Source of the DNA: Candidatus Woesearchaeota archaeon
Lineage (GTDB): Archaea > Nanobdellota > Nanobdellia > Woesearchaeales > JABIAG01
Direction: 5' to 3'
Length of the DNA: 64,000 nt
Assembly: GCA_018653365.1 (NCBI GenBank)
Contig: JABIAG010000001.1
Location: forward strand, 416,001 to 480,000
Part shown: positions 1 through 64,000 of the stretch, in pieces
Position numbering within the stretch: the stretch's first letter is position 1
Layout of the letters: every line of letters begins with the position of its first letter
Position numbers and translations under genes: made by a program
Notes under the pieces: generated by a model
What the model was told of the DNA's origin: nothing
Seen by the model: the letters and a program-made list of their open reading frames with translations, nothing else
Database searches by the model: none

Positions 1-1311
1 AAGCGTTGTTTTTAATCTTAGACTTTTTAGTTCTTTTTTAATGTTTGGGATTACATCAATATTTGTGTATCCGTTTAGTTCAAGGACTTCTTTTAAATGT
101 TTTAATTTGTTTCGAGCAGGATGAATGTGTTTAGCAAATGTTCTTAAACTTTCGCCTCCAATAACTACTACTGTGTAAAACCATCCTTTTTTGTGTATTG
201 TTCGGCCATTAACTTGTGTGAATTCATCACAATACCTGGATCTGATTGATGAAATTATGTTTTCTCTGAGTAATAGTTTTGAAATATCTTCAGCTAAAAC
301 CTTGCTGGTTGTACAAAACCCGGTAGAATAAACTCTGTTGTTTTTAACTTCTAAATAACCATCCCCATCTAAATACCCACTTAAAAATTCAAAAACACAT
401 TCCTTTTTTAATCTAAATATAAACGAGGGTAGTTTAGATATTCGCGATTTTCGACCTTTGATAAATCCCAAGTTTTCTAAGAAATTAACCAAAAAAGAAG
501 AGGTTAAACCAAGAGTTGTGGTTCCGTTTTGATTTATTTTCTTCCAGGGCGATCTTTCAAATATTTTTTTAATTAGTTTAAAATAGTACTCAAGAACTTC
601 TTTATTCTTGTTTGAGGCATATAAATCCCTATGGTTTATGTATCCCTCTGCAAGTGAAAAACCCAATAACCGCATAAATTCTTCATTAATTCTTATTTTA
701 GGAAATGAACTTTTATCAGACGAAATTCGCGTTATTTGTTTAAATATGTCTGTTTGTTTTATTTTAATTTGTTCTGTTAACCTGTTAAGTATTTTAAGTT
801 TAAACTTGTATTCGCCGTTCAGTGCAGATCTTAATTGAGAATAAGAAAGATCTTCTTTGAACTGTTTTTCCCATAAATCTTTTATTGATCCAAACTTTTT
901 TATAATACTATTTTTAAGTTGTATTCGAAACAAACTATTTATTTCAGCAAAGCCTGTTTCAGGATAGTTCTTATATGTGTATTTAATTAATTCTTCATTT
1001 TTAAGTTCTTTAAATTTATTTTTTCTGATAAGTGCAATGAAGTCACCTTTTTTAAATTTGATTGCTTCTTTCCAACATAATTCTGAATTTTGAATTGTGA
1101 GAAACTTGTGGTTTTTTGTGCAAGCAATTTTTCTTCCTAAATTGCTTTCAATTTTTAAAAGTTGTTGTTGGTTTCTAGTTTTGAATTTGTTTAATATTGT
1201 CTCATTACTTAACTTTAAATTATTTAAACTTTGTACTTTTTGTTTTTTTAGATTTTTAATCTCAATCCATTCACCGTTAGAATTTAATATTTTTGTGTTA
1301 CCTTCAAGACA
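1..1311 (-). mobile_element. Intein with LAGLIDADG (DOD) homing endonuclease in Lhr; C-terminal splice junction lies outside the window
   Basis: The frame switches from extein LKAVV to CLEGNTKIL (block A, Cys codon 1311-1309). Block B IACTKNHKFLT follows, then endonuclease motifs LLGFSLAEGYI and FLSGYLDGDGYL. Confidence 0.9.
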
Positions 1312-2316
1312 AACCACAGCCTTAAGCTTACCGGCTTTCAAATTATTTTCTAATTTAAACCTGTGTTCTTTAGATAAACTGCCATGATGGGCACCGATAA
1401 GACTGGTTGCATCATCACCTTCTAAAGTATAATTTTTAGGAAACTTATCCTTTAAATGATGAACTACCCTTTCCGTAGCAGCCCGAGTGTTAGTAAAAAT
1501 TAAGGTTGTTCTATGTTTTTGAATTAGATCATCTATTAATTCATACATTTTTTGATGTAAATTTTCCTGAGAAATATTTATTAAATCCTTAACAGGACTA
1601 ATAACCTGAAAATCATACTCTTTAATGAATTGGACATCAACAATCTTACACTCGCGAGTTCCAACTAAAAATTCAGCAATACTTTCTAAAGGCGCAACAG
1701 TTGCGGAGAGCCCAACTCTGGTTAAACCTGGAGCAAGATATTGTAATCTTTCTAATGACAAAGAAAGATGCACTCCTCTCTTGTTTTCAGCTAAACTATG
1801 AATTTCATCAACAATACACCACTGTACACTACGAAAGTTTTCTCTAAACTTTGGAGAAGAAAGCATGATGGCTAAAGATTCAGGGGTGGTGATCAATATG
1901 TGGGGAGGACTTTTAGCAAGTTTAGCCCGTTCATACTGAGTGGTATCTCCTGTTCTTAACCCAACTCTCACCCCTTTATTCTTCATTTCTTCTAAAGGTT
2001 CAAGAAGATTTTTTTGAATATCATTAGAAAGAGCTTTAAGCGGTGAAAGATAAACACAATAAATTTTATCTTCTAATAACTTTTTTTCTTCAAGATCTAT
2101 AAGTTCATTTAAAATAGCACCAAAAGCAGAAAGTGTTTTTCCTGAACCTGTTGGAGCTGAAACTAAAACGTTTTCACGACTATGAATAGTGTAAATAGAA
2201 TACTCTTGCGGAAGAGTAAAATCTTTAAATTTAGTAAAAAACCATTTTTTAAAAGTAGGATTTAAAATATTAATGATCCTTTTTTTTGGAACTGGTTTGG
2301 TTAGGAAGGTTGCCAT
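1..2316 (-). CDS. lhr: ATP-dependent Lhr-like helicase, intein-containing (5' part; runs off the left edge; absent from the ORF track)
   Basis: Manual translation from ATG at 2316: MATFLTKPVPKK..., Walker A APTGSGKT, YLSPLKALSND, RTGDT, ITTPESL, DEIH, GLSAT, IFTNTR, AHHGSLS, LKAVV, then intein. Confidence 0.93.
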   Translation of the reverse strand, partial: MATFLTKPVPKKRIINILNPTFKKWFFTKFKDFTLPQEYSIYTIHSRENVLVSAPTGSGKTLSAFGAILNELIDLEEKKLLEDKIYCVYLSPLKALSNDIQKNLLEPLEEMKNKGVRVGLRTGDTTQYERAKLAKSPPHILITTPESLAIMLSSPKFRENFRSVQWCIVDEIHSLAENKRGVHLSLSLERLQYLAPGLTRVGLSATVAPLESIAEFLVGTRECKIVDVQFIKEYDFQVISPVKDLINISQENLHQKMYELIDDLIQKHRTTLIFTNTRAATERVVHHLKDKFPKNYTLEGDDATSLIGAHHGSLSKEHRFKLENNLKAGKLKAVVCLEGNTKILNSNGEWIEIKNLKKQKVQSLNNLKLSNETILNKFKTRNQQQLLKIESNLGRKIACTKNHKFLTIQNSELCWKEAIKFKKGDFIALIRKNKFKELKNEELIKYTYKNYPETGFAEINSLFRIQLKNSIIKKFGSIKDLWEKQFKEDLSYSQLRSALNGEYKFKLKILNRLTEQIKIKQTDIFKQITRISSDKSSFPKIRINEEFMRLLGFSLAEGYINHRDLYASNKNKEVLEYYFKLIKKIFERSPWKKINQNGTTTLGLTSSFLVNFLENLGFIKGRKSRISKLPSFIFRLKKECVFEFLSGYLDGDGYLEVKNNRVYSTGFCTTSKVLAEDISKLLLRENIISSIRSRYCDEFTQVNGRTIHKKGWFYTVVVIGGESLRTFAKHIHPARNKLKHLKEVLELNGYTNIDVIPNIKKELKSLRLKTTL

Positions 2317-3107
2317 TTTAGCTTGTTACGAACCACCTCTTCATCTTCAGGAAAAGTCAAACTAATCTGAGTATCATCGGTGGGAATAACTTTTACTTTA
2401 ATTAGGTTTTTTTTCATAAAATCGCCAACTTCATTAGGAAGCATGAACTCTTTTGAGGGATGTTTATCCTCAATAAACTGTTTGAAAACCTCTTCAAGAT
2501 AATCTAGAAAAGCAGGTTGTAAACCAAACAGGTTCAAAGACAAAAATGAATCCTCTTTGAACTTAGAAGGAATGTCATAAATTGTAACACCCAGTTTTTC
2601 TTCAATACTTTTCAAAAAAAGATTATCATCTGTTTTAATATATCCTTTGTTGCTCTTTTCTTTGGACAAAACATTCTTTGCCTTATAACCCGCAAGACAA
2701 TAATGCCCCTTGTTCTCTTTAAGATAATCAATTATACTTTTTAAAGTATTTTTGCCATAAATGTCATCACTATTTAAAACAATAAATGCGCTTTTTACAG
2801 ATTCTTTAGCAGAAAGAAGAGCGTGAGCAGTACCAAATGGCTTTTCTCTGTACTCGGGAGTTTGTTGAATACAATAACTGATTGGAATGTTCTTGAATTC
2901 AGTTCCAAACTCATCTTTTAGAGGGTTAAGCGATTTTTCACTAGCAACAAAAACAAAATTGTCAAACCCTGCAAAAACTGTTTGGTTAAGAGATAATTCT
3001 AATAAAGTTTCATTGTTTGGACCAATACGTGCCAAAAATTTCATTTTTCCCCCAAATCTGGAGGATGTACCTGCAGTAAGAAAAACTGCCGTAAGTTTGG
3101 TTGTCAT
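2301..3107 (-). CDS. Sugar-phosphate nucleotidyltransferase family protein
   Basis: LTAGTSSRFGG-K, KPFGTAHA and VLNSDDIYG motifs. Likely start is MTTKL at 3107, after a TATA-like element, rather than 3197. Confidence 0.85.
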   Translation of the reverse strand: MTTKLTAVFLTAGTSSRFGGKMKFLARIGPNNETLLELSLNQTVFAGFDNFVFVASEKSLNPLKDEFGTEFKNIPISYCIQQTPEYREKPFGTAHALLSAKESVKSAFIVLNSDDIYGKNTLKSIIDYLKENKGHYCLAGYKAKNVLSKEKSNKGYIKTDDNLFLKSIEEKLGVTIYDIPSKFKEDSFLSLNLFGLQPAFLDYLEEVFKQFIEDKHPSKEFMLPNEVGDFMKKNLIKVKVIPTDDTQISLTFPEDEEVVRNKLKWQPS

Positions 3108-3301
3108 AACCGTTTGGATGGGGAGTTGATTTAAATACTTTCTGGCAGGACCTGTCCAGTGTCCAGTGAAGGCTTTCACTAGTAAGTGATCACACAAAGT
3201 TTATATACTATTTTTACAAAAATAGAAGTATTACGGGTGAATAGTTTGGGGGAAATAGTTTACAATTTAGTGAATAGTACTTCCCTTTTTGGGGAGTACG
3301 T

Positions 3302-6300
3302 ATGAAAGACAATAACCTATGGTTTCATGTCTCTGTATTGCTAGTACTTATTATATTTCTAGTTTCATTTGGAACACACCTAAACTTCGTCGGTAAGACT
3401 ACTCATATACTTGGAATGTTTGTGGATGGAGAGTTCCAAGATAATGTAGATAAATGGTACGAATCTAATAAAGTATACTTGTGGAGTCCATCCTATAATG
3501 TGAACCTTCACGGAGTTGCGTTGTCTGGAAACGTATCTGGAACAGGAGAGGTCAAAACATATTTAGTTCATGAACAAGAACAATATCTGATAAATTCTTT
3601 CACCGTAGATAATGAGGTAGTACGTTTTGATGAATCCTGCACAGAAACCTGTGATTTAGGGGGGTTAGAATCTAAAAAATATTTGCTAAGATTTGAAATA
3701 GCTGGAGATGTACGTTACCAAATAAATTCTATTAAGTATTCAAGTAGCTCAATTATTGGACAAGAAGAAATCGTAGACCGTTTCTCCCCAACAACACCCG
3801 TTGAAGAATTAGTTGATGATTTAGTTCTTGAACTTGAGGGAACTGAAAAAGCAATCCCTGAAGACATAACTGTTAGTTTTAAGAATGAATTGGGATATGA
3901 ATTGTCTGCCCAAAAAACAAAAAGACAAGACGGCAAGTTTGACTTGGTATTTGGCGAAGAAGCTCCTGCATTCGGAGCAGCATCTGAAAGTCCAAAATCA
4001 AAAGTAACTGTAAAAGGATTGACCAAATCAGTAAATGCAAAGCTGGGCACTCTTGAAGGAAAAAATACAGAAGTTTTTGCAATGGATCACGTAACCGTGG
4101 ACGAAGCAATAGTTACACTAACAAAGACTGGCGAAGTAAACGCGATACAGAAATGTGACGAGTTTGACGTAACTGGATTTAGTTGTAATTCTGGCTGGTA
4201 TGAAACTAATCTTGACTTCACAGATAATGGGGCCACCATAACATTCACAGTTAATTCTTTTAGTGGATATGCGGGAATAAATTCATCATCACAAACTAAT
4301 TCTGAATGGATAATGCAAGGAAGATTCTTAAATCATACTGGTTATTATCCTGAATCACTGAATATATCTTCATTAAGTAATATGTGGACATATTCTACGG
4401 GAAGTTCTTTATCTGAAGGGCCTGCAATAAAAGATGGCGTTGCATACTTACCTGCAAATGATCAAAAATTACACGCAATAAACTTAACAGACGGTGAAAA
4501 AATTTGGGAGGTACCTCTGGTAACCTCTTCACAAGCAAGACCTGCATTGGTAAATGGAGTACTTTATTTTGGAAGTGCAACGGGAATATTCTATGCAATA
4601 AACATAACCGATCAATCAGAGGTATGGAATTTTTCATCACCAAACCAGATAAGAACTAGTGCTGCAGTTGTTGACGGAAAAGTGTTCTTTGGATCAACAA
4701 TGGAAGAGTACTTTGCACTAAATCAAACAAACGGAGAACAAATCTGGAACAATTCACACAGTGTTGGTGTTGGAGGCGCTTCATCCTCCCCAGGATATAG
4801 CGACGGAATGATCTTTTATGGAAGTAGGGGAAGAAAGTTTTATGCAGTAAATGCAACAAATGGGGAACAAATCTGGAATCAAAGTGGTTACGGATATGAT
4901 TTAGCCAGTACCCCCCTAATTGTTAGAGACGAAGTTTTTTTTGGTGCTTACTTACAGGTATACTCATATAATAAAACCAATGGGGATTTAATCTGGAATT
5001 TTTCTAAAAGTAGTAATTATTTTCTTGCAGGCCTGGCAACAGATCAAGAAAAAATTTATGCAGGTTCTTATGATGATAAATTATATGCATTAAATATAAC
5101 AAACGGTGAACAAGTATGGAACTTCTCAGCCGGAAATAACATTTACGCAACAGCAACAACAACACCAACAGAGGTAATTTTAGCAGCAAACAATTCAGTG
5201 TTTATTATTAATTCAACAACAGGAGAACAAATCTGGAATTACACAATACACGATACAACTCAAGCACAACCCGCGATTGTGGATGGAAACTTGTTTGTGG
5301 CATCAGAAAATGGCGATTTATATGCGTTTGGAACTGTTATTGATTACACTCCTGATACAACTTCATACAATCAATCTTCAGAAAACCAATCAGAATGGTG
5401 GATGTTTGGAAAATATTTGAATCACACAAGTTGGGATGGAGTAAGTTATCCAACTGTGAGTGGATTGAACCGAGCTAATTTTACAGCGACAAATAATTTT
5501 TATAGCGGAATAGCCGTTGCTGAAGGCGCAGTATATGCTGGAAGCTGGGATAAAAACGTATATCGGTTTAATGCAACTAATATTTCCCTGACTGAAACGA
5601 GTTTTTTAACTGGAGGAGTCATTTATACTTCTTCGCCAGTTATTGTTGAGGGTTTTGTTTATGTTGGAAGTGATGATGGTCGTATTTATCAATTAAATTC
5701 TAGTACTATGGTACAACATGCTAATTTTACTACCGGGAACCAAGTGCGTTCCAGTCCTGCTGTTGCTAATGGATATGTTTATGTTGGAAGTAATGATCAT
5801 AATGTTTATCAATTGAATGCAAGTAATGTTTCTATACAATATGCGAATTTTACTACTGGGGGAACTGTTTATTCTAGTCCTGCTGTTGCTAATGGCTACG
5901 TTTATATTGGAAGTGCGGATAATAATGTTTATCAATTAAATGCGAATAATGTTAGTATTCAGTATGCTAATTTTACTACGCCGGACCAACAATATTCGGG
6001 ACCTGCTGTTGTTGATGGATTTGTTTACGTGGGAGGTTCAGATTTTAGCGAAACAACAGGTCATATTTTTAAATTGAATGCGAGTAATATTTCCATACAA
6101 TCTTCTAACTTTACCGTCTTAAATGGGATTTTTACTTATTCATCCCCCACAATTGTTGAGGACTCAATTTACATTGGAAATACTGATGGAACCATTTATC
6201 AAATAAATAAAACAACTATGAATCAAACAGCTAATTTTACTTCTGGAGACAGCATTCAATCAGCACCTGCTGTTGCGGACGGATTTGTTTATGTTGGAAG

Positions 6301-9300
6301 CAATGATTATAACGTTTATCAGTTGAATTCCAGTACTTTAGTACAGTATGCCAATTTTACAACGGGGGGGATTGTTTTTTCTTCTCCTGCGGTTGCTAAT
6401 GGTTATGTATATGTGGGGAGTGCGGATGATAGTTTGTATCAACTTTTAGCAAGTAATATTAGTTTAGGGAATGCAGTTGCAATTGATTCTTTAGTAAACA
6501 TAACCCTTACATATCCAACAACCAATATTAACGTAACACAAAATGAATGGTTTAATGTTACTTTGAATGCAAGTTGCATACAAGGGAATTGCGGAGAATC
6601 CAATGTTAGTTTACGTAATGGAATAACGTATTTAACTTATTTGGGGGAGACGTCGAGCGATTATGGAACTTCTATTGTTGAGACTAGTGATGGTGGTTTT
6701 GTCGTAACGGGTGACACTCTTTCTTATGGGGGGGTGGGTGGTGATCTGTTATTATCCAAGTTTGATAGTTCTGGCAATGAATTGTGGACTAAAAGTTTGG
6801 GAGGAGATTCTAGTGAGAGGGGCTATAGTGTTGTTGAGACTAGTGATGGTGGTTTTATTGTTACAGGCCATACTTACAGTTATGGTGGTAGCGATTATGA
6901 TGTTTTGTTAGTTAAGTTTAATAGTTCTGGGGCTGAACAGTGGACAAAGAGTTTAGGAGGAAGTAGTTCTGAGAAAGGCTTTGATGTTGTTGAGACTAGC
7001 GAGGGTGATTTTGTTGTTACAGGGTCCACTCAGAGTTATGGTGATGGTGGAGATAGTATTTTGTTAGTTAAGTTTAATAGTTCGGGGGTTGAACAGTGGA
7101 CAAAGAGTTTAGGGGGAAATAATAACGATGTGGGTAGAAGTATTGTTGAGACTAGTGATGGTGGTTTTGTCGTAACAGGTTATACTCAGAGTTATGGTGA
7201 TGGTGGAGTAGATGTCTTGTTAGCTAAGTTTAACAGTTCGGGTAATGAATTATGGACTAAAAGTGTGGGCGGGGCATCTGTTGAATGGGGATATGATGTT
7301 ATTGAAATTAGTGGTGGTTTTGTTGTAACAGGTTATACTCATAGTTATGGAAGTAGTGATGCAGACGTTTTATTAATTAAGTTTGATAGTTCAGGTAATG
7401 AATTATGGACTAAGTATTTGTCGGGGAATAGCGATGATGAAGGCCACGCCGTTGTTGAGGCTAGTGATGGCGGTTTTGTTGTAACTGGACGTACTAAGAG
7501 TTATGGTGGTATAGATATTGATGTTTTGTTAGTTAAGTTTGATAGTTCGGGTAATGAATTATGGACTAAGAGTCTGGGTGGAGGACTGACCGATATTGGG
7601 GAGTCTATTATTGAGACTGATGATAAAGGGTTTGTCGTTTCTGGCTCTACAAGTAGTTATGGGGGAAGCAGTGCAGATATATTGTTAGTTAAGTTTGATC
7701 ATTTAGGAAATGTTGAGGGACTAGAAAATATAGTTAGTGAGAGTGCGTATTCTTCTTCTTATTCTGTAAGTGCAGTGACAAACATCACGGCAGAATCAGA
7801 CGAGACTGTGGCTGAATCTGATGAAGATGTGACTGAATTGGATGAAACTGCAGTTTGGGAAAGAGTTCAGGTGGGTTATCCCTTAGTTCATGTTGGATCT
7901 AATGTTACTCTGTATACAAACAAATCAAATAATCCTAGCACTATATCTTTAAACAGTGGTGAATCAGAATTGGTTGTTTTTTATGTGAATGCGACTGGGA
8001 ACAATATGTCTACTTATGAAATATTTGGTATTGTTAATTTAACTGACAGTTTAAATATTAATTCCCAAACATCTAAAATAAATGTTACAATCTTAACGGT
8101 AGTTGATACGATATTACCGAATGTTACTTTATCTTTGCCTGTTAATGAAACTAATACAACCGATACCACAATATACTTTGCTGGTAATGCAAGTGATGAA
8201 ACTGCATTAGATAATGTTAGTTTAATGTTAAATGGAGAATATAATTTTACTAATTCTACTGGATTAATAAATGGAAGTTATAATATATCTTTTACTTTTG
8301 CACAAACTAATGCTACTTACTTATGGGGCTTAGAAGCGTGTGATACTAGTGGAAATTGTAATACAACAGAAAATAGAACTTTGTGGACTTATTATGATCC
8401 TCAACCAATTGCAATGCAATCATCAGAAAATGAAACTGAATGGTGGATGTTTGGAAAATATTTAAATCATACTTCTTGGGATGGAGTAAGCTATCCAACA
8501 ATAAATGGATTGAATCGGGCTAATTTCACCTCATCGAGTAATTTTCATGCGGGTGCAGCTGTTGTTAACGGTTTTGTTTATGTTGGAAGTTATGATAATA
8601 ATGTTTATCAGTTGAATGCTTCGAATATTAGTATTCAATATGCTAATTTTACAACAGGTCATTTTGTGCTTTCGAGCCCAGTAGCGGGTGGTGGTTTTGT
8701 TTATGTTAGTGGTTTCGATAATTATACTTATCAGTTGAATGCTTCAAATATTAGTCAACAAGTTGCTAATTTCACAACAAACTATCGTGCTTTCGTTCCG
8801 GTAGTTGCTAACGGATATGTTTATTTAGGTAGTAACGATCATAATGTTTATCAGTTGAATGCTTCGAATATTAGTCAACAAGTTGCTAATTTCACAACAG
8901 GCCATGAAGTTTGGTGGAGCCCTGCTGTTGCTAATGGTTATGTTTATGTTGGAAGTTATGATAATACGGTTTATCAATTGAATGCTAGTAATATCGGCCA
9001 ACAAGTTGCTAACTTTACGGGGGGGGGTGCTTATTCTTCAGCTCCGGTTGTTGTTGATGGTTTTGTTTATGTTGGCGGGGCTAAATTTTATCAGTTAAAC
9101 GCTTCGAATATTAGTATTCAATATGCTAATTTTAGTACTGGAGGCAGTCTTACTTCTAGCCCAGCTGTTGTTGATGGTTTTGTTTATGTTGGATGCGAAA
9201 ACAATGACATTTACCAATTGAATGCTTCAAATATTAGTATTCAATATGCCAACTTTACATCGGGTGATAGAATTTATGCTCCTAGTGTGGCTGATGGCTT

Positions 9301-12300
9301 TGTTTATGTTGGAAGTATGGATGACAACATTTATCAGTTAAACGCTTCGAATATTAGTATTCAATATGCTAATTTTACAACTGGAAATAATGTTTATGCA
9401 ACTCCTGCTGTTGCTAATGGTTATGTTTATGTTGGGAGTTGGGACGATTCGTTTTATCAGTTGTTAGCAAGTAATATAAGCCAAGGAAATGCTGCTGCAA
9501 TAGTTGATACAACCTTGCCTAATGTTACTTTAGAAGCTCCAATTAATGAAACGAATACTACCGATACCACAATATACTTTGCTGGTAATGCAAGTGATGA
9601 AACTGCATTAGATAATGTTAGTTTATTATTGGATGGAGAGTATAATTATACTAATTCTAGTGGATTAGTGAATGGTAGTTACAATATATCTTTTACTTTT
9701 GCACAAGATAATGTCACTTACTTATGGGCATTAGAAAGTTGTGACACAAGTGGGAACTGTAATACTACTGAGAACTTTACTTTGTATACGCATTATTATG
9801 TTGAACCCCCTACTGTTTACAATCAATCATCAGAAAACGCAACCGAATGGTGGATGTTTGGGAAATTCTTAAATCATACTAGTTGGGATGGAGTAAGTTA
9901 TCCCACAGTTAGTGGATTGAATCGGGCTAATTTTACGACAGGCAATTTTGTTTATTCTAGTCCTGCTGTTGCGAATGGTTTTGTTTATATTGGGAGTTAT
10001 GATAATAATGTTTATCAGTTGAATGCTTCAAACCTTTCAATACAGTATGCTAATTTTACGACAGGGGGTCTTACTTCTTCTTCACCTGCAGTGGTGAACG
10101 GTTTTGTTTATGTTGGAAGCAGAGATGACACACTTTATCAGTTGAATGTCTCTAATATCAGCCAACAAATTGCGAACTTTACTACGGGGGGGGATATTGA
10201 TTCCAGTCCTGTTGTTGCGGATGGTTTTGTTTATGTTGGAAGTGATGATAATAATCTTTATCAGTTGAATGCAAGTAATGTTAGTATACAATATGCTAAT
10301 TTTACAATCAGTCAGGATGTTTCCTCTATTCCTGCTGTTGCTAATGGTTTTGTTTATGTTGGGGGAGTTGATTCTTATGTTTATCAATTGAATGCATCTA
10401 ACATTAGTCAACAGTTTGCTAACTTTTCAACGTCCGGCATCGTTCTTTCCAGTCCTGCTGTTGCGGATGGTTTTGTTTATATCGGAAGTTTTGATGATAA
10501 GACTGTTTATCAGTTGAATGCTAGTAATATTAGTATTCAATATGCTACTTTTATAACTGGAGGAACTGTTAAGTCTAGTCCTGTTGTTGCGGATGGTTTT
10601 GTTTATATTGGGAGTTATGATAATAATACTTACCAGTTGAATGCTTCAAACATCAGTATTCAATATGCTAATTTTACGACAGGGGATGACATTCATTCTA
10701 GTCCTACGGTTGCGAATGGTTTTGTTTATGTTGGGAGTTATGATAATAATCTTTATCAGTTGAATGCAAGTAACGTTAGCATACAATATGCTAATTTTTC
10801 AATTGGCTTAGATGTTTTTTCTAGTCCTGCGGTTGCAAATGGATATGTTTATTTGGGCATTGGTTATGGCGTATACCAATTATTAGCAAGTAACATAAGC
10901 CAAGGAAATGCTGCTGCAATAGTTGATTCAACTTTGCCTAATGCTACTCTGGAAGCTCCTGTTAATGAAACCAATACTACTTCAACTGTTGTTTATTTTG
11001 CTGGTAATGCAAGTGATGAAACTGCATTAGCTAATGTTAGTTTATTATTGGATGGAGCGTATAACTTTTCTAATTCAAGTGGATTGGTGAATGGTTCGTA
11101 TAATATATCTTTTACCTTTGCACAAGATAATGCAACTTACTTGTGGGGATTAGAAGCATGTGATACAGGTGGCAATTGTAATACTACTGATAATTACACT
11201 TTGATAACATATTATGAAGTTGTTCCTTTGGTCTCAGGAGCAAATAGTTCATCACAAAACACTTCAGAATGGAGAATGTTAGGAAGATACCTAAATCATA
11301 CTGGTTATTATCCTGCAGAAGTTAACATGAGCGGATTTGGACAATTATGGAACTTTAGTGCAGGAACAGACTTTGTATACGCAACTCCAACAATAGCAAA
11401 CGGAATGGTATATGCCTCAACAGGATCTACCCAAGGAAGATACACATACGCACTTAACAAAACAACAGGAAGCATAATCTGGAATTTTACAAGAGAAGAA
11501 AATGATTTTGCTTATTCCTCTCCAGCAATAGCAGATGGAAAAGCATTCTTTGGCTCTGATAGCGCTGTATTCTTTGCAGTTAATGATACTACTGGACTAC
11601 AATTATGGAATTATACTTTTGGAAGCACACAATATATCCGTGCTTCACCAACAGTAGCAAATGGATTAGTCTATTTAGCAACTATAGATGGCGGAGCAGG
11701 AGACGGAACATTCTATGCCCTGAACTCAACTAATGGAAGCATAGTTTGGTTTAAAGCCGGAGGCGAATCCCAAAATTCTCCAACAGTTGCAGACGGACTT
11801 GTTTACAATGTAGATGAAAAAATATTATATGCGTATAACGCCACTGATGGAACGCAAGAATGGAGCTTTAACTTACGAGCAAATTCTCAAACCTTACAGG
11901 GAGGGCCTCCAGTATCAAAAGGAATGTTGTACCTGACAACCATCTTAGACAATTACACTTATGCATTAAATGCTTCCACAGGAACACAAATATGGAATTT
12001 TTCCATGTTAGAAAGAACTGCAAAATATCCTGCAATAGCAAACGATATACTGTATGTTACAACAAATAACAATAGAACCTATGCACTAAACGCTACAAAC
12101 GGAACACAGATCTGGAACTACACCACAAACGGAGGTTTAGGAGCTGCAACTGTCAGTGAGGGAGTGGTATTTGTAGGAAGTGCAGATAAATCATTATACG
12201 CATTGAACGCTACAACCGGAGTATACATCTGGGAGTCAACACACTCACAAAGCACCATAACTGCAGCATCAATAGCAGACGAAATTGTCTACTACGGATC

Positions 12301-15223
12301 TTATAACGACTTATACGCATTTACAAATGGACAGGATGCTGTAACAGCAGACACAACTAACCCAACATTCACAGGAATAAGTAATGTAACAGAATACCTA
12401 AATGCAACACTAAACCTAACCATAAATGCAACAGACAATGTAGCAGTAGACAGCTTTAGTGTAAATAACACAGATAACTTCAGCATAAACAGTAGTGGAT
12501 ATTTAACCAACGTTACAAACGTATTCGGAGTCTATTGGTTAAACATAACAGTAAATGATACAGCAGGAAATGAAAATTCAACAATAATTTGGATAAACTA
12601 TACAACAGCAAATGCTGCACCAACCACAACAACCATTCCAAACGTGTCATTCACCTCTGGAGGTTCAACAACAATCAACCTAAGCGCATACTTCACAGAC
12701 CCAAACAATGATGATTTGAATTTTACCAACGCAACTACAGGAACATTTACCAGTACAATAGATCAGGATACAGGAGTTGTAACAATATCATCAAGTACAG
12801 AGGGAACACACTACTCAGTATTTACAGCATCAGATAGCTTGTTAACAACAGATAGTAACAATGTAACCATAACCGTAAGCGCAGCCGGAGGCGGTGGCGG
12901 CGGTGGCGGTGGCGGTGGCGGTGACGAACCTACAGAAGAATGTGGTGATGGAAGTTGTAATGGAGATGAAACCGCATCTAGTTGTCCAAGTGATTGTGAT
13001 GGAACTTGTGATGCTGCCTGGACCTGTAATAGTTGGAGTAGTTGTACTGCGGGAACAAGAACAAGAACCTGTGTAGATTTAGAAGGATGTGGAACAACCG
13101 ATGGAAAACCTGCAGAATCAGAAAGTTGTACTGTAGCACCTCCTCCTTGTGAAGGGGATGATTGTGAAGTATTCAGTCCTGAAGTAATTGAAAGCGTAGT
13201 CACTACTATAAATGAAGCAGACATAGATGGAGTTGAAGGATTCACAACATATACTAAATTTGAAGGCAATAAAACCAACAATACCGAAGTACCTTGTTAC
13301 GAATCACTACAAGAAGTAACACTTAGCCCAACAAGTGAAGAAATAAGCATCCCTCTTGAACAAGGTAGAGAAATAGTAGTAGACCCATTCGAATTAACTT
13401 GTGACGGAGGGGCAGTTGACCTAACTGCAGCAGTACCTTATAATTATGACGACTTCGAAGTTTATGTATGTCGGGGGGGATATTGCGGACCTGTAAAAGC
13501 AGAAAATATATCTGCATTGGTTTGTGAAGATAACTTAGTTCAAGAATATCTAAGAACTGAAGAGATATATCAACCAAATATAGAAACACTAAATCAAACA
13601 TTAGTAGAACAAACACTAACTTTAGAATCTGATTCAATAAGTGTTGGTGATGTAAGTGCAACATTCCACGGCCCTACTGATAATGTATATGTGGCAATAA
13701 AAGGACTTGCTGCAACCATAACCCAACCTGAAAATCCAAGTCTAAAAATTGTTGGCTTACCAACACAAATCAAAATCGCACCTCCAACAGACCTAAACGT
13801 AAGTCTAACACTTCCATACAAGCTAGCAGAGAACATAAATGAGGAAACACTCAAAATAGCAGCATTCAGGGGAAGAAATTGGAGATTATTTGATACTACT
13901 ATAAACAAAGAAACCAAAACAGCAAGTATAGAAGTAGATAATTTAACACAATACTTAAACGAAAACAACGAAGCAACATTTGCAATACTCGGAACAATTT
14001 GTGTAGATTGTTTAAACGCAAGCCTAAAAGAAGTATATGAATATACTGAAAATTCAAGCATAGCAGTAGTACTAGTTCATGGATTTGGAAGTACACCTGC
14101 ATCTTTCCAAGCAATGATCAACGATTTTAGCCTAACAAGACAACCAGTAGACGTATGGACCTTTGGATACCCACACAATAAACACATAGAAGATAATGCC
14201 GAAGAGTTTTCCGAATTAATGAATGTTAATCTAAACGAATATGAACAAATTATCATAGTAGCACACTCTTTGGGAGGGGTAATATCCCAATACGCATTGT
14301 TAGATGCAAAAGAAACAAGAAAACCATACTTGAAAAGTGTTGAAGAATTAGTATTAATGGGCGTACCAAATCAAGGAGTACATTCCTTTGAAAGCTTAAA
14401 CACGTTTGCTGGTGCATTGGCTAATACCAAATCATTAAACACCTTATTTGACTTTAATAGCGTATCAATACAAGATCTAAAGAAAATTAGGGTAATCGAA
14501 CGAGTAAGAGGCGTAAATTACCGAGTTGTAGCTGGAACCAAACCTTACATTTTTCAAGCAGGACCAATAAAAATATCTTCATCACTATTATTTAACTTCA
14601 CTGAAACAAATGACGGACTACTAACAACAACAAACGTAAGAACAATTGGGGGATTCCCTGTAGATAAAATATGTGAAGATTACTGGGAATTATACTTAAC
14701 ACACACAGAATTAAATGACGACCAAAAAGCAAGAATGTTAGTCGGAATGCTGGTTGCAAATGAGGTCGGACTAGATAAAATAGATGTTGGAAGTAAAAGA
14801 TACCTAAAAATCAATATTCCGGATTGTACAACGGGAGATAAAGTATTCGTAAGTGGAACACAAAAATTCGAACAAGCAACATCTAATTACGATATTTGTG
14901 AAGTAGTAGCAAAAGAAATGTTTGCAACTCCTGGAACCTGTGAAGATAGCATACAAAACCAAAACGAAAAAGGAATAGACTGTGGCGGAATTTGTGCACC
15001 TTGCTTTAACTTCAAAGACTTTTACCAAAGTACAAAATTCTTATTGTACTTCATCTTATTGGGAGCAGCAATAATTGGAGGCATGGCAACAGTAAGACAC
15101 TTTGCACCTGCACATTACATAGAAGAAGAACCAATATTTAACTTTAGATTTATGAAAGGATTAGACCATGATGTACAAAAAATAACTGAGGAGATAAACA
15201 AACTAAAAGAAAAACTAAAATAA
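3302..15223 (+). CDS. Giant (3973 aa) membrane-anchored surface glycoprotein: PQQ/BamB-like and other beta-propellers, Ig-like repeats, Gly linker, Cys-rich modules, alpha/beta-hydrolase domain, C-terminal TM
   Basis: N-terminal hydrophobic segment; repeated SSPAVxxGxVYVGS blades; dense NxS/T sequons; HGFGS, AHSLGG, NDG and THTEL hydrolase motifs; hydrophobic helix FLLYFILLGAAIIGG near the C-terminus. Confidence 0.88.
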   Translation: MKDNNLWFHVSVLLVLIIFLVSFGTHLNFVGKTTHILGMFVDGEFQDNVDKWYESNKVYLWSPSYNVNLHGVALSGNVSGTGEVKTYLVHEQEQYLINSFTVDNEVVRFDESCTETCDLGGLESKKYLLRFEIAGDVRYQINSIKYSSSSIIGQEEIVDRFSPTTPVEELVDDLVLELEGTEKAIPEDITVSFKNELGYELSAQKTKRQDGKFDLVFGEEAPAFGAASESPKSKVTVKGLTKSVNAKLGTLEGKNTEVFAMDHVTVDEAIVTLTKTGEVNAIQKCDEFDVTGFSCNSGWYETNLDFTDNGATITFTVNSFSGYAGINSSSQTNSEWIMQGRFLNHTGYYPESLNISSLSNMWTYSTGSSLSEGPAIKDGVAYLPANDQKLHAINLTDGEKIWEVPLVTSSQARPALVNGVLYFGSATGIFYAINITDQSEVWNFSSPNQIRTSAAVVDGKVFFGSTMEEYFALNQTNGEQIWNNSHSVGVGGASSSPGYSDGMIFYGSRGRKFYAVNATNGEQIWNQSGYGYDLASTPLIVRDEVFFGAYLQVYSYNKTNGDLIWNFSKSSNYFLAGLATDQEKIYAGSYDDKLYALNITNGEQVWNFSAGNNIYATATTTPTEVILAANNSVFIINSTTGEQIWNYTIHDTTQAQPAIVDGNLFVASENGDLYAFGTVIDYTPDTTSYNQSSENQSEWWMFGKYLNHTSWDGVSYPTVSGLNRANFTATNNFYSGIAVAEGAVYAGSWDKNVYRFNATNISLTETSFLTGGVIYTSSPVIVEGFVYVGSDDGRIYQLNSSTMVQHANFTTGNQVRSSPAVANGYVYVGSNDHNVYQLNASNVSIQYANFTTGGTVYSSPAVANGYVYIGSADNNVYQLNANNVSIQYANFTTPDQQYSGPAVVDGFVYVGGSDFSETTGHIFKLNASNISIQSSNFTVLNGIFTYSSPTIVEDSIYIGNTDGTIYQINKTTMNQTANFTSGDSIQSAPAVADGFVYVGSNDYNVYQLNSSTLVQYANFTTGGIVFSSPAVANGYVYVGSADDSLYQLLASNISLGNAVAIDSLVNITLTYPTTNINVTQNEWFNVTLNASCIQGNCGESNVSLRNGITYLTYLGETSSDYGTSIVETSDGGFVVTGDTLSYGGVGGDLLLSKFDSSGNELWTKSLGGDSSERGYSVVETSDGGFIVTGHTYSYGGSDYDVLLVKFNSSGAEQWTKSLGGSSSEKGFDVVETSEGDFVVTGSTQSYGDGGDSILLVKFNSSGVEQWTKSLGGNNNDVGRSIVETSDGGFVVTGYTQSYGDGGVDVLLAKFNSSGNELWTKSVGGASVEWGYDVIEISGGFVVTGYTHSYGSSDADVLLIKFDSSGNELWTKYLSGNSDDEGHAVVEASDGGFVVTGRTKSYGGIDIDVLLVKFDSSGNELWTKSLGGGLTDIGESIIETDDKGFVVSGSTSSYGGSSADILLVKFDHLGNVEGLENIVSESAYSSSYSVSAVTNITAESDETVAESDEDVTELDETAVWERVQVGYPLVHVGSNVTLYTNKSNNPSTISLNSGESELVVFYVNATGNNMSTYEIFGIVNLTDSLNINSQTSKINVTILTVVDTILPNVTLSLPVNETNTTDTTIYFAGNASDETALDNVSLMLNGEYNFTNSTGLINGSYNISFTFAQTNATYLWGLEACDTSGNCNTTENRTLWTYYDPQPIAMQSSENETEWWMFGKYLNHTSWDGVSYPTINGLNRANFTSSSNFHAGAAVVNGFVYVGSYDNNVYQLNASNISIQYANFTTGHFVLSSPVAGGGFVYVSGFDNYTYQLNASNISQQVANFTTNYRAFVPVVANGYVYLGSNDHNVYQLNASNISQQVANFTTGHEVWWSPAVANGYVYVGSYDNTVYQLNASNIGQQVANFTGGGAYSSAPVVVDGFVYVGGAKFYQLNASNISIQYANFSTGGSLTSSPAVVDGFVYVGCENNDIYQLNASNISIQYANFTSGDRIYAPSVADGFVYVGSMDDNIYQLNASNISIQYANFTTGNNVYATPAVANGYVYVGSWDDSFYQLLASNISQGNAAAIVDTTLPNVTLEAPINETNTTDTTIYFAGNASDETALDNVSLLLDGEYNYTNSSGLVNGSYNISFTFAQDNVTYLWALESCDTSGNCNTTENFTLYTHYYVEPPTVYNQSSENATEWWMFGKFLNHTSWDGVSYPTVSGLNRANFTTGNFVYSSPAVANGFVYIGSYDNNVYQLNASNLSIQYANFTTGGLTSSSPAVVNGFVYVGSRDDTLYQLNVSNISQQIANFTTGGDIDSSPVVADGFVYVGSDDNNLYQLNASNVSIQYANFTISQDVSSIPAVANGFVYVGGVDSYVYQLNASNISQQFANFSTSGIVLSSPAVADGFVYIGSFDDKTVYQLNASNISIQYATFITGGTVKSSPVVADGFVYIGSYDNNTYQLNASNISIQYANFTTGDDIHSSPTVANGFVYVGSYDNNLYQLNASNVSIQYANFSIGLDVFSSPAVANGYVYLGIGYGVYQLLASNISQGNAAAIVDSTLPNATLEAPVNETNTTSTVVYFAGNASDETALANVSLLLDGAYNFSNSSGLVNGSYNISFTFAQDNATYLWGLEACDTGGNCNTTDNYTLITYYEVVPLVSGANSSSQNTSEWRMLGRYLNHTGYYPAEVNMSGFGQLWNFSAGTDFVYATPTIANGMVYASTGSTQGRYTYALNKTTGSIIWNFTREENDFAYSSPAIADGKAFFGSDSAVFFAVNDTTGLQLWNYTFGSTQYIRASPTVANGLVYLATIDGGAGDGTFYALNSTNGSIVWFKAGGESQNSPTVADGLVYNVDEKILYAYNATDGTQEWSFNLRANSQTLQGGPPVSKGMLYLTTILDNYTYALNASTGTQIWNFSMLERTAKYPAIANDILYVTTNNNRTYALNATNGTQIWNYTTNGGLGAATVSEGVVFVGSADKSLYALNATTGVYIWESTHSQSTITAASIADEIVYYGSYNDLYAFTNGQDAVTADTTNPTFTGISNVTEYLNATLNLTINATDNVAVDSFSVNNTDNFSINSSGYLTNVTNVFGVYWLNITVNDTAGNENSTIIWINYTTANAAPTTTTIPNVSFTSGGSTTINLSAYFTDPNNDDLNFTNATTGTFTSTIDQDTGVVTISSSTEGTHYSVFTASDSLLTTDSNNVTITVSAAGGGGGGGGGGGGDEPTEECGDGSCNGDETASSCPSDCDGTCDAAWTCNSWSSCTAGTRTRTCVDLEGCGTTDGKPAESESCTVAPPPCEGDDCEVFSPEVIESVVTTINEADIDGVEGFTTYTKFEGNKTNNTEVPCYESLQEVTLSPTSEEISIPLEQGREIVVDPFELTCDGGAVDLTAAVPYNYDDFEVYVCRGGYCGPVKAENISALVCEDNLVQEYLRTEEIYQPNIETLNQTLVEQTLTLESDSISVGDVSATFHGPTDNVYVAIKGLAATITQPENPSLKIVGLPTQIKIAPPTDLNVSLTLPYKLAENINEETLKIAAFRGRNWRLFDTTINKETKTASIEVDNLTQYLNENNEATFAILGTICVDCLNASLKEVYEYTENSSIAVVLVHGFGSTPASFQAMINDFSLTRQPVDVWTFGYPHNKHIEDNAEEFSELMNVNLNEYEQIIIVAHSLGGVISQYALLDAKETRKPYLKSVEELVLMGVPNQGVHSFESLNTFAGALANTKSLNTLFDFNSVSIQDLKKIRVIERVRGVNYRVVAGTKPYIFQAGPIKISSSLLFNFTETNDGLLTTTNVRTIGGFPVDKICEDYWELYLTHTELNDDQKARMLVGMLVANEVGLDKIDVGSKRYLKINIPDCTTGDKVFVSGTQKFEQATSNYDICEVVAKEMFATPGTCEDSIQNQNEKGIDCGGICAPCFNFKDFYQSTKFLLYFILLGAAIIGGMATVRHFAPAHYIEEEPIFNFRFMKGLDHDVQKITEEINKLKEKLK
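8101..11210 (+). repeat. Intragenic tandem repeat, about 1.4 kb period (Ig-like domain + beta-propeller), with about 120-nt blade repeats inside
   Basis: Ig unit VDTxLPNxTL...CDTxGNCNTT starts near 8101, 9502 and 10921. About 65 nt are identical between roughly 8160-8224 and 9561-9625. The propeller header EWWMFGK occurs near 5393, 8438 and 9845. Confidence 0.85.
12886..12922 (+). repeat. GGCGGT-type microsatellite encoding a poly-Gly linker
   Basis: ggaggcggtggcggcggtggcggtggcggtggcggt. Confidence 0.8.
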
Positions 15224-15331
15224 TCACCCTTTTTTGAGGGGGGTGTTATGCCAGGAATTAACTTCCCTAAGCTTAACCCGTAAGCAAAAGTGGTTTTTGG
15301 CATTTCATCTCTCCATTTCATACTAACAAAA

Positions 15332-16816
15332 ATGAAAAACAACCTGACAATATATGTAAGCATACTTATTTTATTAGTTACACTCTCATTATTTTCAAGC
15401 AATTTCGTTGATTTAACCGGACATGTAGTTGGAGATCTAATATTAAAAGAAAAAGCGTTTGAGGTAAACCAACACTTTTCTGAAACCGGAGTTTACCTTT
15501 GGAGTCCGGGGCAAAATGTTTCAGTAAAAGATTTAACCGTGGAGGGTGAAATTTACGGAACTGGAAATGTTGAGGTAAGCCTAATAAAAGGTGGACAAAA
15601 AGTAACATTACTTAAAAGATCAACATCAAAAGAAGCCGTAGCAGTAGAAGAATATGTTGAGCTTCCAGAAGGAACCGATATTGGGTTAACACTACAATAC
15701 GGAACTGGAGATTGGGATTCAGACAATGATGGAATATCCTCATTAACTGATGGAATAGACTTTGAACTTAACCCTCTATTTTTCCTTGATATGGACAAGA
15801 GATCCCTTTGTACACTCTGGGAAGTATATAGTTTAGAAAAAGCAGATTATACATCCTCTTGCTATGGTGCAACAAGTTGTTGTAACTTTTTAGGACCTAG
15901 CTCATCATCATATGGGTGGAACGACGATTTCGTAGTAGTAAGTGGCAATCCTGGAGTAACAACGAATAATATTGTCTTGGCAAGGCTAGTTTTCTATAAT
16001 GGCACTCAAGTCTCATATAGTAATTATGACGGACTTTTAGCAAAGTTTGTAAAACAAGAAATAATAAATAATTTTAATGAAAGTGGCGAGGACATATTTG
16101 AATCAAAAAACTATTTGATAAAAGTTGAACTAGCAGAAGACACATTCTTTGATTTTAAAACAATAAAATACAAAGTAGAAGAAATAGAAGAACAGATTGA
16201 TGAAGGCGTGATAATGGCAGAAGAATCAGAATCAATTATAATTCCTGAAGTAGAATCAACCCCCTCTGGTTATAAAATATTAAAAGAAGAACCCGAAGAT
16301 TACTTTGAAGTAACTTTAGATAAAAGTTATTTGGGAGGATTGCGAATAAATACAAAAGACTTGTTAATGTTAGATTTAGAAATCGAACTAGACTTAACAG
16401 ATTCATACCAAAAAATAACGTTTATAACCGACGAATCTTTAAGTGCAATAGCTAACCTTAAAATGCCTTTGAACAGGATTGAGGGAAGAAACTTAATCCT
16501 AAACGATGGAAAAACAGAAGCAACATATTTAAGAAGTGATGACAAAAACGCATATTACCGAGCCAACATCGAATTAAACAACTTAAATATTGTACTCTTA
16601 GATAAATTAGAAGAACTAGCACCTGAAAAACAAAAAAATAAAGACTGGTCAGTATACCTTTATTTTATTATTTCATTAGGTGCAGCAGTATGTATTTACT
16701 TCTTTGCAGGAGCAGGACAAGACCTAAAAGATTGGGCAGACATACACTTCAAAAGTTTAGCATTTAAACGAGACATAAAGAAAATAAGAAAATTAAGAAA
16801 AAAGTTTGAACAATAA
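15332..16816 (+). CDS. Membrane-anchored surface protein; N-terminal domain paralogous to that of the giant protein
   Basis: Signal/TM followed by LTGHVV and GVYLWSP...V.G.I.GTG.V, matching the giant protein's VYLWSP...LSGNVSGTGEV. C-terminal TM with basic tail. Start taken at MKNNL. Confidence 0.75.
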   Translation: MKNNLTIYVSILILLVTLSLFSSNFVDLTGHVVGDLILKEKAFEVNQHFSETGVYLWSPGQNVSVKDLTVEGEIYGTGNVEVSLIKGGQKVTLLKRSTSKEAVAVEEYVELPEGTDIGLTLQYGTGDWDSDNDGISSLTDGIDFELNPLFFLDMDKRSLCTLWEVYSLEKADYTSSCYGATSCCNFLGPSSSSYGWNDDFVVVSGNPGVTTNNIVLARLVFYNGTQVSYSNYDGLLAKFVKQEIINNFNESGEDIFESKNYLIKVELAEDTFFDFKTIKYKVEEIEEQIDEGVIMAEESESIIIPEVESTPSGYKILKEEPEDYFEVTLDKSYLGGLRINTKDLLMLDLEIELDLTDSYQKITFITDESLSAIANLKMPLNRIEGRNLILNDGKTEATYLRSDDKNAYYRANIELNNLNIVLLDKLEELAPEKQKNKDWSVYLYFIISLGAAVCIYFFAGAGQDLKDWADIHFKSLAFKRDIKKIRKLRKKFEQ

Positions 16817-16881
16817 GTTTCTGAGGGAGTTTAACAAAGTAGAATATAAATCTTTAAATACCTCTTTTTTGTAATAATTCC

Positions 16882-18369
16882 ATGGTAAAAGGACAAATTA
16901 TCAGTGGAAGTTTTGAAAACATAATTGCTAGACAAAAATCTGAAGAAGAATTTGAAATCGGTGAATTGCTTGTAGCAGAAAACAAAAATAATAAAGTGTT
17001 ATTACAAGTAACAGATTTAAGCTTTGGAAGCCAAATATCCCAATCCAATCTTGAACTTATTTCTGGAATGAATCTAGAACAAGGACTAAATACTGAGTTC
17101 ATGGATCCAGAGTTAAGATTATATAATTTGGCAGTATTGAAAAGTTTATTAACACTAAAAGACACGCCTAAATCAGCAAAAATAATGCCTGGTTTTTTCT
17201 CAGAGGTACGAGAGGTAAAAAAAGAAGACTTAAACTTTGTAACCCCCGCGAAACCACTATTTGTTGGGAACTTACGTTCAGGAAGTAAAATCTTGGATGT
17301 TCCTATTGCATTAAAAGGAGAAGATGTGTTAAGCCATCACGTTTTAATACCTGCAACAACCGGGAGAGGAAAATCAAACCTAACTTCAGTAATTTTATGG
17401 AATATAATCACCGAAGGATATGCAGGAATGTTAGTTCTAGACCCTCATGATGAATACTATGAACGACTAAAATCACACCCAAAAAAGGAACGAATCAAAT
17501 ATTATTCCCCATCTAATGTGCCCTCTGGAGAACGAACTCTTAAAATCAACGCAAAACTAGTAAAACCACAACACTTTGAGGGAGTAATTGAATGGAGCAC
17601 CCCCCAAAAAGAGTGCTTGTCCCTTGCCTACAAAAAATACGGGGAAGAATGGATAAAAGAGGTAGTTAACTTAGATAGCTTAGAAAACGTCAACGAAGCA
17701 ACACTAGCAGTAGTAAAAAGAAGAATAACAGACTTACTGAACATAGTTAATGGAACGTGTACAGGCATATTTGACATGCAAGCAGGTGAGACAACAATAA
17801 AAGACATCACAAAAGAACTAGAACAGGGCAAAACAGTAATTATTAATACCTCTTCCTGTTCAGGAAGACAAGAAATACTTGTTGGGTCACTAATAACAAC
17901 CGAAATATTCAACAAATATAAACATTATAAAATCTCTGGCGAACTTAAAGAAAAACCGGTTGTCTCAATTGTTTTAGAAGAAGCACCAAGAGTACTGGGA
18001 AAAGAGGTCTTAGAAAAAGGCTCGAACATATTCTCAACAATAGCCCGAGAGGGAAGAAAATTTAAAGTGGGTCTAATAGCCATAACACAATTACCCTCAC
18101 TCATTCCACGTACAGTTCTAGCTAATATGAATACAAAAATAATTCTGGGAATAGAAATGGGGCCTGAAAGAAGCGCAATAATCGATTCCTCGGCACAAGA
18201 CCTAAGTTCAGACGGTCGTAATATAGCCTCACTTGATAAAGGCGAGGCAATAATCACATCTAACTTTGTACCCTTCGCAATACCAGTTAAAATACCTCTT
18301 TTTTCCTCATTTATTAAAACAGATGAAATTAAGGAAAAAAAAGACTTTTCTGGCGTGCATTTAGGTTAG
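16882..18369 (+). CDS. herA: HerA-like (DUF87) ATPase/DNA translocase
   Basis: HAS-barrel-like N-terminus, [38 protein letters not shown]. Confidence 0.85.
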
Positions 18370-18446
18370 CTTTTTAAATAAAAGTTCCTTTCTTAACGAC
18401 GATAAAACATAAAAGAAAAGCTTTTTAAATATATACTAAGAAGCTT

Positions 18447-19499
18447 ATGTTGCACAAGATGGAATATGAGATAATCGTGGGGGTTAGCACAAGAGATTGT
18501 GAAAAAACCATTTCTAACGTAGTTAAAACCATAGATCAAGCTCTAACCAAACACTTTTCAAGATATCCTGCATTAATCCTTTGTTCTGACGGGTTTTCAA
18601 GCGATAAAACCAAACAAAAATTCAATGAAACTAAAACAATAACCGAAAAAAAGTTTGTAACAGAAAAAGGAAAAAGAGGAAAGGGTTCAGCTGTAAAAAC
18701 AATCCTACAAAAAGCAGTAATGCACAGTTCTGAGGCAGTATTATTAATAGATGGAGACTTTATCAGTTTAAAAGAAAATTGGATAAAAGACATGCTTAAC
18801 GCAGTTTTAAAGAAGAAGTATGATGTGGTAATACCAAATTATGTACGAGATAAGAATGATTGTCTAATAACAAATCACCTAATACACCCCTTATTTAACG
18901 CATTATTCGATTCAAGTCTAAGAAGTCCTGCACCTGGAGAGTTTTGCTTATCACCGGTAGCATATAAACAATTATTACAAAGTAGGTTTTTCCCAACAGA
19001 CTTTGGAATAGACGTATTTATTACAATAACTGCACTATGTGAAACCCTAAACGTGATAGAACTAAAATTAGGGGTTAAAGAGCACGCATCTTCTGCACAT
19101 TACTCAAAACCTGATGAAAGTGTCATGCCTATGTTTAATCAAATTCTAAAAGAATTCATTCAATTAGTCAGGTATTACAAATCAATAATAAAAAGAGAGG
19201 TAAAACTAAAATTCACTAAAAGTGGAAGTTTTGAAAAGAAAAAACCCTCAAGAATCACAATTAATGAAAAATCATATGCTGAACTAAGTAGGGATCTAAT
19301 AATTAATTCTCAAGAATATGCAGAGAAAATTTACGAATCATTAAATGACCAGTCAATAATGGGCCTGAAAGTAGCCTGGCTAAACTGGCTAACAATCTAC
19401 TTTGAAATAACACGAAACTATTCTAACGAACGAGCAGAAAAGGAAATACAAAAATTAGTAAAAGTATTTGAAAAGAATAAAGAAATGTTAAAATTATAA
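18447..19499 (+). CDS. GT-A (family 2-like) glycosyltransferase, glucosyl/mannosyl-glycerate synthase-like
   Basis: SDGFSSDKT, GKGSA, IDGD and FGIDVFIT motifs. Confidence 0.75.
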   Translation: MLHKMEYEIIVGVSTRDCEKTISNVVKTIDQALTKHFSRYPALILCSDGFSSDKTKQKFNETKTITEKKFVTEKGKRGKGSAVKTILQKAVMHSSEAVLLIDGDFISLKENWIKDMLNAVLKKKYDVVIPNYVRDKNDCLITNHLIHPLFNALFDSSLRSPAPGEFCLSPVAYKQLLQSRFFPTDFGIDVFITITALCETLNVIELKLGVKEHASSAHYSKPDESVMPMFNQILKEFIQLVRYYKSIIKREVKLKFTKSGSFEKKKPSRITINEKSYAELSRDLIINSQEYAEKIYESLNDQSIMGLKVAWLNWLTIYFEITRNYSNERAEKEIQKLVKVFEKNKEMLKL

Positions 19500-19530
19500 T
19501 TCTATAATAAAAAAAGAAAAAAAATAAAAG

Positions 19531-19755
19531 CTATTTAGCTTTCTTAAGTTCAACTTCGCCACTAGGGTGCGGACGTTTAACCGTAATTGGAATAACACCT
19601 GCTTCAAATTCAGTCATGGCAATCTTAATCGGATTAAATCCCATAGACTTAATGTCTTCAGGCGTTAACTTAATTAAAATTGGTGCACCCATGGAAATTT
19701 GTAATGCACGACTACCAACAATCCTAGCTTTTTCGAATTTAGTGTATGCTTCCAT
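19531..19755 (-). CDS. rpoK: DNA-directed RNA polymerase subunit K (Rpo6)
   Basis: [22 protein letters not shown] signature. Confidence 0.97.
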
Positions 19756-19756
19756 T

Positions 19757-20536
19757 TTATAACCTCTTTCTTAACTCTGCAGCTTTTTTCAAAGACAAAG
19801 TAAGCATTTGATCAATTTCCTCTTCAGATAATGCTCTTTCACCACCTTTTTGTAAAGCACAAATGGTTTTATCATCTAGTGCCGCAGCAGTAATTCTAGC
19901 ATCTGAGCTTTGCTCTTCTTCAACTGAGGGATCAACAAGTATTTGATCACCAATTAAATGAGCAGTAACAGAAATAGGTTCTTTAACTAAAGGTAAACTA
20001 TCTTTAGTTTTTTCCTTATAGTCAATACTACCATCTTTCTTTACTTTTGGAAATTTAGTTGCTTTAAGAGCAGCTAGGGCAGCTAGAGCAGCAGCATCCA
20101 TTAAATTACCACCATCATTGATAGTAATAACATCAATACCTACACTCCACGCTTTTTCACCAGCTTCAATACACAACTTCTTAACATCAATAGCTCCACT
20201 CTCTCTAATTCCTCTATCAACAACTCTTGCAAGTTCAATAGAAGCAATAGATGGAGGACCAGATTCAAATTCTGGACTAGCCATAGGCATAAACTCAGCA
20301 TTAACCATTAACATACCTGAATCAGGGGTGTCAGGGTAAGGTTTTTCAAGACCTAACTTAACACCTGCAAGAACTATGGTATCACCAATAGTAACACGAG
20401 CACTACCTTCTGCAGAAGGGGCAACATCATATTCAACATTAACCTCTCTGAAGTCATCATTTTTTCTACCATCAAATCGTACTCCTTTTTTCAAAGAGTC
20501 GATGATGTGTTGTTTCATTTCTTGATTAAGTATCAT
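19757..20536 (-). CDS. rrp42: Exosome complex component Rrp42
   Basis: RFDGR, AEGSARV, FESGPP and [13 protein letters not shown] motifs; operon context. Confidence 0.96.
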
Positions 20537-21240
20537 TTTTGCACCTCGTACTTATCCTTAAGGGCTTTTTTCTGTACCTCGTTGATTTTAGCACAAGCAA
20601 TTTTAGCTTTTTTCAACAATTCCATCATTTGATCTTTATCAACTTCCCCATCCATTTGGAGTAAAGAAATTTTGTTAGATCTAGAAGTTACTGCAATTGG
20701 AACATCTGCAACAGGCCCATCTTCATAAGCCTCTTCAGCATAATCCAAATCAACAACTAATTTATCGTCAACTCTTCCAACTGCAACAGCAGCAACAAGT
20801 TCCTTCATAGGAATACCTGCATCAGCTAAAGCAATAGCTGCAGCACTAATTCCTGCACATCTTGTTCCAGCATCTGCTTGTGGAATGTCAATAAAAACAT
20901 CAATTACTGAATTTGGAAATTCTTCAAGAAGCATAACTTCACTTAATGATTTTTCTGTAACCATGCTAATTTCTTTCGCTCTCCTATTTGGGCCAGGTCT
21001 AATCCTGTCACCAACACCAGAAAAAGGCATCATTTGGTAATAAATACGCAAAATACCTTTCTTTGGATTTTTAAGGAATCTAGGAAATAATTCTCTAGGA
21101 CCTCTAACAGTTGCAAAAGCAACAGTTTTACCAATTTTAAACATTGCAGAACCATCTGCACTTTTGATAACACCTGCTTTAGCTTCCATAGGTCTTAAAT
21201 CGTCAAAATCTCTTCCATCTGGTCGTTTTTTGAAACTCAT
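20533..21240 (-). CDS. rrp41: Exosome complex exonuclease Rrp41
   Basis: RPDGR, ADGSA, RGPRE, QADAGTR, ALADAGIPM. A GAGGTG ribosome-binding site precedes the ATG at 21240. Confidence 0.96.
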   Translation of the reverse strand: MSFKKRPDGRDFDDLRPMEAKAGVIKSADGSAMFKIGKTVAFATVRGPRELFPRFLKNPKKGILRIYYQMMPFSGVGDRIRPGPNRRAKEISMVTEKSLSEVMLLEEFPNSVIDVFIDIPQADAGTRCAGISAAAIALADAGIPMKELVAAVAVGRVDDKLVVDLDYAEEAYEDGPVADVPIAVTSRSNKISLLQMDGEVDKDQMMELLKKAKIACAKINEVQKKALKDKYEVQK

Positions 21241-21935
21241 TTTTTCACCTCGGTTTGAAGCCATTCTTCGATTTTACCTGTTAACCCATCAGTATGGGAT
21301 TCAGCCTCAATCTTTCTTATTGCGGTTTCAGCAAGGTTTTCCATTTTTGGATCTTCACCATAAATCCAAACAATACCATTTTGGCCAACAGTAATTTGAG
21401 TTAGGGTGTGTTGTTTAACAATCCCAACCATACTACCTTGTTTACCAATAATTCTAGGTACTTTGTTTGAATTAACCTTAATAATTCGTCCTTTTCTTAG
21501 TTTTCTAAGTCCAGGTCCTTTCATTGTAACGTCAATAAGTTTTTGAGAGGTAACATTTGTGATCTTAACCACAACATAATCTCCAATCCCATAAAACTTT
21601 GTTAGATCTGCTCCTTTTTCGATGTATTCAGAGGTTGCTTCTTTCATAGATAACATTGCCTGATATGGCGAAAATGTTTTCAAAGACCAAGCTGAATAAG
21701 TTACATCAGAAACCTGAGCAACAACAACATCATTCCTTTTAGGCATGTATTGTCCTGTTAATGGAACAATTTTGATTACTTTTCCATCAATTCTAACTAA
21801 TCCCAATAATTGTGAAACTATTGAGTTTGCATCTCTATAACTTCCTGTTGAAGGAAGATAGTCCATGCCTTGTGCTAGCTCTTCGCCAGGCACAACAATT
21901 TGTTTATCTTTAATTAATAATTTACTTTCTGTCAT
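21237..21935 (-). CDS. rrp4: Exosome complex RNA-binding protein Rrp4
   Basis: VVPGE, S1 domain, KH motif KVPRIIGKQGSM, GQNG. Confidence 0.96.
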   Translation of the reverse strand: MTESKLLIKDKQIVVPGEELAQGMDYLPSTGSYRDANSIVSQLLGLVRIDGKVIKIVPLTGQYMPKRNDVVVAQVSDVTYSAWSLKTFSPYQAMLSMKEATSEYIEKGADLTKFYGIGDYVVVKITNVTSQKLIDVTMKGPGLRKLRKGRIIKVNSNKVPRIIGKQGSMVGIVKQHTLTQITVGQNGIVWIYGEDPKMENLAETAIRKIEAESHTDGLTGKIEEWLQTEVKK

Positions 21936-21944
21936 TTTTTTTCC

Positions 21945-22655
21945 TCATAATTTTGTTAATTTTTCTTTTTTAAACCGTTTAAATTTCTTATCAGAAACAT
22001 TAATGTATGCTGCATCAATTCTATCAATGTTGAAGTTTCCGCCTAAAACAGACTTCAACGAATCTAATGCTAACTTTAATCCTTCCTCAATAGATAAAGT
22101 AGGTTTGTACTTTTTGTGTAGTATTTCAGTAATTTCACCATCACCTTCACCAATAGCAATAGCCTGGTAAGGGAAGTAAATTCCTGTAGGGTCTGTAAGG
22201 TAAAGCTTACTGCCTTCCTCATCAATCCCACCAACTAATAATGAAACTCCAAAAGGTCTTAATCCACCAGACTGAGTTGTTAACTGTTTAAGATCACAAA
22301 TATCCTTAACAATAGTTAAAACATCAATCGGCGCATCATAAGTAACCTTATGTTGTTGAGAGGTAACTTGAGAACGCTCAATTAATACTCGAGCATCTGA
22401 TAAAATTCCTGAAGCACTCACTCCAATGTGATCATCAATTTGCCAAATCTTTTCAACTTCACTAGTAACGATTAACGGGTCTAAGATTCTTTTATCTGTA
22501 ACAAATAAAAGCCCATCTTTACAAATCATTGCAATAGCTGCAGAACCCTGTTTAACAGTTTTTTTAGCATATTCAACTTGTAATAGACGTCCGTCAGGAC
22601 TAAACATTGTAATTGCTCTATCATATCCCATTAATTGATGTGGCATTGGTTGCAT
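21945..22655 (-). CDS. psmA: Proteasome alpha subunit
   Basis: GYDRAITMFSPDGRLLQVEYA signature; RPFGVSLL. Confidence 0.97.
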   Translation of the reverse strand: MQPMPHQLMGYDRAITMFSPDGRLLQVEYAKKTVKQGSAAIAMICKDGLLFVTDKRILDPLIVTSEVEKIWQIDDHIGVSASGILSDARVLIERSQVTSQQHKVTYDAPIDVLTIVKDICDLKQLTTQSGGLRPFGVSLLVGGIDEEGSKLYLTDPTGIYFPYQAIAIGEGDGEITEILHKKYKPTLSIEEGLKLALDSLKSVLGGNFNIDRIDAAYINVSDKKFKRFKKEKLTKL

Positions 22656-22659
22656 TTTT

Positions 22660-22962
22660 TCACCTCAAGTATTTCTCATCTGCTTTTTTTAAAATTCCGG
22701 AAACGCCAATAACTTTGACATTAACCAAAGACAAAGCCATAATAACTTCATCCTTATAAGCATGATTTATTCTTACGATTCCTCTATTCTTTTTAAACTT
22801 ATCCTTCATAACAAGCGGATTAACCTTACTCATACCAAGAATACCTAAAAAGTCTTTTAGAGCCTTATCTACCTTATTTGGGTTTGTTGTTTCAAAAACA
22901 ATATACCGTTTTTTTTCTCTTAAGCTCGGTAGGAGCCTTTTCATTTTTGTTTTCATGTTCAA
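22660..22962 (-). CDS. RNase P protein component Rpp14/Pop5
   Basis: LLPSLREKKRYIVF and VSGILKK motifs; upstream of psmA as in the conserved superoperon. Confidence 0.9.
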   Translation of the reverse strand: MNMKTKMKRLLPSLREKKRYIVFETTNPNKVDKALKDFLGILGMSKVNPLVMKDKFKKNRGIVRINHAYKDEVIMALSLVNVKVIGVSGILKKADEKYLR

Positions 22963-23079
22963 GTCGGTCGTTTACAGACCGGGGAGAATGTTTTTTTCCT
23001 TCTCTCTTTAAACTAGTAATCAAAATGTCTTTATAAATGTTTTGGTTAACTTTAAATAAGCGTATTTGTTAACATATTT

Positions 23080-23352
23080 ATGAAAAATACACCTCCTGCC
23101 AGATTACCTCACCATGAGATTTCTGAAATGGCTGATGATGCAGAATTACTTACTGACTTGGTTGCATCAATACAGCAACAATTAGCTCCAGATTTGCTGG
23201 AAGAAATTGCTACTTGGGAAAGTCAGACAAATACTGCATTACAACACCTTCAAGAAGGAGAGGGAAGTGTAAAAGATAATGTAACTGAGTTTGATCATGC
23301 TTATGGGCAGGCAATGAAATTGATAAAACCTTATCTGCCTTGTATGGAATAA
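23080..23352 (+). CDS. Hypothetical protein
   Basis: 90-aa ORF filling the gap, with TTTAAATA about 29 nt upstream. Confidence 0.6.
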   Translation: MKNTPPARLPHHEISEMADDAELLTDLVASIQQQLAPDLLEEIATWESQTNTALQHLQEGEGSVKDNVTEFDHAYGQAMKLIKPYLPCME

Positions 23353-23394
23353 AATACCAAATTCTTTATAAATTACCTTTAGTTCACACTGTTT

Positions 23395-23943
23395 ATGCGA
23401 AGAGGACTCGGATTAGCAACTGCCGCAACAATTCTAACTATGTATTCTGCTCAAGCACAAAAATTATCTCTACGAAAACCGCTTCCACACGAATATCGTG
23501 CAGCCCAAGTTATGGAAAATGGACTATTAAAATCACATTCTTATGCACGAGAAACTGAAAGATTGGTTGAAGCAAGAAGAACACAATTCAGAACAGACAG
23601 AGCACAATTTGATAATGGTAAAATGCCCTGGCAAAATATTAAACGAAGAATCGCAGGTACACTACTGGATCTTGAAATGTATGGTCGTGAAATGGATAGA
23701 CGCGTTAAATTAACAAAGAATGCAATAAAACAGATTAAATTAACGCCCTCTGATTATGATGACAAGTACATTCCAGATCTTAGACGAGCATTAAATAGCT
23801 TAAATTCTGCCCAGGAAAATTTAATGGTATTGCGATGTTCAATAGAAATGGAAACAGAGTTTTGGTTAACTGTTGAACAAAGAAAAGAAATAAATGCCGA
23901 TATTATGGTACTTCAGGTAAAACGAAGATCTGAAAGAAATTAA
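23395..23943 (+). CDS. Hypothetical helical protein with probable signal peptide
   Basis: 182-aa ORF; MRRGLGLATAATILTMYSAQA resembles a signal peptide; TTTATAAA upstream. Confidence 0.6.
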   Translation: MRRGLGLATAATILTMYSAQAQKLSLRKPLPHEYRAAQVMENGLLKSHSYARETERLVEARRTQFRTDRAQFDNGKMPWQNIKRRIAGTLLDLEMYGREMDRRVKLTKNAIKQIKLTPSDYDDKYIPDLRRALNSLNSAQENLMVLRCSIEMETEFWLTVEQRKEINADIMVLQVKRRSERN

Positions 23944-25205
23944 GCAACTAAATAGTGCTGAGTAAAACTCTTAATTTTAACTTTAACTTTGTCCCCAATC
24001 TTAAAATCTGCAGTAGGAACAATAATTTGTTTATAAAAAATATTTCTTGCAATTAGAGTTCCTTCTTTACCCTCTTCATCAATGATTGCAGTAGTCTCTT
24101 TAAGTTTCCATTTACGATTAACATCTAATCCAACCCAATCAAAAATACGGGTCATTTCACGACTTCTGTTTTGAACTATTTTAGTATCAATACTCTGTAA
24201 TTTGAATGCGGGTGTGTTGGGACGTTTTCTAAATTTAGAAATGTTAATTACATCTGGTTTGAGCCCTTTTATTAATGCACAAGTTTCCTGGAAGTGAACA
24301 TCATTCTCTGTTGGAAACCCAACAATCACATCTGTTGCAATAGAAATATTGGGAATAACTTTACGAAAACTATTGATTATTTTTCTGAAATCTTCAACAG
24401 TATATTGTCGATTCATTTCTTGAAGAACTTGATTACTTCCTGATTGAATTGGAATGTGAAGAAACTTAAATATTTTTTTGTGCTCAAAAACTTTTACTAA
24501 TTCATCAAGATATGAAGTAATATTATTGGGGTTAACCATTCCTACTCTAACATAAAATTCTCCTTCTATGTCAACAATTTTTTCTAATAATTTTGCTAAG
24601 TTTGTGTTAATATCAATACCATAACAACCACAATCTTGTGAAGTGATCCAGATTTCTTTACAACCTGATTCTACTGCATCTTTAACTTCCTTAAGAATTG
24701 TCTCCTCAGGAAATGAATAAAAAGTTCCCTTAATTGGACGCACACTACAATAAGAACACTTTCCAATACAAGAATTAGAAATGGGAATTATTGCAATAAT
24801 CTTGTTTTTTCTTACTCTTGGAAAGTTAAGTTTAACTAACTGGTTATGTGTAACTAATTCAATTGGATGATTATTAATTACCTCTTCAATAACAGAATTT
24901 ATTTGATCAATATTATGTGTGTTGATAATGCCGCACTCAGAATCAAGTTCTCTAATCTTTTTTAATAAATGAGTTGGGATACACCCTGCAATAATTAATT
25001 GTTTGTAGGGATGTTCTGCCTTAACTTTTTTAATTGCACTTAAACTAGCATCATCCCCTTTAACTGTGCATAAGTTTAAAACAACTATGTCTGCAGCTTC
25101 AATACTACTAGTAACAGCAAAATTTTGTTTAACTAAACCTTTCATAATCTCAGATTCAGCAAAATTATTACTGCATCCAAATGTTTTAAAAAAAACTTTC
25201 TCCAT
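23940..25205 (-). CDS. MiaB-like tRNA methylthiotransferase (MtaB/CDKAL1 type, radical SAM)
   Basis: UPF0004 domain KTFGCSNN, NLCTVK, AGC; CxxxCxxC CIGKCSYC; HIPIQSGS; TDVIVGFPTE; C-terminal TRAM domain. Confidence 0.92.
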   Translation of the reverse strand: MEKVFFKTFGCSNNFAESEIMKGLVKQNFAVTSSIEAADIVVLNLCTVKGDDASLSAIKKVKAEHPYKQLIIAGCIPTHLLKKIRELDSECGIINTHNIDQINSVIEEVINNHPIELVTHNQLVKLNFPRVRKNKIIAIIPISNSCIGKCSYCSVRPIKGTFYSFPEETILKEVKDAVESGCKEIWITSQDCGCYGIDINTNLAKLLEKIVDIEGEFYVRVGMVNPNNITSYLDELVKVFEHKKIFKFLHIPIQSGSNQVLQEMNRQYTVEDFRKIINSFRKVIPNISIATDVIVGFPTENDVHFQETCALIKGLKPDVINISKFRKRPNTPAFKLQSIDTKIVQNRSREMTRIFDWVGLDVNRKWKLKETTAIIDEEGKEGTLIARNIFYKQIIVPTADFKIGDKVKVKIKSFTQHYLVA

Positions 25206-25278
25206 AAAACAACGACCAGTATATGCTTTAAAAAGGTTGCTGTGAATATTTATAAATTAAGAGGGGTTTCTAGTTAAA

Positions 25279-25965
25279 ATGATTAAAATAAGAGAGGGAT
25301 GTAAACCAGGACAGTCTAATGCAAGAATTGTTCCGGGGTTAAATCCAACAACTGTAGAAGAAATTGCAGAAGTAATGTCTATTGCAACTATCACACAACC
25401 TCCTTCTAGTGGGGTTGTAAACGGATTTTATGATGGAACCGATCAAGATTTTATTGATAATATGTTTAATGTTTATGTGCGTCCGGGAATGATTGATTTT
25501 GCAGTAAGAAACGCTCTAAGAGTTGGGCGTGCTGACGCTCTTATTATTGGGGGGTTAGAGGTGATTTCACCAGGTCCGGGAAATAAACTCTTGGTACAAG
25601 CTTATCAACCAATAGCGCAATCGTCCTCATTCGGGGTTCAAATTCCAGTCTATAAATATGATGGAGGGTTGAGATTGGATCAACAATATGAAACTCCTCA
25701 GGGAGTATTAACAATTCAGCCCTGTTGTGCTTTTTTTGATCTAAACCTATTAAAAGATGAACCGCCTTTTGGAGATTTGTTTGTGACAGAAGGGTTAGGA
25801 AGTAGAATGTTTGAACAGGTCTTAAGAGAACCTTTAGAAAAACGGCTAGAAACACAAGAAGGATTAAAAGGGGTGGCTGTTGGCCAAATTAGATTAAAAC
25901 AAGGGCAGGGGACTAAAGGAGAACTGGTTGGAATAGCCTCAATGGGATTAACTTATTTCTCTTAA
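25279..25965 (+). CDS. Hypothetical protein
   Basis: 228-aa ORF with its own TATA; no recognised motif. Confidence 0.6.
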   Translation: MIKIREGCKPGQSNARIVPGLNPTTVEEIAEVMSIATITQPPSSGVVNGFYDGTDQDFIDNMFNVYVRPGMIDFAVRNALRVGRADALIIGGLEVISPGPGNKLLVQAYQPIAQSSSFGVQIPVYKYDGGLRLDQQYETPQGVLTIQPCCAFFDLNLLKDEPPFGDLFVTEGLGSRMFEQVLREPLEKRLETQEGLKGVAVGQIRLKQGQGTKGELVGIASMGLTYFS

Positions 25966-26807
25966 CTATTAACTAATTCGAAGAAAGTATCGAAAACAGG
26001 CTTTTCTGTAGTAAACTGAAAGAATTGAAACCCTAATTCATTACATGCACTTCTAATCTCATTCACGTGCTGATTCAGTCTTTTAACATAAGTTTGTTGA
26101 GTACGTTTAGAGATGTACGTTCTTAATTTGCCATCAGATTCTGCATCTAAAAGAGTAAAATCACCCTCTAAAGGCATGTCTTTCTCTTCAATATCAAGAA
26201 CCTGAACAATTCTTACAGTATGTCCCTTACCTAACAATTTTAAAGAAGCAATGATCTTATCTATATCTGTTAAGAAATCAGAAATTATAACAATAAAAGA
26301 TCTAGAGTGAATTCCTTTCTTATAGGCCCGAACAGAATCAAATATTTCAGACACGCCAGCAGGTTTTATTTTATTCAGATGATCCATCATAGTAAGAATT
26401 TGCCGTTGACCTTTAGAACCCTTAAATGTTGCAATATCTTTAGCAAATGTAGAAAAGTGAATTTTTTCATTATTTTTCAGAGCTAAAAATGCAAAACCCA
26501 ATCCGAGTTTTGCAGCATAATCAAACTTTTCATTAAAAGCCATACTGCCAGAGGTATCAATTAAAATGTGAACGTTAAGATTTCGTTCTTCTTCAAACAT
26601 TTTAACATACAAATCATCCGTTCGCGCATAAACTTTCCAATCAATAGCTCTAAAATTATCTCCTGGAGTATAAATTCTATGTTCCTTAAAAATAGTGCCT
26701 GAACCAGAACCAATTGATTTACGTTCACCAGTATACTTAGAGGTAACTCGTTTATTAACTATTAAGTTAAATCGTTGCAATTCTTGAAGGAAGGATGCGT
26801 CTATCAT
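25962..26807 (-). CDS. DUF58 domain protein (vWA-like, MoxR-associated)
   Basis: FKEHRIYTPGDNFRAIDWKVYAR, IDTSGSM, ISDF. Confidence 0.92.
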   Translation of the reverse strand: MIDASFLQELQRFNLIVNKRVTSKYTGERKSIGSGSGTIFKEHRIYTPGDNFRAIDWKVYARTDDLYVKMFEEERNLNVHILIDTSGSMAFNEKFDYAAKLGLGFAFLALKNNEKIHFSTFAKDIATFKGSKGQRQILTMMDHLNKIKPAGVSEIFDSVRAYKKGIHSRSFIVIISDFLTDIDKIIASLKLLGKGHTVRIVQVLDIEEKDMPLEGDFTLLDAESDGKLRTYISKRTQQTYVKRLNQHVNEIRSACNELGFQFFQFTTEKPVFDTFFELVNS

Positions 26808-27733
26808 TTGATAATCTTGCTGATTGCAGCATCTACATCTAATCCTTGACGTTCAGCTTCAAAGCTTAATACAACTCTATGACGTAAGACTGGAAGAGCC
26901 ATGGTCTTAATATCTTCGCCACTAACATGAGTTCTACCCTTAATCAAAGCTCGGGCTTTAGATGCTAAAATAAGCGCCATTGAAGCTCGGGGAGAGGCCC
27001 CAAACATAAACAATTCCTTATTCTTTCTAGTGGCAATAACAATCTTAACAGCTGCCTTTCGTAAATCATCAGCAATGGGCATGTTCTTAGTAAGTTCCTG
27101 AAGTTTTAACAACCGTGCTTTGTCCATAACTTTTTTAGGTTCAACAACAGTTTCTTTCTCAGTGTATTGCTTAACAATTTGAATCTCTTCATCCTCATTA
27201 GGATAACCCATCTTAATTTTTAACAAAAACCTATCTGCTTGAGCTTCAGGTAAAGGATACGTACCCTCTTGTTCAATTGGGTTCTGAGTTGCTAAAACAA
27301 AAAACGGATCTTCTAACTTAAACGTGCTTGTTCCAACTGTAACTTGCTTCTCCTGCATTGCTTCTAAAAAAGCAGATTGGGATTTTGGAGTTGCTCTGTT
27401 AATTTCATCGGCAAGAACAATATTAGCAAATATTGGGCCTGGTTGAAATTTAAAACTTCTCTTACCCCGTTCTTCATTAATAATATAAGTTCCAGTAATA
27501 TCAGATGGCATAAGATCTGGCGTGTTCTGAATTCTTGAAAACTTAAGATCAATAACTTTAGAAAGTGTATTGATGGTTAGAGTTTTTGCCAATCCTGGGT
27601 ATCCCTCTAATAATGCATTACCATTACATAATAATGCAATAATAACTTCCTCGATCATTTCATTTTGTCCAATCACAACTTTATGTAATTCTTTTGTAAC
27701 GTGATCAAACATTTCTTTATGGTGTGTGGTCAT
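26804..27733 (-). CDS. moxR: MoxR family AAA+ ATPase
   Basis: LLEGYPGLAKT, RIQNTPDLMPSDITG, LADEINRATPK, ATQNPIEQEGTYPLPEAQ.DRF, GASPR. Confidence 0.95.
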   Translation of the reverse strand: MTTHHKEMFDHVTKELHKVVIGQNEMIEEVIIALLCNGNALLEGYPGLAKTLTINTLSKVIDLKFSRIQNTPDLMPSDITGTYIINEERGKRSFKFQPGPIFANIVLADEINRATPKSQSAFLEAMQEKQVTVGTSTFKLEDPFFVLATQNPIEQEGTYPLPEAQADRFLLKIKMGYPNEDEEIQIVKQYTEKETVVEPKKVMDKARLLKLQELTKNMPIADDLRKAAVKIVIATRKNKELFMFGASPRASMALILASKARALIKGRTHVSGEDIKTMALPVLRHRVVLSFEAERQGLDVDAAISKIIK

Positions 27734-27748
27734 TTTTTATCCTCCGGT

Positions 27749-28603
27749 TTAACTTTCAGCTAATTTTTTAAAATATCTTTTGACTATTTCTTGTCTTTTT
27801 TGTGGGATGTTTTCTTCAAATCCAAATGATGAATCGGAAAAAACATCTTCTTCGTAAGGCTTGTCCAAAAAGTTACGTCTTTCTGGTGGATCGAAGTTAT
27901 CAACACTAACCTCAAAATCTGTTGGACTAATCTCTATATTAATTTTTTCATTCCCTAACTGAACAACCTCTATTTCTCCAAAAATATCGCCTCCCTCAGT
28001 ATCGCCCCCTCCCACTCCTGCAGTGAGAGCTAACTTCTTAAAACGCATTTTCAACTCATTTTGTGAATTAACAACTTTAAGTTTTTCTCGTTCTTTACTA
28101 ATTTTAGCACTGAAGTCTTGAATTAAACCTTGAGAACGATCAATTAGATCTTCTGCATCTAAAAGCTTAATATTAAGAGAGGCAATAAGAATGATTAAAA
28201 AAGAAACGAAAAAGATGAACAGAACACGTGAAAGAACTTTTCTAAAATCAATAAAATCTCCAATATCAACAAATTTCTTAACATTCTTCTTAACTTCATC
28301 ACGTAATTGATCTATTAACTCATTATCCATTCTAATAGTGTCTTTAACAGTTCTTAACTTCTCAAAAAGAATGTTGTATTTTTTTTCAACAGCTAAAAAA
28401 GGACTGGTTTTAGAGAGTATAACACACTCAGTTATAAAGAAAAGCGAAGCAACAATTAATGAAATGGTCAGGGTAGGAAGGTTAAGAAGCATGAGGATAA
28501 GATAAGTTGTTAAAAAAATAACTGAAGCTCCAAGAAAAGCATTGAAAAATCTAATCTTGTAAATTCCAGATCTTATCTCATTAACAAATCGTCTAGTTTT
28601 CAT
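27749..28603 (-). CDS. Membrane protein of the MoxR operon
   Basis: Three hydrophobic helices; acidic C-terminus ending IVKRYFKKL. Confidence 0.7.
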   Translation of the reverse strand: MKTRRFVNEIRSGIYKIRFFNAFLGASVIFLTTYLILMLLNLPTLTISLIVASLFFITECVILSKTSPFLAVEKKYNILFEKLRTVKDTIRMDNELIDQLRDEVKKNVKKFVDIGDFIDFRKVLSRVLFIFFVSFLIILIASLNIKLLDAEDLIDRSQGLIQDFSAKISKEREKLKVVNSQNELKMRFKKLALTAGVGGGDTEGGDIFGEIEVVQLGNEKINIEISPTDFEVSVDNFDPPERRNFLDKPYEEDVFSDSSFGFEENIPQKRQEIVKRYFKKLAES

Positions 28604-29139
28604 GTTAGTCCTTTTAAGTCATCAATGTAATCATCTAGGTCTGCCAATAATTCTTCAACAGTTACTGGCGCAATGCTATGTGTTACTCTTAATTCTTCTT
28701 CAAGTATGGTGTATTCATCTTCTAAATCTTCGACAACGGAGTCAATATCCTCAACCAAAGAGTTAAGCTGCTCAGTTCTAATTACTAAACTATCTTCCGC
28801 ATCTTCTAATTCAGCTTTTGTTTTAGCTAGAAGTGTTTTGGTATCTACAAGTTCTGCATCAGTAAGGGCTTTTTCACCTGAAAGATCAGTATATAATTCA
28901 TCAAGTTTTTCTTTATCTTTAGTCTTTCTTGTAATTTCTGAACCTGCCTCATCTAATCTATTCTCTCTTTCCTGTAAATCCTCTATGAGTTGATCATACT
29001 CTTGGACTCGCTCATAATATTTTCCAGTAACATCATTATATGTTGTCTGGTAATATGCAGTTAAGCTCAAACTATATCCAATAAGAACAACAGCTACAAC
29101 CAACAAAAGCAAATTAATGTTTCTTTTTAAATAACTCAT
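28600..29139 (-). CDS. Membrane-anchored coiled-coil protein
   Basis: N-terminal TM followed by heptad-rich acidic helix; overlaps the next gene by 4 nt. Confidence 0.7.
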   Translation of the reverse strand: MSYLKRNINLLLLVVAVVLIGYSLSLTAYYQTTYNDVTGKYYERVQEYDQLIEDLQERENRLDEAGSEITRKTKDKEKLDELYTDLSGEKALTDAELVDTKTLLAKTKAELEDAEDSLVIRTEQLNSLVEDIDSVVEDLEDEYTILEEELRVTHSIAPVTVEELLADLDDYIDDLKGLT

Positions 29140-29142
29140 TTT

Positions 29143-31476
29143 TTATTCCTCTTTGTTTTTTAGTTTTCTTCTTAAAAATATTTCAACCAAAAATACAATG
29201 ACCGCAATTGGCAATATCAAATATCTATAATATTCCCTATCTTCAATTACTTTCTCACTATCCTTCTTAATTTTTTCTATAATTTCTTTATGATTGTCAA
29301 CATCTAGGATTTGTCCACCTGTAAGTCCAACCAACTCTTCCAATTCAGGATTAAGTCCTAAATCCTCAAATTCTCTTGGATAATTAACTGCAAACTCTTC
29401 ACCTAAGATTTTAAAGAAACCAGTTTGATCTGGAACTAAATTACCTGAATAAATATTAGTATCAATTTCAATCAATTGAACATCGTTAATATCTGGGACT
29501 TTATCAGAATAAATACTAATGTCTAAACTTTCTCCAATTCTTCCATCTCCAACATTAACTCTAGTTCCTAATTTTCTCCGTGGATCACCAACAACCCAAT
29601 TAGCAGTTCTAGAAATTAACTTTGAATTACCCTCTCTCAATAATTGTCCTGACCAAGAATTGCCTGCATCAGTAGCAAGAACTGCAACCCTACCTAAACC
29701 AAATCTCCAAACAGATAAAATTGGCAAACCGTTACTGCTAGCAACCAACATTTGAGCCGAAGACTTTGGAACTACCTGATTAAAACCAAAAATTTTCGCA
29801 TTAATGTCTAAATCTTTAGTGATAAAATGATTAGAATTTACCGATCGAATACTCCACTCTTTTTTCTCATTACTTCGTTCAGTTCCAAATACAAAAGAAA
29901 GTTGACCTTCACTGCCCGCTTTAAGATATGTTCCACCACCATTAGCGGCTAAAAGATCCATATAACCCTCATCCGTGCCCTCACCAATACCAACAGTATA
30001 AATGTTAATACCTTCACCACGAAGCCCTTTTGCAATTTCTAATGCGGTTTGAGGATTCTTTGTTTTACCATCTGAAATAATAATGATGTTTTTATTACCT
30101 GCTGCAGATTCAAGAAGTTGACCTGCACGAAGCAGACCTGTTTCTAAATATGTTCCGCCTGTATCTTGTAACGAATTGATCTTGCCAGGGGTGTTAAGTT
30201 GAGTTTTAACCTGATTAAGTTCTGAAATTGTATGTGCTTCATTATTAAATGCCACCACACCTAAATAATCTTCAGGATCTAATTGATTGAATACACTCAT
30301 AGCTTGAGCTTTTTCAAGATCAACAACTGACCCGCCAACTGTTGCTAAACCTGAACTAATCGAAATATCAATAACTAACACAACATTTAGATCTGTGATG
30401 TTTTCAATAACAGCAGCACCAACCTTTGTAGGAAGAATGGTTTGGAATTGAGCAGTTTCATATCCTCCCAAATCAAATGAGCTTGGCCCACCTATAACAA
30501 ATAAACCATTACCATCTAATAAATAATTGGTTAAACTATCTGTTTTATCATTAACTAGATTCGCAGGAAGGTCGTTAAGAATCACCCCAAAGTACCTATC
30601 TAAATTATTTGGAAGGGTGGCAACTTTCTCAAGATTATACATATCACTAAAAATCTTTTCAATTGGCGAAGACTTTTGTGAAACATAAAGCGCTTTTGGT
30701 TTGTCTAAAGAATTAATTGCCTTAAAGAAAATGTTATTTTGTTGATTTGAATCACTTACTTTTAATTCTGCTTGAAGTTTATGATACCCTCCAGAAAATA
30801 AAAGTCTTACTTCTTCTACTCGAGCCTTATTATCTGAAAAACGATTTATTTCTTGTCCATCTCGTTTAAGAACAACATCATAAGGAACGTTTCCAACATT
30901 ATTGACTTTAATGTAAAACTTATTTTCTAACCCACTTAAAACCATCTTAGGACCAATAATCGAAACAGAGGCATCTTTAGACTTTTCTTTAAGTTTTATA
31001 ACATTAACAGTTGAATTAATTACTGAAGCAAATTTGATAACATCGGCTAAATCTTTTCCAGAATTAGCATTCCCATCACTAATTAAAAGAATGTTATCCT
31101 CGCCAAACATAGAATTAAGAAGTGCATTACCAATTGGGCTTTTAAGATCTTCCCCAACAACAACAGAATTAACAACATCTAACTCTTCTAAACTTGCAAT
31201 TAGCGAAGCAGAATCATCTTTAAACAAATTCATTGATGAAGACTTGTCAATTAAAACATTAACAACAGAATCTCCCTTTTCAATTCTAGTAGTTGAACTG
31301 TATGGTGCTGCAAGAGCAACAATCAAAAGAGTGAGAATAACTAATCTTGAAATGAAAACAATCCACCTAATCTTCTTTTTTTCACTTCCTTTAATGAAAG
31401 AGTGATGTATCAAAATCATCAAGAAAACAAAAACAACAGGCACGAGTCCAAATAATAAAATGTTTTCAAATTCCAT
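29143..31476 (-). CDS. vWA domain membrane protein with glutamine-amidotransferase-like region
   Basis: MIDAS-like motifs IDKSSSM and IDISISS, two ISDG motifs, GGT, GGPSSF, WRFGLGRV; N- and C-terminal TMs. Start at 31476 is TAATG-coupled to the upstream gene. Confidence 0.85.
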   Translation of the reverse strand: MEFENILLFGLVPVVFVFLMILIHHSFIKGSEKKKIRWIVFISRLVILTLLIVALAAPYSSTTRIEKGDSVVNVLIDKSSSMNLFKDDSASLIASLEELDVVNSVVVGEDLKSPIGNALLNSMFGEDNILLISDGNANSGKDLADVIKFASVINSTVNVIKLKEKSKDASVSIIGPKMVLSGLENKFYIKVNNVGNVPYDVVLKRDGQEINRFSDNKARVEEVRLLFSGGYHKLQAELKVSDSNQQNNIFFKAINSLDKPKALYVSQKSSPIEKIFSDMYNLEKVATLPNNLDRYFGVILNDLPANLVNDKTDSLTNYLLDGNGLFVIGGPSSFDLGGYETAQFQTILPTKVGAAVIENITDLNVVLVIDISISSGLATVGGSVVDLEKAQAMSVFNQLDPEDYLGVVAFNNEAHTISELNQVKTQLNTPGKINSLQDTGGTYLETGLLRAGQLLESAAGNKNIIIISDGKTKNPQTALEIAKGLRGEGINIYTVGIGEGTDEGYMDLLAANGGGTYLKAGSEGQLSFVFGTERSNEKKEWSIRSVNSNHFITKDLDINAKIFGFNQVVPKSSAQMLVASSNGLPILSVWRFGLGRVAVLATDAGNSWSGQLLREGNSKLISRTANWVVGDPRRKLGTRVNVGDGRIGESLDISIYSDKVPDINDVQLIEIDTNIYSGNLVPDQTGFFKILGEEFAVNYPREFEDLGLNPELEELVGLTGGQILDVDNHKEIIEKIKKDSEKVIEDREYYRYLILPIAVIVFLVEIFLRRKLKNKEE

Positions 31477-33242
31477 TAAAGATCCCCCCTCCATTTAATG
31501 ATTATAAGTTCCACTATAACAAATATCAGAGCAATCCAAATAATTGTTTTTGAAATATCTTTTTGTTTCGAAAGGCCAACTGCCTGATCTCCAGCAAGTA
31601 AAGAATCCTGATCTAAATCAATAATGCTATTAAGATTAGACTCCTCAAAATTTAATAAGTTAGTAGCAACAGTGTTATTATCAAAATTATATAACCCTAC
31701 TTTGTTCATAACAACCCTATTAGTTTTTAGGTCTCCAACAGGAGTAGAAACTTCCTGGAACGTAGTGGGAATAATTTCTCCAGTTTGAAATTGTAATTTA
31801 TATTCTTCTTCTTCAGGAACAAGATAATCAATTAAGTAACTCCAAAATAAAGGAAAATCAGGGGTGCTCTTAAAATCAGATTGGCGCTCTAAAATTCCAT
31901 ACGTAATTATGTTATCTTTAACACAAATCAAAGTATTATTTGTATCTGTAATAACCCACTCTTGACAATCTTCTTCAGCAGTAGAGAAATATTTGTAAAC
32001 CTTACTAAACTCGACATCCGAAGTAACAGCATTATTAATAATCTTAATTGGTTGACCATTTTCTAAAGGAGCAAATAATGCTAAATTAGCTAATTTTTTG
32101 TAATCAATCAGGTGAGAATCAGATTGTAAATGTAATATGATTCCTGAATCTTTATTTTTTTCAATATCATGAAAAGTCGAGGGAAGAATTTTGGCTTTGT
32201 CAATATCTTTTATTATGTAAAGTTTGAAATCTCCATCAGGAACGACCGGAAGCTGAGTAGTGGTTATCTCCAACTTATTTAATGATTCAAGAGCGGTCTT
32301 AAGATAATCTTTACCCTCATTATTAGTAACATAAAGCGTTGGAATTCGTTTTACCTCAGGTAAACTAACATAAGCAACATTATCAACAGGAAAATCATCA
32401 TTAACTTCTAGTTCAAACATGTTAGACCCTGGGGTTAAATCAAAATAAATCGACTCAACACCGTTAGCTCGAAGAACAAGTTCTTTAGATTGCGTTGCAG
32501 ACTTAACGTTAAACTTGACATTTTGAGAATTATAATTCTTAATTTTTAGTCGGGCTTGATCAGTAACTTCTAGATCAATAATTCCTACATTGTTAACTGG
32601 TTTGTTAAATGATTTAAAGACAACTCGAATATTCTTAGCATTTAACTGACGCTTAGCAATTACGGGTTCAGGAATAGAGGCAAAATCAGAAAGAATATAA
32701 ACCGTTCCACCCTGCATTAAACTAGATGCTTGTAACATTGCATCCTCAATATTTGAAAGCGTATCTGAGGGTTGAATGTTAGCCAAAATATCTGCTGCCT
32801 TTTCAGAACTGCCCTTCTCCACTAAGGTAAAGGGAATGTTCTCAGCAAGAATAATAGAAACTTTATCTTTATCTTTGATTAAACTTTGCGCTTCCTTAAT
32901 CGCTGCACTAAATCGAGTTGAAGAATCATATTTAGCCTGCATGCTGGCACTAGAATCTAAAATTAAAGTAATGTGTTCCTCGCTCCTTTCTTGAGAGATG
33001 TTAAGTAACGGAGTTGCAGCAGCAAAAGCTAAAAGTAATATTGCTAATAATTGTAATATAAATAACATGTTAGCCATGAGTTTCTTAAAGAAGGCTGAAC
33101 GCTTTTTAATGGCTTTATCTTTAATAAAAAACATCAATGAAGAAAACACTTTCTTTTTAGGCTTACGAGAAAACAAATAAAATAAAACTAATGGAATAAG
33201 AAGAGCTAATGCGCTAAGTGCAAGGGGATTTCGGAAAGGCAT
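31476..33242 (-). CDS. BatA-like N-terminal + vWA domain membrane protein
   Basis: MPFRNPLAL...FSSLMF (BatA-like N-terminus), LDSSASM, LSDF; C-terminal TM. Confidence 0.85.
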   Translation of the reverse strand: MPFRNPLALSALALLIPLVLFYLFSRKPKKKVFSSLMFFIKDKAIKKRSAFFKKLMANMLFILQLLAILLLAFAAATPLLNISQERSEEHITLILDSSASMQAKYDSSTRFSAAIKEAQSLIKDKDKVSIILAENIPFTLVEKGSSEKAADILANIQPSDTLSNIEDAMLQASSLMQGGTVYILSDFASIPEPVIAKRQLNAKNIRVVFKSFNKPVNNVGIIDLEVTDQARLKIKNYNSQNVKFNVKSATQSKELVLRANGVESIYFDLTPGSNMFELEVNDDFPVDNVAYVSLPEVKRIPTLYVTNNEGKDYLKTALESLNKLEITTTQLPVVPDGDFKLYIIKDIDKAKILPSTFHDIEKNKDSGIILHLQSDSHLIDYKKLANLALFAPLENGQPIKIINNAVTSDVEFSKVYKYFSTAEEDCQEWVITDTNNTLICVKDNIITYGILERQSDFKSTPDFPLFWSYLIDYLVPEEEEYKLQFQTGEIIPTTFQEVSTPVGDLKTNRVVMNKVGLYNFDNNTVATNLLNFEESNLNSIIDLDQDSLLAGDQAVGLSKQKDISKTIIWIALIFVIVELIIIKWRGDL

Positions 33243-33317
33243 GATAACTTTTTGGCGAATGGGTTTATATAGTTTTTGCTGCTAAGCTTTATAAATGCAT
33301 CTTGATTATTTAAAAGC

Positions 33318-33824
33318 ATGATAGTGACGTTAAGCGATAGAGCTAGTTTAGAAGTTCCTGAAGAGTTCTTAGAGTACTTATCTTCACACAAAAAACCAGC
33401 TTTTGTAAAGGGCTTTTTTACTCGACTAAAACGAGTTGTAAGAGAACGAACAAAAGCCGAAGTTGGTTTAGATATTCTTGGGAATGAAACAAGAGGAATA
33501 ACTTTCTTCGCTCAACAAATTGGATTATACTTTCGAAGAGAGGATCAGTTACTTTTTGGTATAACCGAACCTAGTGAATATGCTCCCATAGTTCTTGGTA
33601 AAAAGGGACCTTTAAGAGGGGGAGTAAAACCGTTGAACGAATTTGATTTAGATTTCAAAGTGAATGGTGCTAGTTGTGAAGTTGTTTTAAGTTCAGATGT
33701 TTTATTAAAAAGCAGAATAACACAATTTAATAGAAGGTATGGTGCAGGAGTTGCAAATTATGCCCCTCATGCAACTCCATCAGAATTACACTTACTAGAA
33801 ACTTTTTTTGGATATGAAAGATAA
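33318..33824 (+). CDS. Hypothetical protein
   Basis: 168-aa ORF with TTTATAAA upstream. Confidence 0.55.
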   Translation: MIVTLSDRASLEVPEEFLEYLSSHKKPAFVKGFFTRLKRVVRERTKAEVGLDILGNETRGITFFAQQIGLYFRREDQLLFGITEPSEYAPIVLGKKGPLRGGVKPLNEFDLDFKVNGASCEVVLSSDVLLKSRITQFNRRYGAGVANYAPHATPSELHLLETFFGYER

Positions 33825-33852
33825 AGGTTACAAAAGTATATTGGTTAAAATC

Positions 33853-34164
33853 ATGAGTCGAAGAGTTAATGTAGGGGACAGAAATGTTGAGGTTATTATC
33901 GGTAAAGGAATGCAAGCTCATCTAACTGAGGTTGTTTTCCCTAAAATGCGATTTACTCAGTATGGTGATTTTCTTAAAGTTTTGGAGAGGGAGGTAAGAA
34001 AATTATTTCAATCTGAACAATGTGAGGTATCTGATCCAAAAATGTGGGTGTTAAGATACGCAGGATATGAAGAAGAAAATGTGAAACCAACTGAAAATCA
34101 AAGAACTCTTCCTATAGAAAGAGGGATTTTTGGTGACCAAATGGTCTTCTATACAAACTTTTAA
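33853..34164 (+). CDS. Hypothetical protein
   Basis: ORF track gives 33808; the non-overlapping ATG at 33853 is preferred. Confidence 0.5.
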   Translation: MSRRVNVGDRNVEVIIGKGMQAHLTEVVFPKMRFTQYGDFLKVLEREVRKLFQSEQCEVSDPKMWVLRYAGYEEENVKPTENQRTLPIERGIFGDQMVFYTNF

Positions 34165-34208
34165 AAGTTCTACAAAACATTTAAATAGGTTCTGAATAAT
34201 AAACTAGT

Positions 34209-34364
34209 ATGAATCTCTTTAAAAAAAAATGTTATGTCTGTAGTAAATGTGGATATAAATCTGTACAAGCAATCAAGACCTGTCCCACGTGTGGAACGAG
34301 TCTAGAAGAATATTGTTGTAAGTGCGGATGTGCAAAAGGGAATTGTACTTGTAAAAAATGCTAA
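34209..34364 (+). CDS. Small Cys-rich protein (51 aa, 12 Cys): zinc-ribbon-like half plus metallothionein-like half; not in the ORF track
   Basis: Manual translation: MNLFKKKCYVCSKCGYKSVQAIKTCPTCGTSLEEYCCKCGCAKGNCTCKKC*. TTTAAATA lies about 29 nt upstream. Confidence 0.75.
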   Translation: MNLFKKKCYVCSKCGYKSVQAIKTCPTCGTSLEEYCCKCGCAKGNCTCKKC

Positions 34365-34401
34365 TTATGAACCTAATTTCAGAATGGCACGGAGTGGAGT
34401 G

Positions 34402-35316
34402 ATGTTAGACACAATAATTATTGGAGGCGGACCCGCAGCACTAGCCGCAGCAGTATATGCCGCACGACAAAAAATAAAATTTATTGTTATTTCTAAAGAT
34501 GTTGGAGGACAGGTAGCCTGGAGTAGTGATGTTGAAAATTATCTTGGATTTAGCTCAATTGTTGGAATAAAATTAGCTGGAGAATTTAAAAAACATGTAG
34601 AAACCAATGGCGTTAAAGTTGAAATGGCTGAAGTTGTTGGAATTGAAAAAAAAGGAAAACAATTCATTGTTAAAACACCAACAAAAAATTATGAAACTAA
34701 AACAGTTTTGATCACCTCAGGAAAAAAACCAAGAAAATTAGGTGTGAAGGGCGAAGAAGATTACGAAAAAAGAGGAGTGGCATATTGTGCAACCTGTGAC
34801 GGACCAGTATTTAGCGGAATGAATGTTGCAGTTATTGGCGGAGGAAATTCGGCTTTAGACGCAGCATTGTTACTAGATAAGTATGCCAAAAAAATATATG
34901 TTGTTAATTTGAATAATCAATTATCTGGAGAACGAATGTTGCTTAGCAAAGTTAAGAAAAGCAAAAAAGTTCACATTTACGACAATGCAATCACTAAAGA
35001 AATAAAGGGAGATGGAAAAAAGGTAACCTCTCTAAGTTTTGAACAAAACGGAAAAGAGTTCGAAATTAAGGTTGGGGGAGTGTTTGTAGAAATTGGAAGT
35101 GTACCCTCAAATTCTTTTGATAAACTAACAAAGAAAAACCAGTGGGGAGAAATAACTATTCATACTAAAAATGGAATTTCAAATCAAACCTCAGTAACTG
35201 GAATGTTTGCTGCCGGAGATGTGAGTAGTGTTCCTGAGAAACAAGTGATAGTAGCAGCGGGAGAGGGAGTAAAAGCAATATTGGGAATATTTAAATACTT
35301 GAATGGTTTGAAATAA
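34402..35316 (+). CDS. trxB: Thioredoxin reductase-like FAD/NAD(P) disulfide oxidoreductase
   Basis: IIGGGPA, GGQ, VENYLG, active site CATCDG, VIGGGNSA, FAAGDV. A GGAGTG site precedes the ATG at 34402. Confidence 0.88.
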   Translation: MLDTIIIGGGPAALAAAVYAARQKIKFIVISKDVGGQVAWSSDVENYLGFSSIVGIKLAGEFKKHVETNGVKVEMAEVVGIEKKGKQFIVKTPTKNYETKTVLITSGKKPRKLGVKGEEDYEKRGVAYCATCDGPVFSGMNVAVIGGGNSALDAALLLDKYAKKIYVVNLNNQLSGERMLLSKVKKSKKVHIYDNAITKEIKGDGKKVTSLSFEQNGKEFEIKVGGVFVEIGSVPSNSFDKLTKKNQWGEITIHTKNGISNQTSVTGMFAAGDVSSVPEKQVIVAAGEGVKAILGIFKYLNGLK

Positions 35317-35331
35317 AAAAGGTGATAAAAC

Positions 35332-35658
35332 ATGGTTTCGCATGATGATAAAGTAATGGGAATGTTAGCACATCTATTAGGTATTTTTACTTGGTTTATA
35401 GGACCCTTGATTATACTCTTGGTTGCTAAAGACAAACACAAATTTGCATACAAAAATGCAGCACACGCAATAAACTTTCAGATAAGCGTAACAATCTACG
35501 CAATAATCTGCGCATTGTTGGTTCTGGTATTAATTGGGTTATTATTATTGCCAATACTTATGATATTTGCACTAGTAGTAGAAATCGTAGGAAGTGTGAA
35601 AGCATATGAAGGAGCAGTATACAAATACCCTCTAGAAATACCTTTTATTAAAGCATAG
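35332..35658 (+). CDS. DUF4870-like small membrane protein
   Basis: LAHLLG, GPLII, AINFQ and YKYP pattern; three TMs; AGGTGA ribosome-binding site. Confidence 0.8.
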   Translation: MVSHDDKVMGMLAHLLGIFTWFIGPLIILLVAKDKHKFAYKNAAHAINFQISVTIYAIICALLVLVLIGLLLLPILMIFALVVEIVGSVKAYEGAVYKYPLEIPFIKA

Positions 35659-35692
35659 AAAAGTTTTTATATTTCTTTTTCTTTTTTCTTAT

Positions 35693-37042
35693 ATGCAACT
35701 AACTAATTTAGATTTTATTCTGATACTAATATACTTTGCAGTACTGATTTTAATTGGGTATTGGAGTTCAAGAAAACAAAATGAAGAAGATTACTTGATC
35801 GCGAATAGAAAGTTGGGAGCATGGCAAACCATGTTCACTATAAACGCAAGTAAAACAGGAAGTATCTTAATGTTGTTCACAGCACTAGTTTACATCTTTG
35901 GATTTGCTGCAATGTGGTATTTTATAGGAATGATTATCGGGGTATTGCTCTTCTTGCCATTTGCTTTAAAACTAAAAGAACGTTCAAGTGGAAAGTTTTA
36001 TACTCTGGCAGATTATTTTAAAGCACATTATAGTAAAGGCGTTGCAGTAATAGCATCACTTATCTCAATATTCTTAATGTTTGGATTCTTAGTGATAAAT
36101 CTTATTGCAGGCTCTAAAATCTTCATGTTCTTTTCTGGATGGCCATTTTGGATTTGCGCGATTGTAATGATGCTAGTTGTACTGATATACATCTTAATGG
36201 GTGGATTTAAGGCAGTGGTGAAAACAGACATTCTACAATATGTGGCAATGCTATTCATCATGGTGTTGTTGTTCATTATACTCTTTAAAGGATCAATTAT
36301 TCCACCCTCTGATTGGAACATTTTTACTATAAGTTTACCAAACCTTATTGGCTTTTTCATAGCAGGAATACTATTCCCCTTTGCAATGCCTGATATGTGG
36401 CAAAGAGTTTATTCATCAAAAAACAAACAAACACTAAAACGGGGAATAATAAGCTCTGCAATAATCTATTTCGTATTTGCCTTCTTGTTAATTCTAATTG
36501 CATTAACAGTTAAATCACAGTTTCCTGGAGCAGATCCGGATCTAGCACTGCTTCACGGATTTGGAAGCTTACTTCCTACAGGACTGCTAGGACTATCAGT
36601 AGTGCTCTTATTTGCAGCAATAATGAGTACAATAGATACATCAATATTTACTTCCTCATCTGCAATAATTCAAGACTATTTTAACTGGAATAAGAAAAAA
36701 ACAATTAAAAACATTCGAAGAGTAATATTCATTGTATCAGTTCTAGGAGCGTTAGCTGCAATAGCAGTACAAAACTTAGTAATTGGAGCATACATCTTCA
36801 TTGCAGCACTAGTTGTTTTAGCAATGATTGTCATAATCACCTGGATGAAAATCAGGGTAAGATCATTAACACTCTTGAGCGGGTTTGTACTAGGATTAGT
36901 TGTATTTTTTATTGCACTGATTGTAGGAATGACAACTGGAAGCTTACAACCCACCATCGTTCTTTATTCCCTTGTTGCAACCCTAATTGGATTGTTAGCT
37001 GGTAGTATAGTTAGCTATTTCAAATATAGAAAGTTCAGATAA
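35693..37042 (+). CDS. Sodium:solute symporter family transporter
   Basis: About 13 TMs; EDYLIANR, GGFKAVVKTD, WQRVYS, AAIMSTIDT. Confidence 0.9.
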   Translation: MQLTNLDFILILIYFAVLILIGYWSSRKQNEEDYLIANRKLGAWQTMFTINASKTGSILMLFTALVYIFGFAAMWYFIGMIIGVLLFLPFALKLKERSSGKFYTLADYFKAHYSKGVAVIASLISIFLMFGFLVINLIAGSKIFMFFSGWPFWICAIVMMLVVLIYILMGGFKAVVKTDILQYVAMLFIMVLLFIILFKGSIIPPSDWNIFTISLPNLIGFFIAGILFPFAMPDMWQRVYSSKNKQTLKRGIISSAIIYFVFAFLLILIALTVKSQFPGADPDLALLHGFGSLLPTGLLGLSVVLLFAAIMSTIDTSIFTSSSAIIQDYFNWNKKKTIKNIRRVIFIVSVLGALAAIAVQNLVIGAYIFIAALVVLAMIVIITWMKIRVRSLTLLSGFVLGLVVFFIALIVGMTTGSLQPTIVLYSLVATLIGLLAGSIVSYFKYRKFR

Positions 37043-37667
37043 ATGTTTTCTCACCTAAACTTGAAGGAATATCACCAAACTCACAATCCTTACAGGTTGG
37101 ATCAAGATTAACCCAATCTCCCTGTCTGTAACGGTTTAGTGCTTCAGGTAACTGGGCCTGAATGTAAACGTGACCTGGAATGAAAACAAACTTAGTTTGA
37201 ATACCTACACTTCTCAATAAAGATGAAAGTAAAACTGCATGATCATCACAATCCCCACTTTGAACCTCTAATGTATAAGCAGGCTCTTTAACAAACTCAA
37301 ACTTAACAGGGTCATTAACATAATTAATATTATCTCTAGTGAACAAATAAAGTGCTTTAGCATTACAAATTCTATTGCTCTTACAAGAAATACTTGTTAT
37401 TTTATCTGCAACTTTCTTTATTTCACCATCAACCTTAACATATTGATAGAACTCCTGAATGCTGTTAATGGAAAAGTTAGTTTGAGAACTTGTACCCTGA
37501 AATACCTCTTCAATCGTTGGAATAATGGTTGGAGAGGGATCTAACTTAACAAAAGTGTTAGGAAGAACTGTTGCAATTATTATTAACGCTAAGAATATGG
37601 CTAAAACCCACTTAATTGGACTATGATACCATTTCTTGTCTTCAACCTCTTCTTCAATATGTTCCAT
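37035..37667 (-). CDS. Membrane-anchored transglutaminase-like cysteine protease domain protein
   Basis: N-terminal TM; Cys-His-Asp triad motifs GDCDDHA, GHVY, WVNLDPT. Confidence 0.85.
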   Translation of the reverse strand: MEHIEEEVEDKKWYHSPIKWVLAIFLALIIIATVLPNTFVKLDPSPTIIPTIEEVFQGTSSQTNFSINSIQEFYQYVKVDGEIKKVADKITSISCKSNRICNAKALYLFTRDNINYVNDPVKFEFVKEPAYTLEVQSGDCDDHAVLLSSLLRSVGIQTKFVFIPGHVYIQAQLPEALNRYRQGDWVNLDPTCKDCEFGDIPSSLGEKTFI

Positions 37668-37713
37668 AATCAGTTAGTGAAAAGATGTTTAATAAATGTT
37701 ATTATTAAAAGAA

Positions 37714-37980
37714 TTACTTAACTTTTTTAGCTTCGGTCTTAAAAGATTCAACTTGTTTTTTTAATGATTTTATTGCTTTTTTAACAACTGCTTTAGCATC
37801 TGTTGCTTCAACCTTCATTCTAGGAACACCTACAAGAGGGTGATCAATTCTATAAGTCGCTAATTTAACATTTTTATCATTAACTAGCTCTTCTTTTAGT
37901 AGATTACAGAAACCATGCGAAACACCTTCTATTTCAAAAGTAACTGAATTCTTTTTATCTTCAATAAATCGTATTTCCAT
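37714..37980 (-). CDS. rpoL: DNA-directed RNA polymerase subunit L (Rpo11)
   Basis: EGVSHGFCNLLKEEL and YRIDHPL motifs; start at MEIRF. Confidence 0.9.
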   Translation of the reverse strand: MEIRFIEDKKNSVTFEIEGVSHGFCNLLKEELVNDKNVKLATYRIDHPLVGVPRMKVEATDAKAVVKKAIKSLKKQVESFKTEAKKVK

Positions 37981-38020
37981 TTTTCTTTGTGATGATAACG
38001 TATTTAAAAATGTTACTGTT

Positions 38021-39232
38021 TTAATCCTTAATAATTCCATACCCAACTAATCTAAATCTGTTTCCCACCTTTCTTGAGATTGTAACTCTAGATTCAACAT
38101 CAGCACAAACAGGAATTTTAAGTCTACACGACGCAATACCTTTCTTAAGATCGGTAACCACCCCAACAGTAGCAGCAGAATTAACATTAAGCATTAAAAT
38201 CTCTTTATCAGCAATAGGTTTTACATCTTGTTCATCCTTAGTTCCAACAACTCTTTTAAGTAAATGAAGCTCAAGTTTGATAGACTCCCAAATCTTAGGT
38301 AGTTTACCTGGAGAACCAACAACAGTGCCTGCAAGAGTATCTGATTTAACAATAGAGGGGTCTAATGATGTAAGAATAGCAACAGAGCCTCCTGGAATGA
38401 TTTCTTCAACAGGAGTGGTACCAGACATTAAACCTAATACTTTAGTAATTAAATGACGAGGTTTGCCCTCAAACTCTTTAGCAGGTAAAATTTCAATTTC
38501 ATCACCAATTTTGATTTGGCCTTGTTGTAATGCTCCCCCTAGTACTCCCCCCTTAACTTTATCAGGGAAAATACCTGGTTTGTTAATATCAAAAGATCTA
38601 GCAACAAGCATTAAAGGATCCTTCTTTAAATCATTTTTAGGAGTTGGAATAACCTCTTGAATAGTTTTCAAAAGTAAATCAATATTTATCTTGTGAAATG
38701 CAGAAATAGGAATTATGGGCGCATCCTTAAATGCAGTATCTTTAATATACGCTTTTATTTGATTATAATTCTCTAAAGCTTTTTCTTTTGAAACCAAATC
38801 AATCTTGTTCTGAATAATTATAACTTTTTTAATTCCCACAATTTCTAGAGCAGCTAAATGTTCCTTAGTTTGGGGTTGAGGACACTCTTCATTAGCAGCA
38901 ATTAGAACTAATGCCCCATCCATAATCATTGCACCTGATAACATGGTAGCCATAAGACTCTCGTGTCCAGGAGCATCAACTAAACTGATATTTCTTACAA
39001 ATTTAGAACCTGTTTCTTTGAAAGGATATAGTTTAGCCCCTTTCTTGTATATCGAAACGTTAGCATAACCCAATCTTATTGTAATTCCTCTTTTAAGTTC
39101 TTCAGAATGAGTATCAGTCCATTTTCCACTTAATGACTGAGTAAGAGTAGTTTTACCATGATCAACATGACCCACAAGTCCAATGTTAACATCTGGTTGA
39201 ATATCCTCCTCTTTAACTTCTTTTTTAGTCAT
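38021..39232 (-). CDS. eif2g: Translation initiation factor 2 gamma subunit
   Basis: QPDVNIGLVGHVDHGKT, DTHSEELKRGITIRLGY, DAPGHE, PQPQT, NKID, RSFDINKPG. Confidence 0.97.
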   Translation of the reverse strand: MTKKEVKEEDIQPDVNIGLVGHVDHGKTTLTQSLSGKWTDTHSEELKRGITIRLGYANVSIYKKGAKLYPFKETGSKFVRNISLVDAPGHESLMATMLSGAMIMDGALVLIAANEECPQPQTKEHLAALEIVGIKKVIIIQNKIDLVSKEKALENYNQIKAYIKDTAFKDAPIIPISAFHKINIDLLLKTIQEVIPTPKNDLKKDPLMLVARSFDINKPGIFPDKVKGGVLGGALQQGQIKIGDEIEILPAKEFEGKPRHLITKVLGLMSGTTPVEEIIPGGSVAILTSLDPSIVKSDTLAGTVVGSPGKLPKIWESIKLELHLLKRVVGTKDEQDVKPIADKEILMLNVNSAATVGVVTDLKKGIASCRLKIPVCADVESRVTISRKVGNRFRLVGYGIIKD

Positions 39233-39340
39233 GGTTATGGGGGTGGGTGAGGCATTTATAAATGTTATTAAAGTTTTCTGCTAAACACAGTTGGAATAGA
39301 ATGGGGTGTATTAAAGTTTAAAAAAATAAAAAATAAAAAG

Positions 39341-39862
39341 CTAATCAAACTTATGTTCTAGTGCAAACAAGTTTTCAATAAAGAGTTTCTTTTTTGCTAA
39401 TGTTCTACCTTGTTTAAGCATAAATCCTCTGGCAACGTTACTATTGGTCCATCTTGAGACCGTTAGACTTGCGTCGTTTTTATACCCTTCTTTTTTTAGA
39501 AATTCTTCCATGATATCAATAATTTCTTTAGTTAAAAGAGCTTCTGCAATTGGATTTAAGTAATACAAATGTTTTTCATTTATCCCTGTGAAACAACTGT
39601 GATCAAACATTGCACCATAAACTCCTGCCGCAGGATAAAATACTCTTGCATTTTTAATTTCATTATCAACTACAGTCCCCCATATGATGGAATGAGTGTC
39701 ATCAATTGAATAAAATTTGTATTCTTTTCCCTCTGCTATGTCAGCCTTACTTCCGTCAATTGCGCTAAGCCAACTAGGTATGACTTCTTTAAATTCATCC
39801 TCTCCTATGCAGTCTATAGCTACACCTGTTAATTGATTAATAACCTTTTTAATTTCAAACAT
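39341..39862 (-). CDS. Hypothetical protein
   Basis: 173-aa ORF with AGGTGA ribosome-binding site and upstream TATA. Confidence 0.65.
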   Translation of the reverse strand: MFEIKKVINQLTGVAIDCIGEDEFKEVIPSWLSAIDGSKADIAEGKEYKFYSIDDTHSIIWGTVVDNEIKNARVFYPAAGVYGAMFDHSCFTGINEKHLYYLNPIAEALLTKEIIDIMEEFLKKEGYKNDASLTVSRWTNSNVARGFMLKQGRTLAKKKLFIENLFALEHKFD

Positions 39863-39981
39863 TTTGTATCACCTAACCAAATTAACTTTTATTCAATATA
39901 TAAATATTGCTATTTTGAAATGTCTCTGTTGGAGGTGTTGTAATCATAATATTTAAATAGGTGTTTTGCAATAGTTCAAAT

Positions 39982-40668
39982 ATGAGAAGAGAAAAAGTCG
40001 TGTTAATAACTGGGGGCAATACTGGCATAGGAAAAGCAACCTGTGAAGAGTTCTTAAAAAAAGGATATTCAGTATTGATAACTTATCTTTCAGGCAAGGT
40101 ACAGAAAGGGGTAATGGGTATAAAAGCAGATCTAACAAAGAAAAAAGATGTTGAACGGGTAGTTAAAATAGTTAAAAAATATGGGTTGGATGTTCTGGTG
40201 AATAACGCAGGAATAGTAAAACACTCTAAGCTGAAAAAATTAGATTTGGAACAATGGAAAAAAACATTTGAAATAAATTTGTTTGGAATGTATGCACTGA
40301 CTAAAGCATTAGTTCCTTTAATGAAAAAAGGAAGAATAGTAAACATCTCATCTATTCGAGGAGTAATTGGAAGTAATCACGACATGGACTATTCTGCGTC
40401 AAAAGCAGGAGTGATTAATTTAACACAATCTTTAGCTAAAGAACTAGCGCCACACATTTGTGTAAACTCAGTAAGTCCGGGAATAACAAAAACTAAAATG
40501 CTAAAGAATTATAATAAAACTAAAATAAGAATAAAGAAATTAACTTTGTTAAAAAGAGTGGCCAATCCTTCAGAGATAGCAAAAGCAATTGTATTTTTGG
40601 GTTCAGAAGATGCTTCTTATATTACTGGACAGAATATTGTTGTAGACGGCGGATATATAATAAAATAA
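39982..40668 (+). CDS. Short-chain dehydrogenase/reductase (FabG-like)
   Basis: TGGNTGIG, NNAG, NISS, YSASK, SPG, YITGQ...VDGG. Confidence 0.92.
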   Translation: MRREKVVLITGGNTGIGKATCEEFLKKGYSVLITYLSGKVQKGVMGIKADLTKKKDVERVVKIVKKYGLDVLVNNAGIVKHSKLKKLDLEQWKKTFEINLFGMYALTKALVPLMKKGRIVNISSIRGVIGSNHDMDYSASKAGVINLTQSLAKELAPHICVNSVSPGITKTKMLKNYNKTKIRIKKLTLLKRVANPSEIAKAIVFLGSEDASYITGQNIVVDGGYIIK

Positions 40669-40678
40669 AAAATAAAAG

Positions 40679-41182
40679 CTATTTAGCTTCTTCCTTTTTT
40701 TCTTCAGCTTTAGGCTCTTCTGCTTTTTCCTTAGGCTCAGAACTTTTTGGTTCTGTTGCTTCTTTAGCAGGAGCTTCTTTAGCTTCTTCTTTAGGAGCGT
40801 CTCCTTCTTTAGCTTCACCCTCGGCTTTAGCTTCAGCAAAAATATCCTCTTTACCGGCTTTAATAACATAAAGATTTAATTGTGCAGTTGCAATAGAAAC
40901 AGTATTACCTCTAACAGTTTTTCTTTTTCTCATACCCTTACGTTTAATATGTGCACCTAAACTATTTGTAACAAGAATACGTTTTCTTTCTTCACCCTGA
41001 ACGTCCCTTCTCATGGGAAAGCCAGCAGAATCTGAACCTCCTCTGATTTCAAATTCATAACCCTCTAAACCAATACTAGAACCCTCAAGTTTATCGCCAA
41101 TTTTTAATCCACGTAAAGCTTTTTCATCTTCAAACTCAATTTGTTTTGCTTTACCTTTCTTATCTGATATAACTAATTTCAT
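40679..41182 (-). CDS. rps6e: 30S ribosomal protein S6e with acidic/Lys low-complexity tail
   Basis: GLEGYEFEIRGGSDSAGFPMR and RKRKTVRGN motifs. Confidence 0.96.
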   Translation of the reverse strand: MKLVISDKKGKAKQIEFEDEKALRGLKIGDKLEGSSIGLEGYEFEIRGGSDSAGFPMRRDVQGEERKRILVTNSLGAHIKRKGMRKRKTVRGNTVSIATAQLNLYVIKAGKEDIFAEAKAEGEAKEGDAPKEEAKEAPAKEATEPKSSEPKEKAEEPKAEEKKEEAK

Positions 41183-41321
41183 TTTTTGCCTCCGACACTG
41201 TATTTTAGGATAGTTCCTAACAGCTCAGTAAGGTTAAGAATGAATAAATCATTTAAAAAGTTAACTGAAATAACGGTTATAAGGGACAAATGCTTTTAAA
41301 ACACCAAAATTTACATATTAC

Positions 41322-42125
41322 ATGGTGGATGGCAGACATATTCAACCCAATACTGTTAGTGATGGGTGGGCCAAAAGATTTGCACGATCTTCCTCTGGAT
41401 CTTATAAAATAAAACCGCATGTTGATTATGAAAAAATTGCATTAAGTGTGGTTAAAAAAGTGGGTGATTTAACTTCTGGAATGTTTTTAGTGAATGGATT
41501 ATTGGGTAGAACGGGAATAGAGCTGATTGCACTAACTGATTTTGAACCTAACACTTTGAAATCAATATATGGTTTGTTGAAAGCACATCCTCCCACGGTA
41601 CAAATGGCATATGCACAAAAACAAAAACTTGATAATGTTTGGTTAAATTTCAAACAGGATGAACTGCCAGTAACCTTAACAATGATTAACCAGAGAGCAA
41701 TAGATGCATTAAAAGGATTGAATCTTGATAATACAGGATATGTGAGATGTATGGAAACACATGTTGGCGGACAGACAGTAAAAGAAAGAGAGTTATTGCG
41801 AAATTTACGTGGAGGAAAGAGAGAGTGTGTATTTCCCTGCAAACAAGTTCAGGGAGAACTCCATTGCGGACATGGAGTTGCACATTTTGAGGATGGAGAG
41901 GTATATGTTGGACAACCATTGTTGCCTTTCTTATTAGGACCTGAAACTTTGGTGGAAGGAATATTGACTGATGCAGGAGATGAAATAAGAAACAATTTAA
42001 GAACGGCATTAAGAAAAACCTATGGTGAAAGTTCTGATAGAGTATCTTTAGTAAACGCACTTCCACGAATGACTCAATCACGATTAAACGCTTCTACAAG
42101 AAAATATCTGACTGAGTTTTTCTAA
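41322..42125 (+). CDS. Hypothetical protein
   Basis: 267-aa ORF with upstream TATA; no recognised family. Confidence 0.6.
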   Translation: MVDGRHIQPNTVSDGWAKRFARSSSGSYKIKPHVDYEKIALSVVKKVGDLTSGMFLVNGLLGRTGIELIALTDFEPNTLKSIYGLLKAHPPTVQMAYAQKQKLDNVWLNFKQDELPVTLTMINQRAIDALKGLNLDNTGYVRCMETHVGGQTVKERELLRNLRGGKRECVFPCKQVQGELHCGHGVAHFEDGEVYVGQPLLPFLLGPETLVEGILTDAGDEIRNNLRTALRKTYGESSDRVSLVNALPRMTQSRLNASTRKYLTEFF

Positions 42126-42174
42126 TTATGAAAAGTTTTCAATAAATCCGCAGGATTTTCGAAAAAGTGTCATT

Positions 42175-42214
42175 AAAATTTATTAACGTTCATAACCTTT
42201 AATTGCTATGAACG
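42175..42214 (+). promoter_or_regulatory. TATA box plus 8-bp inverted repeat covering the endonuclease start codon
   Basis: TTTATTAA at 42179-42186; CGTTCATA (42187-42194) is the exact reverse complement of TATGAACG (42207-42214). Confidence 0.55.
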
Positions 42215-42834
42215 CTAAAAATTTTTATTCACCTTATTTGGCAGAAATTCTTGGATTGTTGTGTGCTGAAGGCCATCACGCAATAGCTTATTCAAGTTAT
42301 TGGAGTCTTGATCGCGGTAAACCTCGTTTTCGTAAAAACAAAAGGTCAGAAAGAATCGAGATTTATAGTAAAGATATAAAACTTTTAAACCATTTTGCGT
42401 TTCTTGTAAAAAAACAGTTTGGTTATTTTCCAAACATAACTAAAGATAATAAAATATGTATTGCTAGAAAACAGGTTATGCGTGAGATAATTTCGCAAAC
42501 AGAGCTTGGTGTATTAAATTGGACAGTTCCCGGTTTTGTTTTCACGAGTAATAAAAAAACAAAATATGCTTTTATTAGAGGTTATTTAGATGGGGATGGC
42601 ACGGTAATAAATAATGTTCGTTTTTTCTCTTGTAATAAACCAGGTTTATTAGCAGTTCAAATATTGTTATTTTCTGTGGGTTTTAAAACAACTTTACAGG
42701 GTCCCATCATTAAACCTAAAAGGAAACCTGCTTATGTTCTTCAATTAACCAGAAAACAAAAAGAAACCTTTTTAAAGATAATAAAACCGATTAGTAAATG
42801 TGCGGGTGCTGTGCATCCAGCTATGCGGGGGTAA
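42208..42834 (+). mobile_element. Free-standing two-motif LAGLIDADG homing endonuclease gene overlapping the 5' end of tRNA-Leu
   Basis: Motifs LAEILGLLCAEGH and FIRGYLDGDGTV; no intein splicing blocks; stop codon at 42832-42834 lies inside the tRNA. Confidence 0.88.
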
Positions 42835-42953
42835 TTAAAATCTCTAGAGCAAAGTCTGGTTAAATGCGCAGGACTTAAGAATGCGACACTCAATACTGAG
42901 TTGAGATATCCTGTCGCTTAGTGCGTTCGTGAGTTCAAATCTCATCCCCCGCA
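42825..42953 (+). tRNA. tRNA-Leu(TAA) with two introns: 42833-42847 (15 nt, position 8/9) and 42880-42907 (28 nt, canonical 37/38)
   Basis: Acceptor GCGGGGG/CCCCCGC+A; D arm GCA..TGC; anticodon stem CAGGA/TCCTG with TAA at 42876-42878; long variable arm; T arm GTGAG-TTCAAAT-CTCAT. Both insertions fit bulge-helix-bulge geometry. Confidence 0.9.
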
Positions 42954-42986
42954 TTTATTTATTTTTTTAATAAGAATCAAATAAAG

Positions 42987-43712
42987 TTATCTTCTGTTAA
43001 CTCTTCGCTTACATCGATCATACCGTAACCCAAAATATGTATTAAATTCGTTAGCAGGCAATAAACTAACTTGTTGCTGTTTATATCTAGCATTTGGATA
43101 AAACCTACTGACTAATTCCTTTTTGACCTCAACCCTACTTCTTCCCAGTGTTAATGTTGGACAAATTTGAAGTGCTTTACATGCATCTAAAAATACTCTT
43201 GCTTTTCTGAAAGAATCACAATCAGCATAACTCCAGGGCGTATCAAGACGAAATTTATTTCTTACGTCCCTTTCAGGCATAACCTCTCCTGCTTTGTAAA
43301 CTCTAAATCTAAGCATTGCAGGGAGAAATTCTGTTTCAACAACATTCATCTCTCTGGGTTTTAGGCCTGTTTTTAATTTTTGAAGGGCAGTTTTGAAGAC
43401 ATCATCTGTGTGATCTGTGAGTTCGGTGCGATATTCATAAGAGAATCCTTCAAATTCAATTGAAATTGTATGATACTGTTGCTTGACTGTTGAAATACGG
43501 ACAAGACCTGTTAATGGTTCAAGACCGATCTTTGATCTAACTATGTTGTCTAAGAAGTGGGGGAATTCCTGCTTGCGACGTTCGGCCAATTTTTTACTGG
43601 CTAAAATTTCAGCTTGGTATTTAGTAAAATATTCGCGATCAGCAGGACTCATAGCAGCAAGCCTGTCTTCTTCATAATCTTGCCATGCACTTTCAAGTTC
43701 CTCGGGAGTCAT
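42987..43712 (-). CDS. Hypothetical protein
   Basis: 241-aa ORF; no recognised motif. Confidence 0.6.
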   Translation of the reverse strand: MTPEELESAWQDYEEDRLAAMSPADREYFTKYQAEILASKKLAERRKQEFPHFLDNIVRSKIGLEPLTGLVRISTVKQQYHTISIEFEGFSYEYRTELTDHTDDVFKTALQKLKTGLKPREMNVVETEFLPAMLRFRVYKAGEVMPERDVRNKFRLDTPWSYADCDSFRKARVFLDACKALQICPTLTLGRSRVEVKKELVSRFYPNARYKQQQVSLLPANEFNTYFGLRYDRCKRRVNRR

Positions 43713-43746
43713 TTAATTATTGAGTAATACGTTTTGGTTTAAAAAA

Positions 43747-45375
43747 CTAATCTTCAAACCCAAACAATGCCGCACCTAATGCACCCACTAATTCGGGATG
43801 TTTAGGTATGAAAAACTTAGCATTAAACCGCTTGGATAATTCTTTAGTTACTCCAATATTTCTGGCAACTCCCCCAGTCATCATAAACTCTTTCTCTGGA
43901 TTAACTCTGCCTGCTAACGAAACAATTCGTGAAGATATGGCCTTACACAAACCTTGAATAATATCTTCCTTGTTCTTGTTTTGAGCAATTAGTGAGATTA
44001 CTTCAGATTCAGCAAAAACACTACACATACTGCTAATCGTAATATCCTCTTTTGATTTCAGAGCAAGTTTACCAAAATCATCAATGGGTGTTTCTAAAGT
44101 TTTAGCGGATACCTCTAAAAACCTACCTGTACCCGCGGCACACTTATCATTCATAGCAAAATTAACAACCTTGCCTGTTTCATCAATATGGATAGCTTTA
44201 CTATCTTGACCACCAACATCAATAATAGTTCGAATTTTTTTATTAAGAAAATTAGCACCCTTAGCATGACAGCTAATTTCAGTAACTTTCTTGTCAGCAA
44301 ATTCAATAGCGTCCCTACCATAACCCGTAGCAACAATTGTGCTAATGCTTTCTTTAGTTAGGTTAGCTTTCTTTAAAACCTCAGTAAGGGCTAGATTAGC
44401 ACTATCTCTACTTTTAGCACCAGTTTTAACACTGACTGAAGAGACTAACTTTTTGTTCTTATCTAAAATAACAATGTTGGTTGAAGTAGAACCTGAATCA
44501 ATTCCTAATGTAAATTCTTTTTCTTTAGTTATCATTTTAGTCTCTCCATTTAATGATTCCATGAATGCATGGAGTCGAGTTTTTAATTGTCCCTCGCTTT
44601 TTTCAGTATAATCCGTCTCAATCTTTAAAATAGGTTTTTTAATATTTTTTATCTTCATATATTCAAAATTATAAAAATCACAAAACTTAACCGTGTGATA
44701 AATTACGCCATCAATTAATTCTTGGTTCTTTTCTAGGGACTCATATCTCTTGCTAACATCGGCCATCCTTAAACAAGGAAACGAATTAAACAATTGAGCA
44801 ACATACCATTCAAACACTTTAGTTTTTGGAGGATTACTAAACTCAGAATGGTCTCCAGTACAGGTAAAGTTAAACATGACATTACACTCTTTTTCAATCA
44901 TCTTAATTAAAGAATCATTAGCTCTAGCACCTAACAAGGCTATATTGATCTTGCCTTTTGTGATCGTTTTTGTTTCTTTCTTGTTTAATATTCTGGCTAG
45001 TTCATTAACACTAAACCGTTTTTTAGAATATTTTTCATAAGCTTTAATGAACTTTAAGATTTCATCTTTGAACAGATCTACAGAACATTGATTATGTTTG
45101 TTAGGGAGGTCAATTAAATGAATAAACTTAAGTTTATCTTTTAAGATATCATACAATCTTCTAATACTATCACAACAATTAACTAATACTAATTCTTTAA
45201 CCTTGTTAGCAAGGCAGTATTCCAAAACTGCTTTGGCATAAAAACAAACATTGGTGTGCATTAATGCATCTGCATTATCAAAAGCAGAAACAGAGGGATC
45301 TAGTTTAATGGCTTTAGTTCTAAACGATTCAATGATTTCAACAGGGGTGTACTTACAAATATAATAAAGGGTCAT
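43747..45375 (-). CDS. 2-hydroxyacyl-CoA dehydratase subunit fused to a CoA-substrate-specific activase (BadF/BcrA-D ASKHA ATPase, [4Fe-4S])
   Basis: N-terminal CKYTPVE, NCCDSIRR, KFCDFY, IETDY...GQLKTRL.AF. C-terminal GIDSGSTS, ATGYGR, EISCHA, DVGGQDSK, MNDKCAAGTGRF, SSMCSVFAESEV. Confidence 0.9.
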   Translation of the reverse strand: MTLYYICKYTPVEIIESFRTKAIKLDPSVSAFDNADALMHTNVCFYAKAVLEYCLANKVKELVLVNCCDSIRRLYDILKDKLKFIHLIDLPNKHNQCSVDLFKDEILKFIKAYEKYSKKRFSVNELARILNKKETKTITKGKINIALLGARANDSLIKMIEKECNVMFNFTCTGDHSEFSNPPKTKVFEWYVAQLFNSFPCLRMADVSKRYESLEKNQELIDGVIYHTVKFCDFYNFEYMKIKNIKKPILKIETDYTEKSEGQLKTRLHAFMESLNGETKMITKEKEFTLGIDSGSTSTNIVILDKNKKLVSSVSVKTGAKSRDSANLALTEVLKKANLTKESISTIVATGYGRDAIEFADKKVTEISCHAKGANFLNKKIRTIIDVGGQDSKAIHIDETGKVVNFAMNDKCAAGTGRFLEVSAKTLETPIDDFGKLALKSKEDITISSMCSVFAESEVISLIAQNKNKEDIIQGLCKAISSRIVSLAGRVNPEKEFMMTGGVARNIGVTKELSKRFNAKFFIPKHPELVGALGAALFGFED

Positions 45376-46622
45376 TTTAACATCTCCAAAAACGCTTCTA
45401 CTCGAGTTTTTAGTTGGTGAGATTGGGTGTTTCTTCTATCCGCACCATCACCATCAATTGATAAAAATTTAATGTTATTTTTTTCTAGGGAATCTCTAAG
45501 TAAGCTAATTCCCCCCATGGATTGTTTACAACCCCAATGACAAAAATTAATTAGGGCATCAGCATTAAGATATTTAGACAGGGTAGTAATAGTTTTAACT
45601 CTGCGTTCATAATCTCCATTAAACATATTTAAAAGCATTTTTTTAGCTAATGAATTTAAGGGGTTTTCAACATCTAATTCATCTAAATAATCATAAGTAA
45701 AATCATCAACTAATAATTGGTGTTCTTCATTTAAGTTGAAAAATTCTTTGAGATCTTTTTGATAATAAGGAAGAACATGACTCCACATAATCCTTTTACC
45801 TGTAGACTCAGGAAAAGATTTAATGTCTTCAGCCATCATTTTGTAAAACTTTAAGGTTTCTTTTTTACCAATAAACGCGTGAGAAATCATAAATTTAAAC
45901 ATTTCTGCAGTAAGTGTATTTGGAAAGTATTTAGTTTTAAGCTCTTTCAAAAATAATTTAAAATATTTTTTAGACTCATTTTCTATTTGAAGAACATCTT
46001 TTAATTTAGATAAGTCTAATTTTTTATTTGTACTTTTCTCAAGTAAAGCTATGAACTCTTTAAGTTGACTAACAACATATTCTTCATTCTTTCTTGAATA
46101 TTCATGAGGTAAATCAAACACATATAATGGAAGGTTATATTTTTCTGCAGTATGTCTAAAACTACTAATGTTAGCATCACAAATCGCAGAGGTTGTTGCC
46201 GCCAATAATGGTTTGGGTAAAATTTCTTTTTCTATTGCACCTAAAAACGCTTTATGATAACTACATAATGTTTCAGAAACTCCTGTTTTTTCAGCATGAT
46301 CAATGTAATGATCTTCAATTTGAAATCCTCCCAAAAAAGAAGAAAATCCCTCAACAAATAAGGGATGCAAGTCTAGAGCATGTAATATTTCAACAGGAGC
46401 TAATAAATTAACAAAAACGGTTCGAGAGGGATCACTTAAAGATTTCAAAATAAATTTAGTTCCAATATATTGTAAGTACTGTAATGACTTAGGAATTTTT
46501 TTATCAGGAAACTTCTTTAGCTTAAAACATTGAAGCTTTAATCCTGTTTTAATCATACTCAAAACCTTTTCTGGGTTTTGCTTCTTTTTAATGCTATTAG
46601 CATATGATTTTGCGAGGTCCAT
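45372..46622 (-). CDS. 2-hydroxyacyl-CoA dehydratase family subunit (HgdA/B-like)
   Basis: LCSYHK, ICDAN, FCHWGCKQ, IDGD...QLKTRVEAFLEML; 4-nt overlap with the activase fusion gene. Confidence 0.88.
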   Translation of the reverse strand: MDLAKSYANSIKKKQNPEKVLSMIKTGLKLQCFKLKKFPDKKIPKSLQYLQYIGTKFILKSLSDPSRTVFVNLLAPVEILHALDLHPLFVEGFSSFLGGFQIEDHYIDHAEKTGVSETLCSYHKAFLGAIEKEILPKPLLAATTSAICDANISSFRHTAEKYNLPLYVFDLPHEYSRKNEEYVVSQLKEFIALLEKSTNKKLDLSKLKDVLQIENESKKYFKLFLKELKTKYFPNTLTAEMFKFMISHAFIGKKETLKFYKMMAEDIKSFPESTGKRIMWSHVLPYYQKDLKEFFNLNEEHQLLVDDFTYDYLDELDVENPLNSLAKKMLLNMFNGDYERRVKTITTLSKYLNADALINFCHWGCKQSMGGISLLRDSLEKNNIKFLSIDGDGADRRNTQSHQLKTRVEAFLEMLK

Positions 46623-46702
46623 AAACCCTGGGTGAATTAATCAATTATAAAGATATCGATATTATTGATATTAATAGTTTTATAAGCCGATTTAAGTTCT
46701 AG

Positions 46703-47026
46703 GTGAGCATGGGCAGAAATACAGAATCTTGGGAAGTAGCAGCATTAAAACCTCGACCAATGAAAGGAAAAGATTTTAGACCTGCAAAACTTGAAGAACT
46801 AAAAGAAATGTTGGGAGCTTGTAATTTTGAATTAGATTGGCAAACTGGAATAGATCATTTAGTTGCTCGTGTTTGGCATGTAAGACAGATGAACCTAGTA
46901 AAACCGCAACACGTATGGTTTTTTTACAACAGACCCACAAATAAAATGCACATGTACATTATAAACAATTCCGCAGTTGGTAGAGATCAGGTTTATACCT
47001 CTCCTGATCTAGAATCTAGTGCATAA
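46703..47026 (+). CDS. Hypothetical protein
   Basis: About 105-aa ORF with upstream TATA. Confidence 0.5.
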   Translation: MSMGRNTESWEVAALKPRPMKGKDFRPAKLEELKEMLGACNFELDWQTGIDHLVARVWHVRQMNLVKPQHVWFFYNRPTNKMHMYIINNSAVGRDQVYTSPDLESSA

Positions 47027-47058
47027 ACGTTATAAAATAAAATGAATTCTTCTTAAAT

Positions 47059-47376
47059 ATGGCAGACGATCAAGACTGGGATGTTGTGCGTGAAAGACTA
47101 GCTGAACAAATAGAACGGAATGAAAACCCTGATTCTGAATTGGAAGACATGTTTAAACCACCCGTAGAAACAAGAGAACAAGTTTACGCTCTTATTTGCA
47201 GAATAAACGAAGAAATGCAAAGATTTGGCCCTAAAAGAAGATTGAAAGAATTAGAAAAACAACACGGGCCTTTTTCACAAGAACATGTTCTTCCTGACGT
47301 AAAATATGTCGTCCACAAACCTAGTGCTAGATTGTTAATGTTTGCAAATGGGAGTTTGTATACTGGAAGACGGTAG
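47059..47376 (+). CDS. Hypothetical protein
   Basis: 105-aa ORF with upstream TTATAAAA. Confidence 0.5.
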   Translation: MADDQDWDVVRERLAEQIERNENPDSELEDMFKPPVETREQVYALICRINEEMQRFGPKRRLKELEKQHGPFSQEHVLPDVKYVVHKPSARLLMFANGSLYTGRR

Positions 47377-47390
47377 AAAAGTTTTTAAAT
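47376..47390 (+). promoter_or_regulatory. Archaeal BRE/TATA promoter of tRNA-Thr
   Basis: GAAAAGTTTTTAAAT about 26-38 nt upstream of the tRNA; the same motif precedes tRNA-Val. Confidence 0.7.
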
Positions 47391-47414
47391 GTAACATAAG
47401 TTCTTTTTTCTTAT

Positions 47415-47486
47415 GCCTCCGTGGCTTAGTGGTATAGCGTTGCATTGGTAATGCAGAGGTCCCGAGTTCAAGTCTCGGCGGAGGCC
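47415..47486 (+). tRNA. tRNA-Thr(GGT), no intron
   Basis: Acceptor GCCTCCG/CGGAGGC; anticodon arm TTGCA-TTGGTAA-TGCAG; T arm CCGAG-TTCAAGT-CTCGG; AAAAGTTTTTAAA promoter about 30 nt upstream. Confidence 0.95.
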
Positions 47487-47573
47487 TATTTATTCTTTTA
47501 ATTAGAAGCTCGTTGATGATCTAAAACTCTTTGTTCGATAACCTTTTTAAATATTCATTAGTTAGTGGGCTTA

Positions 47574-48806
47574 ATGAGATATGGGCTTGATTTTGGAACT
47601 TCAAATTCATCAATGTCGTTTAATGATGGGGAAGAAGTAGTTATGATTCCTTTAGAATCTTCAGGCGAAAGATTAACCCTTCCAAGTGCATGGTTTTTTG
47701 ATGATGAACAGAAAATTTGTCATATTGGCAGGTCTGCAATTCGAAAACTTGGATCTGGAACTCGTGGCAGATATATGCAGTCAATTAAACGATTTATTGG
47801 AGATAAATCTATTGAAGGTACTAATGTAAATGGAAAATTTATGACGTTTAAAGATATTATTGGTGCACTTATTTCTGATGTTAAACATACTGCGGATCAA
47901 TTTGTTGGACAAGATGTGAGATCAGTAAGAATTGGTATGCCCTTCAAATTTTCTTCTTCTGGTTCAAATGAATTGGCTCTGGAAAGGATTGCAGGAGCTG
48001 CACATGACGCAGGTTTTGAAGAAGTTGATTTCATGTTAGAACCTTTGGCAGCAACATATGCATTAAAGAGTTCAGTTACTTCAAGATCAAAAGTTTTAAC
48101 TTTGGATATTGGTGGTGGGACTACTGATCTGTCAGTAGTTGAATTGTACCCTGAAGGCCAGAACGAAGATAGAGTCTTATATTCTTCCGGAGTGGTTGTG
48201 GGGGGAGATGACTTTACAAGTGAAATAATGCGTAATAAGTTATTGCACTATTTTGGTTATGGTTCTATGATTAAAACAGGGCCTGAAACTTTAATCCCTT
48301 TTCCTTCAAATTTGATTACTGGAATCACTCATTGGTATAGTGCTTTAAGATTGGCAAGAGATAAAACTTTTAGGAACTCTTTGAGCTCAGTTAAACATAT
48401 GGCTGTTGATAAAGAAAAAATCGAAGCCTTGGAGGCGATAATTTATGGTAAGCAGGGGGTAAAACTATTTGAAGCAGTAGAAATTGCAAAAAAAGAATTA
48501 TCTGATGACCCTGATACTGCAATATTATTTTCTTTTGAACAAGTAGATATTTATGAAATTTTACGTAGAACTGAATTTGAACAATTTATTTCACCACACG
48601 TTGATAAAATAAATGACGCAATCCTTGATGTTAAGAGACAAACAGGCATTGATGATGTTGATTATGTGATGTTGGTTGGTGGATCTTCTCAAATTCCTCT
48701 TTTTAGACGAGTACTAAATTCTCATTTTTCTTCTGCGGAGTTGGTTGAAAATAATCAAGTTACTTCAGTTGCATATGGTTTAAGTCATGCAGAATATCAA
48801 GTTTAA
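47574..48806 (+). CDS. Hsp70-family ATPase lacking the substrate-binding domain (YegD-like)
   Basis: GLDFGTSNS, SIKRF, LEPLAA, DIGGGTTD, GGDDF, VEIAKKELS, LVGGSSQIP; the protein ends right after the ATPase domain. Confidence 0.88.
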   Translation: MRYGLDFGTSNSSMSFNDGEEVVMIPLESSGERLTLPSAWFFDDEQKICHIGRSAIRKLGSGTRGRYMQSIKRFIGDKSIEGTNVNGKFMTFKDIIGALISDVKHTADQFVGQDVRSVRIGMPFKFSSSGSNELALERIAGAAHDAGFEEVDFMLEPLAATYALKSSVTSRSKVLTLDIGGGTTDLSVVELYPEGQNEDRVLYSSGVVVGGDDFTSEIMRNKLLHYFGYGSMIKTGPETLIPFPSNLITGITHWYSALRLARDKTFRNSLSSVKHMAVDKEKIEALEAIIYGKQGVKLFEAVEIAKKELSDDPDTAILFSFEQVDIYEILRRTEFEQFISPHVDKINDAILDVKRQTGIDDVDYVMLVGGSSQIPLFRRVLNSHFSSAELVENNQVTSVAYGLSHAEYQV

Positions 48807-48825
48807 TGTGAGAACTTGTTTGTTT

Positions 48826-49434
48826 TTAATTGTATTGTTGGCCTGTTCTAGAGCTTAAATGCGATAAACATAATTGTAATACGTCTTCTTTTCCTAAATA
48901 TGAGGTATCTATTAAAACGGGATTAAATGGTTCTGCCATACGTAACAAATTTGATTCTAATGCTGAATCCTCAAGTGTTTTTAAGTCTACCCTTGAAGTA
49001 TCTGTTTTAGTTTCTAGTCTTGCTCTCTTAACCTCAGACGATGCTTGAAGAAGAAACATAAGGTCTGGGATTACTATTTTATGTTTACCCATTTCTCTCA
49101 TAAATGCTTGATAACCTTGGTTAGATCGATATGTTCTTGTGTAAGCCACTTTTGAAGGAGCATATCTATCAAAAACTATAACTTTGCCTGCCTCTGCTTC
49201 CATAGAATGTCTTATTGTATAAACTAAATCATCCAAAAAAAGTAAGTCTTCATCTAATGAACTTACCTTGCCCATTTGGGCAATAATTTGAGCTCTATTA
49301 GCTACGGAAGGGATTAATTTAACATAAGTACTTGCAATACCGTTGCTTTGTAATCTGCTTACAATTCCTTTTGCAAGGACTGTTTTTCCAGTACAAGTAT
49401 TACCTTCTATGCCAATTGTGATAGTTTCATTCAT
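48826..49434 (-). CDS. Thymidylate-kinase-like nucleoside monophosphate kinase
   Basis: IEGNTCTGKT P-loop, FDRY..S..AY, PDL.FLL. Confidence 0.8.
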   Translation of the reverse strand: MNETITIGIEGNTCTGKTVLAKGIVSRLQSNGIASTYVKLIPSVANRAQIIAQMGKVSSLDEDLLFLDDLVYTIRHSMEAEAGKVIVFDRYAPSKVAYTRTYRSNQGYQAFMREMGKHKIVIPDLMFLLQASSEVKRARLETKTDTSRVDLKTLEDSALESNLLRMAEPFNPVLIDTSYLGKEDVLQLCLSHLSSRTGQQYN

Positions 49435-49492
49435 GGGGAAATTAAGAATCGAACTTGTTTATATAAATCTTCTTAAATAACTTAGAAATTTG

Positions 49493-49906
49493 TTAACATA
49501 AAGACTTTTTTATGTCTAGTGCTGCAGTTATTTCCTTCTTTAACCATTCGGGAAAGTCTTCTTTTAAAATTTGTTCAGGATCTATCCACTTAAATTCAGT
49601 GTGTTCTTCACTCAATGTTTCAATTCCACTTAAAAATTTACAATAGAAAGTAACACCCACCAATTGAAACTCTTTTTCTTTTTTAATTAATGTCCAACAA
49701 TGTGATGGTTTAATAATTTCTATTTCAATGCCAGTTTCTTCTTTGACTTCTCGTCTTAAAGCATCTTCGGGCGTTTCACCAAACTCCAATCTCCCACCTG
49801 GGATGTCAACAGTGTTAGGATTGATATCTTCTTTATCACTTTTAGTAATTAAAAGAACTTTTTCTTCTTTAAAAATTATAGCTTTTGTTGCAAATCCGAT
49901 TTCCAT
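49493..49906 (-). CDS. NUDIX hydrolase
   Basis: Nudix box PGGRLEFGETPEDALRREVKEETGI. Confidence 0.93.
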   Translation of the reverse strand: MEIGFATKAIIFKEEKVLLITKSDKEDINPNTVDIPGGRLEFGETPEDALRREVKEETGIEIEIIKPSHCWTLIKKEKEFQLVGVTFYCKFLSGIETLSEEHTEFKWIDPEQILKEDFPEWLKKEITAALDIKKSLC

Positions 49907-49911
49907 TTTTA

Positions 49912-51468
49912 TTATTTCGTTTTTTTAGATGGTCTTAGATTAATAAAAGACCAAGGAAGTTTTCCTCTTATTTTAGTAAAGTATTTGTCGGTGTTTATTA
50001 AGTTTTCGATGTCTTTTCTTTTTGGATTAATTCCCAGAGCTGAATAAATCTTCTCTAAAAGCATTCCTTCTTTTTCAGACCCTCGTACAAGTATTGCTTC
50101 TAATAAAAGAAGTGTTTCATCCATATAATCAATTTTTATTTTTTTGAGAGCGCTTTTTATTTTATTTATATGTATTAAGTACTTGTCGACTTTTAATTGA
50201 GCATCACGTTCAAAATCAGTGTGGGGCTTTTTAATGTGACAGTTTATTGTAAGTTCAATCGTGGTTTTTTCTGAATTATTTGAATCCAAGATCTCTCGAG
50301 TTTTCTTTACCATTTTAATAATTTCTTGTCGATCTTTAGATGTTTCATTGGAAAATCCAATTATGAAAAAAAACTGAATAGTCTTATATTTATTTTTTGC
50401 TGCTAACCGTACACAATCATAAATTTGTTTATTTGTTATTTGTTTATTAATTTTATTTCGTAGATTTGCAGATGCAGTTTCTGGAGCGATGGTAAGCTTA
50501 TCGTTTTTAACGAACTTTAGTATGTCTTTCTTTTGAATTAAACGATCGGCCCTTTGTGATCCACTTTTAATAGAAAAGCCTAATTCTTTTAACTTTTCGT
50601 ATATTTTTTTGGCATTTGGATGATCACAAGATGATGGCGAAATTAACCTAATGTTTTTGCAAAATGAGATTTGTTTTTTAGCAATCTTTAGAATTTTATT
50701 TATTGAGCGCATTCTTGCTTCTTTGAAACTATGGCTTAAAATACAAAATTTGCAGTTATGTTGACATCCCCGTTGAATTTCAAGAAATAACGTATTTGGA
50801 AACTTTGAAAAAGGAGTGGTTATGTGTGAGGTTAAGTTAGTATTTAAGCTTGCAGTTTGTGCTTTTTTTACTTTGGTGTTGTATCCTGGTACGTAAACTC
50901 CTTGGACGGAACTAATCTTTTTTAGAAAATCGTGCTTTTTTAATTTGTTTTTATATGCTTTTAATATTTTTGGCAAAACGTCTTCAGCTTCTCCAATTAC
51001 AAATGCGTCAAAAATGTTTTTTAATGGTTCTGGGTTGTAGGTAGGACAAATCCCTCCTGCGATTAATATTGGAAAGCCACGTTTAGCTTTGTTTAGTTGA
51101 ATGCCAGATAAGTTAAGTAAATCTAATAACTTTAAATAATTGCCTTCATAGTTAAGACTGAAAAGAAGAAGTTCCATTTTATTTATTGGACTATTTGTTT
51201 CTTGTGTGAGAACAGGTATTTTACTTCTTTTGTGTAAATCTATCAAATCAGGATAATAAAACCGTTGACAAAAAAAGTCTTCATATTCATTAATCTTAAA
51301 GTAAATATATTGAAATCCAATTGTGTGTATGGCATATTTATATTCTGATGCAAATCCGAGTCCTATTTTAAATTGTGCTTTTGTTTTGTTTTTAAGATTT
51401 AGTGTGTTGCCCTTTTCTACTTGTAATAATTTCTTATTGTATTCTTTTATCTTAATTAAATCCGTCAT
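49912..51468 (-). CDS. Radical SAM protein with cobalamin-binding-like N-terminal domain (TIGR03960-like)
   Basis: EIQRGCQHNCKFC, AGG...YNPEP, IGEAE, TIAPET, FIIG...ET, KPHTDF. Confidence 0.82.
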   Translation of the reverse strand: MTDLIKIKEYNKKLLQVEKGNTLNLKNKTKAQFKIGLGFASEYKYAIHTIGFQYIYFKINEYEDFFCQRFYYPDLIDLHKRSKIPVLTQETNSPINKMELLLFSLNYEGNYLKLLDLLNLSGIQLNKAKRGFPILIAGGICPTYNPEPLKNIFDAFVIGEAEDVLPKILKAYKNKLKKHDFLKKISSVQGVYVPGYNTKVKKAQTASLNTNLTSHITTPFSKFPNTLFLEIQRGCQHNCKFCILSHSFKEARMRSINKILKIAKKQISFCKNIRLISPSSCDHPNAKKIYEKLKELGFSIKSGSQRADRLIQKKDILKFVKNDKLTIAPETASANLRNKINKQITNKQIYDCVRLAAKNKYKTIQFFFIIGFSNETSKDRQEIIKMVKKTREILDSNNSEKTTIELTINCHIKKPHTDFERDAQLKVDKYLIHINKIKSALKKIKIDYMDETLLLLEAILVRGSEKEGMLLEKIYSALGINPKRKDIENLINTDKYFTKIRGKLPWSFINLRPSKKTK

Positions 51469-52676
51469 TGAACTAATTCCTCAAAATTTGAAATTATGTT
51501 CTTAGTTTTTGTAAAAACAAACTCTCCATCAATCATTCTTTTACTTGGGATGTGTGGACCTGCAAAAATAAGATTTGAAAGGACATTTTTTATGGGATGA
51601 AGGTTTGGTTTGTTAATCTCAAAAAAGTTTAGATCTGCATATTTGCCTTCTTTAATGACTCCATTATTGAATCCTAATGTCTTTGCAGGATTTTTTGTAA
51701 TCATATTAAAAAGAGCTTTAGGACTTATGTTTGCAGAACGATTTAAAAGAAATGTAAATTTGCATGCTTCAAGAAGAGATGCAGAATCATTTGTAGCTAA
51801 TCCGTCAGTTCCAATACATATGTTAATTCCTTTTTTTTGCATTGTACTTATGTCTGGAAGGCCTGTGTTTAAACAGGCATTAGAGGTTGGACAAAGGGTT
51901 ACATTTGCTTTCTTATTAGCTATAGTTGTCAAATCTTTTAAAGAACAATGATTTAAATGTACCAGGTTTGTTTGTGCCCTGATTAATCCATATTTGTCAA
52001 GAAGTTCAATTTCTGTTAAATGCGTTTTGTTTATTGTTCTTTGCATTTGTTTCTTTGTTTCACCAACATGGATTGTTAACATTATCTTCTTGTTTTTTGT
52101 TAATATCTTTGATACTTGTTTTAATCTTTCTTCGTCTATTTTATCTAGTGAATGAATCCATAGGCCCACTTTTACTTTCTGTGTTTTGTTCTTTGTGAGA
52201 ACTTCTTCGTTTTGTAAGGTTTCTTCAAATAGATCATTTTTGTAATATTTAATTAGTTTTTTAGATTTCATTAAAGGATAACTTAGTAATCCGCGAAGGG
52301 GGGTTTTTTTCATTGCTTTCCATCCTCGTGCGCAACTAATGGTTGAAGTTCCAGTCTCAATTGATTCTGCTATTGATAATTGTGAAATGGTTGTATGTAC
52401 TTTTTCTTCGGATGAAGCAACGCTCTCAGTGTAGGAAAGGTATGCCTTTAACGAATCTCGGGGAGCAAACCCTCGATATATAGTTTCACCAAGATGAAAG
52501 TGAGCATTTACAAAACTCGGTGAGATTAAATACTTTTCTCCGTTTATTACTTGATCTGTTTTAGTTTGAGAAAGTTTACCTAACTTTTTTATTTTTCCTT
52601 TTTCAATTCGAATATCTGAGTTTACTAATTGGTTATTCTCATCTATATATGTCGCATTTTTTATTAGGTATGTCAT
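51465..52676 (-). CDS. Metal-dependent amidohydrolase (MTA/SAH/5'-deoxyadenosine deaminase-like)
   Basis: NAHFH, HVGET, VH, CPTSN, GTDG, T.NPAK.LG, EGKYADL. Confidence 0.85.
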   Translation of the reverse strand: MTYLIKNATYIDENNQLVNSDIRIEKGKIKKLGKLSQTKTDQVINGEKYLISPSFVNAHFHLGETIYRGFAPRDSLKAYLSYTESVASSEEKVHTTISQLSIAESIETGTSTISCARGWKAMKKTPLRGLLSYPLMKSKKLIKYYKNDLFEETLQNEEVLTKNKTQKVKVGLWIHSLDKIDEERLKQVSKILTKNKKIMLTIHVGETKKQMQRTINKTHLTEIELLDKYGLIRAQTNLVHLNHCSLKDLTTIANKKANVTLCPTSNACLNTGLPDISTMQKKGINICIGTDGLATNDSASLLEACKFTFLLNRSANISPKALFNMITKNPAKTLGFNNGVIKEGKYADLNFFEINKPNLHPIKNVLSNLIFAGPHIPSKRMIDGEFVFTKTKNIISNFEELVQ

Positions 52677-53740
52677 TTTGCTTTAATTATTAGGGTGCAT
52701 AAATAATCTTCATGAACTAATTTCTTTTTTGGTATTTTTTTTATGTTTATATCTGCTAAGGGATTCTTTTTTATTTTTGCAAGTTTGTAACAAAGTGAAT
52801 CTGGAGCATCAAAAGTTTTACTTTTGAAATAAGCTCGACTGGCACATCCACCTTTACAAATCGTATAATGTTCACAGTCAGTGCAAAAATCAAGTTTTCT
52901 ATTATTGAATTCAATAAAACTTTTCGTGTTGGCAAGGTCTTTTTCGTGTCCTGCAATAATTGGATCTTGGATTGTATTCTTTGTTAGATAAACACAGGGG
53001 ACTATAGTTTTTTTTGGAGTTATTCTAAAGGATCTCTTTCCGCACGGACAACCATCTGCTTTAATATTTAAAAGAGCAGCTAAATAAGGATCTGGAACTG
53101 CGATTAAATTACTTCGTTCTAATAAATATCTAAATGCTTGGTGTGCTTTTTTTGGTGTTAAACTAAGTGATTTGTTAGTTGCACCTCTTCCTGTTGGTCT
53201 AAACAGGTTAATTCTTAAGTTACAATTATATTTTTTAGATAATGTAAGAAAGCCATCTAATATGCGTTTAGTGGTGTTTTTAGATGTGAAACATATAACT
53301 ATGCTAAATGGAATTTTGTATTGTTTTAATAAGTCCAAAGCATCAATTGCGTCATCCCAAGCGGTGTTACTTCCTCTAAACCAATTATGCTTTTTTTTGT
53401 TTGGAAAGTCGAGCGAAACATCAACATCATTCATATATTTTTTAACTAAGCTTATTGTTTCTTTATTAACACTCCATCCATTTGTAGTAATCCCTTGTTT
53501 TATGCCTTTAAGATGCGCATATTTGACAATCTCCCAAAAGTCTTTCTTTAATCCACATTCGCCTGTACCATAATTTAACGAACGAACATTTAATTCAGAT
53601 AACCAATTAATAACCTTCTTAGCTTCAGAAGTGTTAATTTCATCAATGCTCTTTTTAGCGGAAGAGTTATAACAATGTAAACAGCTTAAATTACAAGCAT
53701 TGGTTAATCCCCATCCCACGCTCCAATTGGTTTTTTTCAT
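52673..53740 (-). CDS. Radical SAM/SPASM domain protein
   Basis: CNLSCLHC, GTGE, TTNG, VSLD; SPASM cysteines CPCG...VPC...CTDC.....CKGGC...C. Confidence 0.9.
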   Translation of the reverse strand: MKKTNWSVGWGLTNACNLSCLHCYNSSAKKSIDEINTSEAKKVINWLSELNVRSLNYGTGECGLKKDFWEIVKYAHLKGIKQGITTNGWSVNKETISLVKKYMNDVDVSLDFPNKKKHNWFRGSNTAWDDAIDALDLLKQYKIPFSIVICFTSKNTTKRILDGFLTLSKKYNCNLRINLFRPTGRGATNKSLSLTPKKAHQAFRYLLERSNLIAVPDPYLAALLNIKADGCPCGKRSFRITPKKTIVPCVYLTKNTIQDPIIAGHEKDLANTKSFIEFNNRKLDFCTDCEHYTICKGGCASRAYFKSKTFDAPDSLCYKLAKIKKNPLADINIKKIPKKKLVHEDYLCTLIIKAK

Positions 53741-53779
53741 AGGTTAGAATTCTTTGATAAAATATATAAATGTTGTTGT

Positions 53780-53932
53780 TCACTTTAATTTAGGCATGAT
53801 GAAGTGAGCATATACTGCTGCTATAACAATAACTAACCAGAATAATAGTGTGTTGATCTTCTGAAAAGCAAATAATGCAATATTAGCTATAACAATAACA
53901 ATCACCATAATAGAAATAACTTTCTTTATCAT
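53780..53932 (-). CDS. Small two-TM membrane protein (50 aa); not in the ORF track
   Basis: Manual translation: MIKKVISIMVIVIVIANIALFAFQKINTLLFWLVIVIAAVYAHFIMPKLK*. Confidence 0.55.
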   Translation of the reverse strand: MIKKVISIMVIVIVIANIALFAFQKINTLLFWLVIVIAAVYAHFIMPKLK

Positions 53933-53956
53933 AATCAGGGAGTATTTTGTTACTAT

Positions 53957-55666
53957 TTAATTCTTTTCATTACACGCCCTAATAAAACCTAAAAATAGTG
54001 GTGCGGGATCACTTAATCTTGATTTGAATTCGGGATGTGCTTGAGTAGCCATGAAAAACTTATGATCTGGAAGTTCAATAAACTCCATTAGTTTTGTACC
54101 ATCCTCTCTGATGTGATGTCCTGAAAAACAAATACCCTTTTGTACTAAATTAGGAATGAATTTCGGGTTAACCTCATAACGATGACGGTGACGTTCTAAA
54201 ATTACGTTCTCACTTTCTAACTTACCTAATCTAAATTCCTCTTTTAATTCTAATACTTGTTGTTTGTCCGTTTCTAATCTTCCAGTTTCTTTGTAAAGCT
54301 GAAATGTTTTTGAAGAGGGGTTTAAAATAGCAGCATACGCTCCCAATCTCATTGTGCCCCCTTTTTCAGTTACCTCTTTTTGAGAATCAAGAATATCAAT
54401 AATTGGATAGGGAGTTTTATTGTTGACCTCCATAGTATTAGCAAATTGTAAACCGCAAACATTTCGGGCATATTCAATTAAGGCTAATTGCATACCATAA
54501 CATAATCCAAGAAAGGGAATGTTGTTTTCTCTAGCAACCTGGATAGCTCTGATCTTACCCTCAACACCGCTACTACCAAATCCGCCAGGAATAAGAATTC
54601 CATCATATTCTTTTAAATCATTTTCATCAAATGTTTTAGCATCAACCCATTCAATGTCAACACCAACATTCAAGTGCGCACCCGCATGTTGTAGTGCTTG
54701 GCTAATTGAATAATACGAGTCTTTTAGTGTGAACTTACCTACATTTAGATATTTGCCCACCATAGCAATTTTAACCTGATCTTTTGGATTGGTTATCTTA
54801 TTTACTAAATCTCTCCACTCACTCCAATCTGGTTTAGTTTTAGGCATTAAATGAAGCTTTTCTAAAACTTTCAAATCAAGATTTTCCTCATCCAAATTTA
54901 ACGGAATAACATATAGTGTATTGGCGGTTCCCTTACCAATCACATCAGGCATGGAAATAACATCTTCGGGATTAAGATTGCTGTAATCACTAATCTTCTT
55001 TTTTCTTATTGCATCAAGAGTTGTCTGTCCACGACAAAAAACAAGATCTGGCCGGATTCCTGCCTCTCTTAACATTCGAATTGCTAATTGTGTGGGTTTT
55101 GTTTTCATCTCTTCAATGTGAGAAGGGACTGGAAGATAACTAACTAAAACATAAATAATATTTTCTTTACCAATATCCTTTTCTAAGCTACTCATGGCAT
55201 TTAGAAATGGAATGTTTTCATAATCTCCAACTGTGCCCCCAATTTCAATCATAGCAATATCAAAATCTTTAGAAGCAACTTTGACCCTTCTTTTTATTTC
55301 ATCAGGAACATGAGGAATAGCTTGAACTGTCTCACCTAAAAAATCTCCCTTTCTTTCTTTATCAATTAAAGTTTTATAAATTTGTCCAGAAGTAATATTA
55401 TTTTCTTTAGGAATGCCTATGCCCAGAAAACGTTCATAATTACCTAGATCCTGATCAATTTCTCCACCATTATCAGTAACCCAAACCTCTCCGTGTTCAG
55501 TAGGCCGCATAGTGCCTGCATCACAATTCAAATAAGGATCTATCTTAAGGGCAGTAACAGAAAAACCATGCTTTTGAAGCATTTTACCCATAGAAGCAGT
55601 AGCAACACCTTTACCAACCCCGCTAATCACTCCCCCAACAACTACAATATATTTTGTCATGTTCAC
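53957..55666 (-). CDS. pyrG: CTP synthase
   Basis: GGVISGVGKG, KIDPYLN, HGEV, EIGGTVGD, KTKPTQ, GLCYGMQ, ERHRHRYE, QAHPE. Confidence 0.97.
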   Translation of the reverse strand: MNMTKYIVVVGGVISGVGKGVATASMGKMLQKHGFSVTALKIDPYLNCDAGTMRPTEHGEVWVTDNGGEIDQDLGNYERFLGIGIPKENNITSGQIYKTLIDKERKGDFLGETVQAIPHVPDEIKRRVKVASKDFDIAMIEIGGTVGDYENIPFLNAMSSLEKDIGKENIIYVLVSYLPVPSHIEEMKTKPTQLAIRMLREAGIRPDLVFCRGQTTLDAIRKKKISDYSNLNPEDVISMPDVIGKGTANTLYVIPLNLDEENLDLKVLEKLHLMPKTKPDWSEWRDLVNKITNPKDQVKIAMVGKYLNVGKFTLKDSYYSISQALQHAGAHLNVGVDIEWVDAKTFDENDLKEYDGILIPGGFGSSGVEGKIRAIQVARENNIPFLGLCYGMQLALIEYARNVCGLQFANTMEVNNKTPYPIIDILDSQKEVTEKGGTMRLGAYAAILNPSSKTFQLYKETGRLETDKQQVLELKEEFRLGKLESENVILERHRHRYEVNPKFIPNLVQKGICFSGHHIREDGTKLMEFIELPDHKFFMATQAHPEFKSRLSDPAPLFLGFIRACNEKN

Positions 55667-55761
55667 CCCTATTTCTTACTTTCTTAGAATCTTTAAAATG
55701 TTTATGAAACTAAAACACTCACTTTAGCAAACTTTTTAAACCCAACAAAAGTCCGTAGTTT

Positions 55762-56811
55762 ATGAAAGAAATAATTTGTTCTGCACCTGGAAGAATGGCA
55801 TTAGTTGGAAACCCATTTGATATTTATGGGGGTATGACTATTTCTATGACCCTAAAAGATTTACGAAGCATAGTGCATGTTAAAAAAGCAGAAGAACAAA
55901 TAATTCATTCAGATATTTTCAGACCTGGAAATCAAAGAACTTCACAACGAAGACAATTAGAACTAGCAACAATAGAAACATTAGACTTGCAACATCACAA
56001 ATTCGAATATTATGACGGTTCCAATATGCCTTATGAATCCGCACTGGCACGTTCAACCGCAGTAGTTGTAGCAATGATAAGAGCATTCAGCAAGCTATTT
56101 GGAAGAGGAGTAGTAGATAATTATGAGTTAGCAGAACAAGCATGGGCAACAGAACGAAAATTAGGGGTTTGTGGCGGACAAGAAAGATATGCAATTGCTT
56201 TTGATTATGAAGAACTATCCCAAGAAGAATCAATTCATTTATTGGCAGATATAAAAGCAGGAAAGAAAAAGTTAAGCACACGACCCGGAAAATTATTCTT
56301 TATGGACTTTAAAGGAAGAGAAGATCATTATTTTAACGGACATAATTATGCTAAGATTGAAGAACTGCCTTTGCCTGAAGTAAACTTTGCAATAGCATTC
56401 CAACCTGAGGGTGCAAGATTAAACTCGTTTAGTGTTCACCAAAAACTAAGAGAAAAATATGTTAGTGGGGGAAAAGAGTTAATTGATGGACTAAGAGACC
56501 GATCAAATACAATAGTAAAAAAAGCATATGAAAATTTTGTTAATGGATTTGATGTTAATATTCTTGGGGAGTGTATGAAAGACTCATTAAAGATAAGAAT
56601 GGCAATGCAAGACTTATTGTTGGCAGATGAATTAAAAGGACAACCTCTCTGTGAAGAAACACTTAAAATGATTGCAGTGGCAGAAGAGTTAAACTTAATA
56701 GGTTATAATCAACCAGGATCAAAATCACTTTGTTTTATTTATGCCAAGGAAGAAGATATAAAAGCATTTGTTGATAAGGGATATCAGGTTATTAAAGTAT
56801 GCAATTCTTAA
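55762..56811 (+). CDS. Divergent GHMP-family kinase (glucuronokinase/galactokinase-like)
   Basis: SAPGRMALVGNPFD..GG (motif 1); degenerate motif 2 PYESALARSTA; ERKLGVCGGQERY. Confidence 0.65.
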   Translation: MKEIICSAPGRMALVGNPFDIYGGMTISMTLKDLRSIVHVKKAEEQIIHSDIFRPGNQRTSQRRQLELATIETLDLQHHKFEYYDGSNMPYESALARSTAVVVAMIRAFSKLFGRGVVDNYELAEQAWATERKLGVCGGQERYAIAFDYEELSQEESIHLLADIKAGKKKLSTRPGKLFFMDFKGREDHYFNGHNYAKIEELPLPEVNFAIAFQPEGARLNSFSVHQKLREKYVSGGKELIDGLRDRSNTIVKKAYENFVNGFDVNILGECMKDSLKIRMAMQDLLLADELKGQPLCEETLKMIAVAEELNLIGYNQPGSKSLCFIYAKEEDIKAFVDKGYQVIKVCNS

Positions 56812-56871
56812 GTAATTATTCAGGAAAAACTAAGGAAAAGTTTTTAAAGGTTAAAATTTAGGAATATTTAC

Positions 56872-56955
56872 GGGCTTATGGTCTAGCGGTATGACGTCGC
56901 CTCGACAATGCATTCGAAGTGGCGGAAGTCCCCGGTTCAAATCCGGGTAGGCCCA
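56872..56955 (+). tRNA. tRNA-Val(GAC) with a 12-nt canonical intron (56908-56919)
   Basis: Acceptor GGGCTTA/TAGGCCC+A; stem TCGCC/GGCGG; loop TC-GAC-A|intron|T; central helix TCGA/TCGA; T arm CCCGG-TTCAAAT-CCGGG; AAAAGTTTTTAAA promoter. Confidence 0.9.
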
Positions 56956-57013
56956 TGAAATGCTCAAGAACAAAAGTTTTTGACGCCCATAAACGGGAGA
57001 GTGAGGTGAATAT

Positions 57014-58102
57014 TTGAAAAGCAATAATCAGAAACATAGACTGATTTTTTTCTATGCAACGTTTTTCGTATTAATACTGCTCTCAATTTATTTTCTTCTA
57101 CCATTCTTCAAATCAGTGCTAATAGCAATGATTCTAGCATTTATATTTCGTCCAGCATACAAGTGGTTAAGTAAAAAAACCAAAAAAGAGAGACTGTCTG
57201 CAGTGTTGATAACAATATTGGTGTTGTTGATAATCCTTGTACCCTTCGGATTTGTTATAAATGAAGTAATAAAAGAATCAACAGTAACTTTTGTATCACT
57301 AAAACAAAAACTTGCTGCCCCTCAAACATGTAGTGAACAAGATAGTAGAGTTTGTACCCTTTGGAATTCGGCAAGAGGATTACTGGCTGAACCAAGAATA
57401 AAATTTTATATAACTGATTCCTTAGAAAAAGGAACATCATTCATAACAGAAAAATTATCTGCATTTGTAGTCTCAATACCTCAATTAATCTTGGGTATAT
57501 TTATTACAATAATCTCCTTCTTTTATTTTTTGAAAGATGGTGATAAATTCTTAAAAAAAGTAAATGCAATACTGCCCTTGAAAAAAGCTAATCGAAACTT
57601 ATTGTATGACAAGTTTGTTAACATAAGTAAAGCAATAGTATTTGGATATTTTATAACTGCGTTAATTCAGGGAGCAACAGCACTAGTTGGATTTTATATT
57701 GTAAACATATTCTTTTCAGCAACAGGAATTCCAACAATTGGTACACCTTTACTCTGGGCAGCAGTTCTAGCACTATTCTCAATGATACCTGTATTAGGTT
57801 CAGCCTTTGTATGGGTGCCGTTATCTGCAGCAATACTTATTGAGGGTTACTTTCAAAATAATTCAAAAATAGTATGGGGGGGAATATTCTTATTTTTCTA
57901 TGGTTTGATACTAATATCTCAAATAGATAATGTAATTCGACCAATAATCTCTGGAAGAAGAGCACACATACACCCTTTAGTAATCTTCTTAGGTATATTT
58001 GGAGGACTAGTAACCTTTGGAGTAATTGGAATCGTAATCGGACCAATTTTGCTAGCATTATTACTTATTTACATAAAGTTATACGAGGAAGGAAATTTAT
58101 GA
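57014..58102 (+). CDS. AI-2E family (PerM/UPF0118) membrane transporter
   Basis: LAFIFRP.Y, YFLKDG, IPVLGS, IDNVIRP, IHPL, GGL..FG..G.VIGP; GAGGTGA site before a TTG start. Confidence 0.9.
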   Translation: MKSNNQKHRLIFFYATFFVLILLSIYFLLPFFKSVLIAMILAFIFRPAYKWLSKKTKKERLSAVLITILVLLIILVPFGFVINEVIKESTVTFVSLKQKLAAPQTCSEQDSRVCTLWNSARGLLAEPRIKFYITDSLEKGTSFITEKLSAFVVSIPQLILGIFITIISFFYFLKDGDKFLKKVNAILPLKKANRNLLYDKFVNISKAIVFGYFITALIQGATALVGFYIVNIFFSATGIPTIGTPLLWAAVLALFSMIPVLGSAFVWVPLSAAILIEGYFQNNSKIVWGGIFLFFYGLILISQIDNVIRPIISGRRAHIHPLVIFLGIFGGLVTFGVIGIVIGPILLALLLIYIKLYEEGNL

Positions 58103-59592
58103 ATTTTAAAGTAAAAGACCTTGATATTGCATCTGGCGGAATCATGGTTGTGGTTGTAAACCAAGAAGACGCAATAAATTTAGACTTACACCATGGAGAT
58201 AGGGTTGGAATAATCTATGGTAAAAAGCACGCACATGTAATAATAGATATTGCAGAAAGCAAAAAAACAATACCTCTGGGAGAAATCGGATTATTTGAAG
58301 AAGTTTTAGATCATTTAGGAGTTAAGAAAGGAAAGAAAGTTAAACTTGTATTAGAAGAAAAACCAATTTCAGTACACTATATTAAAGAAAAATTAAAAGG
58401 AAAAAAATTAGAAGCATATAAAATTCACGAAATTGTCAAAGATATAGTTGCAGGGAGACTATCTAACATTGAACTAACCTATTTTGTAGCTGGAAGTTTT
58501 GCTCGTAAATTAAGTTCTAAAGAAACAGTAGCATTAACTAAAGCAATGATAGATACTGGAGAAACATTAAAAGTTAGAAGTAAAATTATTGTAGATAAAC
58601 ATTGTACTGGCGGAGTTGCAGGAAATAGAACAACAATGATTGTTGTCCCAATAATTGCTGCTGCGGGTCTGAAAATGCCAAAGACTAGTTCTAGAGCAAT
58701 AACCTCTCCTGCAGGAACTGCAGATACCATGGAAGTGTTAACCCCTGTTAACACCTCTAAAGAAAGAATGGAAAAAATTGTAAGTAATATAAATGGATGT
58801 ATAATGTGGGGAGGAGCAATGAATTTAGCCCCTGCAGATGATAAAATTATCAAAGTTGAACGTCCATTACGAATAGACGCAGAAGGACAAATGCTTGCTT
58901 CTATATTAGCAAAGAAAGGAAGTGTGGGAGCAACACATGTATTGATAGACATTCCAATTGGAAAAGAAACTAAAATTCATAATCTACGTAAAGCGAAACA
59001 TCTGGGGAAAAGGTTTGTTGACATTGGGAAAAAGTTGGGAATGAAAGTTAACTATATGACCAGCAATGGAAACGAACCAATTGGAAATGGAATCGGGCCT
59101 GCTCTAGAAGCAAAAGATGTTCTAAAAGTATTACAACGATCTGATTCAAGACCATTCGATTTGGAAAGGAAGTCTGTAATGATGGCGGGTCGCATTTTAG
59201 AAATGGCTGGAAAATGTAACAAAGGAAAAGGAATAGAATTAGCACAATCAATCCTAGATTCTGGAAAAGCAGGACAAAAAATGAAAGAAATTATCAAAGC
59301 ACAAGGCGGCAAAATTGTGAAATCTTCAGATATTAGAGTTGGTCGGGAAACTTATGATTTAGTTGCTGACAAATCTGGAAAGATAAAAGATATTGAAAAT
59401 CACATAATTTCAAATGTAGCACGATTTGCTGGAGCTCCAGCAGACAAAGGGGCAGGGTTATACTTACACGTACATGAAGGCGATAAAGTTAAGAAAGGAG
59501 ATAAAATATTAACAATACATGCAGATAGCAAAGAGAAGTTGAAGTTTGCAAAAAAAGTATTATTTTCAAATAAAGGAGTACTGATTAAATAA
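58099..59592 (+). CDS. deoA: AMP phosphorylase (archaeal thymidine phosphorylase family)
   Basis: Extra N-terminal domain, DKHCTGGVAGNRTT, PKTSSRAITSPAGTAD.ME, IGNGIGPALEA, AGAP.DKGAG. Confidence 0.92.
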   Translation: MNFKVKDLDIASGGIMVVVVNQEDAINLDLHHGDRVGIIYGKKHAHVIIDIAESKKTIPLGEIGLFEEVLDHLGVKKGKKVKLVLEEKPISVHYIKEKLKGKKLEAYKIHEIVKDIVAGRLSNIELTYFVAGSFARKLSSKETVALTKAMIDTGETLKVRSKIIVDKHCTGGVAGNRTTMIVVPIIAAAGLKMPKTSSRAITSPAGTADTMEVLTPVNTSKERMEKIVSNINGCIMWGGAMNLAPADDKIIKVERPLRIDAEGQMLASILAKKGSVGATHVLIDIPIGKETKIHNLRKAKHLGKRFVDIGKKLGMKVNYMTSNGNEPIGNGIGPALEAKDVLKVLQRSDSRPFDLERKSVMMAGRILEMAGKCNKGKGIELAQSILDSGKAGQKMKEIIKAQGGKIVKSSDIRVGRETYDLVADKSGKIKDIENHIISNVARFAGAPADKGAGLYLHVHEGDKVKKGDKILTIHADSKEKLKFAKKVLFSNKGVLIK

Positions 59593-59622
59593 GAATAATA
59601 TTTAAATAGGAAGGGTTCTAGA

Positions 59623-61725
59623 TTGTTGTTAATGAAACATGCTAAACTTTTTGTTCTGGTTCTCACAATTTCTTTAGGAATTGTGCTTAACTCTCTTTTT
59701 GTTGTTTCGTTTGTTTGTAATGGAGATGTTGAATGTTCTTATGGTGACGCATCAACCTGTTTTAGGGAAGATGGAAGTTGCAATGCATGGAGTGTATGTT
59801 TGTGCGGAATGGATGCTACTCATGCTCCAACTACAACCTGGCAGGTATGGCCCAATGCAAACATGGATTGTGATAAAGATGGGGCTTGGATAGGTAGTGA
59901 TTGTGGTGCTCCAGGACCAGATTGTGACGATGCTAATAGCGCAATAACAGGTCCGGGAGTGGATGATGATGGAAATAGTGCAACCAATTCTTGTGATGAT
60001 GATGGAGATGGATATTATGATGAAACAATCGGAGGGACAGATTGTGATGATAACGATGCTCAAAAAAATCCTTCTATGACTTGGTATTTTGATGGCGATG
60101 GTGACGGTTATTGGGGGAATAAAAACCCTTGCGAACCGGGATCGGGCTCTGGTTGGAGTTTAGCAACATTATCCGTTAGAGATCAAGATTGTGATGATAG
60201 TGATGTGACTGAACATCCAGGGGTGTTGTGGGTTCAAGATGAAGATGACGACGGCCATATAGTTGACACAAACCTTTGCGAAAGAGGTACTGGATCTGGA
60301 TGGAGAGTTAGCGCAGCTAGTGATGAAATGAATGATTGTATAGATACCAATCCTGCATATCATAAATTTGAATACTGGGGATTGAATGCTGATGGTGATG
60401 ATTATTATGGAACTTGTGTTTTAAGTTGTGGACATCCAACCTTAGCTTATGAAAAAATATCTCACGCACAATATTCAGGTATAGAATGCGATGATTGTGA
60501 TGATGGAGATAGTACCGAGTATCCTGGTGTTAACTGGGTTCAAGATCAAGATAATGATGGCTGGGTGATTGGAGTCAATAGGTGTGAACGAGGGGCAGGA
60601 CCTGGATGGCGAGTACACCAATCTGGAGACCAGGGAATAGATTGTGAGGATAGTAATGCAGCAATATATCCAGGAATTGTTAATCCTTTAGATGAGTGCG
60701 AAATTTGTGATGCTAGTGGAGGATTTGTATTTCATAATGGCAACAATCAAGGTAAAGATGGAGATTGTTATTATTGTGATTCTGTAACAAGTTCAAAAGT
60801 CGTATTAAGTGGGGCAGGATCACCTTATGAAAGCGGTGACGGAGATTGCCTAGTTTGTGATGGAGGAGATGTTCCTACCGCAGATCCTGCAGGGATTGGA
60901 GATTCAGCAGCAATAGACTGTAAAAAGTGTGCAGCAGATGGATCATTAACTGCGAATGATGATACTGAAGACCCTGGGATATGTAAAGAATGTTCTGGGG
61001 GCGTAATAGTTCCAGAGAATTCTGAAAACCCTATGGGTGATGGTGATTGTAAAAAATGTGATGGGGGAAATTTAGGAAATGATGATGGTGATACTGGAGT
61101 TACAATCCCTTGCAAAAAATGTTTGGGAGGGGGATTAATTCCCAAAAGTGATGGTGAAATTTGTGGAACAGATAAGGCGTGTTGTTCAGGAACTTGTTAT
61201 GATGAGGATACTGCTTTATGTTGTTCTGGAAGTGTAAAACAAAAGTCTGGTGATAGTAGTTGTGGAGCATGTGATAATAATTGTCTAATGAATCAAGGGA
61301 TTGAATGTAACAAACACTATCCTACAAACTGTAAAGTATCTAGTGGTTTATTTGCCTCATCTTATGCATGTAGAGAATGTACAGGAGGAGCATTAGCAAC
61401 TGTAGAATGTGGTCAAGATCACAACTGTGTATTTGGCCAGTGTGTAGATTCAATTCCTAGTACTATTTGGGCCTGTTTAACAAGTGGACCATATTATGTT
61501 GGTTTGTCATCACCAGTACTAGACCCTAGCGTTTTAAGTGATGTTTGTAAAGGACAGATTCCTGCTTATAATCCAACCTGTGAAGAGTGGGTTGTTTCTG
61601 CTGCAAACCTTATTGTCCCTGTTTTACCAAGTTTAACTTATAAAGTGGCCTGTGAAATTAAAGACCTCAAATGTGGAACACCTTTGCCTTCAGAATGTAC
61701 TACTACTTGTATGGTGACACCTTAA
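59623..61725 (+). CDS. Secreted Cys/Asp-rich repeat protein (DCDD 'putative metal-binding'/MopE-like repeats)
   Basis: Signal peptide; repeated DCDDxD..P and DxDxDG motifs, then DGDCxxCxGG repeats. Confidence 0.78.
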   Translation: MLLMKHAKLFVLVLTISLGIVLNSLFVVSFVCNGDVECSYGDASTCFREDGSCNAWSVCLCGMDATHAPTTTWQVWPNANMDCDKDGAWIGSDCGAPGPDCDDANSAITGPGVDDDGNSATNSCDDDGDGYYDETIGGTDCDDNDAQKNPSMTWYFDGDGDGYWGNKNPCEPGSGSGWSLATLSVRDQDCDDSDVTEHPGVLWVQDEDDDGHIVDTNLCERGTGSGWRVSAASDEMNDCIDTNPAYHKFEYWGLNADGDDYYGTCVLSCGHPTLAYEKISHAQYSGIECDDCDDGDSTEYPGVNWVQDQDNDGWVIGVNRCERGAGPGWRVHQSGDQGIDCEDSNAAIYPGIVNPLDECEICDASGGFVFHNGNNQGKDGDCYYCDSVTSSKVVLSGAGSPYESGDGDCLVCDGGDVPTADPAGIGDSAAIDCKKCAADGSLTANDDTEDPGICKECSGGVIVPENSENPMGDGDCKKCDGGNLGNDDGDTGVTIPCKKCLGGGLIPKSDGEICGTDKACCSGTCYDEDTALCCSGSVKQKSGDSSCGACDNNCLMNQGIECNKHYPTNCKVSSGLFASSYACRECTGGALATVECGQDHNCVFGQCVDSIPSTIWACLTSGPYYVGLSSPVLDPSVLSDVCKGQIPAYNPTCEEWVVSAANLIVPVLPSLTYKVACEIKDLKCGTPLPSECTTTCMVTP

Positions 61726-61726
61726 A

Positions 61727-62479
61727 ATGAAAAAAGAAATAATGTTAACATTGATGATTTTGTTAGTTTTACCTTTAGCTAGTGCGTCATTAGATGAATT
61801 TATGAGTGATACGTCTTCAATAGAGGTTCTTTACCAAGGAACTGATTCAGAAATAATGAACGTAATTGATGATTTTGGACTTGGCTTGGTAACAGAATTA
61901 GACACAACTAAAAAAACAATAGTGATTAACGCAGACGAAATTTTATCTGTTGATTCAGTCTCATTACATCTAGTTGCTCCAAGAACTATTTCGTATATGG
62001 AAGAAGATGCAAATCTAATAAAAATATATTTAAAAGAACTGCCAGAAATTGAAGGACAATCAAACATAAATGAAAAACACGAAATCCTAACCGAATTTTT
62101 TTCATTTCTTAATGCACCCGACACAAAAGTGTTTATGCTAGAATTTGAGGCTAGTGGACTAACCAAATATGCTGAACAAGATTGCGAACAATTAAATGCG
62201 GTGGGTATTTATCAAAAAGAAGCATTTAACCTTGCGGGTAATGTACTAGAAGAAAAATGTGATGAAGAAGATTCTAATAAACTATATGAGTTAAGTTGTA
62301 ATAATAACCAAGTCGGCTTTAATATAATTCAGTGTGTTAATGGATGTACGGGGGGAAAATGCAAAAAAGGCAAAACTTTTGGAACATTTTCTTCTTTAGT
62401 GGCAAGATTATTAATGAGAACAGAGTCACACTCAAGAACAGAACTAGTGGATGAGATAAAAGAATGGTTAAACAAATAA
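61727..62479 (+). CDS. Secreted hypothetical protein with a Cys-rich C-terminal module
   Basis: Signal peptide MKKEIMLTLMILLVLPLASA; C..C.NGC..G.C motif. Confidence 0.65.
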   Translation: MKKEIMLTLMILLVLPLASASLDEFMSDTSSIEVLYQGTDSEIMNVIDDFGLGLVTELDTTKKTIVINADEILSVDSVSLHLVAPRTISYMEEDANLIKIYLKELPEIEGQSNINEKHEILTEFFSFLNAPDTKVFMLEFEASGLTKYAEQDCEQLNAVGIYQKEAFNLAGNVLEEKCDEEDSNKLYELSCNNNQVGFNIIQCVNGCTGGKCKKGKTFGTFSSLVARLLMRTESHSRTELVDEIKEWLNK

Positions 62480-63732
62480 TATTAATTACAGTGTTAAGTA
62501 TGCTAGTTTTCCTTAGTGCTTGTAATTTTGGAAGTGCAGTATTTCAACAACAACCCCTAGTTACACGAACAATAATTGGAACCACGGTAACACTTCAAAT
62601 AAAAGACTCTGTTAATGAAAACATAATAATTGCAGAACAACTTCCCTCAGGCGTAACTGCTTCAGAATTCAGTATAAACCCGGTAATAAACGAGGACGAT
62701 ATTCTGGTTTGGATTCTTTCAGAACAAGCCCCTATAATGGTTGGGGGGATTGGAGTCGCATACAAGCCAGTTCCTAAAATAACTTATGAAATAAGTATGG
62801 GGGAAGAAATAACAGGAAAATGGGGATTACTTGATTCAGAAATAGAGGGAGTAATTCCAACAATAATCTCTCAAGAATCTAAACTTCAAAAGATAGATGA
62901 AATAAAAATAACAGGAACTAAAAACGTTGAAGTAAAAGTAAAAGGAAAAGAATTAAATGAGATAACTGAAGAAGAAACAATAGAAATTTATGACGAAAAC
63001 AAAAAATTAGTGGAGTTTGGTCATGATTTTTCAGAAGCTTCAATTGATTTGTCTGAGGTTGCAATAGAAAAAACTGTAAACTCTCTTGTTGTAAATTTTT
63101 CAGACCAGTTGAGTGAGGGCGAAACAAAAACCCTCTATGTAGAAAATAATAATTTTGTAACTTTGTGTGTTAAAGATGCACCAATACAATCAGAAACTGA
63201 AATTAATGCTGCTTGTACTGGTGATGAAGAGTATGATTTTACACAATGTCTTTCAACAGGAAGTTTAAGAGTTAATGGAATAAATTGTACACTGGACTCT
63301 GGCATTATAAAAATAGAAAATTTAACCCATTCTGGCGTTAAAGGAACTGTTGCAGTGGTCGCTTCTCCAATTGGAAATGGTGGAAGTGGTGGCGGAGGCA
63401 GCGGAGGCGGCGGAAGCAGTGAAGCAGAAGTCGTTGTTGAAGTTTGTAAAGAAGATTGGATCTGTGAAGGATTTAAGAAGTGTGTTGATGGAATGCAAAC
63501 ACAAAGATGTTTTGATGGAAATAATTGTGGAACAACACTACGTCAACCTTTATTGGAAAAGGAGTGTCAAGAAGAAGTTAAACCGATTGAAGTTGTGGCT
63601 GAACCTTTAGTTGAGGTTGTTTCTGAACCTGAAATAGAACAATATAGTAAGTCAAATAAGTTAATTCCCATCTTGATTATTCTTGGGGTAATTGTGGTAA
63701 TAATTATAATTTATATTAAAAAAAGAAAATAA
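62464..63732 (+). CDS. Membrane-anchored surface protein with Gly linker and TSP1-like Cys module
   Basis: Signal peptide with LSAC lipobox-like end; GGSGGGGSGGGGS linker; CKEDWICEGFKKCVDGMQTQRCFDGNNCGT; C-terminal TM plus KKRK. Confidence 0.72.
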   Translation: MVKQIILITVLSMLVFLSACNFGSAVFQQQPLVTRTIIGTTVTLQIKDSVNENIIIAEQLPSGVTASEFSINPVINEDDILVWILSEQAPIMVGGIGVAYKPVPKITYEISMGEEITGKWGLLDSEIEGVIPTIISQESKLQKIDEIKITGTKNVEVKVKGKELNEITEEETIEIYDENKKLVEFGHDFSEASIDLSEVAIEKTVNSLVVNFSDQLSEGETKTLYVENNNFVTLCVKDAPIQSETEINAACTGDEEYDFTQCLSTGSLRVNGINCTLDSGIIKIENLTHSGVKGTVAVVASPIGNGGSGGGGSGGGGSSEAEVVVEVCKEDWICEGFKKCVDGMQTQRCFDGNNCGTTLRQPLLEKECQEEVKPIEVVAEPLVEVVSEPEIEQYSKSNKLIPILIILGVIVVIIIIYIKKRK

Positions 63733-63733
63733 A

Positions 63734-64000
63734 TTATTTTTCTTCTAATAAAGCAATAATACGATCTAATTTTCTATTAATATCACTTAGATCTGGACCT
63801 TTACTAGAACCTGGTCCTTTGCCTTCTTTTCTGAAACAATCACTACAGAAAACAGGTTTGTTAGAAGTTGGTTTAAATGGTACTTCACAACTTTCACCAC
63901 ATCCATCACAAGTAACACGAGTTTTTTCAAAATCTCGTCTGTTGCTACTATTACGACTAGAATCCCTTCTTGGACGGTCCTCAAAGTCTCGACTTCTACC
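63734..64000 (-). CDS. CxxC-x17-CxxC zinc-finger protein (3' part; start lies beyond the right edge)
   Basis: Manual translation in a different frame from the track ORF: ...RRDFEKTRVTCDGCGESCEVPFKPTSNKPVFCSDCFRKEG...INRKLDRIIALLEEK*. Confidence 0.88.
   Translation of the reverse strand, partial: GRSRDFEDRPRRDSSRNSSNRRDFEKTRVTCDGCGESCEVPFKPTSNKPVFCSDCFRKEGKGPGSSKGPDLSDINRKLDRIIALLEEK

What the first reader, a model, noticed from the sequence alone, without database searches (positions are those of the whole stretch)
42179..42953. Homing endonuclease fused to a tRNA gene: candidate tRNA-parasitising mobile element
Seen: a free-standing two-motif LAGLIDADG ORF, outside any intron or intein, ends ...ATG CGG GGG TAA. 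Its last codons are the tRNA-Leu acceptor stem (G1=42825) and its stop begins at tRNA U8. The stop is TAA unspliced and TAG (U8-A9-G10) after the 8/9 intron is removed, so termination survives splicing. tRNA-Leu lacks the AAAAGTTTTTAAA promoter found about 30 nt upstream of tRNA-Thr and tRNA-Val; the only clear TATA is upstream of the endonuclease. Known: free-standing homing endonucleases in T4-like phages spread by cutting neighbouring conserved genes, and introns can protect the cut site (collaborative homing). Inference: the gene inserted between the tRNA and its promoter and is co-transcribed with it. RNase P cleavage at G1 would truncate its mRNA. It may cut intron-less tRNA-Leu alleles, with the introns giving self-immunity and spreading with it.
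Basis: partly seen in the sequence, partly recalled or inferred. Interest (0 to 1): 0.85.

Follow-up and report, generated by a model that had tools for sequence, protein, structure and literature searches.

The report
Endonuclease gene interlocked with tRNA-Leu
A selfish DNA-cutting-enzyme gene in a tiny archaeon overlaps the start of a leucine tRNA gene, carries that tRNA's likely promoter and splicing-helper sequence in its own tail, and almost always occurs with one unusual tRNA intron, which offers a testable route by which such introns spread.

Summary
Observation largely confirmed: an intact I-DmoI-like two-motif LAGLIDADG ORF (42208-42834) ends at U8 of tRNA-Leu(TAA), which has BHB introns at 8/9 and 37/38. 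One claim fails: the tRNA has a likely promoter, a TATA box at 42769-42776 inside the ORF's Phe-Leu-Lys codons (18/18 overlapping homologs; 0/8 homologs with a separate downstream TATA). The ORF's last codons also encode a 5' leader that pairs with the D-arm (covarying, p 2e-6) and is predicted necessary for the 8/9 splice motif. The family is rare and scattered (6 of 301 genomes of the order), always abuts a tRNA 5' end, includes pseudogenes, and a congener has the syntenic empty site. The 8/9 intron occurs in 30/31 endonuclease loci but 13/142 endonuclease-free genomes; the 37/38 intron is unlinked. Best reading: a free-standing homing element that cuts the intron-less tRNA 5' end, with the 8/9 intron as self-protection and passenger (collaborative homing). 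Cleavage and start sites are untested; one intact gene sits beside an intron-less tRNA. Not found in the held literature; this scan noted the same class at other tRNAs in other genomes. New variant of a known kind.

The parts
42124..42139 (+). Remnant of the original tRNA-Leu promoter (BRE and first half of the TATA), left upstream of the endonuclease cassette
   Evidence: 16 of 16 nt identical to the tRNA-Leu promoter of congener G002's empty allele; one copy in the genome
42179..42186 (+). TATA-like box for the endonuclease gene, 29 nt before the ATG (probably a leaderless mRNA)
   Evidence: sequence; shared with G001; function inferred
42208..42834 (+). Free-standing two-motif LAGLIDADG endonuclease ORF, 208 aa; putative catalytic E21 (42268-42270) and D130 (42595-42597); unstructured tail 201-208
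   Evidence: pLDDT 93; I-DmoI best match, E 1.7e-10, TM 0.65/0.75
42769..42776 (+). Predicted tRNA-Leu TATA box embedded in the ORF's Phe-Leu-Lys codons, preceded by a purine-rich BRE-like run
   Evidence: 18/18 overlap-type homologs vs 0/8 homologs with a separate downstream TATA, p 6e-7
42797..42824 (+). Predicted 5' leader of the pre-tRNA, made of the last codons of the ORF; pairs with the D-arm, anticodon arm and 3' acceptor strand and closes the outer helix of the 8/9 BHB
   Evidence: BHB pairs P 0.74-0.85 with leader, 0.0 without; anti-D-loop motif 35/38 with intron vs 6/21 without; covariation p 2e-6
42825..42832 (+). tRNA-Leu(TAA) exon 1 (G1-U8), overlapping the ORF's last codons and the first base of its stop
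42833..42847 (+). 15-nt BHB intron at tRNA position 8/9, the endonuclease-linked intron
   Evidence: central helix G3-G6 with the intron 3' end; position 4 covaries (A-U 16, G-C 11, G-U 15, no mismatch); co-occurrence
42848..42879 (+). tRNA-Leu exon 2 (A9-G37), anticodon TAA at 42876-42878
42880..42907 (+). 28-nt canonical 37/38 intron, not linked to the endonuclease; near-identical in the endonuclease-free congener G002
42908..42953 (+). tRNA-Leu exon 3 (A38-A73), no encoded CCA
42954..42968 (+). T-rich run after the tRNA, probable terminator
   Evidence: sequence; inferred

Best explanation
A free-standing LAGLIDADG homing element of Woesearchaeota-type archaea, docked at the 5' end of tRNA-Leu(UAA) and working with the 8/9 BHB intron. 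SHOWN: intact fold and active-site acids, one fixed docking site, rare scattered distribution, an empty syntenic allele, pseudogenes, near-obligate pairing with the 8/9 intron, and a TATA box and D-arm-pairing leader inside the ORF's 3' end. INFERRED: the enzyme recognises about 20 bp of the conserved intron-less tRNA 5' end and cuts near 8/9 when DNA from another strain enters. Repair from the carrier copies endonuclease, promoter, leader and intron together. The intron splits the site and protects the carrier. The ORF tail replaces the displaced tRNA promoter and supplies the leader helix needed for a strict BHB, so the intron is spliced before RNase P trims the leader. When the nuclease decays, the intron and promoter tail can persist. 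Endonuclease mRNA has to reach U8-A-A, so splicing or RNase P cleavage may limit expression.
For: All 31 clade members abut tRNA-Leu(TAA) while flanking genes vary; more distant clades sit at tRNA-Ser(GCT) or tRNA-Cys and follow the tree. 6/301 genomes, 5 families; same-genus or same-family relatives lack it. G002 (74-88% protein identity) has the syntenic rps6e-tRNA site empty and no 8/9 intron. 8/9 intron in 6/6 carriers vs 13/142 non-carriers in one panel, Fisher 2e-6; 30/31 over all loci. dN/dS about 0.09-0.28; nonsense-broken copies L001, L018, L032. At tRNA positions 5, 9 and 13 and the intron G000 matches carrier G001; from position 23 through the variable arm it matches G002, a mosaic boundary just 3' of the intron. 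Precedent: F-CphI with the psbA intron (PMC6083498).
Against: No cleavage assay and no RNA data. L017 has intact motifs beside a wholly intron-less tRNA-Leu. Thirteen genomes carry the intron without the enzyme. Carriers are 45-63% identical, so no recent transfer is shown, and the direction of the G000/G002 difference (gain or reversion) is not fixed. Co-occurrence could be linkage in an inherited cassette; kin are not independent. The leader-dependent BHB dominates the equilibrium fold in only 12 of 42 precursors (2 of 42 without leader).
Confidence: 0.6

Rival explanations
1. A tRNA-docked homing endonuclease whose self-immunity comes from something else (sequence polymorphism, or a site across the promoter-G1 junction); the 8/9 intron is only a linked passenger that needs the cassette's leader.
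For: L017 is intact and intron-less. Sister clades at other tRNAs have introns elsewhere or none. The leader in the ORF tail alone could explain the linkage.
Against: Sequence upstream of G1 is not conserved among naive hosts, so the only conserved target is within the tRNA. Intron-less carriers are 1 of 31, against 129 of 142 among non-carriers.
Confidence: 0.22
2. An old cassette inherited vertically and lost many times, with no present mobility; the protein is kept under selection as a pre-tRNA maturase or a regulator of the tRNA gene.
For: Purifying selection; G000 and G001 copies are sisters, with divergence like their hosts'; tight link to one intron.
Against: 13 genomes have the intron with no such gene. 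2% prevalence over 5 families needs very many losses. Catalytic acids are retained and nonsense-broken copies occur. Four other free-standing LAGLIDADG genes in this genome sit at other tRNAs.
Confidence: 0.13
3. A passenger in a small integrative island that used the tRNA as its attachment site.
For: Two orphan ORFs flank the cassette (41322-42125, 42987-43712) and are absent from G002's site.
Against: No integrase or tRNA 3'-end duplication was seen. G001 has only the endonuclease between rps6e and the tRNA. Flanking genes differ among loci. The element lies at the 5' end, not the usual 3' attachment end.
Confidence: 0.05

Closest known systems
Collaborative homing: free-standing F-CphI and the ORF-less psbA group I intron of cyanophage S-PM2 (PMC6083498; Zeng, Bonocora and Shub 2009)
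   Same: Free-standing endonuclease beside an intron-bearing conserved gene; the intron is proposed to block self-cleavage and to be carried along.
   Different: Here a cellular archaeal chromosome, a LAGLIDADG enzyme, a tRNA target and a 15-38 nt protein-spliced BHB intron; the ORF overlaps the target and encodes its promoter and splicing leader. Cleavage is shown for F-CphI, not here.
T4 SegB and other seg/mob genes, 'intronless homing' (PMC2988022)
   Same: Optional free-standing endonuclease in a tRNA region that promotes inheritance of neighbouring DNA.
   Different: SegB is GIY-YIG, phage-borne and targets the tRNA intergenic region; no partner intron and no embedded promoter.
I-DmoI and other archaeal rRNA BHB-intron LAGLIDADG endonucleases
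   Same: Monomeric two-motif fold (best PDB match); association with a BHB intron in a stable-RNA gene.
   Different: I-DmoI is encoded inside its intron (own knowledge); this gene lies outside, upstream of exon 1, and is about 21% identical.
Non-canonical BHB tRNA introns of Thermoproteales and ARMAN (PMC4090602, PMC5829648)
   Same: BHB motif at a non-canonical position, several introns per tRNA, evidence of intron movement by an unknown mechanism.
   Different: Position 8/9 is not among those named in the review's text (its figure was not viewable); the outer helix needs the 5' leader; only one 177-aa EndA gene was found in this genome.

Membership tests
LAGLIDADG homing endonuclease (monomeric) | Two LAGLIDADG helices with acidic catalytic residues | tested here: met
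   E21 and D130 conserved
LAGLIDADG homing endonuclease (monomeric) | Two-domain I-DmoI-like fold | tested here: met
   pLDDT 93; Foldseek I-DmoI E 1.7e-10
LAGLIDADG homing endonuclease (monomeric) | Site-specific double-strand cleavage | not testable with these tools
   needs purified protein
Free-standing homing endonuclease | Outside any intron or intein | tested here: met
   own ATG and TATA; ORF precedes exon 1
Free-standing homing endonuclease | Optional at a fixed site, with empty cognate alleles in relatives | tested here: met
   6/301 genomes; G002 empty and syntenic
Free-standing homing endonuclease | Horizontal spread and co-conversion of flanks | tested here: inconclusive
   mosaic tRNA and promoter remnant fit, direction not fixed; no near-identical copies in distant hosts
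Collaborative homing pair | ORF-less intron in the neighbouring gene co-occurs with the endonuclease | tested here: met
   30/31 vs 13/142 for 8/9; not for 37/38
Collaborative homing pair | Intron interrupts the recognition site and blocks self-cleavage | not testable with these tools
   L017 is a counter-example in sequence; assay needed
Collaborative homing pair | Carrier genomes hold no intact target in tRNA paralogs | tested here: inconclusive
   0 of 6 carriers have a second D-arm match, against roughly a third of non-carriers; too few
Intron-encoded archaeal endonuclease (I-DmoI type) | ORF lies within the BHB intron | tested here: not met
   no tRNA exon upstream of the ORF in any locus
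Archaeal BHB tRNA intron | 4-bp helix between two 3-nt bulges with flanking helices | tested here: met
   4/4 central pairs in 32 of 38 loci; covariation
Archaeal BHB tRNA intron | Removal in vivo by EndA | not testable with these tools
   no RNA run listed; EndA gene present
Domesticated LAGLIDADG (WhiA-like or maturase) | Loss of catalytic acids and broad stable retention | tested here: not met
   acids kept; 2% prevalence; pseudogenes

The most novel reading that the evidence does not exclude
Free-standing LAGLIDADG nucleases drive the spread of non-canonical tRNA introns in DPANN archaea. This one cuts the intron-less tRNA-Leu 5' end and delivers the intron together with a replacement promoter and a splicing-enabling leader written into its own coding tail, so host tRNA expression depends on the parasite's 3' end.
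Probability: 0.5. Interest if true: 0.85.

Novelty: new variant of a known kind. Interest (0 to 1): 0.7.

Why it matters
How archaeal tRNA genes gain and spread introns at odd positions is stated to be unknown (PMC4090602). This locus names an enzyme, a roughly 25-bp candidate target and paired natural alleles (G000 filled, G002 empty), so one cleavage assay tests the idea. It would extend collaborative homing from phages to cellular chromosomes and to protein-spliced mini-introns. It also shows a three-way coding overlap (protein, promoter, splicing leader) that would make the element's tail hard to delete, and it explains why standard tools miss such tRNA genes. A family of compact LAGLIDADG enzymes with inferable tRNA targets is also a source of new nuclease specificities.

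Tried and rejected
ORF inside a large intron with an upstream tRNA exon: none found. 'No tRNA promoter': rejected. Link with the 37/38 intron: rejected. Stop at U8 as a strict rule: only 9 of 22. TAG recoding in G001: the database called P0001 with TAG=Q, but the codon replaces a Trp-type TGG seen in homologs, so a nonsense mutation is preferred; none of 10 G001 ORFs checked ends in TAG, so recoding is not excluded. Scars of lost endonuclease in intron-only genomes: two or three look convincing (L156, L161, L165) but the group test is weak (p 0.04 downstream only, 0.17 combined), so suggestive only. Start-codon hairpin as conserved regulation: only 3 of 22 loci. Sequencing runs: no RNA holder listed; DNA contigs showed the filled allele without a credible skipping joint. 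Sigma-70 scan is not applicable to archaea. Viral contigs gave only distant matches. Literature searches found no description in the held library, which lacks most subscription papers.

Full report
Observation. The ORF 42208-42834 encodes 208 aa with a LAGLIDADG_3 domain. It has two motifs whose acidic residues E21 and D130 are conserved across 41 homologs. The AlphaFold model (pLDDT 93, tail 201-208 disordered) matches I-DmoI best. The tRNA begins at 42825. Removing 42833-42847 (8/9) and 42880-42907 (37/38) gives an 86-nt tRNA-Leu(UAA). The stop begins at U8 and reads TAG after splicing. The genome is 1.09 Mb, and its homologs lie in Woesearchaeota/Nanoarchaeia records.

The overlap is a family trait. 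All 31 non-redundant members of this clade with a readable tRNA lie directly 5' of tRNA-Leu(TAA), while the flanking genes vary. In 22 the ORF runs into the tRNA, in 8 it stops earlier and a separate TATA follows, and one stops 4 nt before G1. More distant members sit at tRNA-Ser(GCT) or tRNA-Cys, largely in Aenigmarchaeota, and the protein tree groups them by tRNA; the separate-TATA form is nested within the overlapping form. A stop exactly at U8 occurs in 9 of 22, so it is favoured but not required.

It behaves like an optional element. In 301 genomes of the order only 6, in 5 families, carry it. G002, a congener with 74-88% identical neighbours, has the same rps6e-tRNA-Leu site without the gene. 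Three copies carry in-frame stops although the family is under purifying selection (dN/dS about 0.09-0.28). Sixteen bases of G002's tRNA promoter survive at 42124-42139, just upstream of the endonuclease, which fits insertion between the tRNA and its old promoter. In the tRNA, positions 5, 9 and 13 and the intron group the window with carrier G001, whereas positions from 23 through the variable arm group it with G002. This is a mosaic with few sites and unknown direction.

Which intron travels with it. In the same panel the 8/9-intron allele was found in 19 genomes, including all 6 carriers, and the intron-less allele in 129, none a carrier. That is 6/6 against 13/142, p 2e-6, or 5e-5 with genera collapsed; kin are not independent and the patterns miss divergent alleles. 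Over all loci it is 30/31; the exception L017 has intact motifs and an intron-free tRNA. The 37/38 intron is common in every group.

The correction. The tRNA is not promoter-less. A BRE-like run and TTTTTAAA lie at 42769-42776 within the Phe-Leu-Lys codons. All 18 overlapping homologs scored use these codons, and none of the 8 with a separate downstream TATA does (p 6e-7), so the nucleotide signal is selected beyond the protein. A start near 42797-42802 is predicted. The resulting leader explains the GC-rich protein tail: it pairs with the D-arm and neighbouring arms. With it the 8/9 BHB forms with probability 0.74-0.85, without it 0.0. The anti-D-loop motif is present in 35/38 intron-bearing and 6/21 intron-less loci. 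It covaries with the D-arm: C16 always faces G (18/18), U16 faces A (14) or G (5). The central helix also covaries at position 4. Across loci the BHB dominates the equilibrium fold in only 12 of 42, against 2 of 42 without leader. The genome has RNase P RNA and a single 177-aa EndA gene. Single-subunit enzymes are reported to need strict motifs (PMC5829648), which would make the leader helix important; this is inference.

Mechanism. Most likely the enzyme cuts the conserved intron-less 5' end of tRNA-Leu near 8/9, and repair copies endonuclease, promoter, leader and intron as a block, the intron protecting the carrier as the psbA intron does against F-CphI. Intron-only genomes would be remains after nuclease loss; a few keep codon-like tails but the test is weak. 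Cleavage, the start site and present-day mobility are not shown. Rivals are an intron that merely hitch-hikes (0.22), a vertically kept helper protein (0.13) and an island passenger (0.05).

Comparison and novelty. It works like phage free-standing and collaborative homing (SegB, F-CphI) and meets the sequence tests for a free-standing LAGLIDADG element. It is not an intron-encoded I-DmoI-type gene. No paper in the held library describes such genes at DPANN tRNAs. Earlier notes of this scan record the same class at tRNA-Arg, Phe, Gly and Met in other genomes; I did not test those loci, but found independently that all five free-standing LAGLIDADG ORFs of this genome flank tRNA genes. The Leu(TAA) clade, the 8/9 link, the embedded promoter and the covarying leader are established here. 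Verdict: new variant of a known kind, interest 0.7.

Noticed in passing
G000 C2:81834-81058, C2:126615-127457, C1:751722-751114, C2:78189-79166 (outside the window): The four other free-standing LAGLIDADG ORFs of this genome also flank tRNA genes: one just downstream of a tRNA, one convergent into tRNA-Arg, one upstream of a multi-intron tRNA, one ending inside a tRNA 5' end.
   Followed up: partly
G000 (14 copies, e.g. C2:81899, C1:751835); upstream of L002, L012, L019, L022, L027, L080: The 9-mer CACTGGACA, often doubled, lies about 15-30 nt upstream of TATA boxes near several LAGLIDADG and tRNA loci, but not at the window's gene; possibly a shared promoter or binding element.
   Followed up: partly
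window 41322-42125 (+) and 42987-43712 (-): Two orphan ORFs without a significant Pfam or NCBIfam match flank the cassette and are absent from congener G002's site.
   Followed up: partly
window 42183-42218: Inverted repeat covering the endonuclease TATA and start codon (z -3.7); could mask the AUG in read-through RNA, but is not conserved (3 of 22 loci).
   Followed up: yes
L003, L005, L006, L008, L014, L019, L078, between ORF stop and tRNA: Leaders of about 40 nt that are piecewise reverse complements of the D-arm, anticodon arm and variable arm of the same tRNA.
   Followed up: partly
L025, L028, L030 at the ORF end: Short direct duplications of the tRNA 5' end at the junction in the Ser and Cys clades.
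   Followed up: no
L004 (G080) 4910-5623: A second LAGLIDADG gene lies just downstream of the same tRNA-Leu.
   Followed up: no
L118, L121, L151, L156: Alleles with an extra intron near position 30/31 start their 37/38 intron with an anti-D-loop motif, the same helper trick placed inside the canonical intron.
   Followed up: no
window 1-2316 (-) and G000 C1:237233-240238: Helicase genes with LAGLIDADG-containing insertions, probably inteins.
   Followed up: no
   Followed up: partly
G000 whole genome: ARAGORN finds only 12 tRNAs without the intron option and misses multi-intron genes such as this one.
   Followed up: no

What the first reader, a model, noticed from the sequence alone, without database searches (positions are those of the whole stretch)
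42822..42852. tRNA intron at the unusual position 8/9 with a complete BHB motif
Seen: 15 extra nt (AATTAAAATCTCTAG, 42833-42847) separate U8 from A9. They form an hBHBh' motif: central helix G3-G6 (GGGG) with intron CTCT, bulges G7-U8|A and A-G|A9, outer helix T(-1)G1C2 with G10C11A12, inner stem ATT/AAT. Known: non-canonical archaeal introns are mostly in the D, anticodon, variable and T arms. I do not recall 8/9 as a common site, but this needs checking. Inference: the motif uses the acceptor strand and 5' leader, so splicing must precede cloverleaf folding and RNase P cleavage. Standard tRNA finders may miss this gene or call it a pseudogene.
Basis: partly seen in the sequence, partly recalled or inferred. 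Interest (0 to 1): 0.72.

Follow-up and report, generated by a model that had tools for sequence, protein, structure and literature searches.

The report
Leader-guided 8/9 intron in tRNA-Leu
The only leucine-tRNA(UAA) gene of this tiny archaeon is split between bases 8 and 9 by a 15-base intron that proteins must cut out; it is a shrunken member of an intron family found in about 1 in 13 related genomes, its splice signal uses the transcript's leader, and it often sits beside a selfish DNA-cutting enzyme gene, which gives a testable clue to how odd tRNA introns arise.

Summary
A 15-nt insert (42833-42847) separates U8 from A9 of a tRNA-Leu(UAA) gene (42825-42953) that also has a canonical 28-nt 37/38 intron.

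- **Real gene:** removing the 15 nt is necessary and sufficient for ARAGORN to call the tRNA. It is the only tRNA-Leu(UAA) found, and UUA is 42% of Leu codons.
- **Intron family:** 47 distinct Woesearchaeota tRNA-Leu(UAA) genes carry an insert at this site, in 30 of 401 genomes sampled from the order. The usual length is 29-34 nt, with a strict hBHBh' motif backed by compensatory changes. The 15-nt form, shared with one congener, is a deletion derivative. Its inner stem is nearly gone, so "complete BHB" is overstated; it is hBH/BHL-like.
- **Leader pairing:** the outer helix continues into the 5' leader, where YYRG-N pairs with D-loop G-N16-CUGG. This covaries and is missing from intronless genes.
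- **Homing endonuclease:** an intact LAGLIDADG gene (42208-42834) ends inside the tRNA. Its relatives lie 5' of tRNA-Leu(UAA) in 26 loci, and 25 of those carry the intron. No intronless gene from the genome sample has one.
- **Inference, not shown:** the intron shields the endonuclease's target (collaborative-homing-like).

The scan had already noted the same kind of arrangement at tRNA-Phe on another contig of this genome.

The parts
42208..42834 (+). Free-standing LAGLIDADG homing endonuclease gene (208 aa, intact). Its stop TAA is U8 of the tRNA plus the first two intron bases.
   Evidence: ORF. Pfam LAGLIDADG_3 at 3e-12. Both motifs with E21 and D130 invariant in alignment A1. 40 homologues at 38-62% identity.
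42770..42778 (+). TATA-like box TTTTTAAAG, probably the tRNA promoter, encoded by the endonuclease's F-L-K codons (inferred).
   Evidence: TTTTTAA(A/G) lies 40-57 nt before tRNA +1 in all 17 overlapping arrangements whose F-L motif was located. The 6 spacer arrangements with a located motif spell it with non-TATA codons, and all 7 spacer loci carry a separate TATA-like box at -57 to -71.
42817..42824 (+). 5' leader segment CCAGCUAU, which pairs with D-arm and D-loop bases 42851-42859 and extends the outer helix of the splice motif.
   Evidence: MFE of 42815-42860. Leader/D-loop duplex -10.8 kcal/mol against -4.8 for shuffled leaders across 46 genes. Covariation with nucleotide 16.
42825..42832 (+). 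tRNA-Leu(UAA) exon 1, nucleotides 1-8. G3-G6 (42827-42830) form the exon strand of the central 4-bp helix.
42833..42847 (+). 15-nt intron at 8/9. CUCU (42842-42845) is the intron strand of the central helix. A-G (42846-42847) plus A9 form the 3' bulge.
   Evidence: The homologous 15-nt intron is in congener G001.
42848..42879 (+). Exon 2, nucleotides 9-37, including D-arm G10 C11 A12 (outer helix) and D-loop GUCUGG (leader partner).
42880..42907 (+). Canonical 37/38 intron, 28 nt. The central helix C32-A35 with UGAG and the bulges A36 G37|A and A U|A38 reproduce the same cleavage rule (cut after the second bulge base).
   Evidence: ARAGORN intron of 28 nt.
42908..42953 (+). Exon 3, nucleotides 38-73 (long variable arm, T-arm, 3' acceptor strand, discriminator A). 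No CCA is encoded.

Best explanation
**What it is.** This is the functional, single-copy tRNA-Leu(UAA) gene of a Woesearchaeota (DPANN) genome. It carries two protein-spliced introns: the canonical 37/38 intron and a 15-nt intron between U8 and A9.

**How it is most likely spliced.**
- Transcription starts roughly 20-25 nt upstream, from a TATA box inside the neighbouring gene (inferred).
- As the 5' part emerges, the leader (CCAGCUAU) plus G1-C2 pair with D-arm and D-loop bases 10-19.
- G3-G6 pair with the intron's CUCU.
- This yields a long hairpin with a 3-nt bulge (A-G|A9) at the 3' splice site. The 5' site (G7 U8|A) lies four base pairs away, at a weakly closed bulge or loop, so the motif is relaxed (hBH/BHL).
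- The 177-aa EndA cuts both sites and RtcB joins the exons. Only then can G1-G7 pair with the 3' strand and RNase P remove the leader (order inferred).

**Where it came from.** The 15-nt intron is a deletion derivative of a roughly 31-nt strict hBHBh' intron family that occupies this site in many Woesearchaeota.

**Why it may be there (inferred, about 45%).** The adjacent free-standing LAGLIDADG endonuclease recognises the intronless tRNA-Leu(UAA) gene around the 8/9 junction. The intron splits that site and protects the host copy. Endonuclease gene, leader, exon 1 and intron are copied together into cut intronless alleles. The endonuclease then decays, and the intron with its leader partner remains.
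For: **Gene is real and needed**
- Removing the 15 nt restores a standard 86-nt tRNA-Leu(taa).
- No second tRNA-Leu(UAA) was found in a 95%-complete genome.
- TTA is 42.5% of Leu codons.
- EndA, RtcB and RNase P RNA are present.

**Splice motif**
- Among 46 distinct intron-bearing genes, the central helix is 4/4 in 45, and the outer pairs 2:10, 1:11 and -1:12 all pair in 44.
- On alignment A2, 84.6% of cells are paired against 38-49% when partners are slid. The covariation score is 0.40 against 0.25 shuffled (0 of 500 shuffles reach it). All 10 inner-helix pairs show changes on both sides.

**Leader**
- Duplex energy is -10.8 against -4.8 kcal/mol for shuffled leaders; for intronless genes it is -4.7 against -4.1.
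- When N16 is C, the leader base is G in 22 of 22. When N16 is U, it is A in 16, G in 5 and C in 1.
- The predicted MFE of the whole pre-tRNA keeps the motif (-48.8), equal to the acceptor-stem conformer (-48.7). The motif is already complete once 62 nt are made.

**Derivative status**
- G000 and G001 share the 15-nt form. Other short forms of 19, 21 and 25 nt exist.

**Endonuclease link**
- 25 of 26 tRNA-Leu(UAA) genes next to a family member carry the intron.
- In the order sample, 7 of 29 intron-bearing genes and 0 of 17 intronless genes have one upstream.
- Decayed copies occur: a nonsense codon in G001 and L054, a frameshift in G302, truncated copies in L030 and L047, fragments in G097.
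- The nearest relative, G002 (S6e 88% identical), lacks both endonuclease and intron. The more distant G001 (67%) has both.
- Genomic neighbourhoods differ outside the genus, so the endonuclease follows the tRNA gene and not the locus.
- All six free-standing LAGLIDADG ORFs of this genome abut tRNA genes.
Against: - There are no RNA data, so splicing, its order relative to RNase P, and the transcription start are all inferred.
- In this copy the inner helix is almost gone. The MFE pairs G7 and U8, which must open for a cut four base pairs from the 3' bulge.
- The EndA looks like a plain alpha subunit. I did not test whether it has the loop tied to broad specificity.
- G000's own leader has C opposite U16, a mismatch.
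- Against the homing part: no cleavage-site data exist. One locus (L041) has an apparently intact endonuclease beside a tRNA-Leu lacking both introns. Most intron-bearing genes have no endonuclease. Upstream synteny is not shared between families, so classical double-strand-break repair could only work among close kin. Relatedness inflates all the counts.
Confidence: 0.8

Rival explanations
1. The endonuclease-intron link has no mechanism behind it. The endonuclease gene entered one ancestral intron-bearing locus, or simply favours the 5' flank of tRNA genes as a safe, transcribed landing place, and the association reflects descent.
For: Most intron-bearing genes lack the endonuclease (22 of 29). 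More distant family members sit 5' of tRNA-Ser and tRNA-Cys genes, some without any intron (L056, L057). L041 has an intact endonuclease beside an intronless gene. The counts are not phylogenetically independent.
Against: 25 of 26 against a background of about 7.5% intron-bearing genomes in the order. The endonuclease is found in at least 6 GTDB families, in different neighbourhoods, yet always at the same tRNA. Within one genus the pair is present or absent together.
Confidence: 0.35
2. The endonuclease recognises intron-bearing alleles, with the intron or leader forming part of its site. It therefore spreads only among genes that already have the intron, and the intron is older and independent.
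For: Endonuclease-bearing loci are nested within the intron-bearing set. The intron's 3' part (CCUYAGA) and the leader YYRG motif are conserved DNA that could serve as a site.
Against: The host copy would then need another form of protection. The interior of the intron varies freely. This is not how characterised intron-associated homing endonucleases work (PMC6083498, Background section).
Confidence: 0.12
3. The gene is a disrupted pseudogene, or the 15 nt stay in the mature RNA.
For: Standard finders reject it. The inner helix of the motif is degenerate.
Against: It is the only tRNA-Leu(UAA) for the commonest Leu codon. All other tRNA features are intact. The 15-nt form is kept in a congener whose S6e is only 67% identical, with its three substitutions confined to loop and bulge positions and CUCU unchanged. 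47 homologous cases exist.
Confidence: 0.04
4. Assembly artefact or chimera at the tRNA 5' end.
For: None found.
Against: The same architecture appears in dozens of independent assemblies from different projects.
Confidence: 0.01

Closest known systems
Non-canonical BHB tRNA introns of Archaea (Thermoproteales including position 3/4; ARMAN-2 13-nt hBH/BHL intron at 59/60)
   Same: A short protein-spliced intron defined by a bulge-helix-bulge at the exon-intron borders. It occurs together with a canonical intron, takes a relaxed form in a DPANN genome, and is missed by standard finders (PMC4090602, PMC3239211, PMC8450103).
   Different: The position is 8/9, sliding to 9/10 in some relatives, which is not among the positions listed in the reviews I could read. 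The outer helix is built from the 5' leader pairing with the D-arm and D-loop, with covariation. The EndA here looks like a single 177-aa alpha subunit.
Collaborative homing: free-standing F-CphI and the psbA group I intron of cyanophage S-PM2 (Zeng et al. 2009, as summarised in PMC6083498)
   Same: A free-standing homing endonuclease gene lies next to an intron-bearing gene. The proposal is that the intron interrupts the enzyme's target and that the two move together.
   Different: Here the intron is protein-spliced and not self-splicing, the host gene is a tRNA, and the enzyme is LAGLIDADG and not Endo VII-like. Cleavage specificity and protection are untested, so this is a 'works like' comparison and not a claim of membership.
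Archaeal rRNA BHB introns that carry LAGLIDADG genes inside the intron (PMC4496867)
   Same: A BHB intron associated with a LAGLIDADG endonuclease in an essential RNA gene.
   Different: The ORF lies outside and upstream of the intron, overlaps the tRNA's promoter, leader and exon 1, and ends in the intron's first bases. The intron itself is only 15-38 nt.
Split and permuted tRNAs whose BHB is formed by flanking leader or trailer sequence (PMC3978253, PMC3218864)
   Same: Sequence outside the mature tRNA supplies one strand of the splice motif, so EndA must act before the ends are trimmed.
   Different: This gene is contiguous and collinear. The leader acts as an internal guide for an ordinary cis intron.

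Membership tests
Archaeal protein-spliced (BHB) tRNA intron | Removing the insert restores a canonical tRNA | tested here: met
   ARAGORN calls tRNA-Leu(taa) only after the 15 nt are removed.
Archaeal protein-spliced (BHB) tRNA intron | Strict hBHBh': two 3-nt bulges separated by a 4-bp helix and flanked by two helices, with splice sites after the second bulge base | tested here: inconclusive
   In this copy the 4-bp helix, the 3' bulge and the outer helix are present. The inner helix is at most 2 A-U pairs, and the MFE puts the 5' site at a loop edge. This is the relaxed hBH/BHL form. In the 29-34-nt relatives the strict motif is met, with covariation.
Archaeal protein-spliced (BHB) tRNA intron | Splicing endonuclease and RNA ligase encoded by the genome | tested here: met
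   PF01974 at 107.8 bits in a 177-aa ORF. RtcB at 565 bits.
Archaeal protein-spliced (BHB) tRNA intron | EndA of a type or loop known to accept relaxed motifs at non-canonical positions | not tested
   Only one catalytic-domain hit, so an alpha4-like type is inferred. PMC5829648 reports alpha4 EndAs with the L3 loop in DPANN lineages with disrupted tRNAs. I did not check for that loop here.
Archaeal protein-spliced (BHB) tRNA intron | Excision seen in RNA | not testable with these tools
   No transcript data available.
LAGLIDADG homing endonuclease (free-standing) | Two LAGLIDADG motifs with their acidic residues, about 200 aa, no intein splicing domain | tested here: met
   Pfam PF14528. E21 and D130 are invariant in A1. 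Both motifs found. The closest solved relative is the endonuclease part of PI-PkoII.
LAGLIDADG homing endonuclease (free-standing) | Optional gene: presence/absence polymorphism at the same site among close relatives, and decayed copies | tested here: met
   Absent from G002, present in G000 and G001. Nonsense, frameshifted, truncated and fragmentary copies.
LAGLIDADG homing endonuclease (free-standing) | Site-specific cleavage of the endonuclease-free allele | not testable with these tools
   Needs an enzyme assay.
Collaborative homing | The endonuclease cuts the intronless allele at the intron insertion site, and the intron prevents self-cleavage | not testable with these tools
   Only the association is shown. 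L041 is a counter-example that needs explaining.
Collaborative homing | The partner intron is a self-splicing group I intron | tested here: not met
   The intron is 15-38 nt with a BHB motif, too short for a ribozyme. It is therefore not filed as a member, only as a functional analogue.

The most novel reading that the evidence does not exclude
In DPANN archaea, free-standing LAGLIDADG homing endonucleases that target tRNA genes drive the gain and spread of non-canonical, protein-spliced tRNA introns. A cassette of endonuclease gene, guide-like leader, short 5' exon and intron is copied into cut intronless alleles, and the intron serves as the only tolerable form of target-site immunity in an invariant essential gene. 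After the endonuclease decays, the intron and its leader partner stay behind. This would give a concrete mechanism for the unexplained origin of non-canonical archaeal tRNA introns.
Probability: 0.4. Interest if true: 0.82.

Novelty: new variant of a known kind. Interest (0 to 1): 0.64.

Why it matters
How non-canonical archaeal tRNA introns arise is an open question. Reviews say the mechanism is unknown (PMC4090602, PMC5829648), and a 2026 census of Asgard tRNA genes found no general route of arrival (bioRxiv 10.64898/2026.10.13.758758).

This locus offers three things:

1. An intron site, the acceptor/D junction at 8/9, that the reviews I could read do not list.
2. Covariation evidence that a 5' leader supplies one strand of the splice motif. 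That fixes an order of processing, with EndA acting before RNase P and before cloverleaf folding, and it explains why gene finders fail.
3. A tight, directional association with a mobile endonuclease gene. This turns the origin question into bench experiments: cleavage of intronless against intron-bearing alleles, and leader mutants.

On the practical side, tRNA-Leu(UAA) will be reported missing from roughly one in thirteen genomes of this order unless finders model this arrangement.

Tried and rejected
- **9/10 register for this copy.** It gives the same mature sequence but only 3 of 4 central-helix pairs (TCTA against G4-G7), so 8/9 is preferred. Five relatives do use 9/10, a one-base slide along the G run.
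- **Inner stem ATT/AAT of 3 bp.** Rejected, because it leaves a 2-nt loop.
- **Second tRNA-Leu(UAA).** None found by D-arm and anticodon-loop patterns, ARAGORN or Rfam.
- **Shared locus as the reason for the endonuclease position.** Rejected: S6e is upstream only within this genus.
- **Gene-conversion tract between G000 and G002.** Differences sit at both ends of the tRNA, so there is no clear tract.
- **Function of the two flanking orphan ORFs.** No Pfam or PHROG match and no composition anomaly.
- **Published record of an 8/9 or 9/10 intron, or of homing endonucleases beside archaeal tRNA BHB introns.** Four library searches found none. The key catalogues, Sugahara 2008 and Marck & Grosjean 2003, are not held, so prior description cannot be excluded.
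- **The -1:12 pair as evidence on its own.** Weak, because U at -1 is also common before intronless genes.
- **Introns after position 8 in tRNA-Ser of Aenigmatarchaeota next to distant endonuclease relatives (L049, L051).** I could not fix a register, so I left this open.

Full report
**1. What is in the sequence**

On the + strand, 42825-42953 encodes a class II tRNA. Exon 1 is GCGGGGGU (nucleotides 1-8, 42825-42832). Fifteen extra bases follow (42833-42847). Exon 2 (42848-42879) runs from A9 to G37 with anticodon UAA. A 28-nt intron sits at the canonical 37/38 site (42880-42907). Exon 3 (42908-42953) holds the long variable arm, the T-arm and the 3' acceptor strand.

ARAGORN, with or without intron mode, and Rfam at gathering score do not report the gene. 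Rfam at E-value threshold aligns only model positions 9-63, starting exactly at 42848. Cutting out the 15 nt in silico is necessary and sufficient for ARAGORN to call tRNA-Leu(taa). With both introns removed it draws a normal 86-nt cloverleaf.

**2. Is the gene needed**

The window lies in a 1.09-Mb, 34% G+C, 95%-complete genome. Record titles of its relatives name them Woesearchaeota or Nanoarchaeia. No other tRNA-Leu(UAA)-like sequence exists in the assembly. TTA makes up 42.5% of leucine codons in long ORFs. The genome encodes a 177-aa splicing endonuclease with one catalytic domain, RtcB and RNase P RNA. A pseudogene is therefore very unlikely.

**3. The splice motif in this copy**

- G3-G6 pair with CUCU (42842-42845).
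- A-G|A9 forms a 3-nt bulge.
- C2:G10, G1:C11 and U-1:A12 form the outer helix.

The rule 'cut after the second bulge base, four base pairs apart' also reproduces the canonical 37/38 site in this same gene, where C32-A35 pair with UGAG and the bulges are A36 G37|A and A U|A38. That serves as an internal control.

The proposed inner stem of three pairs cannot form, because it leaves a 2-nt loop. At best two A-U pairs close a tetraloop, and that strict fold scores +1.0 kcal/mol. The MFE of 42822-42852 (-5.2 kcal/mol) extends the central helix by G7-U and U8-A and leaves a 7-nt loop. This copy is therefore a relaxed hBH/BHL-type substrate. An intron of that kind, 13 nt at 59/60, has been shown to be cut by the ARMAN-2 enzyme (PMC3239211).

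The MFE of 42815-42860 (-12.9 kcal/mol, z = -2.5) adds a further feature. Leader CCAGCU pairs with A14-G15 and C17-G19 of the D-loop, which lengthens the outer helix.

**4. Relatives**

- Congener G001 has a 15-nt insert at the same place. It differs at three loop or bulge positions and keeps CUCU unchanged.
- Congener G002 and 17 other genomes of the order have U8-N9-G10 with nothing between.
- A pattern scan of 401 genomes of the order found true inserts at this site in 30 genomes, which is a lower bound.
- With the loci found through the neighbouring gene, 47 distinct intron-bearing tRNA-Leu(UAA) 5' regions are in hand (L040 was read by eye).

The usual length is 29-34 nt, with a conserved AAGC...GCUU hairpin. 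Shorter forms of 25, 21, 19 and 15 nt look like deletions of that hairpin.

The central helix is 4/4 in 45 of the 46 scored. Exon A4 is always opposite U, and C at that intron position occurs only opposite G4. Five genes use the 9/10 register, a one-base slide made possible by the G3-G7 run.

On a MAFFT alignment of 45 of these regions:
- 84.6% of cells pair, against 38-49% for slid partners.
- The covariation score is 0.40 against 0.25 for shuffles (0 of 500 reach it).
- Every inner-helix pair shows compensatory changes, for example C-G 15, U-A 15, A-U 3, G-C 2.

The family is a bona fide hBHBh' intron, and the window's copy is its minimal derivative.

**5. The leader is part of the motif**

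In 44 of 46 intron-bearing genes a YYRG-N motif lies 6-16 nt before +1, complementary to D-loop G-N16-CUGG. Mean duplex energy is -10.8 kcal/mol against -4.8 for shuffled leaders. Eighteen intronless genes give -4.7 against -4.1.

The base after YYRG covaries with nucleotide 16. When N16 is C it is G in 22 of 22. When N16 is U it is A in 16, G in 5 and C in 1, the last being G000 itself. The motif is kept whether the leader is coding or non-coding, so the constraint is on the RNA.

For the whole precursor (42800-42952) the predicted MFE keeps the leader/BHB hairpin (-48.8 kcal/mol), level with a fold forced to form the acceptor stem (-48.7). The hairpin is already complete after 62 nt are transcribed.

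A TATA-like box lies 40-57 nt upstream of +1 (57-71 nt in variants with a spacer), so a leader that includes the motif must be transcribed (the start site is inferred). That order remains inferred.

**6. The neighbouring gene**

ORF 42208-42834 encodes an intact 208-aa two-motif LAGLIDADG protein. Its stop codon is U8 plus the first two intron bases.

It has about 40 homologues of around 200 aa. In GTDB representative genomes, family members lie directly 5' of tRNA-Leu(UAA) in 26 loci, and 25 of those carry the 8/9 or 9/10 intron. The exception, L041, has lost both introns.

In the order sample, which was not chosen by endonuclease:
- 7 of 29 intron-bearing genes have the gene upstream, several of them decayed.
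- 0 of 17 intronless genes have it.

G001's copy has TAG where the family has Trp. G002 is closer to G000 (S6e 88% identical, against 67% for G001) and lacks both the endonuclease and the intron, with the tRNA 43 nt from S6e. Outside the genus the neighbourhood differs, so the endonuclease follows the tRNA gene. All six free-standing LAGLIDADG ORFs of this genome abut tRNA genes, at 0-241 nt.

**7. Interpretation of the link**

The nested pattern is this: the endonuclease implies the intron, the intron often occurs alone, and neither occurs in most genomes. That is what a homing cycle predicts if the enzyme targets the intronless gene, the intron protects, and the enzyme gene later decays. This is the logic of collaborative homing (PMC6083498). 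It would also explain how an intron that needs a leader partner can be gained in one step, because leader, exon 1 and intron lie between the presumed break and the endonuclease gene.

It is not shown. There are no cleavage data, L041 is an exception, synteny does not support long-range homologous repair, and relatedness inflates the counts. I put it at about 45%. Mere co-descent or a landing-site preference gets about 35%, and targeting of intron-bearing alleles about 12%.

**8. Literature**

Reviews list 3/4, 20/21, 22/23, 25/26, 29/30, 30/31, 45/46, 53/54, 56/57 and 59/60 'etc.' [quoted passage not shown] I found no paper describing 8/9, or homing endonucleases beside archaeal tRNA BHB introns. 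The primary catalogues are not held, so this is absence of evidence.

**9. Caveats on data**

G316 and G212 (intron-bearing) and G004 (intronless) are unpublished genomes. G316 contributes one of the 46 sequences and was left out of A2. G212 is counted from the pattern match alone. G004 was only seen. No conclusion depends on them. Without them the figures are 28 of 401 genomes, 45 sequences, and 21 of 21 for C16:G.

**10. Verdict**

The finding is real and correctly interpreted, apart from the word 'complete'. It is a new variant of a known kind. It is more interesting than first described because of the leader pairing and the endonuclease link. The scan has already noted the same theme at tRNA-Phe in this genome.

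Noticed in passing
window 42880-42907 and 42911-42916; relatives L002-L018: The canonical 37/38 intron contains GCGACA, complementary to UGUCGC at the anticodon-stem/variable-arm border. The pairing covaries in relatives (GUGAUA/UGUCAC, GAGACA/UGUCUC, GGACA/UGUCC). A similar GGACAC element also occurs in the long leaders of the 'spacer' variants (L027, L029, L032, L038, L043). It could be a guide-like or folding-control element.
   Followed up: partly
window 42832-42834: The predicted EndA 5' cut (U8|A) falls inside the endonuclease gene's stop codon, and RNase P would cut 7 nt before it. Read-through mRNA that is processed as a tRNA precursor would therefore lose its stop codon. In 7 of 23 family members the stop sits at exactly this place.
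   Followed up: no
window 41322-42125 (+) and 42987-43712 (-): Two orphan ORFs (267 and 241 aa) flank the endonuclease-tRNA pair. They have no Pfam or PHROG match and no tblastn match in the homologous loci of G001 and G002.
   Followed up: partly
G000 C2:78123-79166, C2:81058-81882, C2:126606-127457, C1:751114-751800, C3:42512-43330: Every free-standing LAGLIDADG ORF of the genome abuts a tRNA gene, and several of those tRNAs have multiple introns. One ORF ends inside the D-loop of a tRNA that starts at C2:79152. Another lies about 50 nt 5' of a multi-intron tRNA-Asn.
   Followed up: partly
L041:2501-3160: An apparently intact family endonuclease runs 39 nt into a tRNA-Leu(UAA) gene that lacks both the 8/9 and the 37/38 intron. 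This looks like replacement by a copy of the mature tRNA.
   Followed up: partly
L025:2486-3139 (G001): The endonuclease has an in-frame TAG where the family has Trp. A database protein that otherwise matches it over the stretch compared by eye (P0001) shows Gln there, perhaps a translation under another code.
   Followed up: partly
window 56872-56955: tRNA-Arg(UCG) with an 11-nt insert, which ARAGORN places at a non-canonical anticodon-arm position.
   Followed up: no
whole genome G000: Rfam and ARAGORN find only about 27-30 tRNA genes in a 95%-complete genome, so many tRNA genes are probably hidden by non-canonical introns.
   Followed up: no
L049, L051 (Aenigmatarchaeota): Distant relatives of the endonuclease sit 5' of tRNA-Ser genes that also carry a roughly 17-nt insert right after position 8 (GCCGAGGU then the insert). 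I could not settle the register.
   Followed up: partly
window 124-402 (-): A LAGLIDADG_3 domain lies inside a 1579-aa open frame, probably an intein in a large protein.
   Followed up: no
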